Shown here piece by piece: positions 1-64,000 of a stretch of 64,000 nt of DNA. The notes beneath the pieces were generated by a model. That model saw nothing but the letters and a program-made list of their open reading frames with translations, was not told the DNA's origin and ran no database searches. How positions within the stretch are numbered: position 1 is the first letter of the stretch; the number at the start of each line of letters is the position of its first letter. The translations under genes were made by a program, and so were the position numbers. The DNA lies in the NCBI GenBank assembly GCA_047495785.1, contig JBLDXI010000007.1, positions 1,426,001 to 1,490,000 on the forward strand. Reading direction: 5' to 3'. The DNA comes from Lepidodermella squamata. Its lineage: Eukaryota; Animalia; Gastrotricha.

Positions 1-694
1 CAAAGGTGGAGTCACGAGCCGGTCAAAAAAAATTTGAAACAATTTCAGCCCAGTTCGTGATAATAACAGCTCATATTGATTCATCATTGGAGTAAGGCTT
101 ACACGCTTCAGAATTCTCATGCGCACTCGAAAACTGTATGAAGGTTCAAAGCCCAATTATGGACATGAACAATAACTCTCTACCCGCAGTTTTTGACCGG
201 CTTTCCGGGCAACCACTAGCCTATTTTTTATGACGATTATTTCAGGGTATGAATAAAAACTGTTCATCTGATAATAACGAGGGCAAAAATTCTGCTGGAC
301 ACCATACATTTAAAATTAACAAAAAATCATCATAGTTTATTTCGGAAATTTCAGTTTTCATCGATCCGCTGCATCCTTGCATATGGATGAAGTCACATGG
401 CAACACTACTGGACTCAAAGGAAAATAATGGAAATGAAGAACAAGAGAAAAGATGCGATTTAAGCATTTCTCTTCCAATTGAGCTCTTGAAACCAGACGG
501 ATGAGATCGGTGCATGACGACAGGTGGTTAAAAGTTGAAAGAAAGTGTTTTCACTGTCGTGACGTGCATGCTATTATTATTCCAGAAAATATGGCGTTTG
601 GCGTTTAATTATTGATTCATGGAGCTATTATGTGGTTAGCGTTGCCATTACACTTGCCATTGCCGTTACACTTTTCCTGGTATCTTGACATTGG

Positions 695-3600
695 TCAGTG
701 GCGAGGGGGTGTTTAGTATTGCATCGCCCAGGGTAGCATTCCTACTACGTCTAGATCACGCCTCCAGGCTTTTATTTCCGTATGCAGTGGGCGTGTCTAC
801 ATCAACATTTTGATTTGCAAGTTTACCACTTGATTCATTGTAAGAGCTGCTAATTCCGCAAAAATTCTTTCGCAATTTGACATGATTCGTGATTGGTTTG
901 GATTTATCACCATAGGTACGAGCCTCTTCATCCGTGATATTTCTTGGTCTTCATAGAAATTCTTCCTGTTCTAGTTATTTTTGGCTGTTATCATTACGTT
1001 GAACCCCAAATTTGCCCCGGTGGAGTCTATCAGCCCCTTTTGTCGTTCACTAACACGGCAACGAGAGCATCACAGTGGGACTACTACTATTTCGCGAGGT
1101 TGAACAACAGTCAGCAAGACCAGGAAACAACTCGACTCGTCTCGAAGTGGTCGCCAATGAGCGGGGCAATCTGGACTAATGAGGTTAAATCCTTCAAGTT
1201 TAAATGAAATACAAATGCAGCGTATGTTCCTCTACACAGCCTTTTGCTCTTGATGACTTTTACATCGAAGTCACTATGAAAATGGCATACACTTACGAAC
1301 CATCGGGCTGGGCATTGGTCATATCTAACGAAGCGGGGATTGTTCGACCGTCCAACGACATTTTGACTTATGTGGACGGGCAAGAGTATGGCGTTCAGCG
1401 TAGTGCTCACCTGGGTAAGGCATGAATAGATCCCTGATTTTAGAGTGGTTCATGACCGGGTTTGTAAAGGGCTGACTGTGTTCGGAATTCCTCGCTCCTA
1501 CCTCGTTTCGGTCAAACTTTTGCAGACGGTGAATTCTACGATATGGTTCTCGGATGGACTAACAGATGAGTTGGTGTTTGTTTCAAAAGCTTTTCTCGAC
1601 AAATACTTCAAGGCCAAGTCAACGTGGAGATTTCGAGTTCAATCAACAACGGTGACTATAACAACTTGTCTATTCAACACCACAGATTGCGCTTCGACAG
1701 TAGTCGGCTTCAACATTCCGAGATCACTGCAATCCGTTTTTGCTGGCAATCCACTCCGGCTTGGCGTGACTGCTATGAATAGGGAAGCAAATTCAATTGT
1801 TGACATATACTCAGTCGAAGTTTGGGACTGTGGGCCTCAAGACGTCACTACACCTACTCCAACAGTAATTCTTCATTAGTAGGAGGGAAGACTTACTAGT
1901 GTTGATTTTCAGGTTAATCCATCCTCACTAATGTGTAACAATGGTATTCATCAGCCGCAATGGTCCTATTCGCAACCATCTGATTTGACTGATTATTGGG
2001 ACTACTACTACGCTGATAACTTGGACCGCGAAAATAAGCCACCTGACGCAATTCGCCTCCTGTCTGAGGTTAACTATCAAAGCGGAGCAATTTGGGCTCA
2101 AGTGGTTGGTGATGACATTTGACCATTTTATCCGAATTTTAATTAGTGCCTGAAAATAAATAGCCTTTCACCCTCAATGACTTCTATGCTGAAGTCACCG
2201 TGCAAACGGGTATCATTGATGCAACGAAAAGGCCTTATGGATTCATATTAATCGTATCTAATGAATCCGGTATAATCAGGCCTAATGATGGCTTTTTGGT
2301 CCTCACTGGTCGGGGCCAATATGGAGTTCAAAGAGACAAACATGTTGGTAGGTCATTTCAAGTTATTATTTTGTACAGTGATCTCACGTCTCTGATTTAG
2401 GCCTCACGATCTACATCCAACCATCTGAACGTGGTGTGATGGGGAATTTTCTCACTGTTCCGAGCAGCAGCACGTGGTACGGCTACTGCAAAGGTACCCC
2501 TGAGGTCAACTGGTGCTGGCCGAACCTCGACCAGAATTTCTTGGACAAGTACCTGTCTTTGAAGTCCACGTGGCAATTCCGCGTCACAAATGACTCATTT
2601 TCTGTCAACGTCTGCATCTACAACACCAACTATTGCGCGCAAACACTAAGGGCGAATCTGCCTCGAAGTTTGCAGAGTGCTTTTTCTAACCAGAACATGT
2701 ACCTTGGCGTAGCGGCTTATAATCACTTCGACTTCGCAACGACGCTTGACGTGTTCTCTGTCGATGTTTGGAACTGCGGGCAAGCGATTCCTGGACAGAC
2801 CTATCCGACCAAAACCACCGGCAGTACTACAACATCGACGACTACTACGAAGTCTGCATCGACAAGAAGCGTGAGATTAAATGAATTTTCCTAGGCCAAT
2901 ATTCATTATTTTAAAGCAGACTACTACAAGTTCTTCGTCATCAGCTACGACAATTATACCTACAACACAAGCTGGAACAACTCTACAACAGTCAAGCACA
3001 ATTACCGATCAGCCTACAACAACTGTAAAGATTTTCCTTATTAACTCAAGCTGCGACACAGATTCTTTCCTAGAAATCTGCTTCGACTACCTTGCCTGCT
3101 ATAACGATCCAGAAAACGACATCAGGCCATACAAGCTCAAGTCCAGCCGTTTCACCTACTTCATCTGGAGGAAAGACCGGTATGAATTCAAAATAAAGCC
3201 ATAATTTGTTATTCATTTGAATGTCTGGAAGATCCAACCGCGGCACTTAGAATATTGAAATCATTCGAGACATCGTCCTATCAGCTACTTCAACAGCTAA
3301 TAGCCTCTGCTGCTGACATGTTTGAAATTCCATTTGCGAATTTGTCGCTTAGCAACCTGCAAGCACAATGCGATGCCTTTAGTCCAAATCGAGCCGCGCC
3401 ACCCTCGAATGCTTCTAATTCGCCTCTCTACATTCAGCCAACATTCGCCATCGGTCGTTTCATTGATGTTAACACTGTCGATGAAACCATTTCAGTCGCA
3501 GGCTCTCTGCTTTTTACGTGGTCTGTGACAACTTGCCCGGCAGATAGCGAGGACGTGTTTACGAGCAGACCACAAGAACAACTCTACGTCGCCTCCTCAA

Positions 3601-4730
3601 ACGAGGTGTGGCGACCAGCTTTCCGATTTGTTAGTGGCGCCGAGTCGAATGTTTACATGGCTGATTGCGATAAATTCGGCGATGACCTCTTCGCAGTGAT
3701 GCATAAGGATGTCAAATCACCGAATCGCACTATCGATTTTTATTGGCTGAAAGACGGTACATTTTCCGCTTCATGCGAGCTTGAGCTTCAAGATTTTCCC
3801 TTCGATCGGCAAACTTGCTACTTTTCGTTTGCGTTGAATCGTGGGGCTAATTTGGTTTCGTTTCGTGACCCGATTTTTTATGTCTCATCGAACAGCTCGA
3901 ATCCAAAAAAGTGGAGTTATGAAGGCCACACCGCGATCCTATCGAAGCAGTACTACAGCAGGAAGAGGATTAGTTCGGTTTACTACGTCATAACCGTGAA
4001 AAGGAATCCAACTTACTACATACTGAACTTGGCCCTACCTTGCGCTGTATTGGTTTTCGTAGAAATCGCGTCTTTCTTACTGCCCCCTGAGATGCCGGAT
4101 AGACCAGCCTTTTCAATGTCAGTTTTACTAGCAATCATCGTGGCTGAATCAGGAGTAGCCAGTAACGTGCCCAAAACCTCGCAGCACATATTCCTAGCCG
4201 ATTATGTTGCTAGTATGAGTTGGATCAGCGCTGTTTGCACGCTGTATCAGCTGGCAGCTTGTTGCCACCAGCGAGCCATGCAGAAGCTGAACGAAGATTC
4301 CGTTTTAGACCCTCCGCGGTATTTCAGAAACAAGTTTTGCTTGATTCGTCTTTTTGATATTGTTGTGTCTTTCTTGGTTTCTTTGGTTTTCGTAGTCGTA
4401 CACGGATTTATGGGTACTTGGCCTAATAATCTCCATTAGTCATTTTACTGTTGATTTTTTCCGGTTTCTAACTAAAAACTGGGTCATCAGGCAAAATTTG
4501 ACAGATTCATCATCGTCGTGGTGAAATTCGTCAAATAAATTGTGTCAAGTTGGCTTTCCTTTTTTAATTCGGCTGATACAAATCTGATTACTCCTGAGGT
4601 GTAAATGACAGCCTGCGATCTGAAAGCCAATGCCCACAACAAAGTTGTACTTTTCAGGCGAACAAGTGACAAAAATAAAGGGAAATGGTGGCAGCGACAA
4701 GCCTGACCTGAAGGAACTATGATCTTCGAG
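695..4730. repeat. Segmental duplication, unit A (paralogous to about 13590-18260)
   Basis: Colinear similarity covers upstream sequence (ctactacg.ct.gatcacgcctcca), all exons, intron positions and the 3' flank (gtgaaattcgtc.aataaa; acaagtgacaa...gcctgacct.aggaact). Confidence 0.85.
882..4439 (+). CDS. Cys-loop ligand-gated ion channel subunit with two N-terminal L-type-lectin-like domains and a Ser/Thr stalk (copy A, about 1024 aa, 10 exons)
   Basis: Manual GT-AG model: 882-915, 975-1183, 1240-1414, 1470-1864, 1913-2101, 2164-2347, 2401-2870, 2920-3024, 3074-3179, 3232-4439. The exons total 3075 nt and stay open. Signal-like start MIRDWFGFITIVIFGC; two homologous domains (RL..SGAIW...PF.L.DFY.EV ... 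C..LGV.A...DV.SV.VW.CG); Thr-rich linker; WRP, Cys-loop CELELQDFPFDRQTC and four hydrophobic TM segments. Confidence 0.85.
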
Positions 4731-4739
4731 GTTCCTGAT

Positions 4740-5471
4740 GCACATTTTCAGGCCCGCCTAAGTTTCCTCCACGCGCGCACTCTGATTGGTCGGCCTCGCG
4801 CTCAATGAATGATAAAGGCTAACTTTCGAATTTACCGGCGGTTTTTATATCAAAATGAAATTCGTTAAATTTGGAATCGATTGAATATGGGGTTCTCGCT
4901 CGAAAAATGCAAAGCGAAAATGTTTTACGTGCATTCAAATTAATGCGCGCACGCACAAGTAACTTGTGTGCGCGCGCGTTAACGAAAATTCAGACGACAA
5001 ATTTTCATCACACGTAAAACATTTTCGCTTTACATTTTTCGAGCGAGAACCCCATATTCAATCGATTCCAAATTTAACGAATTTCATTTTGATATAAAAA
5101 CCGCCGGTAAATTCGAAAGTTAGCCTTTGTAATTGCCGCGCGCGGTTTCAAAATACTAAAAACCATGTAGAGGCACGACTTAAACTTGTGCGCGCGCAAT
5201 TCTGCAAGTCCCAACGTTTCATTAAATTTCAATTTCAAATAATCCATTCCATAACGAATTTTAGATAAGAATATTCAGTTTTTACTGCTCTGTCCAATGT
5301 GCTATCATGATCGTGGACGAATTTAATTTTAAAAATAAATTGGGGTATAATTCGGGAATTTGCTTGCTCGCGTTGTGCGCGTGCTCACACGTGTTGCGCA
5401 ATCGCACGCACAAATCGCCAGCCAATAGGAGCGCGCGCGTGGAGGAAACTTAGGCGGGCCTGAAAATGTGC
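4740..5471. mobile_element. Non-autonomous DNA transposon with 9-bp TSD (Mutator/MULE-like MITE)
   Basis: TIRs gcacattttcaggcccgcctaagtttcctccacgcgcgc ... gcgcgcgtggaggaaacttaggcgggcctgaaaatgtgc, flanked by the perfect direct repeat gttcctgat (4731-4739, 5472-5480). A related fragment lies at about 62199-62225. Confidence 0.9.
4814..5128. repeat. Long near-perfect inverted repeat (arms about 117 bp) inside the MULE-like element
   Basis: aaaggctaactttcgaatttaccggcgg...gttttacgtg (4814-4931) is mirrored by cacgtaaaac...ccgccggtaaattcgaaagttagccttt (5011-5128). Confidence 0.9.
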
Positions 5472-7709
5472 GTTCCTGATCCCTTCCGGAAAATTGCTGT
5501 CTATTCAATGCTGCAAATTAGCTGATTCTAACAACTTTGACAGGGTGAACAATCATACTGACGAAGTAAGTTTGTATTTTCCCTGTTAGACGTTAACCTA
5601 CAACATCTGAATACAAAAATGGAACCAACTACACAAAACCTTCTTCTATTGGGCAACGGACCCTGAAACATTCAAAAACTCTGTAATTGCTCCAGGCCTT
5701 ACCTTTTGACAACACCCGAAAGGAGCTGAAAAATATGGTAGCATGCGACCAATCTATTTATCTACGAAGCAATGGCAGCGAAACCCGCTTTTCTAGTTAG
5801 CTTTGGCGCTGCCAGCTGAAAATAATGAGAAACATTGCGTGCTCACGGGCTACCTCGAGAGGTCTAGGCAAGAAAAACCAATATAAACCACAGAGGGGAG
5901 GGGCCTTTGTTATCTGGCCAGATGAACGCCTCGCTATTTTCTTAATTGTTTTACTCTGATTTCGCTTGCTTTTTTCTCGCTGCTTTTATTTCGCTAGCTC
6001 TATTCGGACACAGCCATTGTATATGTATATGACACGAAATCATAGGAAATCGGCTAATTTAATTGGTCTCATGACGCAGTTTATTTCGCGACGTAGTTTA
6101 TTTCGCGGCGCAGTTTTTTTGGCGACGTTGAAATGCCTTAGTTACTACGATGCTTAAGTCGCTTTAAACCAACTTAGCAAGCACGGCGATTACGATAACG
6201 GACAACAAAATACTAATTTAATAATTAATAATATAAAAGTCATAAAAATTTGCACCGTCTTCGTTGCAACTTAAATATTATTGTGGAAAATGAAGTTGCT
6301 CGTGACTCTTCGATTCATTTTTTATGCCTGTCTGTAAAAATAAATTGTGGTTAGAGGTTCAAAACATCGGCTAGCTGGTGCATTCACATTAATAAGCTGC
6401 TGCTAGTGGGTTCGATTCCGTCCCTGCTATTCATAGTTTTTATTCGAAGCAGTCAGTCTCAAACAGATACAAGGATATAAAAGACATAAGTTTGTGAACG
6501 GTTCTCCTTCTCAATTTTTCTGTATTGCATACAGAGAGAGAAAAAAGTAATTGGAGAAAGCCATCCATACCCTTTAGTACCCCCACGCCCCAAATATGTG
6601 TTTAGCTCATTTTCGGGTGATAAAGTTGCTTCATTCTGCTTCACTTGTTGAGAACGTCATGTGCCGTAATATTTGCGTTTTATGGTCAACAAGTGCAAAG
6701 CAGAAAAGCCCAATACATAGCAATGCTAACTGTAGCGTTTCCGTTGATTTCATATTTCACTAATTTATCGAATATCAAATTTCGCGTTTTTGTGTATGTT
6801 TTTCACCAGAAATTAAATTTGAAGTGAAAACTAATTTATAAATTGAATAAGAAAGAAATTATAGGAATATTCTAAATATAACTAAGAAATAAGAAATTCC
6901 CTTGATCTCTAATCTCTAACCTTAGATTATTCCTAAGAAGTGGAATGGACTGGAAGTTTCTACTGGAAGTTTCTAACATTGATTTTCGTGTTCTCCGTTT
7001 GATTTGCTAAAGAAATGAACAAACATCTGTCAAATTTGAGTCGCTATAGATCTTCATTACCATTTCACACTTTCATTACATTCACAGCCCCATTTCGTCT
7101 AATGGCGGTCATGATCCCCCTAAAATATCATTTCAATACTAAATCAAGTACGGAGAGAACAAACTTAAGATCTCCCCTAAAGGGTACCGAACGGCGCTGG
7201 AGGGGAATAAAGTCGCTTTTTCTGGCCTGTTGATTTATCGAATAGGCCTTATACACGGCCGGTGGCTAGTCATTTACGGACACCTCGGTCCCAGCAGTTG
7301 GCAGCTAGAGCACCCTCCAAAGGCCTTCCAAAGTCCCGTAATTTTCACTAGACAAAAAGCTTCGGTGGTTGTGCGGGCTGCTTTATTACTGAAGTGCAAA
7401 AGAGGTTCGAAACCTGCGACCTCATTATGATAATATTCACCGGTTAATATTTGTCTGCTATAACATGAGTAAAGAGTTTATGAGCGATATAAACGATTTA
7501 CGAATGTTATATCGTAAAATATCGAATTGGCACAGCTACTCGATATTTTTGAATACAATTCTATATTTACCGGTTAACTCTTTGACAACATAGAAAAGTA
7601 TGCTGCACGGTCAGAAATACATCAGAAATTATCAATATAGAAATGTGCCGTGAAAGTTCACGCATGGATACTGTTCAATGGGTTCGAAGCCTTCAGATCG
7701 GAAGAACCC

Positions 7710-9052
7710 TCAAGCCAACATTTTGACTCCATAGTACGTAACAACTGCCATGCCAGTGATGAATGCAAGTAGTGCAATCGTCATATCCAAAAGCCTGATC
7801 ATCCTCATCCCACCATGGACAAAGCTTCGTCCGATGATATGTCGAGCCTGCTTCCACTGGCTCAGACTGCTTGCTGTCAGGGCGTAAGCCGTGATAAATA
7901 CACAAATTAACATGAAGCTGACTAGGACATTGATCAAATAAACGTCCTCAGACGTTCGAGGAATCAGCGAAAAGACTAGGGTGAGTAAAACAGCGGTAGC
8001 TAAATTCACCGTTACACAAAAATTGGGCCGGTCCGGATGTCCAGGGTCCATTATTAAAGAGATAACTTGGAGAATAAAAAGTGTAAACATAGGCAGAAGC
8101 ACATTTCCGACGTAATATTGAAACTTCCGTTTCAGAGTAAGATTAATAGTGACATGCAGATATCCGCCGGCGTCAAAAACAGTCCCGTTGTAGGTCTCGA
8201 AAGACCAAATATCATCGTCCCGGAGCGGCTTGTAATCGGCTGCAATGTCAACCGAATCGATCGCAATATCAACCTCGTTGCTGAGATTTTCATTTTCGAA
8301 CTCGAAGGTGCAAGTTGCAACATCGAACGGGAACTTGGTGTAGCTGAAGTGATAACAGTTTGATGTAAACGTCCGCACTGCATAAATGACGAATTTCGGC
8401 CCGGGAACGCGAAATGGCCGTACTTTTATCGTCCTTTCCCTGTAAAAAAAGCCAATTTAATGTACATTTTTAGTTTTCGTTCAAGTTGGAATTTCCAACT
8501 ATAAGTAAAATGGGTGAGAAAAGTGTTTAAATTTTTCAAATATTTACCCTCGCAGCGGCCGTGATTCCCCGATAGCGTTTATATGTTGCATGTCCGGCCA
8601 CCATATTTGATCGGCTGGAATTTCGAATTGAATCCTATCAAGATATTCTTGCTTATGAGCCGTGTAGCCCGGCCACAACTGCTCCCTTATATCTTTTCCG
8701 CACGGCATGTCCCAAAAGATACGCAGTGTCATAGATATGGTCATGCTGGAATGATAAATATTAAACGTGATTAACTTGATAATTTACGATACCTCATTGA
8801 GACATCGCTGACTTCGTTGATTTCACACAGACCTGACACAAGGTAACTTTTGATGGGTACCGAGAAGTTGTTGATGTGTCTGTGGTACGTCGTCGGCAGA
8901 TTGCTAGATTTTGCTATCGGGCACAGCTCGAAGAACAAATCGCGCAAAGCATCGGGGTTGAAATCGGCCGAAAAGTCGCTTATATTGCCCACAGCCAAGT
9001 TTTCTCTTACAAAGATGATCGCCAAGAAAGTTAAGAAGAAAGCTACAACCAT
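7710..9052 (-). CDS. Divergent Cys-loop ligand-gated ion channel subunit (3 exons)
   Basis: Signal peptide MVVAFFLTFLAIIFV; IWWPDM; Cys-loop CYHFSYTKFPFDVATC; LKRKFQYYV-M1; PDRP-M2; four TM segments with a short M3-M4 loop. Two short GT-AG introns join the ORFs in frame. Confidence 0.9.
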
Positions 9053-9188
9053 TCTTTTTTTCTCAAATGAAAACAGTAAGTATTAGTCACTGACTTGAGA
9101 TAACCCTAGCTTTGAAAATATACTGATTTCGTTTAACAAGTTTTTTCATAATCTACTACTCATAGTTTTCCCAAATTGAAAACGAATA

Positions 9189-9420
9189 CCGTAGAGCGGT
9201 ACAATTTTGAACAAGTACAAAGTTGAACATTTTTTCAAAAGTACAATTTTGAACGAACGTTTGCATTGAAAATTTCGTTAATGTTCAAAATTGTACTTCA
9301 CACTCACGAAAGTACAATTTTGAACACTTTCATTTTTTTCAATGCAAACGTTCGTTCAAAATTGTACTTTTGAAAAAATGTTCAAAGTTGTACCCTGTTC
9401 AAAATTGTACCGCTCTACGG
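9189..9420. mobile_element. Tc1/mariner/pogo-type MITE with TA TSD
   Basis: TA|ccgtagagcggtacaattttgaaca ... tgttcaaaattgtaccgctctacgg|TA, with inverted arms of about 85 bp and a repeated gtacaattttgaac motif. Confidence 0.9.
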
Positions 9421-10009
9421 TATAAGTCATATTGAGCTTTGAATAATAATTAAGTTATTGGAGGAAAATTATCGCGAAACAGCTTTTCTCTTCAAGATAA
9501 ATAGCATCAATCTGTTATTTTGATGATATTTTGCATCTCACTTATAAAGTTGGTTGCTTGCATGGAAAACAGCATCTATTTCGAATATTTTAAAGCGACC
9601 AAACGATCCTACGATCAGAAATATATCCATTTGCTATCAAGTCCAGGGCGAACTCTCGTAGCCATTTTGAGCATTACACTTCAAAATGATTTCTAAATGT
9701 TGGAGGAAATATACTGCTAAAAAGTTTTCAAAGAACAAGCGACAGATAATCCACGGGATGATTGCGACTGATTGAAGGAAAATAAAATTAGTTCCTAAAG
9801 CCCTAAAATCAGTTTCCACCAGCGAAATTAGAGTTTAAGCGGCTTTTTCAATTTCCGTTCCCAAGTTTTTCTTGAATCTTCTTCAGGAATGTTGGGACAG
9901 GCAATATTTGACGATTCTTAAAAATGAATAATGGAAAAACAGACCATTATTGGCCGACACTATTGCAACTGATTGCAGCTTTGGGACTAATAGCAGCATG
10001 GACTCGACC

Positions 10010-10275
10010 CTAGCGGAACATAGTGACGCCGAAATTGCGTAGCAAGATAAAATCTAGGCAGACCGTCAAAACAGCGTAGTCACGAAACAGCGAACGCGAC
10101 AAAACAGCGAAATTACCACTTGCGACGTAACAGAGTGCGACGGAACAGCGATTAAGGCTAAACGCGACATAACAACGTTGAAAAGTATTATTATTACTAA
10201 AAACGCGACAAAACAGCGAAGGACGAAAACAGCTGTTGCTATTAAATAAACAGCATAGGCTAGAAAACACCGCGC
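10010..10275. repeat. Remnant of a dispersed repeat/MITE family built from cgacaaaacagcgaa-like units
   Basis: Short units (gcgacaaaacagcgaa) recur here, at 27353-27519 and 53170-53225, and more weakly at 5965-6160. Confidence 0.6.
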
Positions 10276-12398
10276 TTTATAACTCAATAAATTAATTAGT
10301 TAATAATCTATACTAATCTATTGTCTCTGCACTCTGTATACTGTCTCTTGGAGCTCGGTGGGTAGCTCGATAGATCCAGTATCAAAATGTTTTACCGTAT
10401 TTTACCGCGGTCATTTATGGGTCATTTCGTTTTGTATAGGTGGATCAGATGAAATCAGATCCCCGAAAAAACTCGAATTTCGACTGTCGCTATATGGTGA
10501 TGCTAAATGATTATTTTTGTTTGACTTACAGGGTGGAATGAATCGTAATCCAATGGAATTAAAAGCAATTTTTCGTCCGTGGAATCGACGCGACTGATCG
10601 ATCAGCCGTTGAAAAAAGAAAAAAAAATGAAATCCGATCTGTTGATCAGCCACTGATAATCGATTATCGGTTACAGATACGAAAGATTTGATGTCGCCAT
10701 CTTGTTCAGCGGCATTTTTTTACCCTAATTTCCAAATTTTGATGCATCTGTGCCTCCTTATAACGCAGTTATCGCGGAATCATTTTTGGTAGGGATTAAT
10801 TAGGCGGTTTATTAGACCTTGATTGCCCTCCTATCAGCGCGGCCTTTCAAATTGACAATTTCAAGTTAACCGGAAAAACCGCTTCAGCAACGAATTCAAC
10901 TCCAACTGAAAATGATTAGGGCGGATTAAGTCGACTAGGCAGACAAGAGTGGTAGCGCGGTTGACCGTGCTCTATTTGCACACGCTGTGGGAGGCCCGCC
11001 GCCTGTCTCCCTCGGGCGCACTTGGGTGTCTTTCGGTAGTGCATTGGCACCATGTTGATGACGATAAGCTGTGCGTAAGGTAGTAAAGATTAAGACGCAT
11101 CGTAAAATACGCGAATGCCTTAAATTTCAATGCCGCCGTACTCTACAACAATTTGAATAAAATTTCGTTTAGTATACCATATCGGGGTGAATATCATAAG
11201 TGGATATTAGCACGATGGATATTGGCCTGAAGGCTGGCTATGTAGGCCCGAGGCGCAGCCGAATGCCGGAATAGTGACCTGAGGGACGAACATCCATCGC
11301 TGTCCACCGATGACACCCGGATATCCGGCGTCAAAAATCATCATCAAATCATGATAATGAAAATGATCCGGCCCAAGATGCCGGGGCCACGTTGAGGTAT
11401 CGTTATAGCTATTAGGTAACTTTAAGCTGGAATATTGCGACGTGACATTCGAGCCTAAAATATAACGGTATGACCAAGCAAGCGCGGTAATACAGTAAAG
11501 ATTGATTTAAAACAAATCAGTTAACTACACATCCACCTTAAATTTTAGCTCAAGACGATACATGAAGCAAGAGGCGCATCAGTTTTCTAATTAAAATTAA
11601 TTAATTTCGGCAATTTCGGCAATTTCGGCGTCCCAGTGAATAATCATCTGATCGAGGCAAAAAACGAGTTTCATGTGAGTGAGGCAAAAAGGGTTAACGA
11701 TAATAGCAAGGCCTTTGGCTGCATTCTCCCATTACATTCATTCTTTCAGTGGGACCTGACAAGAGCGACTCAGCTGCTTCTCAGGTGCGAGTGCTATGAC
11801 TATGGGACTTGGAGTGTTAGATTCCGCAATCTACGACAATTCGTTTTATAAAACAATTAACTGCATAAATAAAAATTCTGAGTCGACAAATTCAAATGGA
11901 ACAAATTAAAGTAGATTTTTCTGACCTATTGTTTTTTTCAACGGTTCAGTGCAATTTACAGAATTGCTCTACTTATCTATCATGGTTTTTCGGTTTTTTC
12001 GGAAAACTACTCACTATTTTTCAGTTGATGAAACTCGTTCGAGGTCGCAGAAGCGTTGCTCGAAATCCTGACACCTTGATTTCGAGAAGTCTGAGCGTTA
12101 AACTTCGCCGAAAAGGCATAGTAACCTGATTTGCAGGATTCCCTTGGCGACGAACAATGTATCATTTGCCATTGTCCTATACCTTTGAACTGTCCTGAAA
12201 TTATATGTTTCCTTTCAAATTTAACTATGTCGAACTGCCCTCTTTTGGGTGTTATATAGCTCTTAAATAAATAAATAAATGAATAAATATGCAATTAAAT
12301 AGCCCGGCTAGCCAGGTAATTTGCTACTATGGCTTAATTAACCAGGTTTGACTAGTTCATCTTCTCTGATGTGTTCCTGCATTGTCATCCCCGTTGTA

Positions 12399-13503
12399 CA
12401 GGGTGTTCAAGAAATAATAGGTAGTTATAAATAGCTTTGCTACTTTTCGGCACGCGCTTCAGCGTTTCAGAGCTAAAAGCTAGATATTTTTTAACCCTCT
12501 AATGCCGAAAACGTGTATACTCAAACTGGCGCTATTCACCTTGAATTTTCATACTTCCCGATTTTTGCCGGCCTAGCCGCTTGGCAATTTTGTAGTTGGC
12601 CATCCGAAAACCGCAAAGTCGGCGCGTTGATTGCGTAACACAGGTGAGTGCGCGCGTCAGGTGGTCGGATGATTTGTGTGTATACTCAATCAATTTTTTG
12701 TATAAACACATGGCGGCCGTTCGGACGGCCGGTTTTGAGTGAATGATTAGACTCCGTTGTGTGTAAAGTCAATTGCCAATTGAGTTTACTCATACCAGGC
12801 GCCGATAGCTATATTTACAGTCATTTTTTAAATGTTTTGTGGTAAATAATAATTATTCGGGGTGACCAGCTTTTAGGTCGCGGTCTAGTGTTGCGCCACA
12901 CACTGTTGCGTAACAACAATCAGCTCGCAATTGTTGCTCAATACTGAGCTCTTTCTCACAATGCTTGCTCGGAAATAAAAGGCAGCCAGGCAGAGCGCAA
13001 AATAACACATCAATATTACTTAGTTTAAGGTTCTATCTGAATACGATTAGTCTTTTTGCAAAAAATTGCCCATACCTGTCGCGGCTTCGCAGCGATTTTC
13101 GTCAGCGCGCCGCAAGCCCGCCAATTGCCGCATCTATCTGTGCTGTTGTTTAGCTGCTGGTCGTGCCGGCGAATCATGTCGACCTTTGATTTAGGCTACT
13201 TACGGCAATTTCTTCGATTTTTTCAGATTTTGAGAATTTCATGAATAAAATACATGTGATGTTGCGCTCTTCCTGAGTTAACTCAAGTGCGTATTTATAC
13301 AATTTTTTTAGCACGAGTAAACTCAATTGGTACAAGTGTATACTCAGTTTCATAATTCAAAGTCCAAAAAAGGAGGTCCCGGTTGAGTATACACACGTAG
13401 ATTGCTGTATATACTCATTTTGAGTCAGTTTTGACCGATTGAGTAAACTCAGTTTGTATAAAGCCGAGAAGCTGCCGGCATTAGAGGGTTAACGAACACC
13501 CTG
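12399..13503. mobile_element. Short Tc1/mariner-type MITE (TA TSD) hosting a nested piggyBac-like insertion
   Basis: TA|cagggtgttc ... gaacaccctg|TA. About 110 bp remain once the nested element is removed. Confidence 0.75.
12495..13488. mobile_element. Non-autonomous piggyBac-like element
   Basis: TTAA|ccctctaatgccg ... cggcattagaggg|TTAA. Many subterminal gagtaaactc/gtgtatactc motifs; no transposase ORF. Confidence 0.9.
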
Positions 13504-13771
13504 TACTTATCTTCGAAACACCCCTGAAATCTTCATATATTGGTGAGAATCAACATTTTGAACGCCCACGGCTCACGGACTTGCGCGCTGCGATTGGCGA
13601 TAGACTGTTTAATATTTTATCACCTAGGGCACTATTCTTACTACGACTCGATCACGCCTCCAAGCATTTGCTCCCGTGGGCCGCGTGCGTTCAACATTTT
13701 GATTTGAAGCTTGCCAACTTATGCATTGAAGTATTTTGTAATTCCGGAGTAGTTATTTTCTCGCATTTGAG

Positions 13772-16700
13772 ATGATTCGCTATTGCCTCGAGTTTAGAAT
13801 CATAGGTACGAGTCGCTTTTGTAATGTTACTCCTTAGTTGGAATTCATTTTCTCGCTCTAGTAATTTTCGGCTGTTATCGATACATTGCTGCTCAAATTT
13901 GTTCCGGTGGAGTATATCAGCCCCTTTTGTCATTCACTAACACGGCAACGAGAGAATCGCAATGGGACTACTATTATTTCGCGAGGTTGAACAACAGTCA
14001 GCAAGACCCAGAAACGACTCGACTCGTCTCGAAGTGGACGCCAATGAGCGGGGCAATATGGACTAATGAGGTTAGATTCTTCAGGTTTATGCGATATACC
14101 TAGATTCAGAGTATGTTCATCCTCACAGCCTTTTGCTCTTGATGACTTTTACATCGAAGTCACTATGAAAATGATGTACTCTTACGATCCATCGGGCTGG
14201 GCATTGGTCATATCAAATGAAGCTGGGATAGTTCGACCGCCTAACAACATTTTGACTTATGTGAATGGACAAGAGTATGGAGTTCTGCGAAGTGCTCACC
14301 TGGGTAAGGCATAAAAAGAATCCTGATTCATACAACTAGAAGTATTCGTGGCTGTGCTCGTTTAGGGATGTCAGTTTTCGGAATTCCACGCGCCTACCTC
14401 GTTTCGGTCAAACTACTACAGACGGTGAATTCTACAATATGGATCTCGGATGGACTAGCTGATAAATTAGTGTCACTAGCCTCTCTCGACAAATATTTCA
14501 AGGCTAAGACAACGTGGAGATTTCGAGTTCAATCAACAACAGTGACTATAACAACTTGTCTGTTCAACACCACAGACTGCGCCTCGACAATAGTTGGTTT
14601 CAACATTTCGAGATCACTGCAATCCATTTTCGCGGGAAATCCACTCCGTCTTGGCGTGACTGCTGTGAATAAAGAAGCAACTTCAATTGTTGACATCTAC
14701 TCAGTCGAAGTTTGGGACTGTGGGCCTCAAGGTGCCACTACAGCTTCCCCAACAGTAATTCTCCAGAAGTATGAGTCAAGACTTACACTCTTATTGCTAA
14801 TTTTCAGGTTGATCCATCCTCACTAATGTGTATCAATAGTGTTTATCAGCCCCAATGGTCGTATTCGCAACCATCTGATTTGACTGATTATTGGGACTAC
14901 TACTACGCTGATACTTTAGACCGAGTAACTAAACCACCTAACGCAATTCGGCTCCTGTCCGAAGTTTACTATCAAAGCGGTTCAATTTGGGCTAAAGTGG
15001 TGAGTAAGGAACTTATTTTATCAGATCTATTGAAATAGAGGGAAATTTGATAGCCATTCACCCTGAATGACTACTATGCTGAGGTTACAGTACAGACTGG
15101 TATCATCGACGCCACCAGACGACCTTTTGGATTCATATTAATTGTATCCAATGCTTCCGGTATAATTAGGCCGAATGATAGCGTATTGGCCCTCGCAGGT
15201 AACGGCCAATACGGAGTCCAAAGGGACAAGCACGTCGGTATGAGTCATTTCCTTTTTCTTGATATATTCTTGTAAATTGTAAATCACTGGGATAGGCTTC
15301 ACGATATACATCCACCCATTTGAACGCGGTGTGATGGGAAATTTTCTCACTGCTCCGGACATCAACGTATGGAATGGCTACTGCAGAGCCAACCCTATGG
15401 TCAATTGGTGCTGGCCGAGCATGGACCAGAATTTTTTGGACAAATTCCTGTCTCTGAAGTCAACGTGGCAATTTCGTGTCCAGAATGACTCATTTTCTGT
15501 CAACGTCTGCATCTACAACACCAACTATTGCGCGCAAACGCTGAGGGCGAATTTGACTCGAAGTTTGCAGAGTGCTTTTTCTAACCAGAACATGTACCTT
15601 GGCGTAGCGGGCTATAATAATCTTGAAAGCGCAACAAAGCTTGACGTATTCTCTGTCGATGTCTGGAACTGCGGACAAGCGATTCCTGGACAGACGTATC
15701 CTACCAAAACTACTGGAGGCACTACAACGTCGACGACTACTACGAAGTCTACATCGATAAGAAGCGTGAGATTATTTAAATTTCCGGGGCCAATAGTCAT
15801 TATTTTTAAGTAGACCACCACAGCGACGAGTTCTTCGTCAACTGCTAGCACAAGTATAGTCACAACACAAGCTGGAACAACCCAACAGCGGTTAAGTACT
15901 ATTGCAAACCAGCCTATAACAACCGTAAGGATCTCCCTTACATCAAGCTGCCACTCAGATGCGTTTACAGATATCCGCGTCGTCTACTTTGCCTGCTCTG
16001 ACGAACCAGCGAACGACATCAGGCCGTACAGGCTTAAGTCCAGCCACTTTGCCCTCTTCTGGAGGAATGGCCGGTATGAGATATGAATAAAAACATCATC
16101 TTTTATTCATTAGAATGTCATTTAGATCTAACTACAGCACTTCAGAAAATCAAATCATTCGAGGTATCGTCCTACCAACTACTTCAACAGCTAATAGCGT
16201 CTGCCGCAAATATGTTCGAAATTCCATTTGCGAATTTATCGCTTAGCAACCTGCAAACGCAATGCGATGACTTTAGCCCAACTCGAGCCGCGCCACCCTC
16301 GAATGCTTCTAACTCGCCTCTCTACATTCAGCCAACATTCGCTATCGGTCGTTTCATCGATGTCAACACTGTCGATGAGACGATTTCAGTTGCAGGCTCT
16401 CTGCTTTTTACGTGGTCTGTGACAACTTGTCCGGCAGATAGCGAGGATGTATTTACGAGCAGACCGCAAGAACAACTCTACGTCGCCTCCTCAAACGAGG
16501 TATGGCGGCCGCCTTTTCGATTTGTTAGTGGCGCCGAGTCGAATGTTTACATGGCTGACTGCGATAAATTCGGCGATGACCTCGCCGTAGTGATGCATAA
16601 GGATGTCAAATCCCCGAATCGCACTATCGATTTTTATTGGCTGAAAGACGGTACATTTTCCGCTTCATGCGAGCTTGAGCTTCAAGATTTTCCCTTTGAT

Positions 16701-17324
16701 TGGCAAACTTGCTACTTTTCGTTTGCGTTGAATCGTTGGGATAGTTTCGTGGCGTTCCGTGACCCGATTTTCTATGTATCATCGAATAGCTCGAATCCGA
16801 AAAAGTGGAGTTATGAAGGTCACGCAGCAATTTTATCGAAGCAGTACTACAGCGGGAAAACGAACAGTGCGGTTTACTACGTCATAACCGTCAAAAGGAA
16901 TCCAACTTACTACATATTAAATTTAGCCCTACCTTGCGCTGTATTGGCTTTCGTTGAGATCGCGTCTTTCCTCCTTCCGCCCGAAATGCCAGATAGGCCA
17001 GCCTTTTCAATGTCTGTTTTACTAGCGATTATCGTGGCTGAATCAGGGGTAGCCAGTAACGTGCCAAAAACTTCGCAGCACATATTCCTAGCCGATTATG
17101 TTGCTAGTATGAGTTGGATCAGCGCTGTTTGCACGCTGTATCAGCTGGCAGCTTGTTGCCACCAGCAGGCCATACATGTGCTGTACAAAGATTCCGTTTT
17201 CAACCCTCCACGGTATTTCCGAAACAAGTTGTCCTTGATTCGTCTGTTCGATATTGTTGTGTCTTTCTTGGTTTCTTTGGTTTTTGTAGTCGTGCACGGA
17301 TTTATGGGCTACCTGGTCAGATAA
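13772..17324 (+). CDS. Cys-loop ligand-gated ion channel subunit with two N-terminal L-type-lectin-like domains and a Ser/Thr stalk (copy B)
   Basis: Same exon structure as 882-4439, starting MIRYCLEFRIIVIFGC. The stalk exon 15971-16073 joins the channel exon 16114-17324 through a canonical phase-1 intron (gtatga...cattag). Cys-loop CELELQDFPFDWQTC. Confidence 0.88.
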
Positions 17325-17535
17325 CCTCCATTGTTCAATACTGATTTTATTCATTTCGACTTTAAGCTGAAAATGGAAAAATTATATTTCAAAACTATTT
17401 ATACTTATATCATACAAACAGGCGCAAATTATAGTATAATTCTCATCAGCGTTGTGAAATTCGTCTAATAAACAGTGATCAAGGCAGCTTTCCGTTTTTT
17501 ATTTAGCTGATAAACATCTGACCTGCGATCAGAAT

Positions 17536-18145
17536 TAGTCATGACCATCGGTTCGTGCGACTGCGACGAAAATCTCGATAAAAATCGAATCGCAGCGATT
17601 ACATGCTCATTTGATCGCCTCACCCAACAAAAATGCCTCACTATTTATTCTCTATTCATGGATGCCGATGAGCTTCTTAAAAATCATTAATTGGCGCAAC
17701 AACGAACTGAAAACCTATTATCACGCTCCACTGTTACTGGTGCGGTGGACCTCATTCCAAAGATTCCAAAATAATACATTTTTTGTGATGACAACTGGGT
17801 TTCATTTTCTGAAACCCGTGGCTAAAATGCCTATTTTCCGATCAGCTACAAAATTATGCCGCTTCGAACGCAGTCTCTGATGACGCTGCTCGAAGTGGCA
17901 ACGTTACCGATCCGATTGCGTTTTTCAAGGCTTACCAGTTGAGCTAAGTCATTCTTCATGTATTGCGGGATGGCGCAGTGACTTGTTGAGATCGAATAAA
18001 TAATTTGAAACAATTACACAAGGATAATCGCAGCGATTTTATCGCCATTTAAAGATTCGATGCGATTATGGGTTCGCGATTAGGAATCGCTGATTTCCCT
18101 ACGAATCGCTAAAATCGCGATTGAATCGCGCGATGGACAAGACTA
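17536..18145. mobile_element. Non-autonomous hAT-like element
   Basis: Imperfect TIRs tagtcatgaccatcg / cgatggacaagacta; 8-bp TSD atcagaat/atcagaag; subterminal aatcgc repeats. The paralogous site at about 4612-4630 (cctgcgatctgaaagcc) is empty. Confidence 0.8.
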
Positions 18146-19340
18146 ATCAGAAGTCTATGTTATACACTCATAACAGTGTCTTATTGGTTAGGTCACAAGT
18201 GACAAGGATGTGAAGCGGTTGCAATAGCTAGTAGCCTGACCTTAGGAACTGCGAGCTTTGGCAAGGATATGCCGGCTTGCATCCCGCCATGGAACTAACT
18301 ACATGTGATGATTTTCAATGCCATGTTCGATTCAGTTATTTCTGTATAAGATTTAAGGCCATGAATGGCAGGTCCTCGATGTTCGATTCATTCTCAATAA
18401 AGAAGTAAAGAGTAGTGCCTCTAGCAGTGTCTTGTTGTTTTCATGACAGAATGATTCGAACCAAAATGCTTGCCGGACGGCCACCCACTACTCCATTAAT
18501 CTTCAACTAATATTCCTGTCAAGTCTCGTTCGGTTCAAATTGTGTAAAATGCCAACGCTATGCTGATTTGGTATCGGACCCGCGTGTGGTGTTCCGACAT
18601 CGACTTCAACGATGATTTCTGGCGCTCCGCTGGTCAATGTGTATGGCCTTCAACACATCACCACTTACATTTTTCTCCAAGATCTAGCCCTTACGCTCAA
18701 GGTTTCGCCTTTGCATGTGTGCCCGACTTGCTGATGGCTCACTGGTTACGGCTACGCATCTCCTTGTTCCTTGTTCCCTGTTCACGGTATAGCTATGATT
18801 GGGACAGCCTCGCTATTCAGTCGGAATATTCCAGGCCTATTCTGGGTTTTCAGACCTATGGAAGAGGCGCAAAAGAGACCTAAGATTTTAACGAATTCCT
18901 GGATAGCTTTTCCCGAGCGCAGCGTTCTCGACACTCAATGACTATAGTTCCCCCTGTCTTCGCTCCATGGCGTTGTCGTGGCTCCTGGCTGGTGTCATAG
19001 CAACTATTGTTTGATTTCGACGCTATAGATATGATCGAGCGCTCTTTTTGCCCGTTTAAAGATTATGCGTTTCTACCCAAGGTTTCTACAACTTCTTTGT
19101 ACCACGCTTTGCCCTGACTTTCCACTTCCAGGGATGAGATAAGCGTTGAAAATTCCGATGACAATAGACTTCATGCTAGAAGCAGCCTTTAATTATTGAT
19201 TGGCTTTTAACTGAGAGCCTACTCAGCACTCAGCAAAGCTTTGTTGGTTTCATAAAACGTCGTAAAATCACGCCTCTCTGCCTTGCCAACGCGAAATAAC
19301 AGCTATTGCGTATTACTATTGAAGCTCAATTTTCGCCGTG

Positions 19341-20770
19341 ATGATTTTGTTCAAGATTGCTTTAATCTCGCTGGCATGCAAATCAGCATCAGTGGCTACG
19401 CAGACTGGTGACAATCAGGTTCTCAATCTCATGAATTTTCACATTTTGAAGACCTATGATAACTTATTATTTCGCAGCTCTTGGCGGTCGGAGAGTCTTC
19501 GAGTTTGCCGACATTTTCCATGGACGGAAAAGTTGGTGAGTTGTTTGAACCCATTAAATAATGTGTACTATTGCTGTAACCCGGCGGTGCAGATTTGACC
19601 CGAGCGAAGCAAAAAATCAGAGCATTCGACACATCAGCTTACCAACAGCTGCAGCAATTTCAAATTTCGACTGACCTATCCGAATTGCCGTTTTCCAGCC
19701 TTTCACTGAGCAGCCTCCTTGAACAATGCAAAGACATTCTTCCAACTGAAGTTGTTCCACCTTCAAAATACCCAAACGCACCACTGTACATCAATCCGAC
19801 TTTTGCAATCAGTCGAGTGATGGATATTGACACTGTCTATGAGACAATATCTGCCGCAGCGTCGTTGCTACTGCAGTGGTCTGTAACTACATGCCCAGCA
19901 AGTGACGCCAATTCAGCACAGCCTCCTATGCAAATTCAAGTCGCGAAATCCAACCAAGTCTGGCGACCAGCCATCCGATTCGTAAGCGGGGCTGAGTCTA
20001 ACATCTACATAGCTGATAGTGATCGTTATGGAGACGACCTAATCGCGATGACTCAAAAGAGCTCGAAATCACCAAACAGTACACTGAACTTCTATTGGTT
20101 GAAAGATGGAAGATTCTCCGCATCTTGCGAGCTTGAACTCGCGGAATTCCCTTACGATATACAAACTTGCTACTTCTCCTTCGCCCTGAACCGAGCTGTA
20201 GATCGCGTCGCATTCAAAGACCCTGTCTTCTTCTTCCCTGAGAATCAAACTAGCGGGAATAAGTGGTACTACATCGGTCATGCTGCGACGTTATCGAAGC
20301 AGTACTACAGCGGCAAGTTGACGAGTGCTGTTTATTACGTGGTGACTTTGAAGAGGAACTCGACGTATTACACGTTAAATCTGGCCCTGCCTTGCGCTGT
20401 GTTGCTGTTGATTGAAATTGCTTCGTTCCTACTACCGCCTGAATTACCGGATAGGCCAGCTTTTTCCATGGCTGTGTTGGTAGCGATTAATGTTGCCGAA
20501 TCTGGAGTTGCTAGTAACGTGCCGCAAACTTCGCAACACATTTTCCTAACAGATTATGTCAGCAGTATGAGCTGGATCAGCGCGGCTTGTACCATATACC
20601 AGGTAGTGGCGTGCTGTCACCAACGGGCGATATGTTATCAGAGAAATCAAGTCACGAAATACCTTGGCGGGATGTTGTGCATTATCCGTATTTGCGACTT
20701 GGTTTCCGCGTTTGTGGTTTTCATTGCCTTTGTAGCTCTGCATGGTTACATGGTTTATATGGCCTGTTAA
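19341..20770 (+). CDS. Cys-loop ligand-gated ion channel subunit, lectin-less paralogue of copies A/B
   Basis: Signal exon MILFKIALISLACKSASVA and a short second exon join by a phase-1 intron to a single channel exon. That exon has CELELAEFPYDIQTC, PDRPAFSMAVLVA and four TM segments, and is clearly homologous to 3255-4439. Confidence 0.9.
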
Positions 20771-21469
20771 ATGACTGGGAATATTCTAACAATAGCACTG
20801 GACTCAAATTCATTTTTGAATATTCTAATCTCAACTTTTCTGATAATTTAGCGATTGCGTAGATCATTTTTGTGGTAATGCCTATGTAATTTTGAATAGG
20901 AACTTGGCTATAAGTTTCCTAATAACAATTCTAGAAAATCGTCGTTCTAGCCAAGTGCACGAAAGCTTGAACAAATATGTCTTTAGGAGAGATTAAAATA
21001 AGTTGCAAATTAAAAAAAAAAATTTAAAAAAAGTCGCTTATGAAGTCTCTGAGGTTACATGCGTTCAAAAGACGAGCTTCTAGTCGATACAAAGAAGAAA
21101 ATCAATACTCATGACCGCATTCCTCTTCAGTTGCTCCGAACTCCGATACGTACGGTCAATCGTACAGGAACAGAATGGTTTGGATTACATACTCTTTGGT
21201 GTATCCTTCAAATCTGAGCGGTTTCCATTTTTATTCTTTTATTCTCAGAATCATTTTATTGAATTTTTGGCCCAAATGCGTGATCAGTTTCGGGTTAAAA
21301 ACCTAAACCCTATTGCGCAATGATTTCAGTGATTTTTTCTTCAATATCTAAATATATCACCCCAAGCGCGTGCCAGGGAATAGCGCATGCCACGATACAT
21401 AATAAATACCACGATATTTTTTCCAAGCATTCATCTTCTTTTTCGACAAACCTACCTTTAGTAGCGATA

Positions 21470-23494
21470 ATGGCCGTGGCGCTCACTTGCTTTATATTCG
21501 CTCTGCTAATTGGGGCAGCTGTCGCCCAGAATATTGACCCATACGCAAACGCGTTCTGCTTGACCTGTTCCGGCCGTGCCAACTCGCGTAGCCTCTACTC
21601 CCACCCGACTGATTGCCACAAGTTCTACTCCTGCTTCTTCCACAACGAGACCTACGCTGAGGGCCAGCTTGTTCAATGCCCGCCCAGCCTCTACTTCAAC
21701 CAAAAGTACCAGACCTGCGTTCCAGAGGGCCCGGTCCCATGCCAGGACGTCTGCGCCAATGACGCTGTGACAGCTCTAGGCTGCGCTCCGATCCCGGGCT
21801 CCTGCAACCAATACGTCTGGTGCAGTTTCGGCTCGGAACTTCTCTGCTGCCCGCTTAAAACTGCCTTCAACGCAACGACCTGCCAGTGCGACGACAGCGA
21901 GACGTGCACCGACACCTGCTCCCTGGTTGCCCCGGCCGTTCCAACCACCGTCGCCCCGGTCACCTTCAACGCCACCCACTGCACCGACCCGTATGGCAAT
22001 GTTCTAACCGCAGTCGCCAACAATCCGAACTTCTACGGCACTGTTGATCTCAACAACGAAAACGCAGTTTCCGAGCTCCCGTGCGCCCCTGGCTCGACCT
22101 TCAGCCTAGAACAGTGCCGCTGTGACGTCAACGTTCCGGTCGAACAATCAGCCAGCTCAAGCCAGTGCTCGGTGTACTTGCCCTTCGATAGCAACGCCAA
22201 GGACTACTCGTCGAACAAGCTCGAAACTTTCATCTTCGGCAATGCTGTTGTGACTACGTCGACGGGGGCGCGTGGTTCCGGTTCACTCTTCACTGGAAAC
22301 GGTGGCCGTGTCGAAATTCCTGGCAGCAAAAATTTGGACATGTTGTCGGAAGGCTCTTTCTGCCTGTTTTTCAAGTAAAGAATTTCTCAATTTTTTTTAA
22401 ATTTTCAAAAATTTTGAAAATTATTAAAATATTGAGTCTAAATATTCCACCACGCTGAGGTTTCCGGCACTGAATTTTTCCGACTATGTTTTTCGATACT
22501 GATGCCCTCCATGAACCTGAGACTGGTTATTTTAGCAACATGGCGCCCCGGGCTCTCTAGAAAAGTTATTGATGCTGGGATCCAAGGCGGTTTATATCAA
22601 CTGAAAAATCACTGATTTGTAAAATCGATACTGGAATCGATATCTGTTCAGCAGGCTTAATTATGACTCGTAAACTGACCCCTCATAACGTAAATTACGC
22701 GTAATATGAATATCTATCGTTTAGGCGTGGTAACGAGAAAATTCAAATTTTATATGGAAGATTTGAAACTCGAAAAATCATATTTTGTAGAAATCTCGTG
22801 ATGTAGTCTCGAATTTTGTGCTGGATTCCCAAAATTAGGGAGTTCACTTCGCACCCCCAAATAATTCAATTTAAATTCTTCAAGGTTTTTTTTCTATAGA
22901 TAATTATAAATTAATCAAAATTAATTAATAAAATTTAATTAATTAATTAGCATAAAATGGAAATAATATCCTTTTTAGCTGTGCGAATGGCTCTTGCCCG
23001 AACGGCGGTCTGCTTTCGAACAACAACAACGTCGACCGCACGTCCTACACTTGGATTTTGGCCTCGCTTTCAAACACTGTTCAAGGCTACCTGAAGACTC
23101 AATGGCCGGCCAATGAGCGTCAGTTCAGCAGCTCGGAACGCCTCAACACCAACGGCTGGAACCAGGTCTGCTTGACCTACAAGGCTCCGTTTTACCCCTA
23201 CAATGGCGATTGTTTCTTGAATATCTACATTAACAACGTAAGTTCGAAATATGAGAGGAATTTAATTTCAATTTCCAATTGCAGAACCTTGTCATTCAAA
23301 CTGTCATCGCCGACAATGGCTGGTTGAACATTGGCAACTGCCCGTTCGTTGTTGGCACTGATCAGGTCTTCGGCGATTTCTCCGGCTACATCGACGAGGT
23401 CCTCATTTGCAAGCATGCCTTGACGGCTAGCGAGGTTGAAGCTCACTACAACGGCCAAGATGATCTGAAGAGCGCCAACTTGGTTCCCGCTTAA
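21470..23494 (+). CDS. Secreted chitin-binding type-2 (peritrophin-A/CBM14) repeat protein with a C-terminal LamG/ConA-like domain (Pif/LamG3-like architecture)
   Basis: Signal MAVALTCFIFALLIGAAVA; HPTDCHKFYSC...CPPSLYFNQKYQTC; CNQYVWC...CPLKTAFNATTCQC; CAPGSTFSLEQCRC; then YLPFD, WNQVCLTY and FSGYIDEV. Introns at about 22375-22978 and 23238-23284. Confidence 0.85.
22601..22660. repeat. Dispersed intronic repeat (aaaatcactgatttgtaaaatcgata...atcgatatc)
   Basis: Similar sequence occurs at about 45258-45322 (inverted, CAP gene intron) and about 48272-48347 (P450 intron). Confidence 0.6.
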
Positions 23495-24468
23495 AGAGAC
23501 TTATTTTGCTGTTTTTATCAACAGCTGTTATTCGCCAATGCCTGTAGAGAGATGGATATTTACATTTCCTTATTAAAACTGCCAATAAATTATTAAAATT
23601 GAAGTTTAGAGTTCACTAAGCTGGTGGCTTTTGTTCTACGATTTTTGCGACATGACTTCTTTCATCGGAAAAATATTTAAATTTCAAGCGTGGACAGATT
23701 TTCTTTGTTTCGTCCCTGCCTTAATATTTCATTGCTAGTACAGTGCGATGAAAGAAACCCGCATTTTTTGAGATTTTTATAAAGAAAACGTTGGCGTGAT
23801 GAGCGCAAACCATTGAGCTGACAGAAATTATGCCCTCATCGCAAGGTTCGCAAATCTTTTCTTTTAGCAACGAAGCTGCTTCAAATTGAGCTATTTTTAG
23901 AAACCATACACACGTCCTATTGAAATGAAAATATTTTTTTACCGACACAAGAGACCTCCAACGCGCACTGATATCAAAGGCGCCGTACACCGAACATGGC
24001 GCGAAAATTACCCAGTTTGTTCTTCTATAATTATGCTTATGGATATGTCGTGGCCTGAAAGGAAATTCGTCTGTATTAGGATTGGGAATCAACCTAGTTA
24101 TTTGTCAGTGCGCTCAAAAACCTCGTTTAATCTGCTGTAATAACTATTCCAATACCAATAATTTGAAAATCCAACCTTGAATACAAATCCGCAATCATAG
24201 ACAACTCTATACAGATCGGAAACTAGCGATCTTCCTATAGTAAATAAATTCACACCAAAACGTGAAAAAGTGGGCACGCGACCTTCATTTTTATTCACTC
24301 ATCGCCCTATATCCGCAAATTGTAATTTTTGAATCGCTCCTCTATCGAATGAGTCCCGTCTCATGGGACGGTTTTTTTCTAACTTTTTAAAATTATCTCG
24401 AAGTTGGTCACTTTTACGAAAAATCGCCATTTCAAGAGTCTTTCAGGACGGTAAAAATTTTTATTTTG

Positions 24469-24797
24469 AGCCGAAAAATTCCGAGAAAAATACAATGATC
24501 TTATTCGATTTTTGCTCTATCCAAAGATATAAAACTTGAGCGAATCAGAATTTTTTTGAATATCGCAAAATTTTCGGACTTGTAATATTGGGATTTTGCG
24601 TGATAATGCTAAATGTAAAAATAGGTATTGGGTTTTTTGTAGCTATTTTTATAGCTCGCTCAAAGTATTATCAAGCGAATGCAAATTCCGCGAAATTCAA
24701 AAAAATCTGATTCGCTCTTGGATAGAGAAGTTTTATATCTTTGGATAGAGCAAAAATCGAATAAGATCATTGTATTTTTCTCGGAATTTTTCGGCTT
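24469..24797. repeat. Inverted repeat with arms of about 100 bp, probably part of a foldback/MITE element
   Basis: gccgaaaaattccgagaaaaatacaatgatcttattcgatttttgctctatccaaagatataaaactt is mirrored at about 24690-24797. No TSD was recognised. Confidence 0.8.
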
Positions 24798-25871
24798 AAA
24801 ATAACAAAATTTAACAACCTTTTTATTATTGCGATAAGTCAACTCAGCACTCTTTAATGTACTAGCGTGTCATATCCATTGTATTTATTTATCTATGCTT
24901 CATATTCGGCCGAGTTGATAAATAACGTCGGCAGCACGCGCTTTCTTTAACTTGAAGAAAACAATAGCTCACAGCCCCATCGATATTATGAAGATTGTTC
25001 GCTAGATCGTCACTGTTTATAAAAAATCATATCCTAAAAACCTACCATCCCGTATGACCCAGTTAAAAGTAGTTGACCTTTGACACTGCAAATCGAGATT
25101 AAAATTTTAGACAAAAGTTGTATTTCAAATCAGCGACACAGATATCAGATATCAGCAGTGATAATAGCGAACTTTCGTCTAAAAAACGATATTGAGCCAT
25201 AATTTTGCCTTTGTTATCATTATTTTATTCTCGATTTGCACGGGGGCCGGATCTATTAGACTGCGTGGTCATCGAGGCAGAAAAGTTATTTATTTAGTGC
25301 ATGCGGACAGCGGACACGTGTGTTACGCAACGATCTGAATTGGCTTTAAGGTCATATGCTGCTTGAAGCTTTTCCACTCAATTTTCCCTTCTCAAGAATC
25401 ACGTGCTGCTCAATCTATATCTATAGGTTCTATCAACTAGAAAAAAATAGTTGGACTTTGAGACTGAAAAAATCGAGGCTAAAGTGCCCTAGGTTTGCTT
25501 TATTATATTGCGAGCGGTCTAAGAAGAATGCTGAACTATTTAATAGGTCATAAGTGCGCGATAAAAAATCTGAAAAATACCTTCTTCACCATTGTTAGAA
25601 AAATGCTTAAGTTTTTTTTCTAATTTGGTTACAAATAGTGTTGGAGTAGGCTCGAAATTATACAACGTTACACTGTATACGAATATACTATAGAAAATGG
25701 CGAGAACGTTCTTCATGGAATCTACACGTCTAGTCAGCCGTAGTATTCAAACTTGAACTCAACTCTTCTAGATAATTATTATATTTACTAATAAATCTTA
25801 TTTCAAAAATTCGTAATTTTGTCAGCAAAATTCTTGAAATTTCAGCTCATTTACGCTAACATTACCATTTG

Positions 25872-27897
25872 ATGGTCAGAAAGCTCAAGCCAATCGGCAT
25901 TTCCAACGATGATTCCATCGCCGGGCAGAACTACGTCCATTGTCACGTGAGTTAATCCACCAAATTATTGCAAAAATTGTAAAATATTTCGCTCAGGTAT
26001 GCGGCGTTCGGGTGTTCAAACGGAAGTTGTATCAGCCAAAAAGCTGCGGTGCCTGTCAGAAATATTTCACGCGAAATTTTGCCAAGGTCGGGATAATGAA
26101 GTGTGCTACTGGCGGGTTGGACTGTGAAATAGCCGGGACGAGCCGTAAATTCTGTGGCCGATGTCGCATTGAAAAATGTATTGCTTCCGGCATGAGATGT
26201 AAGTAATTATTATTTGATTATTTTTGATTCCGAATTTAGCAAATTTGAATGAAGTAAACAAATTTGACCCACTAATTAATTTCCAAAGTTGATTTATTTT
26301 CTAATTTTTTGATGAAGTTATTTTTAATTTAAAAATTATTTCTAGATTTTTATTGGAATCCAAAATTGAGCTTTAATTATAATAAATTAATTTTCTATTT
26401 TTGTTTCAAAATTTCCAATTTTTCCTAACAGGTAAACGTTCCGGCGATGATAAATCAAGGCGAATGAGAAATTCTCCGGAAAATGCTGATTCAAGCGACT
26501 GCGACGAAGATTCAATGCTGTCTAGTGATGAGAAGACAAGGTCCTCGGATAGCTCATTGGACCTGCAGCTTGTTTCGGTTGATCTGGTTCGGGTCGAACG
26601 GGCGTTGAAAATTGCCGCTGGTGCATACACAACTCTGATTGGCTTAGAATCGGTAAGGAACTTTTTAAAGCTTCGGCAAAGGGTTAATATTATTATTCAT
26701 TTATAGCTACCAATCAAGAATATTCACGCTGAATCAGAATTAGAATTTGGCGGCAATGTCGTTCAAACCATTGCTGATATGACCAAAATACTTTCGGGTT
26801 TCGTCGACTATCTACAAGGTACGTAGTTAGGCAGAGGTTAGGAATTTTCATCTCGAATTTTCATTATAGGAGCTTTTAGCTTTGACGATCGGGAAAAATC
26901 CCTAATCTTAGCGAACAGTTTCCATGCTATAGCAGCAATAGGCTTCGTACAGGCGTCGAGCAATATCAAACAATTGATGAGTCTCAAAAATATTCCTAGG
27001 CTGTATGACGGCTGTCCTCAATTTTTCGTAATTTTTTTCAAATTGAATACTGATTTAATTCACGTTTAATGAATAACGCAGGATTGCATGGAAAAAACGG
27101 CTGAACTTGGTCTATTGATGGATGAGTGGAGGCCGGCTTTTCTGGAAATTGCACTGCTCGTCTTATGCGCAGCATTTAATCGTATGTTTTTTCATTTTAT
27201 ACATTTCGCTATAAATAAATAAAATATATAATTTGAAAAATTCGAATTTAAATTTGAATGTAAGCCACACTGGTTTGAACATCGATTTGTGGTTGTTTCC
27301 TTTAATTCCTAATTGTCATACTACGAAGTTGCTGCTTTGTCGCCGCACAGAAAGGGCAGACCGTCATAACAGCAAATACCCAAAAGGCAAACGCGACAAA
27401 ACAGCAAATTTTTCTACTTGCGACATAACAGCAGAAACTCGATGCATCGATTACATAGTAAGTTTTCGCTGTTTTGTCGCGTTTGCCTTTTGGGTATTTG
27501 CTGTTTTGTCGCCGTACCCGAGAAGGGCATCAAAACGTATCCTCAAATAGTCTGGTTTTCAAAGCTTTAAGCTAACTTTGCCAAAATTTGGGTTCGAATT
27601 TGTCGCGTCTTGAATACTCGAATACTCACCCTTTGAACCTTTCTTGCAGGAACTGTTGCGCGATCAAGTGCTAAAATGGCTCAGCTTCGCCGGCTGTGTG
27701 AAAGGGCCTTCGACTTGTTGGAGGCTAAGCAAATGGCCTACGATGGCAGAAGCTCGCGATCGTACTTTCTTCGCGCTTCTCAACTCCAGAGCGAAATTCA
27801 TAGCAGTTATAAAACCTATTTACCAGTTTCTTATGAACGCAACAGGCAGCTTTTCGGTGACAGCAAGCTCATTGATCAATTTATTTACGAAATGTGA
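25872..27897 (+). CDS. Divergent nuclear hormone receptor (C4 zinc-finger DBD plus short LBD-like region)
   Basis: Spliced CH|VCGVRVFKRKLYQPKSCGACQKYFTR...CATGGLDCEI...CGRCRIEKCIASGM. Downstream exons are homologous to the two following paralogues (VERAL...LIGLE; EWRPAFLE; QM.YDGRSS.SYFLR). Confidence 0.85.
27353..27519. mobile_element. Intronic MITE-like inverted repeat element
   Basis: aacagcaaatacccaaaaggcaaacgcgacaaaacagc is mirrored by gctgttttgtcgcgtttgccttttgggtatttgctgtt. It lies in the enlarged last intron of the first nuclear receptor. TSD not clear. Confidence 0.7.
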
Positions 27898-29327
27898 AGT
27901 CATGTGAGACAATTTAGCAAAAAAATACCTATGATAATTGACCGAGCGTGAGTGCGGAAAGTGCACATTTTTCAGAATTTTCTAGCTGCCCGCTTCGGAA
28001 ATTAAATAAACTCGATGCTGTTACATAAATAGAAAAAAATGGCGCTAAACTAATTTTTTGCATCTCTGCCAAGTCAGTCGCGTGCCGGAAAAACTGAGCG
28101 CTAGTTTTGTCAGTGCATCGAATGCATTACGCCATTTGTTTCTATTTTAGTCAAGTCGTTCTGTCGCCCGCCCCGCGATATATAGAACAAAAGTTCCGAC
28201 AATTCCCAATCGCTTAATTGAAATGACCAAGTTATAAAATTTGGAATTGTCGAAAAACTGCCTTGTTTTAAGGAAGGAACTTGAAAGCCAAGGAATATTG
28301 GGCCATGCGATTAGTTGACGTCAAAATTTTGAAGACTGATAACTAGGATCCCTTATTTTCACACGTTTATGCTATGGTTCGCACGCAAGAAAAAAGAACG
28401 TGCTCTACTTTATAAATAGAAACTTCAAAACAGGATGGAAATCTGCAAAAAACTATTGCTGATTAACTTGACGTTTCAGGTTACCTGTCAGACAAACATT
28501 ATAGCTAATAACGTTTCTTATCCCATTAAATTCGCGCCCTATTTCCTATGCACAGACTGCTGATGCGCAAATATAGACTTTACAAGGTGAAATGCCCCTA
28601 TTTGTCCTAACTCAAATTTTGGGTCCCAGCGCACGTGGGGTTTTAAGTGGTCAAGTTAAAGGAAGTGGGATAAACTTTCGCGGTAATTATGAGAAAGGAT
28701 AATTTATGAGAGGACTATTTAATGCCAGTTCAACACGTCCAGTCATACTCGCTTTTCATCATTACATCACTGCATCATTATAAGATCACTACATAATGGG
28801 GTAGTTTATCCTCTAAGTGCTTAGGATGCGCTCATTTTTAGGCCGTGAACCCATATCATGATTAGCGAATCAATTTTCCAGGGTGTCACTTAAGTAACGC
28901 TAATCCGAAGGGAGTATAGTGAATAGGAATTTCCAGACTTATGATCAGATAGGCAACCATCATTGCTCTTATTCCGATTGAACCTTTCACGAGCAGCTCC
29001 AACAAAGTGCTATTTAGGTGCATTGAGCGCATTGAATAGCTTCAGTTTCCAAGAAATTTGCCACGCAAGGCTACTAAATCCCTTGCCAAAGCCATATATC
29101 CAGGTGTCAAATATTTGAACACTGCTGCAGCTTATTAATGATGCAAAGCGCGACGATTATTGATCGAGTGACACAGTTCTAGTATCTTACAATGTCTGAG
29201 TTGTCTGCGCGTGCGTCTGGAAAATTGTCCTTCAGGTTTGGGAAAATACCCTGCCGCGCATAACCCTATTAGTGCATTTTTTGCGACATTTACTATCACT
29301 CATCATTTCGGTCATTGCAGCTTTAAC

Positions 29328-30728
29328 ATGCCACGTAAATCAGTTCCTGAGGAGGATAAATTGCGACGAGTCGAGTTTTGCCGCGTAAGTTCTGCATTCA
29401 AGGCTGAATTGTCTAACTAGCAAAATTTATCCTACAGGTGTGTGGCATCAAAGTGCCGCGGCGAAGGTTGTATCAGCCGAAAATATGCTTTGCTTGTCAG
29501 AAATTTTTCAGCCGAAATGTGACATATCTCGAAGAGATGAAGTGCATCAGTGGTACTAATAACTGCAAAATCGACCCGAAAATTCGCCGGCTGTGTGGAC
29601 GATGCCGCCTGGGGCGATGCATTGAAGCTGGAATGCAAAGTATGGTAGCTTGATTTTATGAAAATTGTGAACCATTTCCACATTTCTGGTATTTTTCAGG
29701 CAAAGGCGCTACTGAGGTTAAGCGTAACTCTTCTGCTTCAACCAATCTTCAAGTAATAATGGATTCGTCTGATAGCTGTTCCTCAACGCCATCATCTCTG
29801 CATTTCGAGCCGGCATTCCATGGAGCCTCTGAGGTTGAAAGGGCTCTGCTTACATCTACCCATGCAGTCACCCTTCTTCTAGGGCTTGAATTTGTAAGAT
29901 ATTACTTTTATTACTTCGATTACTATATGTGTATTCGATCAGCTACCCTTGAAAATTTACGACGGGCCCATGGATGAAGGTCTTGTTCGAGAATTGGCAG
30001 TGGAGCAGATGTCACAAATGAACGAAATAGGGGATCAATTTGCTAGCTTTCTGCAAGGTATTGAGTCATAGTCTTTTTCGATAAGAGTTTCTAATGCATT
30101 ACTTTTTCAGATGCTTTTGGCTTCGGTGAATTTGAGAAATCTATAATGATACCAAAGAGTCTGCTGCCTATCATGACTGCATTCTGTGCAATGCCGTCAA
30201 ATACTTTCAAGCATTCAGTTAACCCACAAACACTGAGGCTGATAAAAAAAATGTGCCCCGGTCTAGATGTAATTTTGTGATCATTTTTAATTATTAATTT
30301 TATTATCACGTGTTTGTAGGAGGCGGACAGCTACATTGCTAGTCTTGGGAGTCTCCTCGAAGAATGGAACCCAAATTTTCTGGAATCTGCGATTCTTTTT
30401 ATGCTCCTTGCTTTCAGTCGTAAGGAAACCTACGTACATCTTAATAATCGAATATTTACGAATTATTTATCTAGCTACCATCGCGGGAATCAGTGATAAA
30501 ATGGCGAAAATTCGCAGGCAGTTTGAAATGGCGTTGAACATGGTTGAATCCAAACAGATCTGCTTTGAGGGGCGGAGTTCGATTCCATACTTTGTTCGAA
30601 CTTTTCGCCTGCTAGATCGCATTTGCGCGATTGTAAAAGTGGCGATTCAAGCTGCATGGGAGAAAGACAGGTGCAGATACAGTGATCAGTCCATAATAAC
30701 CATTGATAAATTCATCCGTGAACAATAG
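29328..30728 (+). CDS. Divergent nuclear hormone receptor, paralogue 2
   Basis: MPRKSVPEEDKLRRVEFCR|VCGIKVPRRRLYQPKICFACQKFFSRN...CISGTNNC...CGRCRLGRCIEAGM, in 7 short exons. Confidence 0.88.
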
Positions 30729-33169
30729 CACCTCTCCTTATCAAGTCCTAATTTTGTCTAATTGATGGAATAAACGTTTTGCTATGCTGATGATATAAGT
30801 GATCCGTAAGTGAAAATTTTCCTGCCTCGGTCGCGGCTTAGAGGCAGAGTTAGGAGCGGTATCGCGAAACCGGAATGAGATTAAACATCGGAACCGGGCT
30901 TTCTAGCTATAACCGAAGCTGGACGATTAATGCCGTCGGATAGGCGAGATGACACATTACAATACAGGCGAAGTTGCTGAGTCGATTCAGGTTGACTCAA
31001 GGACCGATATCTGACTCAAAATTGTACTGCTGTTCTTTTGACAGAAGCTCTTTTTCAAAAGCTCCGTGCGAAATTCAAGTTCACAGGATATCTCTATGAT
31101 TACTTCTTCATTTGAGTTGATACCATGTGAGACTGTACGCAAGAAAAGGAATAAAACTCCCTACCATAGTGGACACTCTTACTTCTTACTCATACTTATT
31201 ACTTGTATATACTCGAAACAGAAATACAATTACAGTATACATTTTCTGGCCAGATTGCTAACCCTCCACGAACTAAAAGAATGTAAGGTAAACTGGTGTG
31301 ATAATTTCGGGATGCTTCGAAGCCCAGCGAATTCTCCGAAACCCGTATGACGTAGTATGTCTAATTTGACCTTGATTTTCAAGTTCGAAATTGCTTCCGA
31401 CGAGGGATAGAGCTTCGTCAACCGTCATAAAAGTATACGCTAATTTTTATTTAAAACGACTTTCCAGACATCACCTTTTAGCGTTAGATTACCTGCCAGA
31501 CAGCAGACACATATCGAACCTAAATATAGTTCTTATCCCTTGCAGATTTTGCTTCATAATTTCGATCCGCAGACATCTGTGGTGCTAATGCAGACCTAAC
31601 ATGCAGAAATTCGATATGTTATTCATTGTCCTGAGATCTAAACGTTGTTGTCCCAAAGCTCCTACTTATCGTTCATGCTGGTGATGACTAATAAATACCG
31701 CACGTGGCTTTTTTCGATAATCATGTCTGATACGACGATAATTTATACGTAAAGTAAAATGCGCCCCTGCTGTCTAAAATTACTAATATAGTAAAATTAC
31801 TTTTACGGCAAACTACGCTAGCTACGTTTAATACAAGTCGGTTTCACGGTGTTCACGTCAGCTTTAACGTGAAAGATGATAAGTAAAAAGTAAGCTATTT
31901 TTGCATATTCTATCACGAAACACAGCACATTCTACATTTCACATCATGTTTTCTGTACTTTAATGCCATCAACCTGTTTGCTAATGGATATAAAAGACTT
32001 TCAAACAACAACTTTATTACATAAAGCTGGCTAGTAGCGATTTATCGCCCCCTTGTGTTTTTACATGTCTTGAATCTTGCATTTTCCTCTATTTTCAACA
32101 CCGCAGAATTTGCCGAGTGTGGAATCCCGGTTGATCTATATATGCCGTTTCTTTTTACGGTTTCTTTGAGCAAACACTGCATTAGTCTTTAAAAGGGTAT
32201 GTGTGGTGCAATTCCGACGGATCGCATACCAGTTTTTTTACGTGCGAATAAGAAACACAAAAATAGCTCGAGAAAAGCATAACCAAATGACGCTACTGAT
32301 ATACCGTTAGCGCTTAGGGCTTAGGTAGCGGTGCCATAGGAAGATGGCAAATGATAAGTTACGAATTGTTACCTGTATGTGAGGATTATTTTGGCACCTT
32401 GAGCCTATGTAAATGTCGCTAATCAAAATCGTAATTGTGCGGCATTTACCCTCGAACTTCACGTTATAGTTTTTCAATATGCCGAACTGCAGCCAATTAT
32501 TGGCCTCAATACAGAAGACAGAGGCCTAAAACCTTAACCCCTATTCCTAATTATTAGCTGCACTGCCACGTGAGAATGCCTACTTTTTCATTAAATTATC
32601 CTTCAAATTATACTTCGAGATATGAATTCGGACTTGAAACTTGAAAAGCTCCACTAGCAGCAAGCAGAAACAGCGGGAGGAAACACTCTTTCCATTTAAG
32701 CAAAAAAACTAGAACTATATTATTCACACCTGTTAGACGAGTGAGCGAAAAAAGCGAGCTTTTGGCAGATATACAATCTATGTTGATAGGTGGGTATACA
32801 CTCCTATCATGCAGGAAACCATTTTCGCGCCAAACTAAACGTCAGTGCCTTGCCTTTGGCATCTCGATCGATATATCGGGCAAGAATAGTGTTCCTGCAT
32901 TCTAAACCACAGGACAAGATTGCTCAATTATTTAGACAATTTTCATAAAAATATCTTTAATGCAAACGCTTCGACACCTACATGTGGAATACATGTATTT
33001 CATACTGTACAGGAAACTCCGTATTTTCTTCCAAGTTCATCTTTGCTAAGTCACTATTTTCTGGTTCAACAATGCATATCAAGTGCTCAAGTTACCAGGA
33101 AATTTTCCCGCGCGTGGTTGCTAATGTCTCCACGCTTTCGTACGTTTTGTTTCATTCCGAGGTATTCTG

Positions 33170-33360
33170 TGCCAGGTGTCAAATAAATGATCACTTCAGA
33201 GTATTAATAAAAGCAAAGCACTATCATCTCAATCGATCGTGCGGCACAGTTTTTAATGCCGCTCTAGTTTTTTTTATAACGATCTCATAGTCACACTTGT
33301 CACTGCGCGCGTCTGGAAATTTGCCCTGTGCGTCTAGGAATATGCCCTGCCACGCATAAA
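33170..33360 (+). promoter_or_regulatory. Upstream non-coding blocks shared with the paralogue promoter (about 29098-29262)
   Basis: ccaggtgtcaaata, tattaat..gcaaagc, gcgtctggaaa and ccctgcc.cgcataa are kept in order upstream of both receptor genes. Confidence 0.45.
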
Positions 33361-33497
33361 GCATGTTATTACATATTCGACACTTCCTATACGTAAATCA
33401 TCGATCCGTAATACACAGCAATATACGAACCACTCACTACGGCGCTTCAGTTCTATCAACTTCCCTCACTTTCCATTTGACTTAGAAGTGTGTTATC

Positions 33498-34896
33498 ATG
33501 CCACGTAAATCAGTTCCTGAGGAGGATAAGCTGCGCCGAGTCGAGCTTTGCCGCGTTCGTTCTAGTTTTTTGTTAAGGTAGAATTTTCAAAACAACTTTT
33601 TTCAACAGGTGTGTGGAATCAAAGTGCCGCGGCGAAAGTTGTATCAACCGAAAATATGCTTCGCTTGCCAGAAATTTTTCAGCCGAAATGTGACATATCG
33701 CGAAGAGATGAAGTGCATCAGTGGTACTAATAACTGCAAAATCGAGCCGAAAATTCGCCGGTTGTGTGGACGATGCCGATTGGAGCGATGCATTGCTGCT
33801 GGAATGCAAAGTATGGCAGCTTAATGTTATGAGAATTTTTGAAATTGCGTTGATTTTCAGGCAAAGGTGTAACTGAGGTTAAGCGTAACTCTTCAGCTTC
33901 AACTGAACTACAACTCGTTAAAATGGATTCGTCGGATGGCTGCTCGTCAACTTCTTCCTCTTTGAACTTCGAGCCGGCATTCCGCGGAACCTCTGAGGTC
34001 GAAAGGGCTCTGCTTACATCTGCTCATGCAATGACCCTTCTTTTAGGCCTCGAATTTGTAAGATCTATTCTACTGTTTATATACATCAATTCTAGTACTT
34101 TTTCATTAGCTACCCATGAAAATGTACGATGGACCGATGGATGAAGGTCTTGTTCGAGAACTAGGTGTGAAACAGATAGCTCAGCAGAACGAAACAGGGG
34201 AAAAATTCGCTAGCTTTCTCCAAGGCAATATTTAGAACCTTTTCCTTAAGAGCTCATTTCTGAGCCTAAAATTTATTTTTAGATGCCTTTGGCTTCGGTG
34301 AAATTGAGAAATCTACAGTTATAGCAACGAGTCTTCTGCCAATCATCACCGCTTTCTGTGCCATGCCGTCGAATTCTTTCAAGCATCAAGTTAGCCCACA
34401 AACACTGAAGCTCATAACGAAAATGTGCCCTGGTTTAGACGTAATTTTTTGCCAAATTTTAAAGATTAATGCTAATATAGCGTGTTTGAAGGAGGCGGAA
34501 TGTCACATAACTAGTCTTGGCAGGATCCTGGAGGAATGGAAGCCGAATTTTCTCGAATCTGCCCTACTTTTCCTTCTCCTTGCTTTCAATCGTGAGAACG
34601 TTTTATTGTTTACTATTCTTTGAATTTAACCGTTTTTTCACGTAGCGACTGTCGCGAGTACTAACCATCAAATGGCGAATGCTCGCAGGCTGTTTGAAAT
34701 GGCGTTGAACATGCTTGAATCTAAGCAGATCTGCTTTGAGGGACGGAGTTCGATTCCGTACTTTGTTCGGACTTTTCGCTTGCTAGATCGCATTACTACG
34801 ATCGTGAAAGCGGCGATTCAAGCTTCGTGGGAGAAAACAAGGCCCGGATTCAACGAACAGTCTGTAACAACCATTGACAAATTTATCTGCGATTAA
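33498..34896 (+). CDS. Divergent nuclear hormone receptor, paralogue 3
   Basis: Close paralogue of 29328-30728 with the same intron positions. One donor is GC (34225). Confidence 0.88.
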
Positions 34897-36001
34897 AGCG
34901 ATTAAAGACAAGGTCTTTTTCGTAAAATTGAAATATTATGTGACTCATTATGGTATTCTTGTTATGGTATGAATTTTTCCGTGAAAATGACGGGAGTTAT
35001 CAGTAAATAATGAGTAAAAATACATGATGTTGACCGCTGTGTAGAAAAATGTGCTAAAATGCCACGCGATTACGAAGAATTGAGGTGAGAACATTTTTCA
35101 ATTATATTTCATGAAATGTTCCTTATCAGGTACCGGTAAAAAAAACCACGGGTATACTTGTCGTGCATGGCGACCCTCCCGTTGTCCAAGGCTTAGGGTT
35201 AGTTAAGTTCACAAAATTTACGACCTCTTGCGGCTCTTAATAAATTAAATAGCAGTCGCAGCGAGGGATCGATATGGCCAGACGCTCATGCTGACACGCG
35301 CAAAAAGAACACCTACGCGGATGCTAAAATTTTTGGGATCGCTATTTTTAATCTCGTATCTATTATTCATTACTTCGAAGAGCTATTCTTACACCCAATT
35401 ATTCATCCCTCGAATATTGACTCGCCTTATGATTCATTATTGTGAAATTTTTGCACGCGTACAGGTTCTTCCGGTTGAACAAAAGTTAACCGTGAGTTGT
35501 TGAGGTCATCTCATTAACACTCCAGCGGGCTAGCAAAATTTTATTGCATTTATATTTCGTTCCCTCCATAATTCTTCCGGAAATTGAATATCATTATGAT
35601 AAGTGCCGTATATTATTGAACAAAGTTAATTCGGAATTAACACTTGGTTAATCTCGGTTAAAACACGTTTTCAACTTATTCCTGCCGTATCATTACGTCA
35701 GTTTTGTGAATAATAGAAGAATTCTATATTGAATTCACGGCTATATATTTTTGTGACTGATGGACAAATAAATTTGAATTTATAAATTTAGACGGCGGCA
35801 AGTTTTTTATAAATCGGGTGGCGACGCATGGTGGGCGAAGAGGAATTTTATTATAAATTCACGCCTGATTGAATAGGCACAGAATAGGCCCTGGGTCTCT
35901 CCATTTAGGCCTAAAAATCTGCAATACATATAGGCCTAAAGTAGATCTCAATTAGTTTTTCGCTTAAGCCTAGAATAGACCTACAGTCGGGAGAGCCTAT
36001 A

Positions 36002-36160
36002 CAGGATGGCCAAAAAATTTCGCACAAGGCGCATCAATTTAATGAGTTTTAAGAAGTCTTTAATATTCTTTCGCCAATTGAACTCCTCAATTTCCTGAAA
36101 CTCCGCATTAAATTGATGCGCATCAAATTCGCTATCTGCGGAATTTTTCGGCCACCATCA
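36002..36160. mobile_element. Degenerate Tc1/mariner-like MITE
   Basis: tacaggatggccaaaaaatt...gcgcatcaatttaatg is mirrored by cattaaattgatgcgc...aatttttcggccacc. The right end has decayed. Confidence 0.5.
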
Positions 36161-36342
36161 AATATCAAATATAATATACCATCAAATAATTGCACACATT
36201 TTCATCATTTTTTATCATGTTTTATTTTTGGGTTGCACAAAGTTTGCAATGCAATCAGGTAATGAAAATAATATGATCGAAAGTTGATAAACAAAATCAT
36301 TCTTTTCAACAATGCGGCTAAGATTCCCTAATGATTCAATCT

Positions 36343-38283
36343 TCAAAACGGTCCATTAATAGCTACCGGGTAAATTCCGAACATAACAATCGGAGTGATG
36401 CTAATGCAGACAAGGTAAAGCAGGCCGACAACTCGTTCGGTAACAACGGCCAAAAAGTACCACTGAGTCTCGCGGTACGTTAAATTGTCGCAGCCTGTAA
36501 AATCGCCGACAACATCGCCGCCTTCCAATCGCCGTTCGTGCGACCGCCGTCGGGTCGAAATACTTGTTTTGATGTCGTTAAAATCAACCCCATTTATACC
36601 ATTCATAACCCCCGGGTGGTTTTCTTCAGATTTTACGTTATTTCCGTTTTCGGTAGTTTCGGGCATTTCCCGCTCAGCTTTCGGAATTTTCGAGTGCAAG
36701 TTGACGAGTGTGGCTATTGCACAAGTGAATCTGAACAGCCAATCTGGCATTCTAGTTGCTGTTGCTTCGTGGTTTTCTTCAATCATGCTCAGGGCATAGA
36801 GTGCAAATCCTTCGCCGAGCTGAAATTTGTTTGCTTTTTTAATTTAGAAAATCGTAGAAAAGTTACCATCGATATTGAAATGAAAGCCATTTGTAGATTA
36901 ATATAATACGATAGCAAAGGTATGTGCTGACTTGATCTAAGATAGAAAAAAATAAAAAAGTTTGAATTTTGAGCCATTCTCACCTTGGCAAGTCACCAAC
37001 AACCATTAGTTGAAATACGGAATAGGCTAGTAGGCATGTGAATGATATTTCAACCTTCTCAACATGTCCCACTGGAACGCCAAAATTCGCAAGGTGTGCA
37101 ATAGAAATAACGCAACTTGGTATGACTACATTCATCCTGTGAATTATAAGAGAAAATTTAAAAAATGCTGACAAAATGATTTCCAAATTTTTACATGTAA
37201 TATTTGACTTTTCGCTTAACGGTAAAATGAAATTCGAGATGGTCGAACGAGGCACTAGGATCGGCATAGGTAACATTAACCTTGGTCTGGGTTGTTGCTA
37301 TCAAGTCCCATTGTTCATTTTCTTTGAAATACTTTTTCGACACATCGCCAACAAAATACAGCGACATGAATTGCCTCGTGTAACGCCAGCTATTTTTTAT
37401 ATAAGAATAAAAATTCACAAAAAATGAACTAGCGCGCAATACCTCTCCAGTTCCAAAGAACAGGTCTGCAAAATTTTGAAAAAATGAACAAATTTAATAA
37501 TGAAAATTTGAAATTTTAACCTGAGTATCGAATGGGAACAGCGTCAAATCCAGATCGCAGTAGACCGTAAATGTCCCACCAGGGCTGTATAAACTGTAAC
37601 CATTTGAGTAAACTCGAACTTTTTCATCGTCTTTTCCCATAAGAACGTAACGGCTTTCGGAATTCATCTCAAATTTTGCAATTTGAAATTTGAATGAAAT
37701 TTTTATTATAAAAGTTTACCTGCGCTATGTCTGGCAACCAGACTTCGTGAGCGGGTAGTACTAAAATATAGAAAAATAAAAATAAAAAGAGTAGCATCAA
37801 GAATCGACTATAGACTATACTAACCAGCATAATCGACGCAATTATAAGGAAAGTCGTTAATCCAATATCTGAACTGGTCTTCCCACCGCTGAAAAAATAG
37901 AATTTCGAGAAAAAATATTTTTTTTGCAACAAATTACCACACTCAGATATCCGGTAATTTTCATAACTCGCTCTTTTTCAATCTAAAAAAAATGCAAAAT
38001 TTTCAAAATTTTGGAAAATTTTAAATATTACAACGTCGTTGATTTGGGACACGCCAAACGTAAGGTAAACATCAACAGTGTCATTAGCGTTTAACCTTGG
38101 CCGCTGCCATTTTCCATAAGGCGCAAAATATTTATCCGAAAGTTGCTGCTCCGTAACCACAGATGCAGAATTATCGCGCCTACAACCAGGCGCTTTCGAT
38201 TTCGGCGGCCCAAATGGCTGTTGGCACCGTGCCAAAATTATAGCATTAATTAGCAATAAATTGATTGTGAAATATTGCGACAT
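36343..38283 (-). CDS. Nicotinic-acetylcholine-receptor-like non-alpha Cys-loop subunit (multi-exon)
   Basis: Signal MSQYFTINLLLINAIILA; RPRLNANDTVDV; VWLPDI; CDLDLTLFPFDTQ|TC; loop-B SWRY; no vicinal CC in loop C; M1-M2 VEKVEISFTCLLA of cation type; long M3-M4 loop; QWYFLAVVTERV before M4. Confidence 0.9.
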
Positions 38284-39540
38284 TTCTAAAAAAATATTGA
38301 TAACTTTGAAAAATTGCCATGTCGAAAAATTGATTTTTTTTCGAAATTTCTTTACGAAGCAACGCCAGGGTTAATAGAATGAAGATAGATAGAACACATA
38401 AAATGGCTCCGAATCTTTCAACAACACGAGCAATCCGCGTCGTTGAATATCCGCCAAAAATGACGTCATCGATCAAATTTTACGATTACCTATCTCCGAC
38501 CAAAATCACGGCATATGCGGAATTTACACTTAGACGCGTAAATTTCTTCGGAATTTTCGAACAGCGGCCAGTGAAGCGGAACGTGTCGCAGACTAGAATG
38601 ACAAAATGTCGGCTTTACTGCGACTGCGGCTGAGTGTCAACTAAGGCACGTCATTTTACGCTGGATTTGCAGGGCACGTCCTACTTATAACTGACGAACC
38701 ACCGACGAAGCAACGAAGAAACCGCGTCACCGCCTCAGTGGCTGGCAATTTTTTTCATGTCACGTGAGCATGCGCATAGGCTGATCCCCCGGATTAAATA
38801 AAAAATATATATAAATTGATTAAAATTAATCAAGACTACATTGAGCTGAAATTAAAGAAGCCTAATTGAAATGGTATATGTCCATGTTTTAAATCTGGGG
38901 CACGTAATGCCGAAAGTGTGCGGCGCAGTGCCGTTAGACCAAACGCAGCACAAATTACGCATAAAGGCTCAACACGATAAGACGTTGAACTATTTCAAAA
39001 AATTCTGATTGAAAAAGTTACTTATTTTCGCAGTCGCAAGCCGCTGAGCAGCTCTGTTTGTTCGAAGCAAAAAAAAAGAAACCATCGAGAGGGCAATATA
39101 AGCCATTCGAAATCGATGTAGATTATCCCTCCTGCGTAAGTTAGGCAGGTAACACGCATGTACGCGCAAAAGACAAAAGGGCAATGTTGTATAAGAATTA
39201 TTTTCTGAATGTCTTGCAGTGAAATTCTGTTGCGCACGCTAAAATATGTCGCACGCGCTTGAACTTATTTTAGCTCTAAATAATATGCATATTCATGACG
39301 TTTATGACATTCGGAAAAGATCCCCTGATGACAAATGTAAAACCAGCAAGTGAACGTCCAAATTACCAGCTAGTCAATCAAATTTGAGTTACAAAAAACC
39401 GGTGGAAAACTATTAGAATATCGGGTACCACAAATTTGTTTCAAATTTGAAGCTTCAGAATTTTGAAACCATGAACCTTCGAAAAACCTTGGCGTAATTT
39501 TAGGAAATATTACACCGTTTTATTTTTGCAACAAATAAAA

Positions 39541-42500
39541 TCACAGGTCTTCGGTAAAGATTCCCAAAAAATCACTGACTGCTGTCTTATTTTTGGAAGA
39601 GGCTGCTTCGCCAGGTGTTCGATTATGTTTGCCATCAACCACAATAGCAAGATCCGGCTTAAAGTTACACAAAAACTTGACAACGGCCAAGTGCCCAGAT
39701 TCAGCTGCAAAATGCAACGCCGACTGACGTAGCCCGTGGTTTCCACTATCATTGCTTAACAAATAGGGGTCAGCTCCTCCCTTAATTAGCGCTTTGACCG
39801 TTCGCAAGTGACCTAGTTCAGCCGCTTTCATTAACGCAGTGCGAGCATACAAGCCACTCGACGTAAAGGCATTGACCTCACTGCCAGCTTCAATTAGATG
39901 CTTCACCATAGCTGCTTTGCCATGCCTTGCCGCGGTAATCAACATCGTTTCTTCAAACGTAGGCGCCCTGGCTTTCACGATATCAGGGTCTAACCCGACC
40001 AGATATTCGACAATATTGATGTAGCCATTTGCAGCGGCGATAAAAGCAGGCCGCTTCGATGTTTCTAAATCGGCCCCTTTTTCGACTAAAAATGTCACGA
40101 CTTCAAAATAACCACCATCACAGGCGAAACTCAACGCGCTTTTCCCCCCGAAATCCAACACGTCGATGTTGACCTTCATCTCATCGACGAGATATCGAAC
40201 AACGTCGAAGCCACCCCACCCAGCAGCGATTTGAACCGGCCGCCTTTTGCCCCATTCCTCCATTTCAGCGAAAGATGGGTCGATTTCGCAGAAGAACTTG
40301 ACGATTTCCAGGTGATTATTCTGCGCGGCGAGGTGGAACGGTGTTGAGTCGGGGTCGTCTCTTTCAAAACGCGACCCTTCGTCCAATTTAGCTAGCTTGT
40401 TCGCGTTCATATCAATGACAAGAAATCGCACGAGATCGAAATGACCAAATTCGCATGCATGGTGGAGGATCGTTTTGCATTCGCCACATTCGTCCTCATT
40501 TTCCACGACAAATTCGCGACAGTAGGCCGGCAGCTGATAAAGGAGCTGTTTTATGAACGCTAAATCACCGGCTTTTGCTCGAGCGTGAAGGTAGGATTGC
40601 GCAGGCGACGGCTGATTCTTCTGTAAAATTAAAATTCGAAAATTGCAAAGGCGTAATTTTTATAAAATCATTCTTAAATCAAGTTTCATTATTTTTTTAT
40701 TATTTTAAATTGAATTTTTTAATTTTAATTTCTTCTGAACCATGGTTTTGTATGAAATATGAGATTTTTAGCGATATTACATTTAAACTAACTTTTCCGC
40801 TTTCATTCAGCAAGTTCGTGGGATCGATTGGGTATACCGATCGCACTTGATCGATGAACCCTATAGCCCTATCGATTCGATCAAGCTCGCAAAACAGCTG
40901 AATAGCCGCATCCGGGTCAATTTGAGTGAATGACAGCGAGTTGATTTCTGCGATTCTCATCTCGAGTTCATCTCTTCTATCGTTCGTTGTCAATAATTGG
41001 ATTTCGCGCAGTTTTTCAGCCCATTTCGAAGATGACTGATCAGCTTGCTTCAGTAAGAGAGGCTTTGATGCCCGGATTTTGGCCGTTGCCTTATTGCGGG
41101 TTTTCTTATGGCCACTTTCTAAAATAGCCGCCTTCACATTCGATGATTTTTCAGCGATCCGCTGCCTTAATTCGCTTCCGTAAGCTTTAATCCACGAATT
41201 CGCGCCTTCCCATTGATTTTTAACCTGAAAAAGATTGAAAGAGCGCCGGTAAATAAAAGCGGGGCGTGATCGCATTTCAAAAACCTATTCCGATTATATT
41301 ATGAGACCGTTAACCAGAAAAATTGGCGAAATTTCGGACATCGTGAGATTTTGATAACTCTTTAATGATCAATTAACGTAGAGTCGAACGATATCAAAGA
41401 AGTTGTTGATAGTAATCAAGGTAGCAGAGAAAATTGGCTTTTAAGCGAAACATTGAGTTTATTATTGCATCAATTAATAATGCCAAACTCTGATGTTAAA
41501 ATCCTTATTCTCTTATATGCACAGTTGAAATTTTTAGGTTAATTTGAGGTGATGCATTTCACTGGATATTCGAAAACTTAGGTGGAATCAGTTTGATGTG
41601 GAAAGATAGGACTCTTAAGCGACACTATGGGGTTTCCCGTCTTTTAAAGAGGATGGGAGCACCCTAGCGGTCTGAAATTCGGAAATTAAAAATCCTCAAG
41701 AAAAACTTCTTCAAGGCAAACAACTTTTCGCGATTTGCTGGAAAATTGAGAAAACTCGCGAAACCCCACTTTTCGCTTGGTCTTGGAAAAATTTGAAAAT
41801 GTTCGTAAAATCTGGGTGCAAAAAGCTCAAGTTTAAAGTGAAATTTAGCTGGATAGTGATCGGTTAGTGATCGGTAGTTAGGTTATTAGTGATAGGTGAA
41901 ATTTCAGAAAACTTACATGGCAGAAAAGCCAATTGGCTTCGATTCGAACATGCTCGGCGTGGTTGTCGATGCAAAATTGGCAGAATTTGTTTCGTTTGTA
42001 CCCCTTGCAATGTTCACATAACACCAGCTTATCGACCAACCCAGAATGAACACAATCGTCATTAACATTCGATAGATCCTCAAAAGAAATGTCGTTTTTA
42101 GCCAGATGATCAGCAGCTCTGAGCAAACTGAAGTTCGTCGCAAATCCTTTAAAAAAATTGAATTATATTGCGCCAATGATAAGAAATTAATGAACAACTT
42201 TTCAAGCGATCAGAGCCAAGCGGGTATCCCAGCGAACATTCCGGACATTTCAGAGCGTTATTTTCGATGCTTCGACGTAAGCAAGCAACACAAAACTGAT
42301 GACCACATTCGGGAAGAATTTTCTGTTTGTTTTTTAAAGCATTAGAGGACCCCGCCCTAATTTCGGCCACTTCCTAAATTCGGCCGCTGCGTCCTAACTT
42401 CGGCCACCGGCCGAAATTTGGACACGAAGTGCTGTGCATCAGTTTTATTTGCACGCAATTCAAGAACTTTGCATTGTTGGGCCCATCTGTTTCATGATTT

Positions 42501-43397
42501 TTCAAGCACGTGATCGCAAAAAATCATTCTAAATGCGAGCGAGCGGGCTTATGTCGCTTCTCGAGTGCTCTGTTACCGCTACTTTGCAGGTATAATTTAC
42601 CTGAAACTGGCTCTTTAAAATGTACTGCTTTCACCTCAATAATTACCAGCTAAACGCCAGCTTCATTTTAGTATAAAGTATTCTATCTAAAACCGCCCAG
42701 GTGAAGAGATCCAGAGGGCCAATTTTAGGGTTTTTGAGGGTTTGATTCCAAAAATTAGCAGTCAATAGGGGAATTGAATTCGGCAAAACAAAATCAATAC
42801 TCTCATTCTACAGAAGGCAAGGGATTTTTTAGATATTTTTCCAGAATTTTAGAAAGTCAACCGCAGTTAGGCTATTAGGTAGAAAACAAGTTATCAAACT
42901 TGTACCTGTCAAAACAAGTTTAGGTTTCAGGCATCACGTCGTCAAGGAAAAGCTCACAGGTGAAGCAACAAAGGCGGTTTTTATAGTCAGCTTTTTGAGA
43001 CAAATCTAACGATACCAAACTTATGGTATTAGTGTACCTGGATGAGGTGGCCGAAATTAGGGCACCCCGCTCCCTAATTCCGGCCGGGTGTCTGAGTGAC
43101 TAAAAAATTAGCCATAAATCAAGGTAAAATCGTCCGGACTTGCGGAAAGCGGCATTCGATAGCCTAATAACGCCTCTTTAATTATGTTTATGCCGAATAT
43201 TTTCTGAAAATTTACCTGGCTGGCAAAGTCGGAAAAACCTGAAAAGCGGCCGAAATTAGGGCGGGGTCCTCTATAATTGCCGCAATCTTCATTACACCCG
43301 GGGCATTCGATCTGCTGTAAATATAGGGAGAACAAATTGTCGGAAAATTTATAAGAACCTAGCCGCAAACCTTGCGAAAATCGACAGAGATACTCAT
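39541..43397 (-). CDS. TRIM-like RING-HC / B-box-like / coiled-coil / ankyrin-repeat protein, RING exon interrupted by a transposon
   Basis: MSISVDFSQ|QIECPGCNEDCGNY[insertion]NALKNKQKILPECGHQFCVAC...CPEC; a 52-nt intron gives RFATNFSLLRAA; CEHC...FCQFCIDNHAEH; helical exon about 40791-41226; terminal exon with about 9 ankyrin repeats. All junctions are in frame once the element is removed. Confidence 0.8.
42345..43271. mobile_element. Non-autonomous DNA transposon (927 bp, TA TSD, GC-rich TIRs) inserted in a coding exon
   Basis: TA|gaggaccccgccctaatttcggcc ... ggccgaaattagggcggggtcctc|TA. Removing the element plus one TA restores CGNYNALK. Confidence 0.92.
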
Positions 43398-43408
43398 GTG
43401 AAAATCTA

Positions 43409-43592
43409 GAGGACCCCGCCCTAATTTCGGCCGCTTTTCAGGTTTTTCCGACTTTGCCAGCCAGGTAAATTTTCAGAAAATATTCGGCATAAAACTGATG
43501 CACAGCACTTCGTGTCCAAATTTCGGCCGGTGGCCGAAGTTAGGACGCAGCGGCCGAATTTAGGAAGTGGCCGAAATTAGGGCGGGGTCCTC
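43409..43592. mobile_element. 184-bp internally deleted copy of the 42345-43271 element, opposite orientation
   Basis: Same TIRs and TA TSD. Both halves match the ends of the long copy and are joined at an ataaa microhomology. Confidence 0.92.
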
Positions 43593-44529
43593 TAGGGATG
43601 AAGAGCACTGGATTCGAAAAATTGAATCAGAATGAAATTCAAGTAATCCCGCTGCTTGTCATAAGAATGCAATTAATGTTGCTCTTAATGTTGCGTCACA
43701 CACGTTCCAAGAAACTGCTGAAGAAGGCCAACATGATTCCGACTTGGGTGATGCACATTTTTACGCTGAATACTACGGCGCAAAACATTGTTTCGAGAAA
43801 AAATTGTGTAGAATGCATATTTCACCTTTCCGAAAATACCCACTTTTGGGAGTGCTTAAATTCTAAAATCGACGATTCCAGGCCGAGACTGTGTGTGCAT
43901 ACTGGGACCATTGAGATGTACCTCCAGTAAAAATATCACGCCAGGAAACGCTACAGATAGCGAGTACCAGCGCCTTGACTACTGTTGCTATGATCTGGCG
44001 TGGGTTTCAGTTTTTGAAATTTGCAGCCTCGCCATTACGCCGTGGCAAAAAAATCACTGAAGTTTCTCAGTTTTTGATGGTCTATCCAAAAACATGAAAT
44101 GGGTCGTTGTTCGAATTAATTTTAATGACTTTAGCGCGCAAGTTGGGGCCAAAACAGCTTCGGAAACTGTTTTACCGTTGGAACCTCCATTATAGTGGTG
44201 CTAATAATCAGACCAGCAGATTCCGACTCATTTCTACGCCTAAGGTTGATTGTAATTTTATTTCAATATGTATATATTTTATTTTTCACGCTTTTTTCAA
44301 TTTTTCACAAAAGCTACCAGAGTTTGAACAGATGATGGAAATTTGCCATTCGGAGATGACGTAGGAATCTACGCGAAAATGTTCTCGCTTCGCAGCTGGA
44401 AATACAACGAAAAGAATACGCCCTCGACCCTTTCGGTGCGAAGCCAAAATGCTCATCATTTATTTAATTTAATTTTTTAATTTTCTCTCATATCCTAAAG
44501 AGTAAAGAGAACACTCTCCAAAGAGCAAG

Positions 44530-46250
44530 ATGATCGGACCGTTTATCGTATCGTTTGTTTTCATCAGTTCCGCATTCTGTGCCGATCCACCACCCTACCC
44601 TCAAGTCGATGGTAAAATATAAAAGATGAAACAAGGAATTTTCTTGAATTTTCTCAATTTTCCAGGGGCTTTCGTTTGCAGCATGGGCTCGTCATACTCT
44701 GGCGATTCACAGGAAAACTACGCCGAGTACTGCTGCCTGAGAAGTGACCAACCTGCAACAGGCGACACTAAAATCACATCAGTTGACGGCGGAGCTTGGT
44801 CTCCGATCAACTTCGCCTGTGGCACCTCGAAATGCGGCCCGTCCACGCCGGCGGTTGCACCTTTTAGGGAACCTACAAAAAACGTGAGCATCCTCAATTT
44901 TTGTTCAAAATTTCAGCGAGTTGAAGTTTCGTGAATATTTAGAATCAATGTCAAGGTGACATTTCCGGGCCGACAACTCGTTGCCTTGATGACGTAGCCG
45001 CCGATCTTGTCCCAGTTTCGATTCCTGAAGTTCTGACTCGACATAATTGCTGGAGGCGTGAGTACATTAGAATAGCTAAATATTTAATTAAAATTAAAAA
45101 TCATTTATCAACATTTTGAATTAAAGGTTCCAACGCTAAATTGTTCCAAATTATTGTTTTCCACTTCCCGTCATCCCTAGACTTAAATGTGTAACTGCTT
45201 GATCTAACTATTTCGAGCTTTGATCGGTCAGTTTAGGATTCGTATTTCAGCCAGCAAAGCCGATATCGATTCCAGGTATCGATTTTGAAAAGTGAAAAAT
45301 CAGTGATTTTTCCGATAATCAGAAGCTTTTAGTGCTCCTCCTGGTCCACGGTATTAGGTAGCTAAAATGAGAATACCAATGAAAATGCCGAAATTGCAAA
45401 CAAAAATTGGAAAAATTAATGCCAGGGCGCTTAATTTCAGTGGTGGTCCAGGCCATTTGGATATTCAACTATAAACTGATTTTGAACTCGAACAGACAAC
45501 ACAAACCCTCCGGCTGCTAATTTGCCTGATCTTCAATGGGACGATGAACTGGCGCAAGTCGCTGAACGGTGATTATAACTATTATCACGTATATGAGCGG
45601 ATTTATCAATTATTTTTTTGCTATTTTTAAGCTGGGCTGCCCAGTGCCCGAATGGCCACGACAGCGGTCCAGCCCGTGCGTTGCCTCACCGCGAAACTGA
45701 CGGCGTTTCTTGGAACAAAGTCGGCCAAAACATCTGCTACCATTCGTTGAACCAAACTTGGTCGGCTTGCATTGATGCTTGGGTAAGTATACGAGTCATC
45801 GGGTGAAATAATGACGATCGATTCCTAATTTATTCTCGCGAAAAGGCCGAGGAGCAGAAGGATTTCACCTACGGCAAGGGCAAAACAGGTTCCGGCCAAG
45901 TCGGTCATTACACCCAGGGTAATTACCGAATTTACCCTTAAATTAATTTGAATTAATTTTTTCCAATTTATTTTCTGCATGAAGTTGTTGCTGAGCGCAG
46001 TCGATTTGTTGGGTGAGTATTTTTGGCGAGAGGGACTAATAAATTTAAAAAAAATTCTAATAGCTGTGGAAAAGCTTACTGCCCAGGTCGGAAGTATGAA
46101 TTCGTCCAGGTAAGGAAAAAACTTTTCATGTATCACCTTAATTTGGGTATTTTTCAGGTTTGCAATTACGGCCCAGCGGGTAATATGAAGATTTTCGGGG
46201 CTGACGGAAATGTCGAGGATGGTAACAAGTATCCATATGCTACGCAATGA
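44530..46250 (+). CDS. Secreted CAP/SCP/TAPS (CRISP/antigen 5/PR-1) family protein with a Cys-rich N-terminal extension
   Basis: Signal MIGPFIVSFVFISSAFC; RHNCWRR; LQWDDELAQVAE.WAAQC; GQNI; GHYTQ; VCNYGPAGN. Confidence 0.9.
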
Positions 46251-46666
46251 AGATGATGAGATGATGAGTAGTTAGCAGAGGCCATGAAATATATGGATAT
46301 TACAAAATTGAAGAGTTGAGAATGGCCATGAAGTGCAGTTTGCTGCAGAATAAATTATTGGAAAATTAAGAATATTCACACGTTTAAAAAAATCGATAGA
46401 TGTTGAAAATCAATGATTTTTTCTGATATTATAAGTCCTTAGAAATGGTTCCATCCTGGGTGGAAATGGTGGGCGTCATGTATCGATCAAACTAAAAAGG
46501 TCGAAATTCTCAAATTATTGCCTAAATTTAGTGCTAGAACCTCATTAATCGAATTTACATAAAAAACCGAACGTTTTATTTAAAATTTGCTTTCGCTGAT
46601 GCAATTCAGGTCATCGCAATGTTCGAATATTTTTGATAATTATGTTCTTTGATTTTCACTCGCGGT

Positions 46667-49204
46667 TTATCTGCGAATGGCTTCCAGGTAGATGGGACTT
46701 TCGGCGAATCGCGACTCGCTAGCTGCCCATTTGATCGGTTGCTAATATTACAATTCAAAATAAATAAGATAATTGTGTGATACAGACAAAGGTTACCTTC
46801 GTTTTCGGTGACAAGGCGAACTCGAAGCGGCAAACCAAGCTTGCAATCAGCAGTTTCATCTCGAGCTGGGCCAGCCGGATGCCAACGCAGTTTCGATTAC
46901 CAGCGCCGAAAGGCATGAAGGAAAACGGTACGATTCGGCCTCGATTCTCGTCGGAAAACCTTTCCGGATCGAAGGTTTCCGGTTCGTGCCACAACTCTGG
47001 GTCGTGGTGAACAGCGTGAATCGGGATATTAACGCTAACACCCTTAGGAATGTTCAGACCATTGATCGTTATGTCCTCAGTGCACATTCGATTGACTCTA
47101 AAAGAATAGAAAAATAATATCGAAAATTAAAATTATAGTTAAACAGCGTGGAGACAAAATTTACGGATCGATTGATTTTTTTTCCAATAATCGATAATCG
47201 ATAAAATACATTTTTGATGAATTTTGAAAAATTTGAAAAAAATCGCACTCTGAATTTTTATTTAAAATAAATTAAAAAAATAAAGGAACTTGAAAGAAAC
47301 CTCAGAAACGGCGTGTAAAATCGCATCGTTTCATTGATGACCATATCCAGGTACTTGAGTTCGGCTAGTGTCTCCATGTTCATCGCTCGCCCACCCTCAA
47401 TGAAGATCGCCTTCAGTTCGTGGTAGAGTTTAGCCTGGACTTCGGGAAATTGGCTGAGTGCCAACAAAATCAACGTCACAGTATTCGCAACAGTTTCATA
47501 GCCCGCCAGAAAGAACATGACAGATTGGCCGATAATTTCGTCTCGCGTGATACCGTCTCGCAGCCATACACCGCCGTATTCGTCGACTTCCCGCATGTGA
47601 GCATTGTCAGGGTCGTTAGGGTCTTTTTCGCTGGGCAGCACTACGGCGAGAAAATCGGATCGATTCACGTTGGCTTCGTTTTTCTTCCTTCGGTTCAGCT
47701 CTTGATCGACTGCATTTTCAAATAAATCCATTGCTGAGTTCCATTTTTCAACCTGAGGCATGTTCCGCAACAGCCAGCCGCCAAGGTCCGGAAAAGTGAC
47801 TATGAGTAAGAAGATTATTAAAATAAAATTGAAAAATATCAGAAAACTCACAAGCTAAGCCAATGAAGGCTCCGGTTGTAGTAATTGTCGAAAAGGCAGT
47901 TCGTGCCGCGCTAACAAATGCGCTGTCTGGGTTGTTCAATGAGTCCAAATCCATAGCAAACGCGACCGAGCCAATAACTACAGGATAAATAACAAGGCCC
48001 AGGTTAAGTTTGGGAAAAATGTCATCCTATAGGTTTCAAAAAACCACATCAGTTCAATAAAATTGTCATTTTTTTGCTGAACTTTTTTTCGCTCTAGAAT
48101 AATGAATATTGGGTCTAGCGCAAAATTTCCGATTTTTCATGTTTTGTGCGATTTCGAAATGATGCTATTTTTGTTCAGTAATGATGCAGCCTATAGCCGT
48201 GGGATTTTCTATCCTAGCTATCTGTTATTACATTCGGGTATACAGAAACATTTCAAATTCGGGCTGAAAAAACTGATTATTTCAGAAAATCACTGATTTG
48301 TAAAATCGATAATCGATACGCGAAATCGATATCAGGTCTGTAGACTAAACTGTAACTCGTAGATCGGCCGGTGATGGCGGAAACTGCGCGTAAGATCTAT
48401 CGGGTAGGTTTGATGATCCAAAAACAAGAAAACTAGAAAACCGAAAGACCTTATTTTAGGAAAAATTAAGTTTCAAATTTCAAGGTGACACTGAGGTTCC
48501 GGTTTTAGATGGCTTTTATTACCGTCAATAGTGAAGCAGCCGGCGTATTTCTTGACATCCAAACTTTCATTCGCATCAGCCGCTCTGCCGACATTGTCGA
48601 CAAATCGCTCGACAATCGTCTTGATAAGAGGCTCCATTTTCCTGATATTCGCAGGCGTGAAGGCGGGCGTGATTGTCTGGCGAACGTGTTTCCATCGCCG
48701 ACCGGTCAGGCTGAGGCCGAGGTTCACCGGCCGATCTCGTGACACGAACAACATCTTAATAAAATTTTGAATTTGATATCGTTTTACTGAACAAAATTAT
48801 TACCCTTCGATCGATGAAATTTTCGTGATATTTCACCATAACTTGCTTGAGCATTTCGGGGTCAGCCATCGTAATGACAGGCTGGCGTCCTTCGAAGTAG
48901 CCGAAAATTTTGCCATGTTCTTTGATCAACTTGCATTCGAGGTCGAACAAATCAGTTTTCTATAACATGAAGATAACCAGGTGATTTGAAAATTATTCCA
49001 AAATGGGTGAAAAATTACAGATTTCATGTAGAGGTCCCAGGATCCAATGAACGGCCTGGACGGTATCTCATAGAGGCCCATTTCTTTGAAAACGTGACGA
49101 AATTTATGAACATATTGATAAGCCTTGATGAAAGCTAGAATGGCCACTATGGTTATCCCGCTGGCAAAGCATCCCAAAACTAGGAATATCGAAAATATGG
49201 CCAT
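46667..49204 (-). CDS. Cytochrome P450, CYP3-clan-like
   Basis: N-terminal TM anchor; WKHVRQTITPAFT; I-helix FFLAGYET; K-helix ETMR; FDPERF; haem motif FGAGNRNCVG; last exon QPIKWAASESRFAESPIYLEAIRR*. Confidence 0.95.
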
Positions 49205-49640
49205 TGCACTATAACTTGAAAATATTTAGATTTTGAATTGAAATTGAAGTAGAAAAACTTGCAATGATTGCAGTTTGGATAGAAAGAAATAACATGCCAT
49301 CAACGCGGCAGCTTGCAGTCAAGCGCGACTTATCATTTCGTGTCCGTAACCATAGCAACCGCAAACAAGATGTGTTAGCAGGTGTCTGCCACGCGTTCAC
49401 TTCGATGACTCATGCTACGTCACGTCAAATTCAATTTCATTACTTATCCGTGAATTTGTGAACTTCAAATACTAGGAATTTCTCGAAAATTAACTGCTGA
49501 CTTCTGCTGCGCCAATTCTTTGTCTATTCTCCCGAATTATCAGGGAAAGAAAATAACGCCAAGAAAAGAAGGAAAATTGTAGTTACTCATTTCCGTAACT
49601 TCCAATATATCTCAGGTTATTCGGCTTGTTCTTCAATTAT

Positions 49641-49800
49641 ACGGGTGTGGCGCGAACGCCGATACCCAAGTGAAATATTTTGCACCCGACTCCACCGATG
49701 AGGCAGAGCGCAGGGGTCAGCGGACCGCAGTGCAATGGCCCGCCTCGCCCTGGGGCGACCGACTTGCTGAGCTCGGTTCATCCCAGTGCCAGGTAAGTTT
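49641..49800 (-). ncRNA. U1: U1 spliceosomal snRNA (variant)
   Basis: 5' AAACUUACCUGGC; stem-loop II loop AUUGCAC; three-stem junction closed by a 5'/3' helix (gcact/ggtgc); terminal hairpin GGGU..GGCG-UUCG-CGCC..ACCC; about 160 nt. Confidence 0.92.
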
Positions 49801-49917
49801 AGTGGCCAAAGGTCCATGCGATCGACCCCACTCATTAGTTTCACGATAGACGGACACTCAGGTCATTTGTCTATTCCTTTTTCACGTTTGAATTTTGATG
49901 AAAAATGTCGCGACATT

Positions 49918-49989
49918 TAGCAGAGCGTAGTTTCGATCTACAGACCTCTGGGTTATGGGCCCAGCGCGCTTCCACTGCGCCACTCTGCT
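49918..49989 (-). tRNA. Initiator tRNA-Met (CAT)
   Basis: AGCAGAGTGGCGCAGTGGAAGCGCGCTGGGCCCATAACCCAGAGGTCTGTAGATCGAAACTACGCTCTGCTA. It has an A1-U72 pair, three G-C pairs in the anticodon stem and an AUCGAAA T-loop. Confidence 0.97.
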
Positions 49990-50059
49990 TGTCTGAATAT
50001 AGAATTAATCACTCGATAATTATTTTCAACTTTTTTATGAATTCAAATGAAAAAAATGA

Positions 50060-50141
50060 TGGCAGCGGTGGGGTTCGAACCCACGCCTCCGAAGAGACTA
50101 GAGCCTAAATCTAGCGCCTTAGACCACTCGGCCACGCTACC
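50060..50141 (-). tRNA. tRNA-Leu (TAG)
   Basis: GGTAGCGTGGCCGAGTGGTCTAAGGCGCTAGATTTAGGCTCTAGTCTCTTCGGAGGCGTGGGTTCGAACCCCACCGCTGCCA, with a long variable arm and a downstream T-run terminator. Confidence 0.97.
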
Positions 50142-50464
50142 GGTTGGATGGGAGCCATTCAGAACGTTATCAAGAGTAAAAGATGATCAATAATCAAAAG
50201 AAGACTGAATCTACATTACAGTTCTGACGAATATTTGCTCTTGTAACTAAAAACCCTTGACAGGCAGCGAAAATCCTAATTTTAGCAGATCCTCATATGA
50301 AAAGGCTGCTGATTGAGAAATTAAATTTGAAATCTTAAACTTACATTTCAACACTACAACATTCTCCACAATCTTTCATGAGCTATTCATCAGGTATTTG
50401 TAGGATTGTGTCTCCTCATTAATTTTTCTCACAAAACCCTGTTATAGATTCGGTCAGTCCAATT

Positions 50465-51470
50465 TTATTCATCTTTCAAGATAACCATAAACAAACTGTC
50501 TTCGTAGGCCTCATCGATTGAATTCGGCGAGCTGATCAGAGCTCCATTCGGATATTTACCTTCCAGGAATTTAACATATTTTTCCGAGTCATTAATCGCA
50601 ATATCCTCCGTTATATAAATCCCACCAGGCCGCAAGTATTTGAAAGCTGTAGCCAGAAAATTAACATTCGCCTCGTAAGTATGTAATCCATCTTCAATAA
50701 TCACGTCAAAATCGCCAAAATCCTCGAAAAGCTTCTCGATGGTCGACGTTTTCAACTGATCGACAAAATGAGTTTTGATACGCGAGTCGGTGAACAAAAT
50801 GTCCGCATCAACATCCGCCCCGTAAAGTTGAGCTTTCGGAAAAAAATCTCGCCAAGCGTACAAAGACGCGCCAGGCCGGCCATTTTTACCCATATTCGAC
50901 GGTATGTTAGTGTTGTTGGTTCCAAGACCGATCTCTAGTAGCTTGAACTCCTTGCGATGCCAGTCATTCAGCAGAAATTCGTAAAAAATCGGGTAATGGT
51001 GGTACCAACATTTGTCACTTCGGTATTTATCCATTAATTCGCATAAAATCGATTTCCGATCTCGAAGAGGCGATCCAGTTGCCACGAATGAATCCAATTT
51101 TTCGCATAAAGCCTTGTTAGGTCCCTTGCAAAAATATTCAGCAGCTTTCGGAATGTTCACCGCCGTTATATTCGGAACCTATTTATTTAAATTTATTTTT
51201 TCAATTTATATAAAAAATTAATTAAAAAATTAGAAAAAAGTTAATAAAATTAAATTTTTATAAAAATAATTTTTATTTATGAAATTTAACCTGATGTGAG
51301 ATCGGTTTCGATTCAGACTGAAGTTTTTCGACGGTAACCATCAATCTTTGAACCTCATCATCGGTTGCCAACCTGTACTTGACTTCCCAGGTCATTAGGA
51401 TGGTCAAGAAAACAATCGCCAGAGACGACGAGACCAGATAAACGCCTTTGATAGAGTTGAACATTATCAT
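50465..51470 (-). CDS. Class I SAM-dependent methyltransferase (MycE/TylE-like sugar O-methyltransferase fold) with N-terminal type-II membrane anchor, copy 1
   Basis: TM exon (VYLVSSSLAIVFLTILMTW) joined through an AT-rich intron (about 51179-51291). Motifs SDKCWYHHY, LLEIGLG, GASLYAWRDFFP, YGADVD, VDQ, FDVIIEDGLH, LRPGGIYITED. Confidence 0.88.
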
Positions 51471-51921
51471 CGCAGCAAGAATATACGCAAAACACAAGCT
51501 TGTAAAAAAATTCTTGATCGCTATTGCGATAGTTACTTGATAAATTGATAAATAGAAAATCGTGACGCGTGAAATAATCAGCCAGATCGCGTGCGGCTCA
51601 ATACTGAAAAATCGTTTTGTTTTTCCTTATGAAAATTGCAAAAAAATAATAGAAACCTTGCGAAAAACGCCTCGCATGAGGTCTTTTTTAAATTATGTTT
51701 TAACAAAAATCAAAATTATTAAAAAATTATTTATTTATTTATTAATCAAAATTGAAATTCGAAATAAATTTCGAAATAAATTCTTTAAACTTGTTTTAAT
51801 TTTATAAAAATTTAAAAATCATGGCTAACAAATTAAAATTGAATTAAGACAACCGCAAAATGACACTTTTACGTAATTATTTATTTTTCAATCATTTTCA
51901 GAATTTTTTGAATTATTTATT

Positions 51922-52809
51922 TTAATTTTTCAAAATCACCATTAATAAACTATCTCTGAATGCTTCGTGTTCTGAGAAGGTAGGCGAACTGATCAGGATT
52001 CCACTTCGGTAATTTTCTTCCAAAAGCTTCAAATATCTGTCCGAATACTTCATAGCAACATCTTCGGTAACAAAAACTCCACCAGGCAGTAAGTGTTTGA
52101 AAGCCGTCTTCAAAACGTTGACATTAGCCTCGTAAAAATGCAAGCCATCCTCTATAATGACATTAAACTCGCCGAAATCGTCAAACAACTGTCTAATCGT
52201 CGATGTGTCAAGCTGATCGACGTAGTGAGTCGCGATTCTTGTGTCGCTAAACAAAATTTCAGTATCAACATCAGCTCCGTAGATTGAAGCGTTCGAGTAG
52301 AAATCTCGCCATGCATATAACGACGCTCCAGGTCGGCCGTTTTTACCCATATTTGACGGGATATTCGTGTTGTTTGTACCTATGCCAATCTCGAGAAGCT
52401 TGAAATGCTTGCCTTGCCATTGCTTGAGAAGGAATTCGTAGAAAATCGGGTAGTGGTGGTACCAGCATTTATCACTGCCGTGTTTATCCATCAATTTGCA
52501 AAGTTGCGATGATCTGTCGCGAAATGGCGGCTTTTCGCTCATAAAAGCGTCGATTTTAGCGCACAGAGCTGTGTTTGGACCCTTGCAGAAGTAATCAGAT
52601 CTTGGAGATTCGGTAGGTTCCATTCTTCGCAGATTTAATTTGTTGATGATGAAGTCCAATTTAGTCATGAAAACATTTGTAAGGCTGATTTCTGGTTTTA
52701 ATAAGATATTAACCACGAACAATACAGCTATCGATGACGAAGCGGTTAGAAGTTTGATTCTTTTCATAAAAACAGTATTGGTTTCCTTGCAGTTGGTGTA
52801 AAATGTCAT
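51922..52809 (-). CDS. Class I SAM-dependent methyltransferase with hydrophobic N-terminus, tandem copy 2 (single ORF)
   Basis: Same motifs as copy 1 (LLEIGIG, GADVD, IIEDGLH, LLPGGVFVTED). Hydrophobic segment SSIAVLFVVNILL. The start may be the second Met. Confidence 0.88.
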   Translation of the reverse strand: MTFYTNCKETNTVFMKRIKLLTASSSIAVLFVVNILLKPEISLTNVFMTKLDFIINKLNLRRMEPTESPRSDYFCKGPNTALCAKIDAFMSEKPPFRDRSSQLCKLMDKHGSDKCWYHHYPIFYEFLLKQWQGKHFKLLEIGIGTNNTNIPSNMGKNGRPGASLYAWRDFYSNASIYGADVDTEILFSDTRIATHYVDQLDTSTIRQLFDDFGEFNVIIEDGLHFYEANVNVLKTAFKHLLPGGVFVTEDVAMKYSDRYLKLLEENYRSGILISSPTFSEHEAFRDSLLMVILKN

Positions 52810-53609
52810 CCAACAGATGATATAGGTGTGAAATTAGGCTTTCACACAATAATTTCGCGTCTAATCGTTTTTGTTTTATGATTCGATATAACGAATCGAT
52901 AGCAAGTTCGATCGAACTAAAGGGAGTATGGCACAGTCCCGTGCTAAATTGCCGACATGCATGATTGATTTCCACAATGAAGACAAATTTTATCATCAGG
53001 TTCTCATTTGAAAAATACATTATGAAAAACATGAGTATTTTGCATTTTTTATATTGTTTTAAATAAGTTTTTTCGGTTTTTTTTGCGGTGATTCCTCATA
53101 ATGAAATCTCCAAAATAAATGAAATACACTGCATCTTAGTTTTTGATGTTTTTTCGCGAAATAAAAAAATTGCTGTTTCGTCGCATTCGCTGTTTTGCGC
53201 AGTTGCTGATTTGTCGCCGTACTCTATCATTAGGAGGAATAAAAGGAAAACATCAATTTGGTCACTTTTCGATATGTAGATAGCTTCGACGTTAGTAAAG
53301 AGTATTGAGTTTCTATAACAGAAATCCGATGGAGTGAATCGATTGACAAAATAAGTCCTTATGAATTATTCGTCAACAAAAAAGCGGGCGTTTCTAGGAT
53401 ACACGTTTTCAGTGCATGTTCAGATCGATGATGCCAAACTTCGAATAGATTGCTACAGCAAAATACACCGGTATTTCCGTTGGTACCCCTAATGCTTCCG
53501 TTTAAGTGATCAGAGTATTTTCTTGATTAGCCGATTTTTGGTGTGATTTTTGTTGAGTTGAAAGTATTGGTTACAAGGAAGGCATATATCTGTTTTATAC
53601 CTTCCCACC

Positions 53610-56600
53610 ATGGGAAATTGTACGGTGCAAGTAAGTTTCGCAATTATTATAGCCATCTATAGTAATAGCTTGAACGATTTGAAAGAAAACGATTGATAAA
53701 TCCTCGCCAGAATCGACTGTGACAACTGGGAAGCGAGCTGTACCAGTAATGGGGAAACCTTTATCAGAATCGTCCGGCGCCATTAGTAAGGCTCGTGTTT
53801 TCGTCAGCTATTCTTGGAGTTATCGGGAAGACGATGTTCGAAAAGTCGCAGATGAATATCTCAGCCTGCAGCTTGACTTCGATGTGTTCTTAGATATTCA
53901 TAAAATCTGTGGCGATCTCGACCAGGCGATGATTGAGGCAAGTTTTCAGTCTCTTCCAAAAAACTCGCTTTAATAAGTCCAATAATAGAAAGTCGACTGG
54001 GCTGACATCGTTGTTTGCTTCCTCTGCGAGCCATACCTTAGAGAAGGTTCTAACTCCGCTAAAGAATTCGACTATGCCATCTTCAAGAAAAAGAAAGTTC
54101 TCCTCGTCAATTTGGAAGACAACTTTGTCCAACTTGGCGAGTCTCGAAACCTGGGAAATTTACTTCGAGTGTTCTTGCGCACGGAGGCCATGCACTTCCA
54201 CGATGATGCGAATGACATTTGCCAGCAAATCCGGCTGATTCTCAAAATGCCGGCTCAAAAAGGAGTCGTTTTGAATCGATTCTACGCTTCAAACCTACCT
54301 ATAAGCATCTCGAACTATTTTGAGCGGAATGAATTAGAAGCCAAAATGATGAAACATATAATCGAAATCTGCAATAAACCAGCAAAAGGTGAGTAGTCCT
54401 ATCTCTAAGATTCAGCTTTATAACGATCCTATGTGGCTAGGCAATACCAGTCTCCTTGTTGTGGCTGGCGAGGGAGGCGTCGGCAAATCTGTTTTGATGG
54501 CGAAACTGTTAGGTAGCGAAACAATCCCAAGAGGGCTGCAATCCCCAACAGTTGTTCTATGGCTTCAGTGTTTCAAATGGCAAGAAACAACTTTCGACGA
54601 CTCAGCTAAGAAAGAATTCCGCGAAAGTCTGATAGCCCTGGCGAAAAAGGCCGCGGCGGAATTCGTTGGATCAGAACTATCGCACATCAGCGAGTATTTT
54701 CGCGATAAAAAACGGCGTCGCGTTTTAGTCGTTCTCGATGATATGTTCAACGTGGAATTGCTTCGCTTCTTTGTTCAAGAGCAATCAGAAATGTCCTGCT
54801 GTGTCATCACTCGTGACCCATTTCCAATCTTAATGCAACAGCGGCAGCTCATCTACAAATTGGAGAAGATCGATAGTCTCGCGAATGAAGCAATCGAACG
54901 ATTTCTCGAATCAACTTGCGATTTGAAAGTGAAATTGAAGGATAGCGCCAAGGAAAAGATAGCTAACCTCGCTAAAATGTGTTGTGGTTTGCCTTTGATC
55001 ATGTCTCTCGTTGCTAACCGCTTTCTCTTCGGAAATTACAACTGGGACGAGGAGTATGAAGAGATTGTCAATCAAAAGACCAACGACCTCAATACTGCTA
55101 TTACGGGTGGCGATTACCGATTCAAAGAGCAAACTGTCGACAGTCTGTTGCAGTTTTCTCTCGACAGACTTGGAGACAACTATCGGCAATGTTTCTACGC
55201 TTACTTGCTGTTTGGGCCCAACTATTTGATTTCAGTCGAACATCTAACGATGCTATGGAGTCAACTGGCACCTACCCTGAGGGCTAAAGATGTTCTTAAT
55301 GCCTTTGATCAGCGAGCTGTTATCAGAACAGTTGGGCCGGGCCATGAGCTTTCGTCTGTGCATCAGCTGCTTTGGGATGCCGGCTTTCGCCGAGCTGCTA
55401 AAGATTTCGAAATTACAGCTTCGAATGACGCCGATCTTTACGACAAAGTCCGATTGTTCCTTCTTTATAGAAAGAATGCCGATATGATGCTGTTCGAGTT
55501 TTTCAAGGGCGGAACTGGTCAAAAGCATGAACCACTTCGTCGGCAACTGCTGCGTGATATCCTGGAGACTTTGAGCTGCGATGCGTTGTTGGAAATTTGC
55601 ACATCGATAAGTAAACGCGAGGCCAAGTCTTTTATTCATTTTCTCTATGGCTTAGAATGGGACGACAATTTCAGTCGAAGACCGGACGATGACTTCAAAA
55701 TGTATGGAGTGCATCACTCCTATCGCCTGATTGAATGGATACTGGCAAGGCTGCACGGAAACCAAGCGCAGAATCAAAACTACATAAAATGCATAGCGGA
55801 GCACAATGATTTGGCTTTTCTGATGCAAATTTGGGACGACGATGACAAAGAGACGCTGAAATACGAGAGGGATAAAGTAACGAACTTCTTTTATGGGCAC
55901 CATTGGAGATATCAAGCAAGAACGTATTTGAATGCTTGCGCGATCATTAATGAAGATTCAGAGTTCATTAAAGCGGTGTTAAAGCAAGATTTCACAGCAT
56001 CGAAACTCCTTTTCAACCAAGCTGAAGCTGAGGAAGCTATGCTAATTGCCGCACTCCAAGGGTCGGCGGAAATGACAGCTTACATAATTGAGAAATCCCC
56101 CTCCACGCTTACTACAGCTTCAATATTGATTGCCGCTCAAAATGGCCACATTGAAGTAGTCCGATTACTGGCAAAAGCAGCACCAGCTTTGATTTCTACG
56201 CCGGATGACGCCGGTTATACTCCGCTACGGATAGCTGCTGCAAGCGGTCACATCGAAGTCGTTCGATTCCTGGCAAAGGCAGTGCAAGCAACGGTTCTGA
56301 CAGCTGATAACGACGGCATAACTCCGCTAATGAGTGCCGCTCAAAATGGCCACATCGAGCTAGTTCGCTTCCTGGCAAAAGAAGCACCCGCCACTGTTTC
56401 TGCGGCTGAAAACGACGGCGCAACCCCGTTATGGATTGCTGCTCAAAGTGGCCACATCGAAGTTGTTCAATTCTTAGCAAAGTTAGCACCCGTCACCGTT
56501 TCTACCCCAGATAAAAACGGTAGAACACCGATAGGTACCGCAGCTTGCAATGGACACATACAAGTTGTTCAATTCCTGGCAAAGGAAGCGCCAGCTACGA

Positions 56601-58027
56601 TTTCAATGTCTAACAACAATGGAACAACCCCCCTCTGGATGGCCGCTCAAAATGGCCACATGGATGTTGTCCGATTCCTGGCAAAGAATGGGCCAACCAC
56701 TGTTTCACTTGCTAATGATACTGGTACAACTCCGATTATGATTGCCGCTCAAAATGGTTACATCGAGGTTGTACTATTCCTAGCGAGGGAAGCACCAGCC
56801 ACAGTTTCACTGGCTGACAAAAAGGGCACAACGCCGCTACTGACGGCCGCTCAAAGTGGCCATGGTGATATCGTTCGATTTCTTTCCAAGGAAGCGCCAG
56901 CTACGATTTCAATGTCTAACAGCAATGGAACAACCCCCCTCTGGATGGCCGCTCAAAATGGCCACATTGATGTTGTCCGATTCCTGGCGAAGAATGGGCC
57001 AACCACTGTTTCACTTGCTAATGATACTGGTACAACTCCGATTATGATTGCCGCTCAAAATGGTTACATCGAGGTTGTACTATTCCTAGCGAGGGAAGCA
57101 CCAGCCACAGTTTCACTGGCTGACAAAAAGGGCACAACGCCGCTACTGACGGCCGCTCAAAGTGGCCATGGTGATATCGTTCGATTTCTTTCCAAGGAAG
57201 CGCCAGCTACGATTTCAATGTCTAACAGCAATGGAACAACCCCCCTCTGGATGGCCGCTCAAAATGGCCACATTGATGTTGTCCGATTCCTGGCGAAGAA
57301 TGGGCCAACCACTGTTTCACTTGCTAATGATACTGGTACAACTCCGATTATGATTGCCGCTCAAAATGGTTACATCGAGGTTGTACTATTCCTAGCGAGG
57401 GAAGCACCAGCCACAGTTTCACTGGCTGACAAAAAGGGCACAACGCCGCTACTGACGGCCGCTCAAAGTGGCCATGGTGATATCGTTCGATTTCTTTCCA
57501 AGGAAGCGCCAGCTACGATTTCAATGTCTAACAACAATGGAACAACCCCCCTCTGGATGGCCGCTCGAAATGGCCACGTCGATGTTGTTAGATTCCTGGC
57601 GAAGGAAGCACCAGCCACGGTTTCAATAGTTGATAATAACGGCACAACCCCTCTTTGGCTAGCCGCCTTTGATGGTCACTTGGAAGTTGTTCGATTCCTG
57701 GCAGAGAAAGCTCCTGAAAATCTTTCTATGGTTTGCGGCAGTTGTGGAACTCCGCTATGGATTGCTGCTCAAAACGGCCATCTCGAAGTTGTTGAATTCC
57801 TTGCAAAGGAAGCTCCCGCCGCAGTTTCTAAAGCTAATAGCGACGGTAGAACTCCGTTATGGACTGCCTCGTATAATGGACACATTGAAGTTGTTCGATT
57901 CCTAGCAGCAGAAGCTCCAGAAATGATTTGTGTTGCTGATAACAACGGCATCACTCCAAGTGAGATCGCTAATAATCCCGACATCGTTCATATTTTGAAG
58001 AACGCTGCCAAAACGACAGTACATTGA
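53610..58027 (+). CDS. TIR - NB-ARC (STAND NTPase) - ankyrin-repeat protein (NLR-like receptor)
   Basis: Exons 53610-53630, 53686-53937, 53989-54388, 54441-58027. TIR: VFVSYSW, VFLD, ADIVVCFL, SNSAKEF. NB-ARC: Walker A GEGGVGKS, Walker B VLVVLDDM, VITR, CCGLPL, VHQLL. About 19 ankyrin repeats (TPLWMAAQNGH). Confidence 0.92.
56582..57600 (+). repeat. Coding tandem repeat, 306-bp period (three ankyrin repeats), about 3.3 near-identical copies
   Basis: aaggaagcgccagctacgatttcaatgtc starts at 56582, 56888, 57194 and 57500. Only a few substitutions separate the units. Confidence 0.95.
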
Positions 58028-58689
58028 ATTAAAAAATTTATTAACTATCACTTTGAGGACATTCTTTGACGCCATTTGATGACTCAATCAGAGAAAATTT
58101 CGAATCGAACGGAAAACTTCTTCAGTTAACTTTTTTTAGTAAATGAGAAACTGCCATTAGTGACTAACGTCTTATCTGAACCTTTGGCAGAACCTCGTAT
58201 ATTTTCTATGAATGACTCAACAACCAGCTGACATCGTTGACAACTCAAATGCTGAAGTTCGGATGTTTATGTCAGTGTTGAAGTGAAAGGCGGCAGACGG
58301 CAGTTACATGTAAAAAAAGTAATCATTTATTGACGATTTGCAAAACCAACTCGTTTATCTACTGTTTCAGCTCCGATAACGGCATTTCATTCCAGTGAAC
58401 GCAGCAAAGAGTCTTGAGAGTTTCTATGACAACAGTTGAATAGAGTAAATCGATTGATAAGTCAACAATGTGTTGCTCTATGTTCAAAAATTGCCTGCCA
58501 AATCAGGAAATTAAACCACCCTTTGATTGTAGGCAAATATCTACTAGTCTCATAAATAATTCACTTTGAAAAGCTGTAAAATATGGTTCGATATAACCGA
58601 GCCTCCTGGGAGACTAAAAATTATCGAACGGTATCAGCACACATTCCTCTGAATGAATTATCGACACACTGAAAGCGTCTGACTAAACT

Positions 58690-60261
58690 ATGAAGCAATA
58701 TTTTACAATATTAATAACACTTATTTCAGGATTAACCTGGAATATTTTAGTTGGATGCGATTTAGATTCAAGTAAACAAACAAAAGCGTTGATGGAGGAA
58801 TTGCAGAAGGAGTACGTCTACAAATGGTGCCCGGTCGTGATGTCTCGAAGCGTCCCGAGCGAAACGGTGGCCAGGAATAACTTCACCCAGGCACTTCGTG
58901 TCAAAACAGCCGCTTACATTTTCCGCTTCATTCAAATCAACGACGTCGAGCAGCGAATGTCCCTTTTTCTCTACTTCACCTTTGAATGGGCGTTTCCTTG
59001 TCCAGTCTACGATTGTAACAAAATCGTACCAGATTCGCCGTTGTGCAAATTGCCGAAAGATCGGGTTCAAAGTTTATACTTTCTCCTAACGCCTCGAGAC
59101 GTCTGGCACCCCTACTTGGCCCATCTCAACGCTTATGAAACGACTCGGCCGTTGGAAAATGGAGCTGATGGAGATATCGTGTTCATCTTCCCATTCATGG
59201 CATCTGGACCTCAGGCTTACATCGGTTACACCCGGCGAATCGACACGTCTTGCTCGTCATTTTCATTTAAACACTTTCCATTCGACACGCTGACTTGCGA
59301 AATGAAGTTTGAACCCGAGGAGAGTATTGACTTCCTTTGGTATGATGTCGTATTTTATGGGATGGATGCGTCTCTAAGTACGAATCTGATAAGCGATACC
59401 GATGTTTGGGAACTGGCGTATTCTGACGATTTAGGTCGGACTTCTACGGGGGAGAGTCTGAATGCTTCCGAGTCAACGGGCGTCTTTTCGCGTATGGTTT
59501 TAACGAGTCGATTCAGGCGTAAATACAACTACTACGTCGCGAGTATGATGATTCCGTCTTATGCCACCTTCTTCTTACAAATCACGTGCCTATTCTTACC
59601 ACCCGAATTTCCAGACAGGTAAAATTTTAAAGAAAGTACTGCCAATAATTTTAAAGGCAAATGTGAAAAGTTGTTAGCAAAAGTAATAGGTATAGTTAAA
59701 TTTATTCGTCACAAACCGATAAAAATTTCCAGCTACAAAATAAATAATTTCTATTTCGAAATTATTTCAGCCTCCTGATCTTATTAATCAAATACCTCTT
59801 TTGAATATTTCTCCTGACTCGAGATGCTAATTAGCCAAGATTCGTTATATTATCGAATTATCTCCAGTCATGGATTCTTTCTTCACTTCTTGAATCTTTA
59901 TAAAATCTTAAAAAAGTTGTAATTTCAACTTTCCAGACCATCATTCGCGATGACAGCAGTTTTAGCGAATTCGGTTCTGCTTTCGCTGGTTTTCTCCAGC
60001 ATTCCACCAACTTCGGAAACTGTCTACTTCGTAACAATGGTCATTATCAAGTTCGTCGCTGGTCTCGTCATAACAATGTACACACTGCTGACGGTGCCTC
60101 TAGCCGGCTGGTTGAAAGGCGGCCAACTGATTTCGATCGGCACGTGGCATCTCACCCGAATTCGATTTGCGGATATCGTGCTAGGAATAGCCATACTTAT
60201 ACTGGGTCTAATAACTGATGTTGTTTACTTTTGTAGATTGAGAAATGAACCTAGGAATTGA
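58690..60261 (+). CDS. Divergent Cys-loop ligand-gated ion channel subunit (2 exons)
   Basis: Signal MKQYFTILITLISGL; VWHPYL; Cys-loop CSSFSFKHFPFDTLTC; RRKYNYYV-M1; PPEFPDR|PSFAMTAVLA across an intron at about 59619-59936; M3; short loop; M4. Confidence 0.9.
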
Positions 60262-61237
60262 AATATCTCGCTCGAATTATCAGAGTGTTGATTATATATT
60301 TGCTTCTTACTTTGAAAATGTTCATTTAATGCCATAATTAACAGTAATCGCACGGAATCCACTTAACTCCATTTTGCCAAGGCTGATGATCGAAAGTTGA
60401 GGTCAAGTAATAAAAGAATGTAAAGTTGACGTTAAAATAATTTGATGGATATCGAAAATTAAGAAAATAATACTACGTTTGAAGTAGATTCGAAGTAATA
60501 CAGCAAATCCAGCAGTGAATTTAGGAAACCGAAATATGGTGGTCCCCCATATAATTTTAGTTTTGTTGCCAACATTTTTTTATTTTCTTCAATTTAATCG
60601 AATTTAACAATTACAGGTCGCAGGCTAATTAGCACTAGTTTGTGAATAGTAGTAGCGACCCCCGCGACACGCGACATTATTGATGTTGTGAACAGGGCTG
60701 CGATTGTCGCGTGCAGTAGCGGCACCGTCAAGCCCTGAATTGGTCGCGCGATGAAACGCTCATTAGTGAATCCAGCTTGACATCTGGGATTAATTAGGAC
60801 AGATAAACAAATCCAATTTTTTCCAATCCTTTTGTTTCCTGAACACGTGTGTGACAGCTGGTGGGAGACACGCGGGCTGGGAAACTGGGCGTGTGTTACG
60901 TCATGATACGCGCGCTTCGCGGCTATAAAAGCCAAATCGAAACCGAACATCCGTGCCAATTAAAAACAAAACACTTGAAAACCATATCAGATTCCTGTTA
61001 TCACTGCTGAAAATGACCAAGTTTCAATCGACAGTTTTACACGTGATCTATCGACTGTTGAACCGCTTCAAAATATTCCTATTGGTCACGGATTAAAAAA
61101 ATTCGAGGCAAACAAAATATTTTAACATTTTTCGCGGCCGCCTTTATACACCGTAGACTGGTCTTATTATTCATTTTTAAAATTTCACTGGATTTTTTCC
61201 GATTAAAGCAATGTCATCAGAATTGTAGAAAAACCAT

Positions 61238-61563
61238 TTAGTAAGTAGTTTCATTCCTCAGCCTTGAAAAGAAGAAAATATCAGCGGTTAGTCCTAATAT
61301 GAAAATCACAATTCCTAGAACGATATCCGCCAATCGAATTCGCGTGAGATGCCACCTGCCGATCGAAATAAGTTCGCCACCTTTCAACCAGCCAGCTAGA
61401 GGCACCGTCAGCAAAGTGTACATTGTTATCACTAGACCAGCGACAAACTTGATAATGACCATCGTTACGAAGTAGACAGTTTCTGAAGTTGGTGGAATGC
61501 TGGAGAAAACCAGCGAAAGCAGAACCGAATTCGCTAAAACTGCTGTCATCGCAAAAGATGGCC
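61238..61563 (-). pseudogene. Inverted duplicate of the M2-M4 terminal exon of the 58690-60261 channel; upstream exon not found in the window
   Basis: PSFAMTAVLANSVLLSLVFSSIPPTSETVYF is identical in protein and preceded by a tttcag acceptor. No PPEFPDR donor exon was seen in 61600-64000. Confidence 0.65.
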
Positions 61564-62465
61564 TGAAAAGTTTCCACATATTAACAGTGAAAAAAGAATC
61601 CAAATATCGAAAACTGCAAAATTCTGAATATATACGAAGAAATCATCTTTGAAAAAATTGGTAGGGTTACAACCATATCTCTCATGGCTAGAAAAATCTT
61701 GGAAAATCCATAATTCTATGATTTTATTATAATTAATTTTACAATCCTGTATCTATAAGCTGAATCCTGCGGTACTTTTTCAGTACTCTTTCGGTGGAAA
61801 ACCACCGCAAGGAAAAAATTTGAACTTTTAGCAATTTAGATATTTTGGCAAACTTCGCACTCTGGTCTCCTGCACAAACGGACAAGGAAGGTAATGGTCA
61901 TATCGGCGGATAGCACGTTTGATTCGCTACAAGATATGGCCGGCTCATTTCCCTGCAAGTCGCGGAACATGCGAAGATTTCGCTTCGAAATCGCGAAAAA
62001 TGAATGTCATATACGCGACAAGAAAATAAAAAAAACCGAGTTGATCTAATTGAACTGTGAACACCTAAATCAAAGATTTTCGAGAGTTTGAGAAATAGCC
62101 GTCTAAATCGTTGATCGAACCGAAGCCGGCATTTTTGTTCGACATAGTTCGGCCAGGATTCAAGGATTATCTTGAACTATAACCAACATCCGCCGGTGTT
62201 TCCTCCACGCGCGCATTCCTATTGGTTGGTTAAATTTACGCGTAACCGCACGTCGCGCGCATTTATTGCGCAACAAATAATTTCGGCGAATTTAATGATG
62301 AATCATCGAAATATTATTTTTTTCAATTAACGTTGTGACAAGAAAAGCGATTCTTTTGAAAGCTCAGCCATCTCTTCTCTGCCAGTCTCTTCTAGCTCAA
62401 CCGTTACGCCGGTAATTTCCTCTGAATTAGTGCTATTTTCCACATTTTTCTGTGGTTTCAGAGAG

Positions 62466-62885
62466 TGACCCTGCTCGTACATATATATGTACGAGATTTT
62501 TGCTAGTCGTACATATATTTCAAAAACATTTCTGCTGAACTTTGAAATTATATGGATTTATCAATTTTCATCGCAAATGTTCCAAATTTTAACCATATGT
62601 ACATTGAGGCGTGACCAACCTTACCTCAAAGTTTGGTATGCATAGGGTGAATACCCATTATTAGCCACCCTGAAACCCGAAATTACCCGAAGTCGGTAAT
62701 GTCAGGAACCATAACCGATGGACGGATAAAAATTTGCAGGTGTGTGGAACCCTGTTAGAGGCATTTGCCCTCAAAAAATAAACTTCCCAGGATCGACATT
62801 GAGTGATTGGCTAAAATTCTAAGTTTTCATTCGAATATATGTACGAGCAGCAAAAATCGCGTACATATATATGTACGAGCAGTCA
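62466..62885. mobile_element. MITE-like element with about 50-bp TIRs containing gtacatatatatgtac palindromes
   Basis: ctgctcgtacatatatatgtacgagatttttgct is mirrored by agcaaaaatcgcgtacatatatatgtacgagcag. TSD unclear. Confidence 0.75.
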
Positions 62886-63906
62886 TTCCGTAAAACTAAT
62901 CAAGGGCTAAGCGAGGAGAAAAGAATAGGGATTCAAAATCAATTGATCTTGATTTTGCATGCTCATAAGTGTGAAAAACGAGATGCTAGCAAAGTCGATA
63001 GCAAAGTCGATAGCAGCAAGTGTTGCTGGTACTGCAACAAACCCGACTTTACCGAACTGCAGAGTCGCTTATTGTCAACGAATGAAAGAAGTGATAAGCC
63101 ACTTGAGAGGTTGCAGGCATGATAAATCTTGCACATGTGAGTTTAAATTATGGAATTAATTTCGGATGCTAAGATTTTAGATTCGATTTTAGACAAACGC
63201 TGCTTGTCTACGCGGCAAATAGGTATACATTGGCAGTCGTGCAAGGACGAGGAGTGTCCTGTATGTAAGGAAGTTCGGATGCTGAGTCACTTGTCGAAGC
63301 CTGTTTTCGACTCGAAAGTTTTGCGGAAAACAACGAGTGATAATATCCCGGGAGGCTCTGGCACCGTTATTCCCATTCAAGCTAATGCATCAACATGGCA
63401 GAAAGAATTCGGAACTGAAGCTAAGGCAGGCTGCTATCGATAAATTTATGCAAGAATTAAGGGTGAGGAGCGGTGGTTACAGTGACCTCGCGGCTTTGCG
63501 CAAGTTTGCCGTTCAAACCGAAGCTGAAATTTTCACCCGATCTGATAAATCCGAGCGGTACTTCTTTTTATTGGCCGAGAAGCTTTACACTGCTTCGAAG
63601 GAACTCTTGCATACTGGAGGGAATGGTAAAGTGTTGGTGCAATTTTTCTAATTTCTATCTGTTTTTCTTCCTTAAAGACGAAACTATGAATGGGGAGACT
63701 TCTCAATGCCCGATTTGTTACTTGGACATCGTAAAACTCGGTTGCAGTTCGAGACGCTTGATTTGTGGACATGGTAACTTCAAATTCAAATGTCTTCACC
63801 TCATCCTTATATCGATGTTTTTCTAGCTTATCATATGGCCTGCATTAACCGCTGGCTGAGAGAGAATGACAGTTGCCCAACTTGCAGAGCTATTGTACAG
63901 AAGTAA
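62886..63906 (+). pseudogene. TAZ zinc finger - KIX - RING-H2 gene (CBP/p300-derived domains fused to an E3-ligase RING) with two apparent frameshifts
   Basis: TAZ: EKRIGIQNQLILILHAHKC...CRVAYCQRMKEVISHLRGC...CLSTRQIGIHWQSCKDEECPVC. KIX: LRQAAIDKF...TEAEIF...YFFLLAEKLYTASKEL. RING-H2: CPIC...CGH|AYHMACINRWL...CPTCR. Frame changes occur near 63010 and 63420. Confidence 0.8.
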
Positions 63907-64000
63907 ACATGTAGTTTCAAGAACTTCAAGTAATGGAGTGATGAGTGCTTGAAACCTCTAACTTCGAGCGATAAATTGAAACATTACAATTCTATTATTA

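Follow-up and report, generated by a model that had tools for sequence, protein, structure and literature searches.

The forward-strand gene at positions 53610-58027 of the window (the whole stretch of 64,000 nucleotides of Lepidodermella squamata DNA that was analysed) is a real, intact gene under purifying selection, and it is somewhat probable that it is functional and encodes a cytosolic switch protein of the STAND type, belonging to a lineage-specific TIR-NB-ARC-ankyrin family. The four-exon model encodes a protein of 1419 residues, in which a MGNCTVQ start is followed by a predicted TIR domain, divergent and carrying Glu117, and then by a complete NB-ARC module and an ankyrin array. Because TIR, NB-ARC and ankyrin parts lie in one gene and the glutamate is retained, the protein can reasonably be interpreted as a STAND receptor with signalling by induced proximity. 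The original prediction of a resistosome-like receptor holds with respect to the single-gene architecture and the glutamate, while the lipid anchor and the NADase signature are weaker than it stated.

Gene structure and splicing

Exon 1, a predicted micro-exon (53610..53630), encodes MGNCTVQ with the Gly2 and Cys4 originally described; it has the start context ccaccATGG, is directly followed by a GTAAGT donor and joins the next exon in phase 0. Intron 1 (53631..53685) is a GT-AG intron of 55 nt and ends at acceptor 53685/53686, where the join is in frame. Exon 2 (53686..53937) encodes a Ser/Thr-rich linker (residues 8-42) and then, from ARVFVSY at residue 43, the N-terminal half of the TIR. 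It is separated by the GC-AG intron 2 (53938..53988; 51 nt, donor GCAAGT) from exon 3 (53989..54388), which completes the TIR with its C-terminal half and continues into the NB-ARC linker. An unspliced reading across the intron within the TIR runs into stop codons. Intron 3 (54389..54440; 52 nt, GT-AG, phase 1) precedes exon 4 (54441..58027), which extends from the NB-ARC module through a helical region and the ankyrin array to the stop codon. Directly behind it, at 58028..58033, the sequence reads ATTAAA, a possible poly(A) signal. All of these features are on the forward strand, and no other copies of the gene were found within the 64-kb window.

Whether the TIR exons are spliced to the NB-ARC exon was crucial for the original prediction, and the predicted joins are well supported because the position of intron 2 is shared with relatives and a glycine at the last junction is conserved. 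The metagenome relatives L001 and L003 have GT-AG introns at the same codon position as intron 2, and the GC donor of this intron is identical in the second haplotype, in which one contig spans the intron. Moreover, the splice of exons 3 and 4 recreates KPxKG, and the junction-spanning Gly225 is kept in the uninterrupted frames of the relatives P0037, P0007 and P0011. No RNA run containing the locus was found among the public runs. The only public run found, X1, showed no splice joints; its contigs continue through all three introns, and X1 therefore behaves as DNA.

Intactness and origin of the gene

A second haplotype or copy differs from the gene by 21 synonymous, 12 non-synonymous and five non-coding changes. 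The coding differences fall mainly on codon position 3 (24/33), and pN/pS is 0.16 (binomial P 2.5e-7). Intron 1 of the other haplotype has a 1-nt insertion (53652) and a SNP (53666), which fits non-coding DNA. It has to be considered that the locus might be an unexpressed or decaying paralogue of the TIR-NB-ARC-ankyrin family, as the want of an RNA run among the public runs would allow, together with the DNA identity of two ankyrin units, which may also be an assembly artefact. However, the frame is open for 1419 codons, all the NB-ARC motifs are present and the low pN/pS was obtained between two haplotypes or copies, and we regard an unexpressed or decaying paralogue as quite unlikely. A total of 36 relatives were detectable, including the bacterial TIR_2-NB-ARC proteins P0033 and P0034 and a Trichinella Apaf-1. 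The presence of the two bacterial proteins would agree with a recent horizontal acquisition of a bacterial TIR-STAND defence gene, as would the bacterial nature of the named clusters that lie nearest to the TIR half in feature space. Such a transfer is nevertheless very improbable: the bacterial matches are weak (E about 1e-4 to 1e-3, 24-26% identity), whereas the best matches are intron-bearing genes on eukaryote-like metagenome contigs, beside chitin-binding, G-alpha and kinase genes of animal type. Three spliceosomal introns interrupt the gene, one of them at a position common to relatives, no plasmid match was obtained, and PADLOC gave none beyond a weak bSEFIR match of exon 2. On these grounds, a bacterial origin was rejected as the main reading.

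Domain composition of the predicted protein

The NB-ARC module (54443..55447, +), with nucleotide-binding, helical and winged-helix parts, was recognised by Pfam (NB-ARC, PF00931; 37.5 bits against a cut-off of 23.5, residues 4-209 of exon 4). All the motifs that had originally been reported for it were found: the P-loop GEGGVGKS (residues 234-241; 54467-54490), Walker B LVVLDD (320-325; 54725-54742), GLPL (407-410; 54986-54997) and VHQ (531-533; 55358-55366), all on the forward strand, and additionally VITRD at about residues 346-350 as sensor I. Aligned to plant, bacterial and Apaf-1 sequences, the motifs fall into the same columns; the His of MHD is kept and its Asp is replaced by Gln. In an AlphaFold model (pLDDT 75.3, pTM 0.75), the module is most similar by Foldseek to Apaf-1, tomato NRC1, CED-4, ZAR1 and RPP1 (E 2e-10 and weaker), with a TM-score by target of 0.68 for the NRC1 NB-ARC. 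A word-index protein search with the NB-ARC part gave no match. We conclude that the region is a complete NB-ARC STAND ATPase module, with the nucleotide-binding, helical and winged-helix fold in its model.

The head in front of this module is divergent. The SNSAKEF motif previously noted in the TIR is found at residues 112-118, and its Glu117 (codon 54064..54066, +) occupies the position of the TIR catalytic glutamate. This residue is invariant in four family members and falls in the column of the Glu that bacterial TIR_2 domains and three relatives have without exception; a three-sequence alignment of the head, in which the Glu was misplaced, was discarded. When the two TIR exons were scanned separately, there was no Pfam TIR match, no PDB match by phmmer and no plasmid match by tblastn, and exon 2 alone matched PADLOC bSEFIR (E 8e-4) and NCBIfam ThcB4 (E 4e-3) weakly. 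The spliced head reaches 26.2 bits against an HMM built from relatives only, a score attained by none of 2000 shuffles (best shuffle 10.6), and one of the relatives, P0011, passes the cut-off of Pfam TIR_2 (PF13676; 31.4 vs 28). By hhalign, the four-member family profile resembles the bacterial TIR_2 references (85% probability, P 5.9e-6, 88 columns) with the Glu aligned, and this similarity holds over strands A to D; for the head of the gene alone, P is 0.011. A small bacterial TIR_2 HMM gave the spliced head 4.2 bits, which was equalled by 4/500 shuffles and is not significant alone.

Searches for individual counterparts of the head returned little. The four-sequence profile had only weak PDB matches, to YtoQ (E 0.06) and the Cat1 TIR (E 0.77). 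A word-index protein search with exon 3 found no match, and one seeded by a bacterial TIR found only six close relatives; the nearest named atlas feature clusters of exon 3 are TIR_2 (0.89, a lead only). For the fold, the AlphaFold model of relative P0011 (pLDDT 73), standing in for the spliced head of the gene itself, matches the TIRs of SARM1, SPARTA and RPS4 with TM-scores by query of 0.55-0.62. Judged by these comparisons, the head is a predicted divergent TIR-fold domain of the TIR_2 type.

The ankyrin array (56015..58024, +) comprises approximately 20 repeats of 34 residues (Pfam Ank_2 E 7e-185), close to the roughly 19 first estimated: 18 TP[LIS] cores are placed at exact 34-residue spacing along residues 812-1419, and two degenerate repeats stand in front of them. 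Variation among the repeats peaks at positions 3, 4, 10, 11 and 34, which are hairpin and first-helix positions. Tandem Repeats Finder detected a 306-nt unit (3.4 copies, 97% matches), seen as three tandem units of three ankyrin repeats each at 56609..57526 (+). Units 2 and 3 are identical in DNA, and unit 1 differs from both at three bases. The triplication appears very recent, and the array is fast-changing.

The N-terminus and the activity of the head

The Gly2/Cys4 motif of the proposed N-terminal anchor is in the sequence, on a predicted exon, but the residue at position 6 is off-pattern, a rival start codon exists and the motif is absent from three relatives (L003 begins with MATTTT, L001 with MLMDSY and P0011 with MDDTVV). 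At position 6, the usual N-myristoylation pattern (PROSITE PS00008) calls for S, T, A, G, C or N, residues that are small and uncharged, and the Val of MGNCTVQ does not fit; this pattern is known as leaky, so that Val6 lowers the claim of myristoylation without excluding it. At rest, the protein may be anchored to a membrane by its MGNC N-terminus; this is the least secure step of the interpretation. The alternative is that translation starts at Met29 (ATG at 53749..53751, +; MGKPLSE, also with Gly2), the first ATG if the mRNA is without the micro-exon, and that the MGNC micro-exon is non-coding. This could come about if a spliced leader is received at acceptor 53685/53686 or if transcription begins downstream of 53610; spliced-leader trans-splicing occurs in bdelloid rotifers. 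Met29 has a purine at -3 and a G at +4, the N-termini of the relatives are short and lack MG, and the 21 codons between the acceptor and Met29, where both non-synonymous changes of exon 2 fall, show no visible constraint. Nor is the chance occurrence of a micro-exon negligible: in shuffles of the upstream 400 nt, an ATG exon with a strong donor and an in-frame join arose in 5.3% of 5000, and the same pattern with a Kozak-like context in 0.9% of 5000. On the other hand, a start at Met29 would make coincidences of the ccaccATGG context, the perfect GTAAGT donor, the in-phase join and the length of intron 1, which is like the 51 and 52 nt of the two other introns, and the open frame of exon 2 begins exactly at the acceptor. 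We consider the Met29 start a serious possibility, although it falls somewhat short of even; the receptor would then be without the Cys4 palmitoylation site and would be soluble, or carry no more than a myristate on a different Gly2.

The activity of the head is a separate problem. Well-studied NADase TIRs have an aromatic residue at the fourth position ahead of the Glu, and strand A is followed by basic residues (R569/R570 in SARM1). Of the classical SxWCxxE the head keeps the Glu only, and not the S, W and C; the aromatic position is Asn113, and the basic positions after strand A are Ser50-Trp51. The aromatic position is occupied by Arg, His or Leu in the relatives and by Phe or Tyr in the bacterial references. 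The retained catalytic glutamate that was originally proposed is conserved, but the other residues typical of TIR NADases are not kept, and its motif makes the head a candidate for NAD+ cleavage. Alternatively, the head could be a non-enzymatic platform for homotypic TIR-TIR assembly, as in TLR and MyD88 adaptors, in which the conserved Glu is structural. The reduction of the NADase signature to its Glu, the absence of the basic pair and the variation within the family of the residue four before the Glu (Asn, Arg, His, Leu) all agree with such a platform, and several Glu-bearing TIR-like heads of animal STAND proteins are inactive in vitro (bioRxiv 10.64898/2026.09.21.753143). However, the Glu is invariant in four members with just 17-21% identity in the region, and the structures nearest to the P0011 model are the NADase TIRs of SARM1 and SPARTA and the MilB/DNPH1 glycosidases rather than the TIRs of TLRs. 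We regard a non-enzymatic head as a real possibility, but as less likely than not.

Proposed function and significance

For the preferred reading, a cytosolic STAND-type switch protein, a mechanism can be proposed from Apaf-1 and plant TIR-NLRs. Before ligand binding, the ankyrin array would keep the NB-ARC module closed, in an ADP-type state; once a ligand is bound, nucleotide exchange would drive oligomerisation and bring the TIR heads together. The heads would then signal, either by NAD+ cleavage through Glu117 or as TIR-TIR scaffolds, and the MGNC N-terminus might tether the resting protein to a membrane in the manner of acylated plant CNLs. By analogy, the role would most likely be in immunity or cell death. 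The fullest version, a dually acylated, membrane-tethered receptor in which a ligand on the ankyrins leads to a resistosome-like oligomer at the membrane and to NAD+ cleavage via Glu117, seems unlikely; if true, animals would have evolved convergently a counterpart to plant TNLs and to acylated plant CNLs alike.

Effector-triggered immunity in plants and many bacterial antiphage systems are built around STAND receptors whose TIR heads are enzymatic. The known animal examples are SARM1, although it does not belong to the STAND proteins, and the TeTIR-NACHT proteins, described only very recently. If a small invertebrate has a large, fast-evolving family of TIR-NB-ARC-ankyrin proteins, the plant-type build must also have originated or persisted in animals, and such a family would offer a tractable system in which to examine the use of NAD-derived signalling. 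The specific idea added by this gene, membrane tethering by N-terminal acylation, would be cheaply testable.

Comparison with known systems

Plant TNLs such as RPP1, ROQ1 and RPS4 are alike in the order of TIR, NB-ARC and C-terminal repeat sensor, in the motifs of the NB-ARC, among them the His of MHD, and in the Glu at the catalytic position, and the NB-ARC model matches the structures of RPP1, ROQ1 and WRR4A. However, the sensor of plant TNLs consists of LRRs and C-JID whereas the C-terminus here has ankyrin repeats only, the NB-ARC is only about 22% identical to a plant NB-ARC, and the predicted TIR is of the TIR_2 type without the Trp and Cys of SxWCxxE. The gene, moreover, lies in an animal genome, and we know of no EDS1-type pathway in animals.

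The best structural matches of the NB-ARC model are Apaf-1, CED-4 and Dark (murine Apaf-1: E 1.8e-10, TM-score by query 0.51), and the model resembles the closed, ADP-bound form of Apaf-1. The domains around it are different, with a TIR in place of the CARD and ankyrins in place of the WD40 propellers, and no CARD or WD40 match in the protein. Apaf-1 is single-copy, whereas the gene described here appears to be a member of a multi-copy, lineage-specific family. Repeats of fungal NLRs are reportedly highly similar internally and recently duplicated. The fungal NB-ARC or NACHT NLRs with ankyrin, TPR or WD40 repeats, the subject of Dyrka et al. 2014 (PMC4986451), are alike in combining a STAND ATPase with such repeats, but belong to a different kingdom. 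Acylated plant CNLs (RPS5, PML5, L3, L5 and SUMM2) share a Gly2 with a nearby Cys on a STAND immune receptor; RPS5, PML5, L3 and L5 require these acylation sites, and both membrane localisation and cell death depend on the Gly2/Cys residues (PMC11467418). Their heads are coiled coils that act at membranes, whereas our gene has a TIR head and a predicted motif that is not conserved in its relatives.

Among animal proteins, the TeTIR-NACHT STAND proteins TEP1, NWD1, NWD2, TTC41 and NPHP3 were described in 2026, and the TeTIR of TEP1 is an NADase that kills cells when over-expressed (bioRxiv 10.64898/2026.09.21.753143). They are alike in the TIR-like head directly before the ATPase, the conserved catalytic Glu and the repeat sensors, but differ in the NACHT ATPase, the WD40 or TPR sensors and an extended head fold with an RWG loop. 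An assignment of the present head to TeTIR was rejected, as no RWG loop was seen and the ATPase is NB-ARC. A TIR-NB-ARC protein of the Apaf-1 family in which the TIR replaces the CARD is also known from amphioxus, and was likened to plant R genes (Zmasek et al. 2007, PMC2246300); the amphioxus repertoire is set apart by its description, with WD40, TPR or no repeats, not ankyrin. The build is therefore plant-like, as the original prediction held when it called TIR-NB-ARC typical of plants, but not unique to plants, as the amphioxus protein and the animal TeTIR-NACHT proteins indicate. Within this already known plant-like build of animals, the Lepidodermella gene represents a TIR-NB-ARC protein with an ankyrin sensor, for which the anchor and the enzymology are predicted.

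Gene structure and splicing

The TIR-NB-ARC-ankyrin architecture of the gene at 53610-58027 (+) is real, and the features observed in the original prediction are confirmed. Reading of the DNA and a scripted gene model give a large open frame (54389-58027) with three short exons 5' of it. The modelled exons, all on the forward strand, are a micro-exon (exon 1, 53610-53630), exon 2 (53686-53937), exon 3 (53989-54388) and exon 4 (54441-58027), and the spliced product has 1419 residues and 0 internal stops. Introns 1 (55 nt) and 3 (52 nt) are GT-AG, and intron 2 (53938-53988; 51 nt) is GC-AG with the donor GCAAGT. ATTAAA lies directly 3' of the stop codon.

The sole public sequencing run with DNA of this gene (X1) has contigs that span all three introns without splice joints, and X1 therefore appears to be genomic DNA-like, from a second haplotype or a close copy. 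One of its contigs crosses intron 2 and has the same GC donor, and distant relatives on two metagenome contigs (L001 and L003) have GT-AG introns at the exact TIR codon of this GC-AG intron. The exon 3/exon 4 join yields KPAKG immediately before the P-loop strand; the codon of Gly225 straddles this junction, and the residue is kept in the uninterrupted frames of three relative proteins (P0037, P0007 and P0011). Introns 2 and 3 are thus backed by comparison with relatives. A failure of the TIR exons to splice to the NB-ARC exon, the alternative to the proposed join, is therefore unlikely given the shared intron position, the X1 donor and the retained Gly225.

Between X1 and the window there are 38 single-base differences and a single 1-nt insertion, and intron 1 contains the insertion and one SNP. 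Coding sequence accounts for 33 of the changes, 21 of them synonymous; 24 of the 33 fall at codon position 3 (pN/pS = 0.16; binomial P = 2.5e-7, tested against the proportion of non-synonymous sites expected under neutrality). Within the TIR core (residues 43-190) all changes are synonymous, and most amino-acid replacements fall in linkers.

Several other features surround the gene. A U1 snRNA gene (102 bits) adjoins two tRNA genes at 49641-50141 (-). At 51922-52809 (-), 800 nt from the receptor gene, lies a divergently oriented ORF of 295 residues, intron-free and bacterial-looking in build, with a weak Methyltransf_24 match (E = 1e-3, below the cut-off). Directly downstream, at 58690-59622 (+), lies an exon for the ligand-binding domain of a Cys-loop (neurotransmitter-gated) channel.

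NB-ARC and ankyrin modules

The NB-ARC module was found with all of its predicted motifs. It matches Pfam NB-ARC at 37.5 bits (cut-off 23.5), and in an alignment with a plant NLR, bacterial NB-ARC proteins and Trichinella Apaf-1 its motifs share columns with the P-loop (GEGGVGKS, 234-241), Walker B (LVVLDD, 320-325), sensor I (VITRD), GLPL (407-410) and MHD (VHQ, 531-533). Exon-4 residues 1-520, modelled with AlphaFold (pLDDT 75.3, pTM 0.75), have closed Apaf-1 as their best structural match (E = 1.8e-10, TM-score by query 0.51), other top matches being the NRC1 NB-ARC domain (TM-score by target 0.68), CED-4, ZAR1, RPP1 and ROQ1.

About 19 ankyrin repeats had been proposed, and we count 18 cores with an exact 34-residue spacing (812-1419), preceded by two degenerate repeats. 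Variation from repeat to repeat clusters at ankyrin positions 3, 4, 10, 11 and 34, which we place at the tip of the hairpin and the beginning of helix 1, where ankyrin repeats usually bind. Three near-identical 306-nt units occupy 56609-57526, of which the consecutive units 2 and 3 (56915-57526) have 100% DNA identity; they arose by duplication or conversion in the very recent past, or else the assembly has collapsed or expanded the array.

The TIR head and its glutamate

The N-terminal head (exons 2 and 3 spliced) is very divergent. Pfam gave no TIR when the TIR exons were scanned one by one, and searches of PDB, plasmids and a word index with these exons gave no matches; the spliced head alone reached P = 0.011 against a small bacterial TIR_2 set. 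Its assignment as TIR is supported by three connected results. An HMM whose only input was the heads of L001, L003 and P0011 (script-spliced if they had introns) gives the window head 26.2 bits, the top score among 2000 shuffles being 10.6. The P0011 head clears the Pfam TIR_2 cut-off (31.4 vs 28), and its AlphaFold model (pLDDT 73) matches the TIR domains of SARM1, SPARTA TIR-APAZ and RPS4, as well as the related folds of the MilB, BcmB and DNPH1 glycosidases. Moreover, a four-member family profile aligns with bacterial TIR_2 from strand A to D (85% probability, P = 5.9e-6). Weak, independent pointers agree with the TIR reading: exon 2 matches PADLOC bSEFIR (E = 8e-4) and NCBIfam Thoeris III ThcB4 (E = 4e-3), and the nearest named atlas clusters of exon 3 are TIR_2 (0.89, a lead only).

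The proposal that SNSAKEF occupies the SxWCxxE position holds for the glutamate and not for the remaining signature. Four family members, otherwise 17-21% identical in this region, all have the glutamate of Glu117 (codon 54064-54066), and it aligns with the invariant Glu of bacterial TIR_2 references. Four residues before the Glu, SARM1 and plant TIRs have Trp and the bacterial references Phe or Tyr, whereas the window head has Asn and its relatives Arg, His or Leu. After strand A the head has Ser-Trp in the place of SARM1 R569/R570. NADase activity is predicted from a sequence motif, and the kept Glu does not guarantee catalysis: several Glu-retaining TIR-like heads of animal STAND proteins were inactive in vitro (bioRxiv 10.64898/2026.09.21.753143).

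The putative lipid anchor

A first exon is expected at the micro-exon site because the upstream neighbour is on the opposite strand, about 800 nt off. The ATG of the micro-exon stands in a ccaccATGG context, and the exon is followed by a perfect GTAAGT donor and joins exon 2 in phase across an intron of typical length; when the upstream 400 nt were shuffled, an in-frame start exon with a strong donor arose in 5.3%, and in 0.9% with a Kozak-like context. Its use is slightly favoured. The anchor itself, predicted from the MGNC motif, meets several opposing observations: Val at position 6 is off the usual NMT pattern (PROSITE), which is leaky; the 21 codons from the acceptor to Met29 evolve like a linker or UTR between X1 and the window; Met29 (ATG 53749, MGKPLSE) offers another good start, also with Gly2; and the MG start is absent in three relatives. 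Dual acylation of the N-terminus seems rather unlikely. In favour of an anchor, several plant NLRs need Gly2/Cys acylation for their function (PMC11467418).

Relatives and known systems

An HMMER search with the NB-ARC part, run exhaustively over 1.84 billion cluster representatives, returned only 36 proteins at E <= 0.001 (best E = 7.7e-19, 25% identity). The top seven are ENA metagenome proteins, six of them with NB-ARC and most with ankyrin repeats, and the contigs of five top matches have short introns and animal-type neighbours. More distant matches include plant NLRs, Trichinella Apaf-1 and bacterial TIR-, trypsin- and Mrr-NB-ARC proteins. Neither the scan matches nor the relatives' contigs gave anything in favour of a recent bacterial donor.

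The TIR head is present in relatives on L001, L003 and L007. A close NB-ARC-ankyrin relative on L002 (3758-5949) has a helical, non-TIR N-terminal exon, indicating that heads have been swapped within the family. Another metagenome contig (L006) carries two tandem NB-ARC(-ankyrin) genes of the same family (690-1706 and 3794-4783); relatives are therefore clustered in other organisms too.

For the window gene a receptor-type mechanism can soundly be inferred. Among the papers listed for rotifers together with NB-ARC or with TIR and NOD-like proteins, none has a title or abstract that suggests a TIR-NB-ARC-ankyrin family. In other animals, a TIR-NB-ARC combination was noted in amphioxus in 2007 (PMC2246300), in placozoan proteins NB-ARC is combined with WD40 or TPR repeats, and animal NADases of the TeTIR-NACHT type were described in 2026 (bioRxiv 10.64898/2026.09.21.753143).
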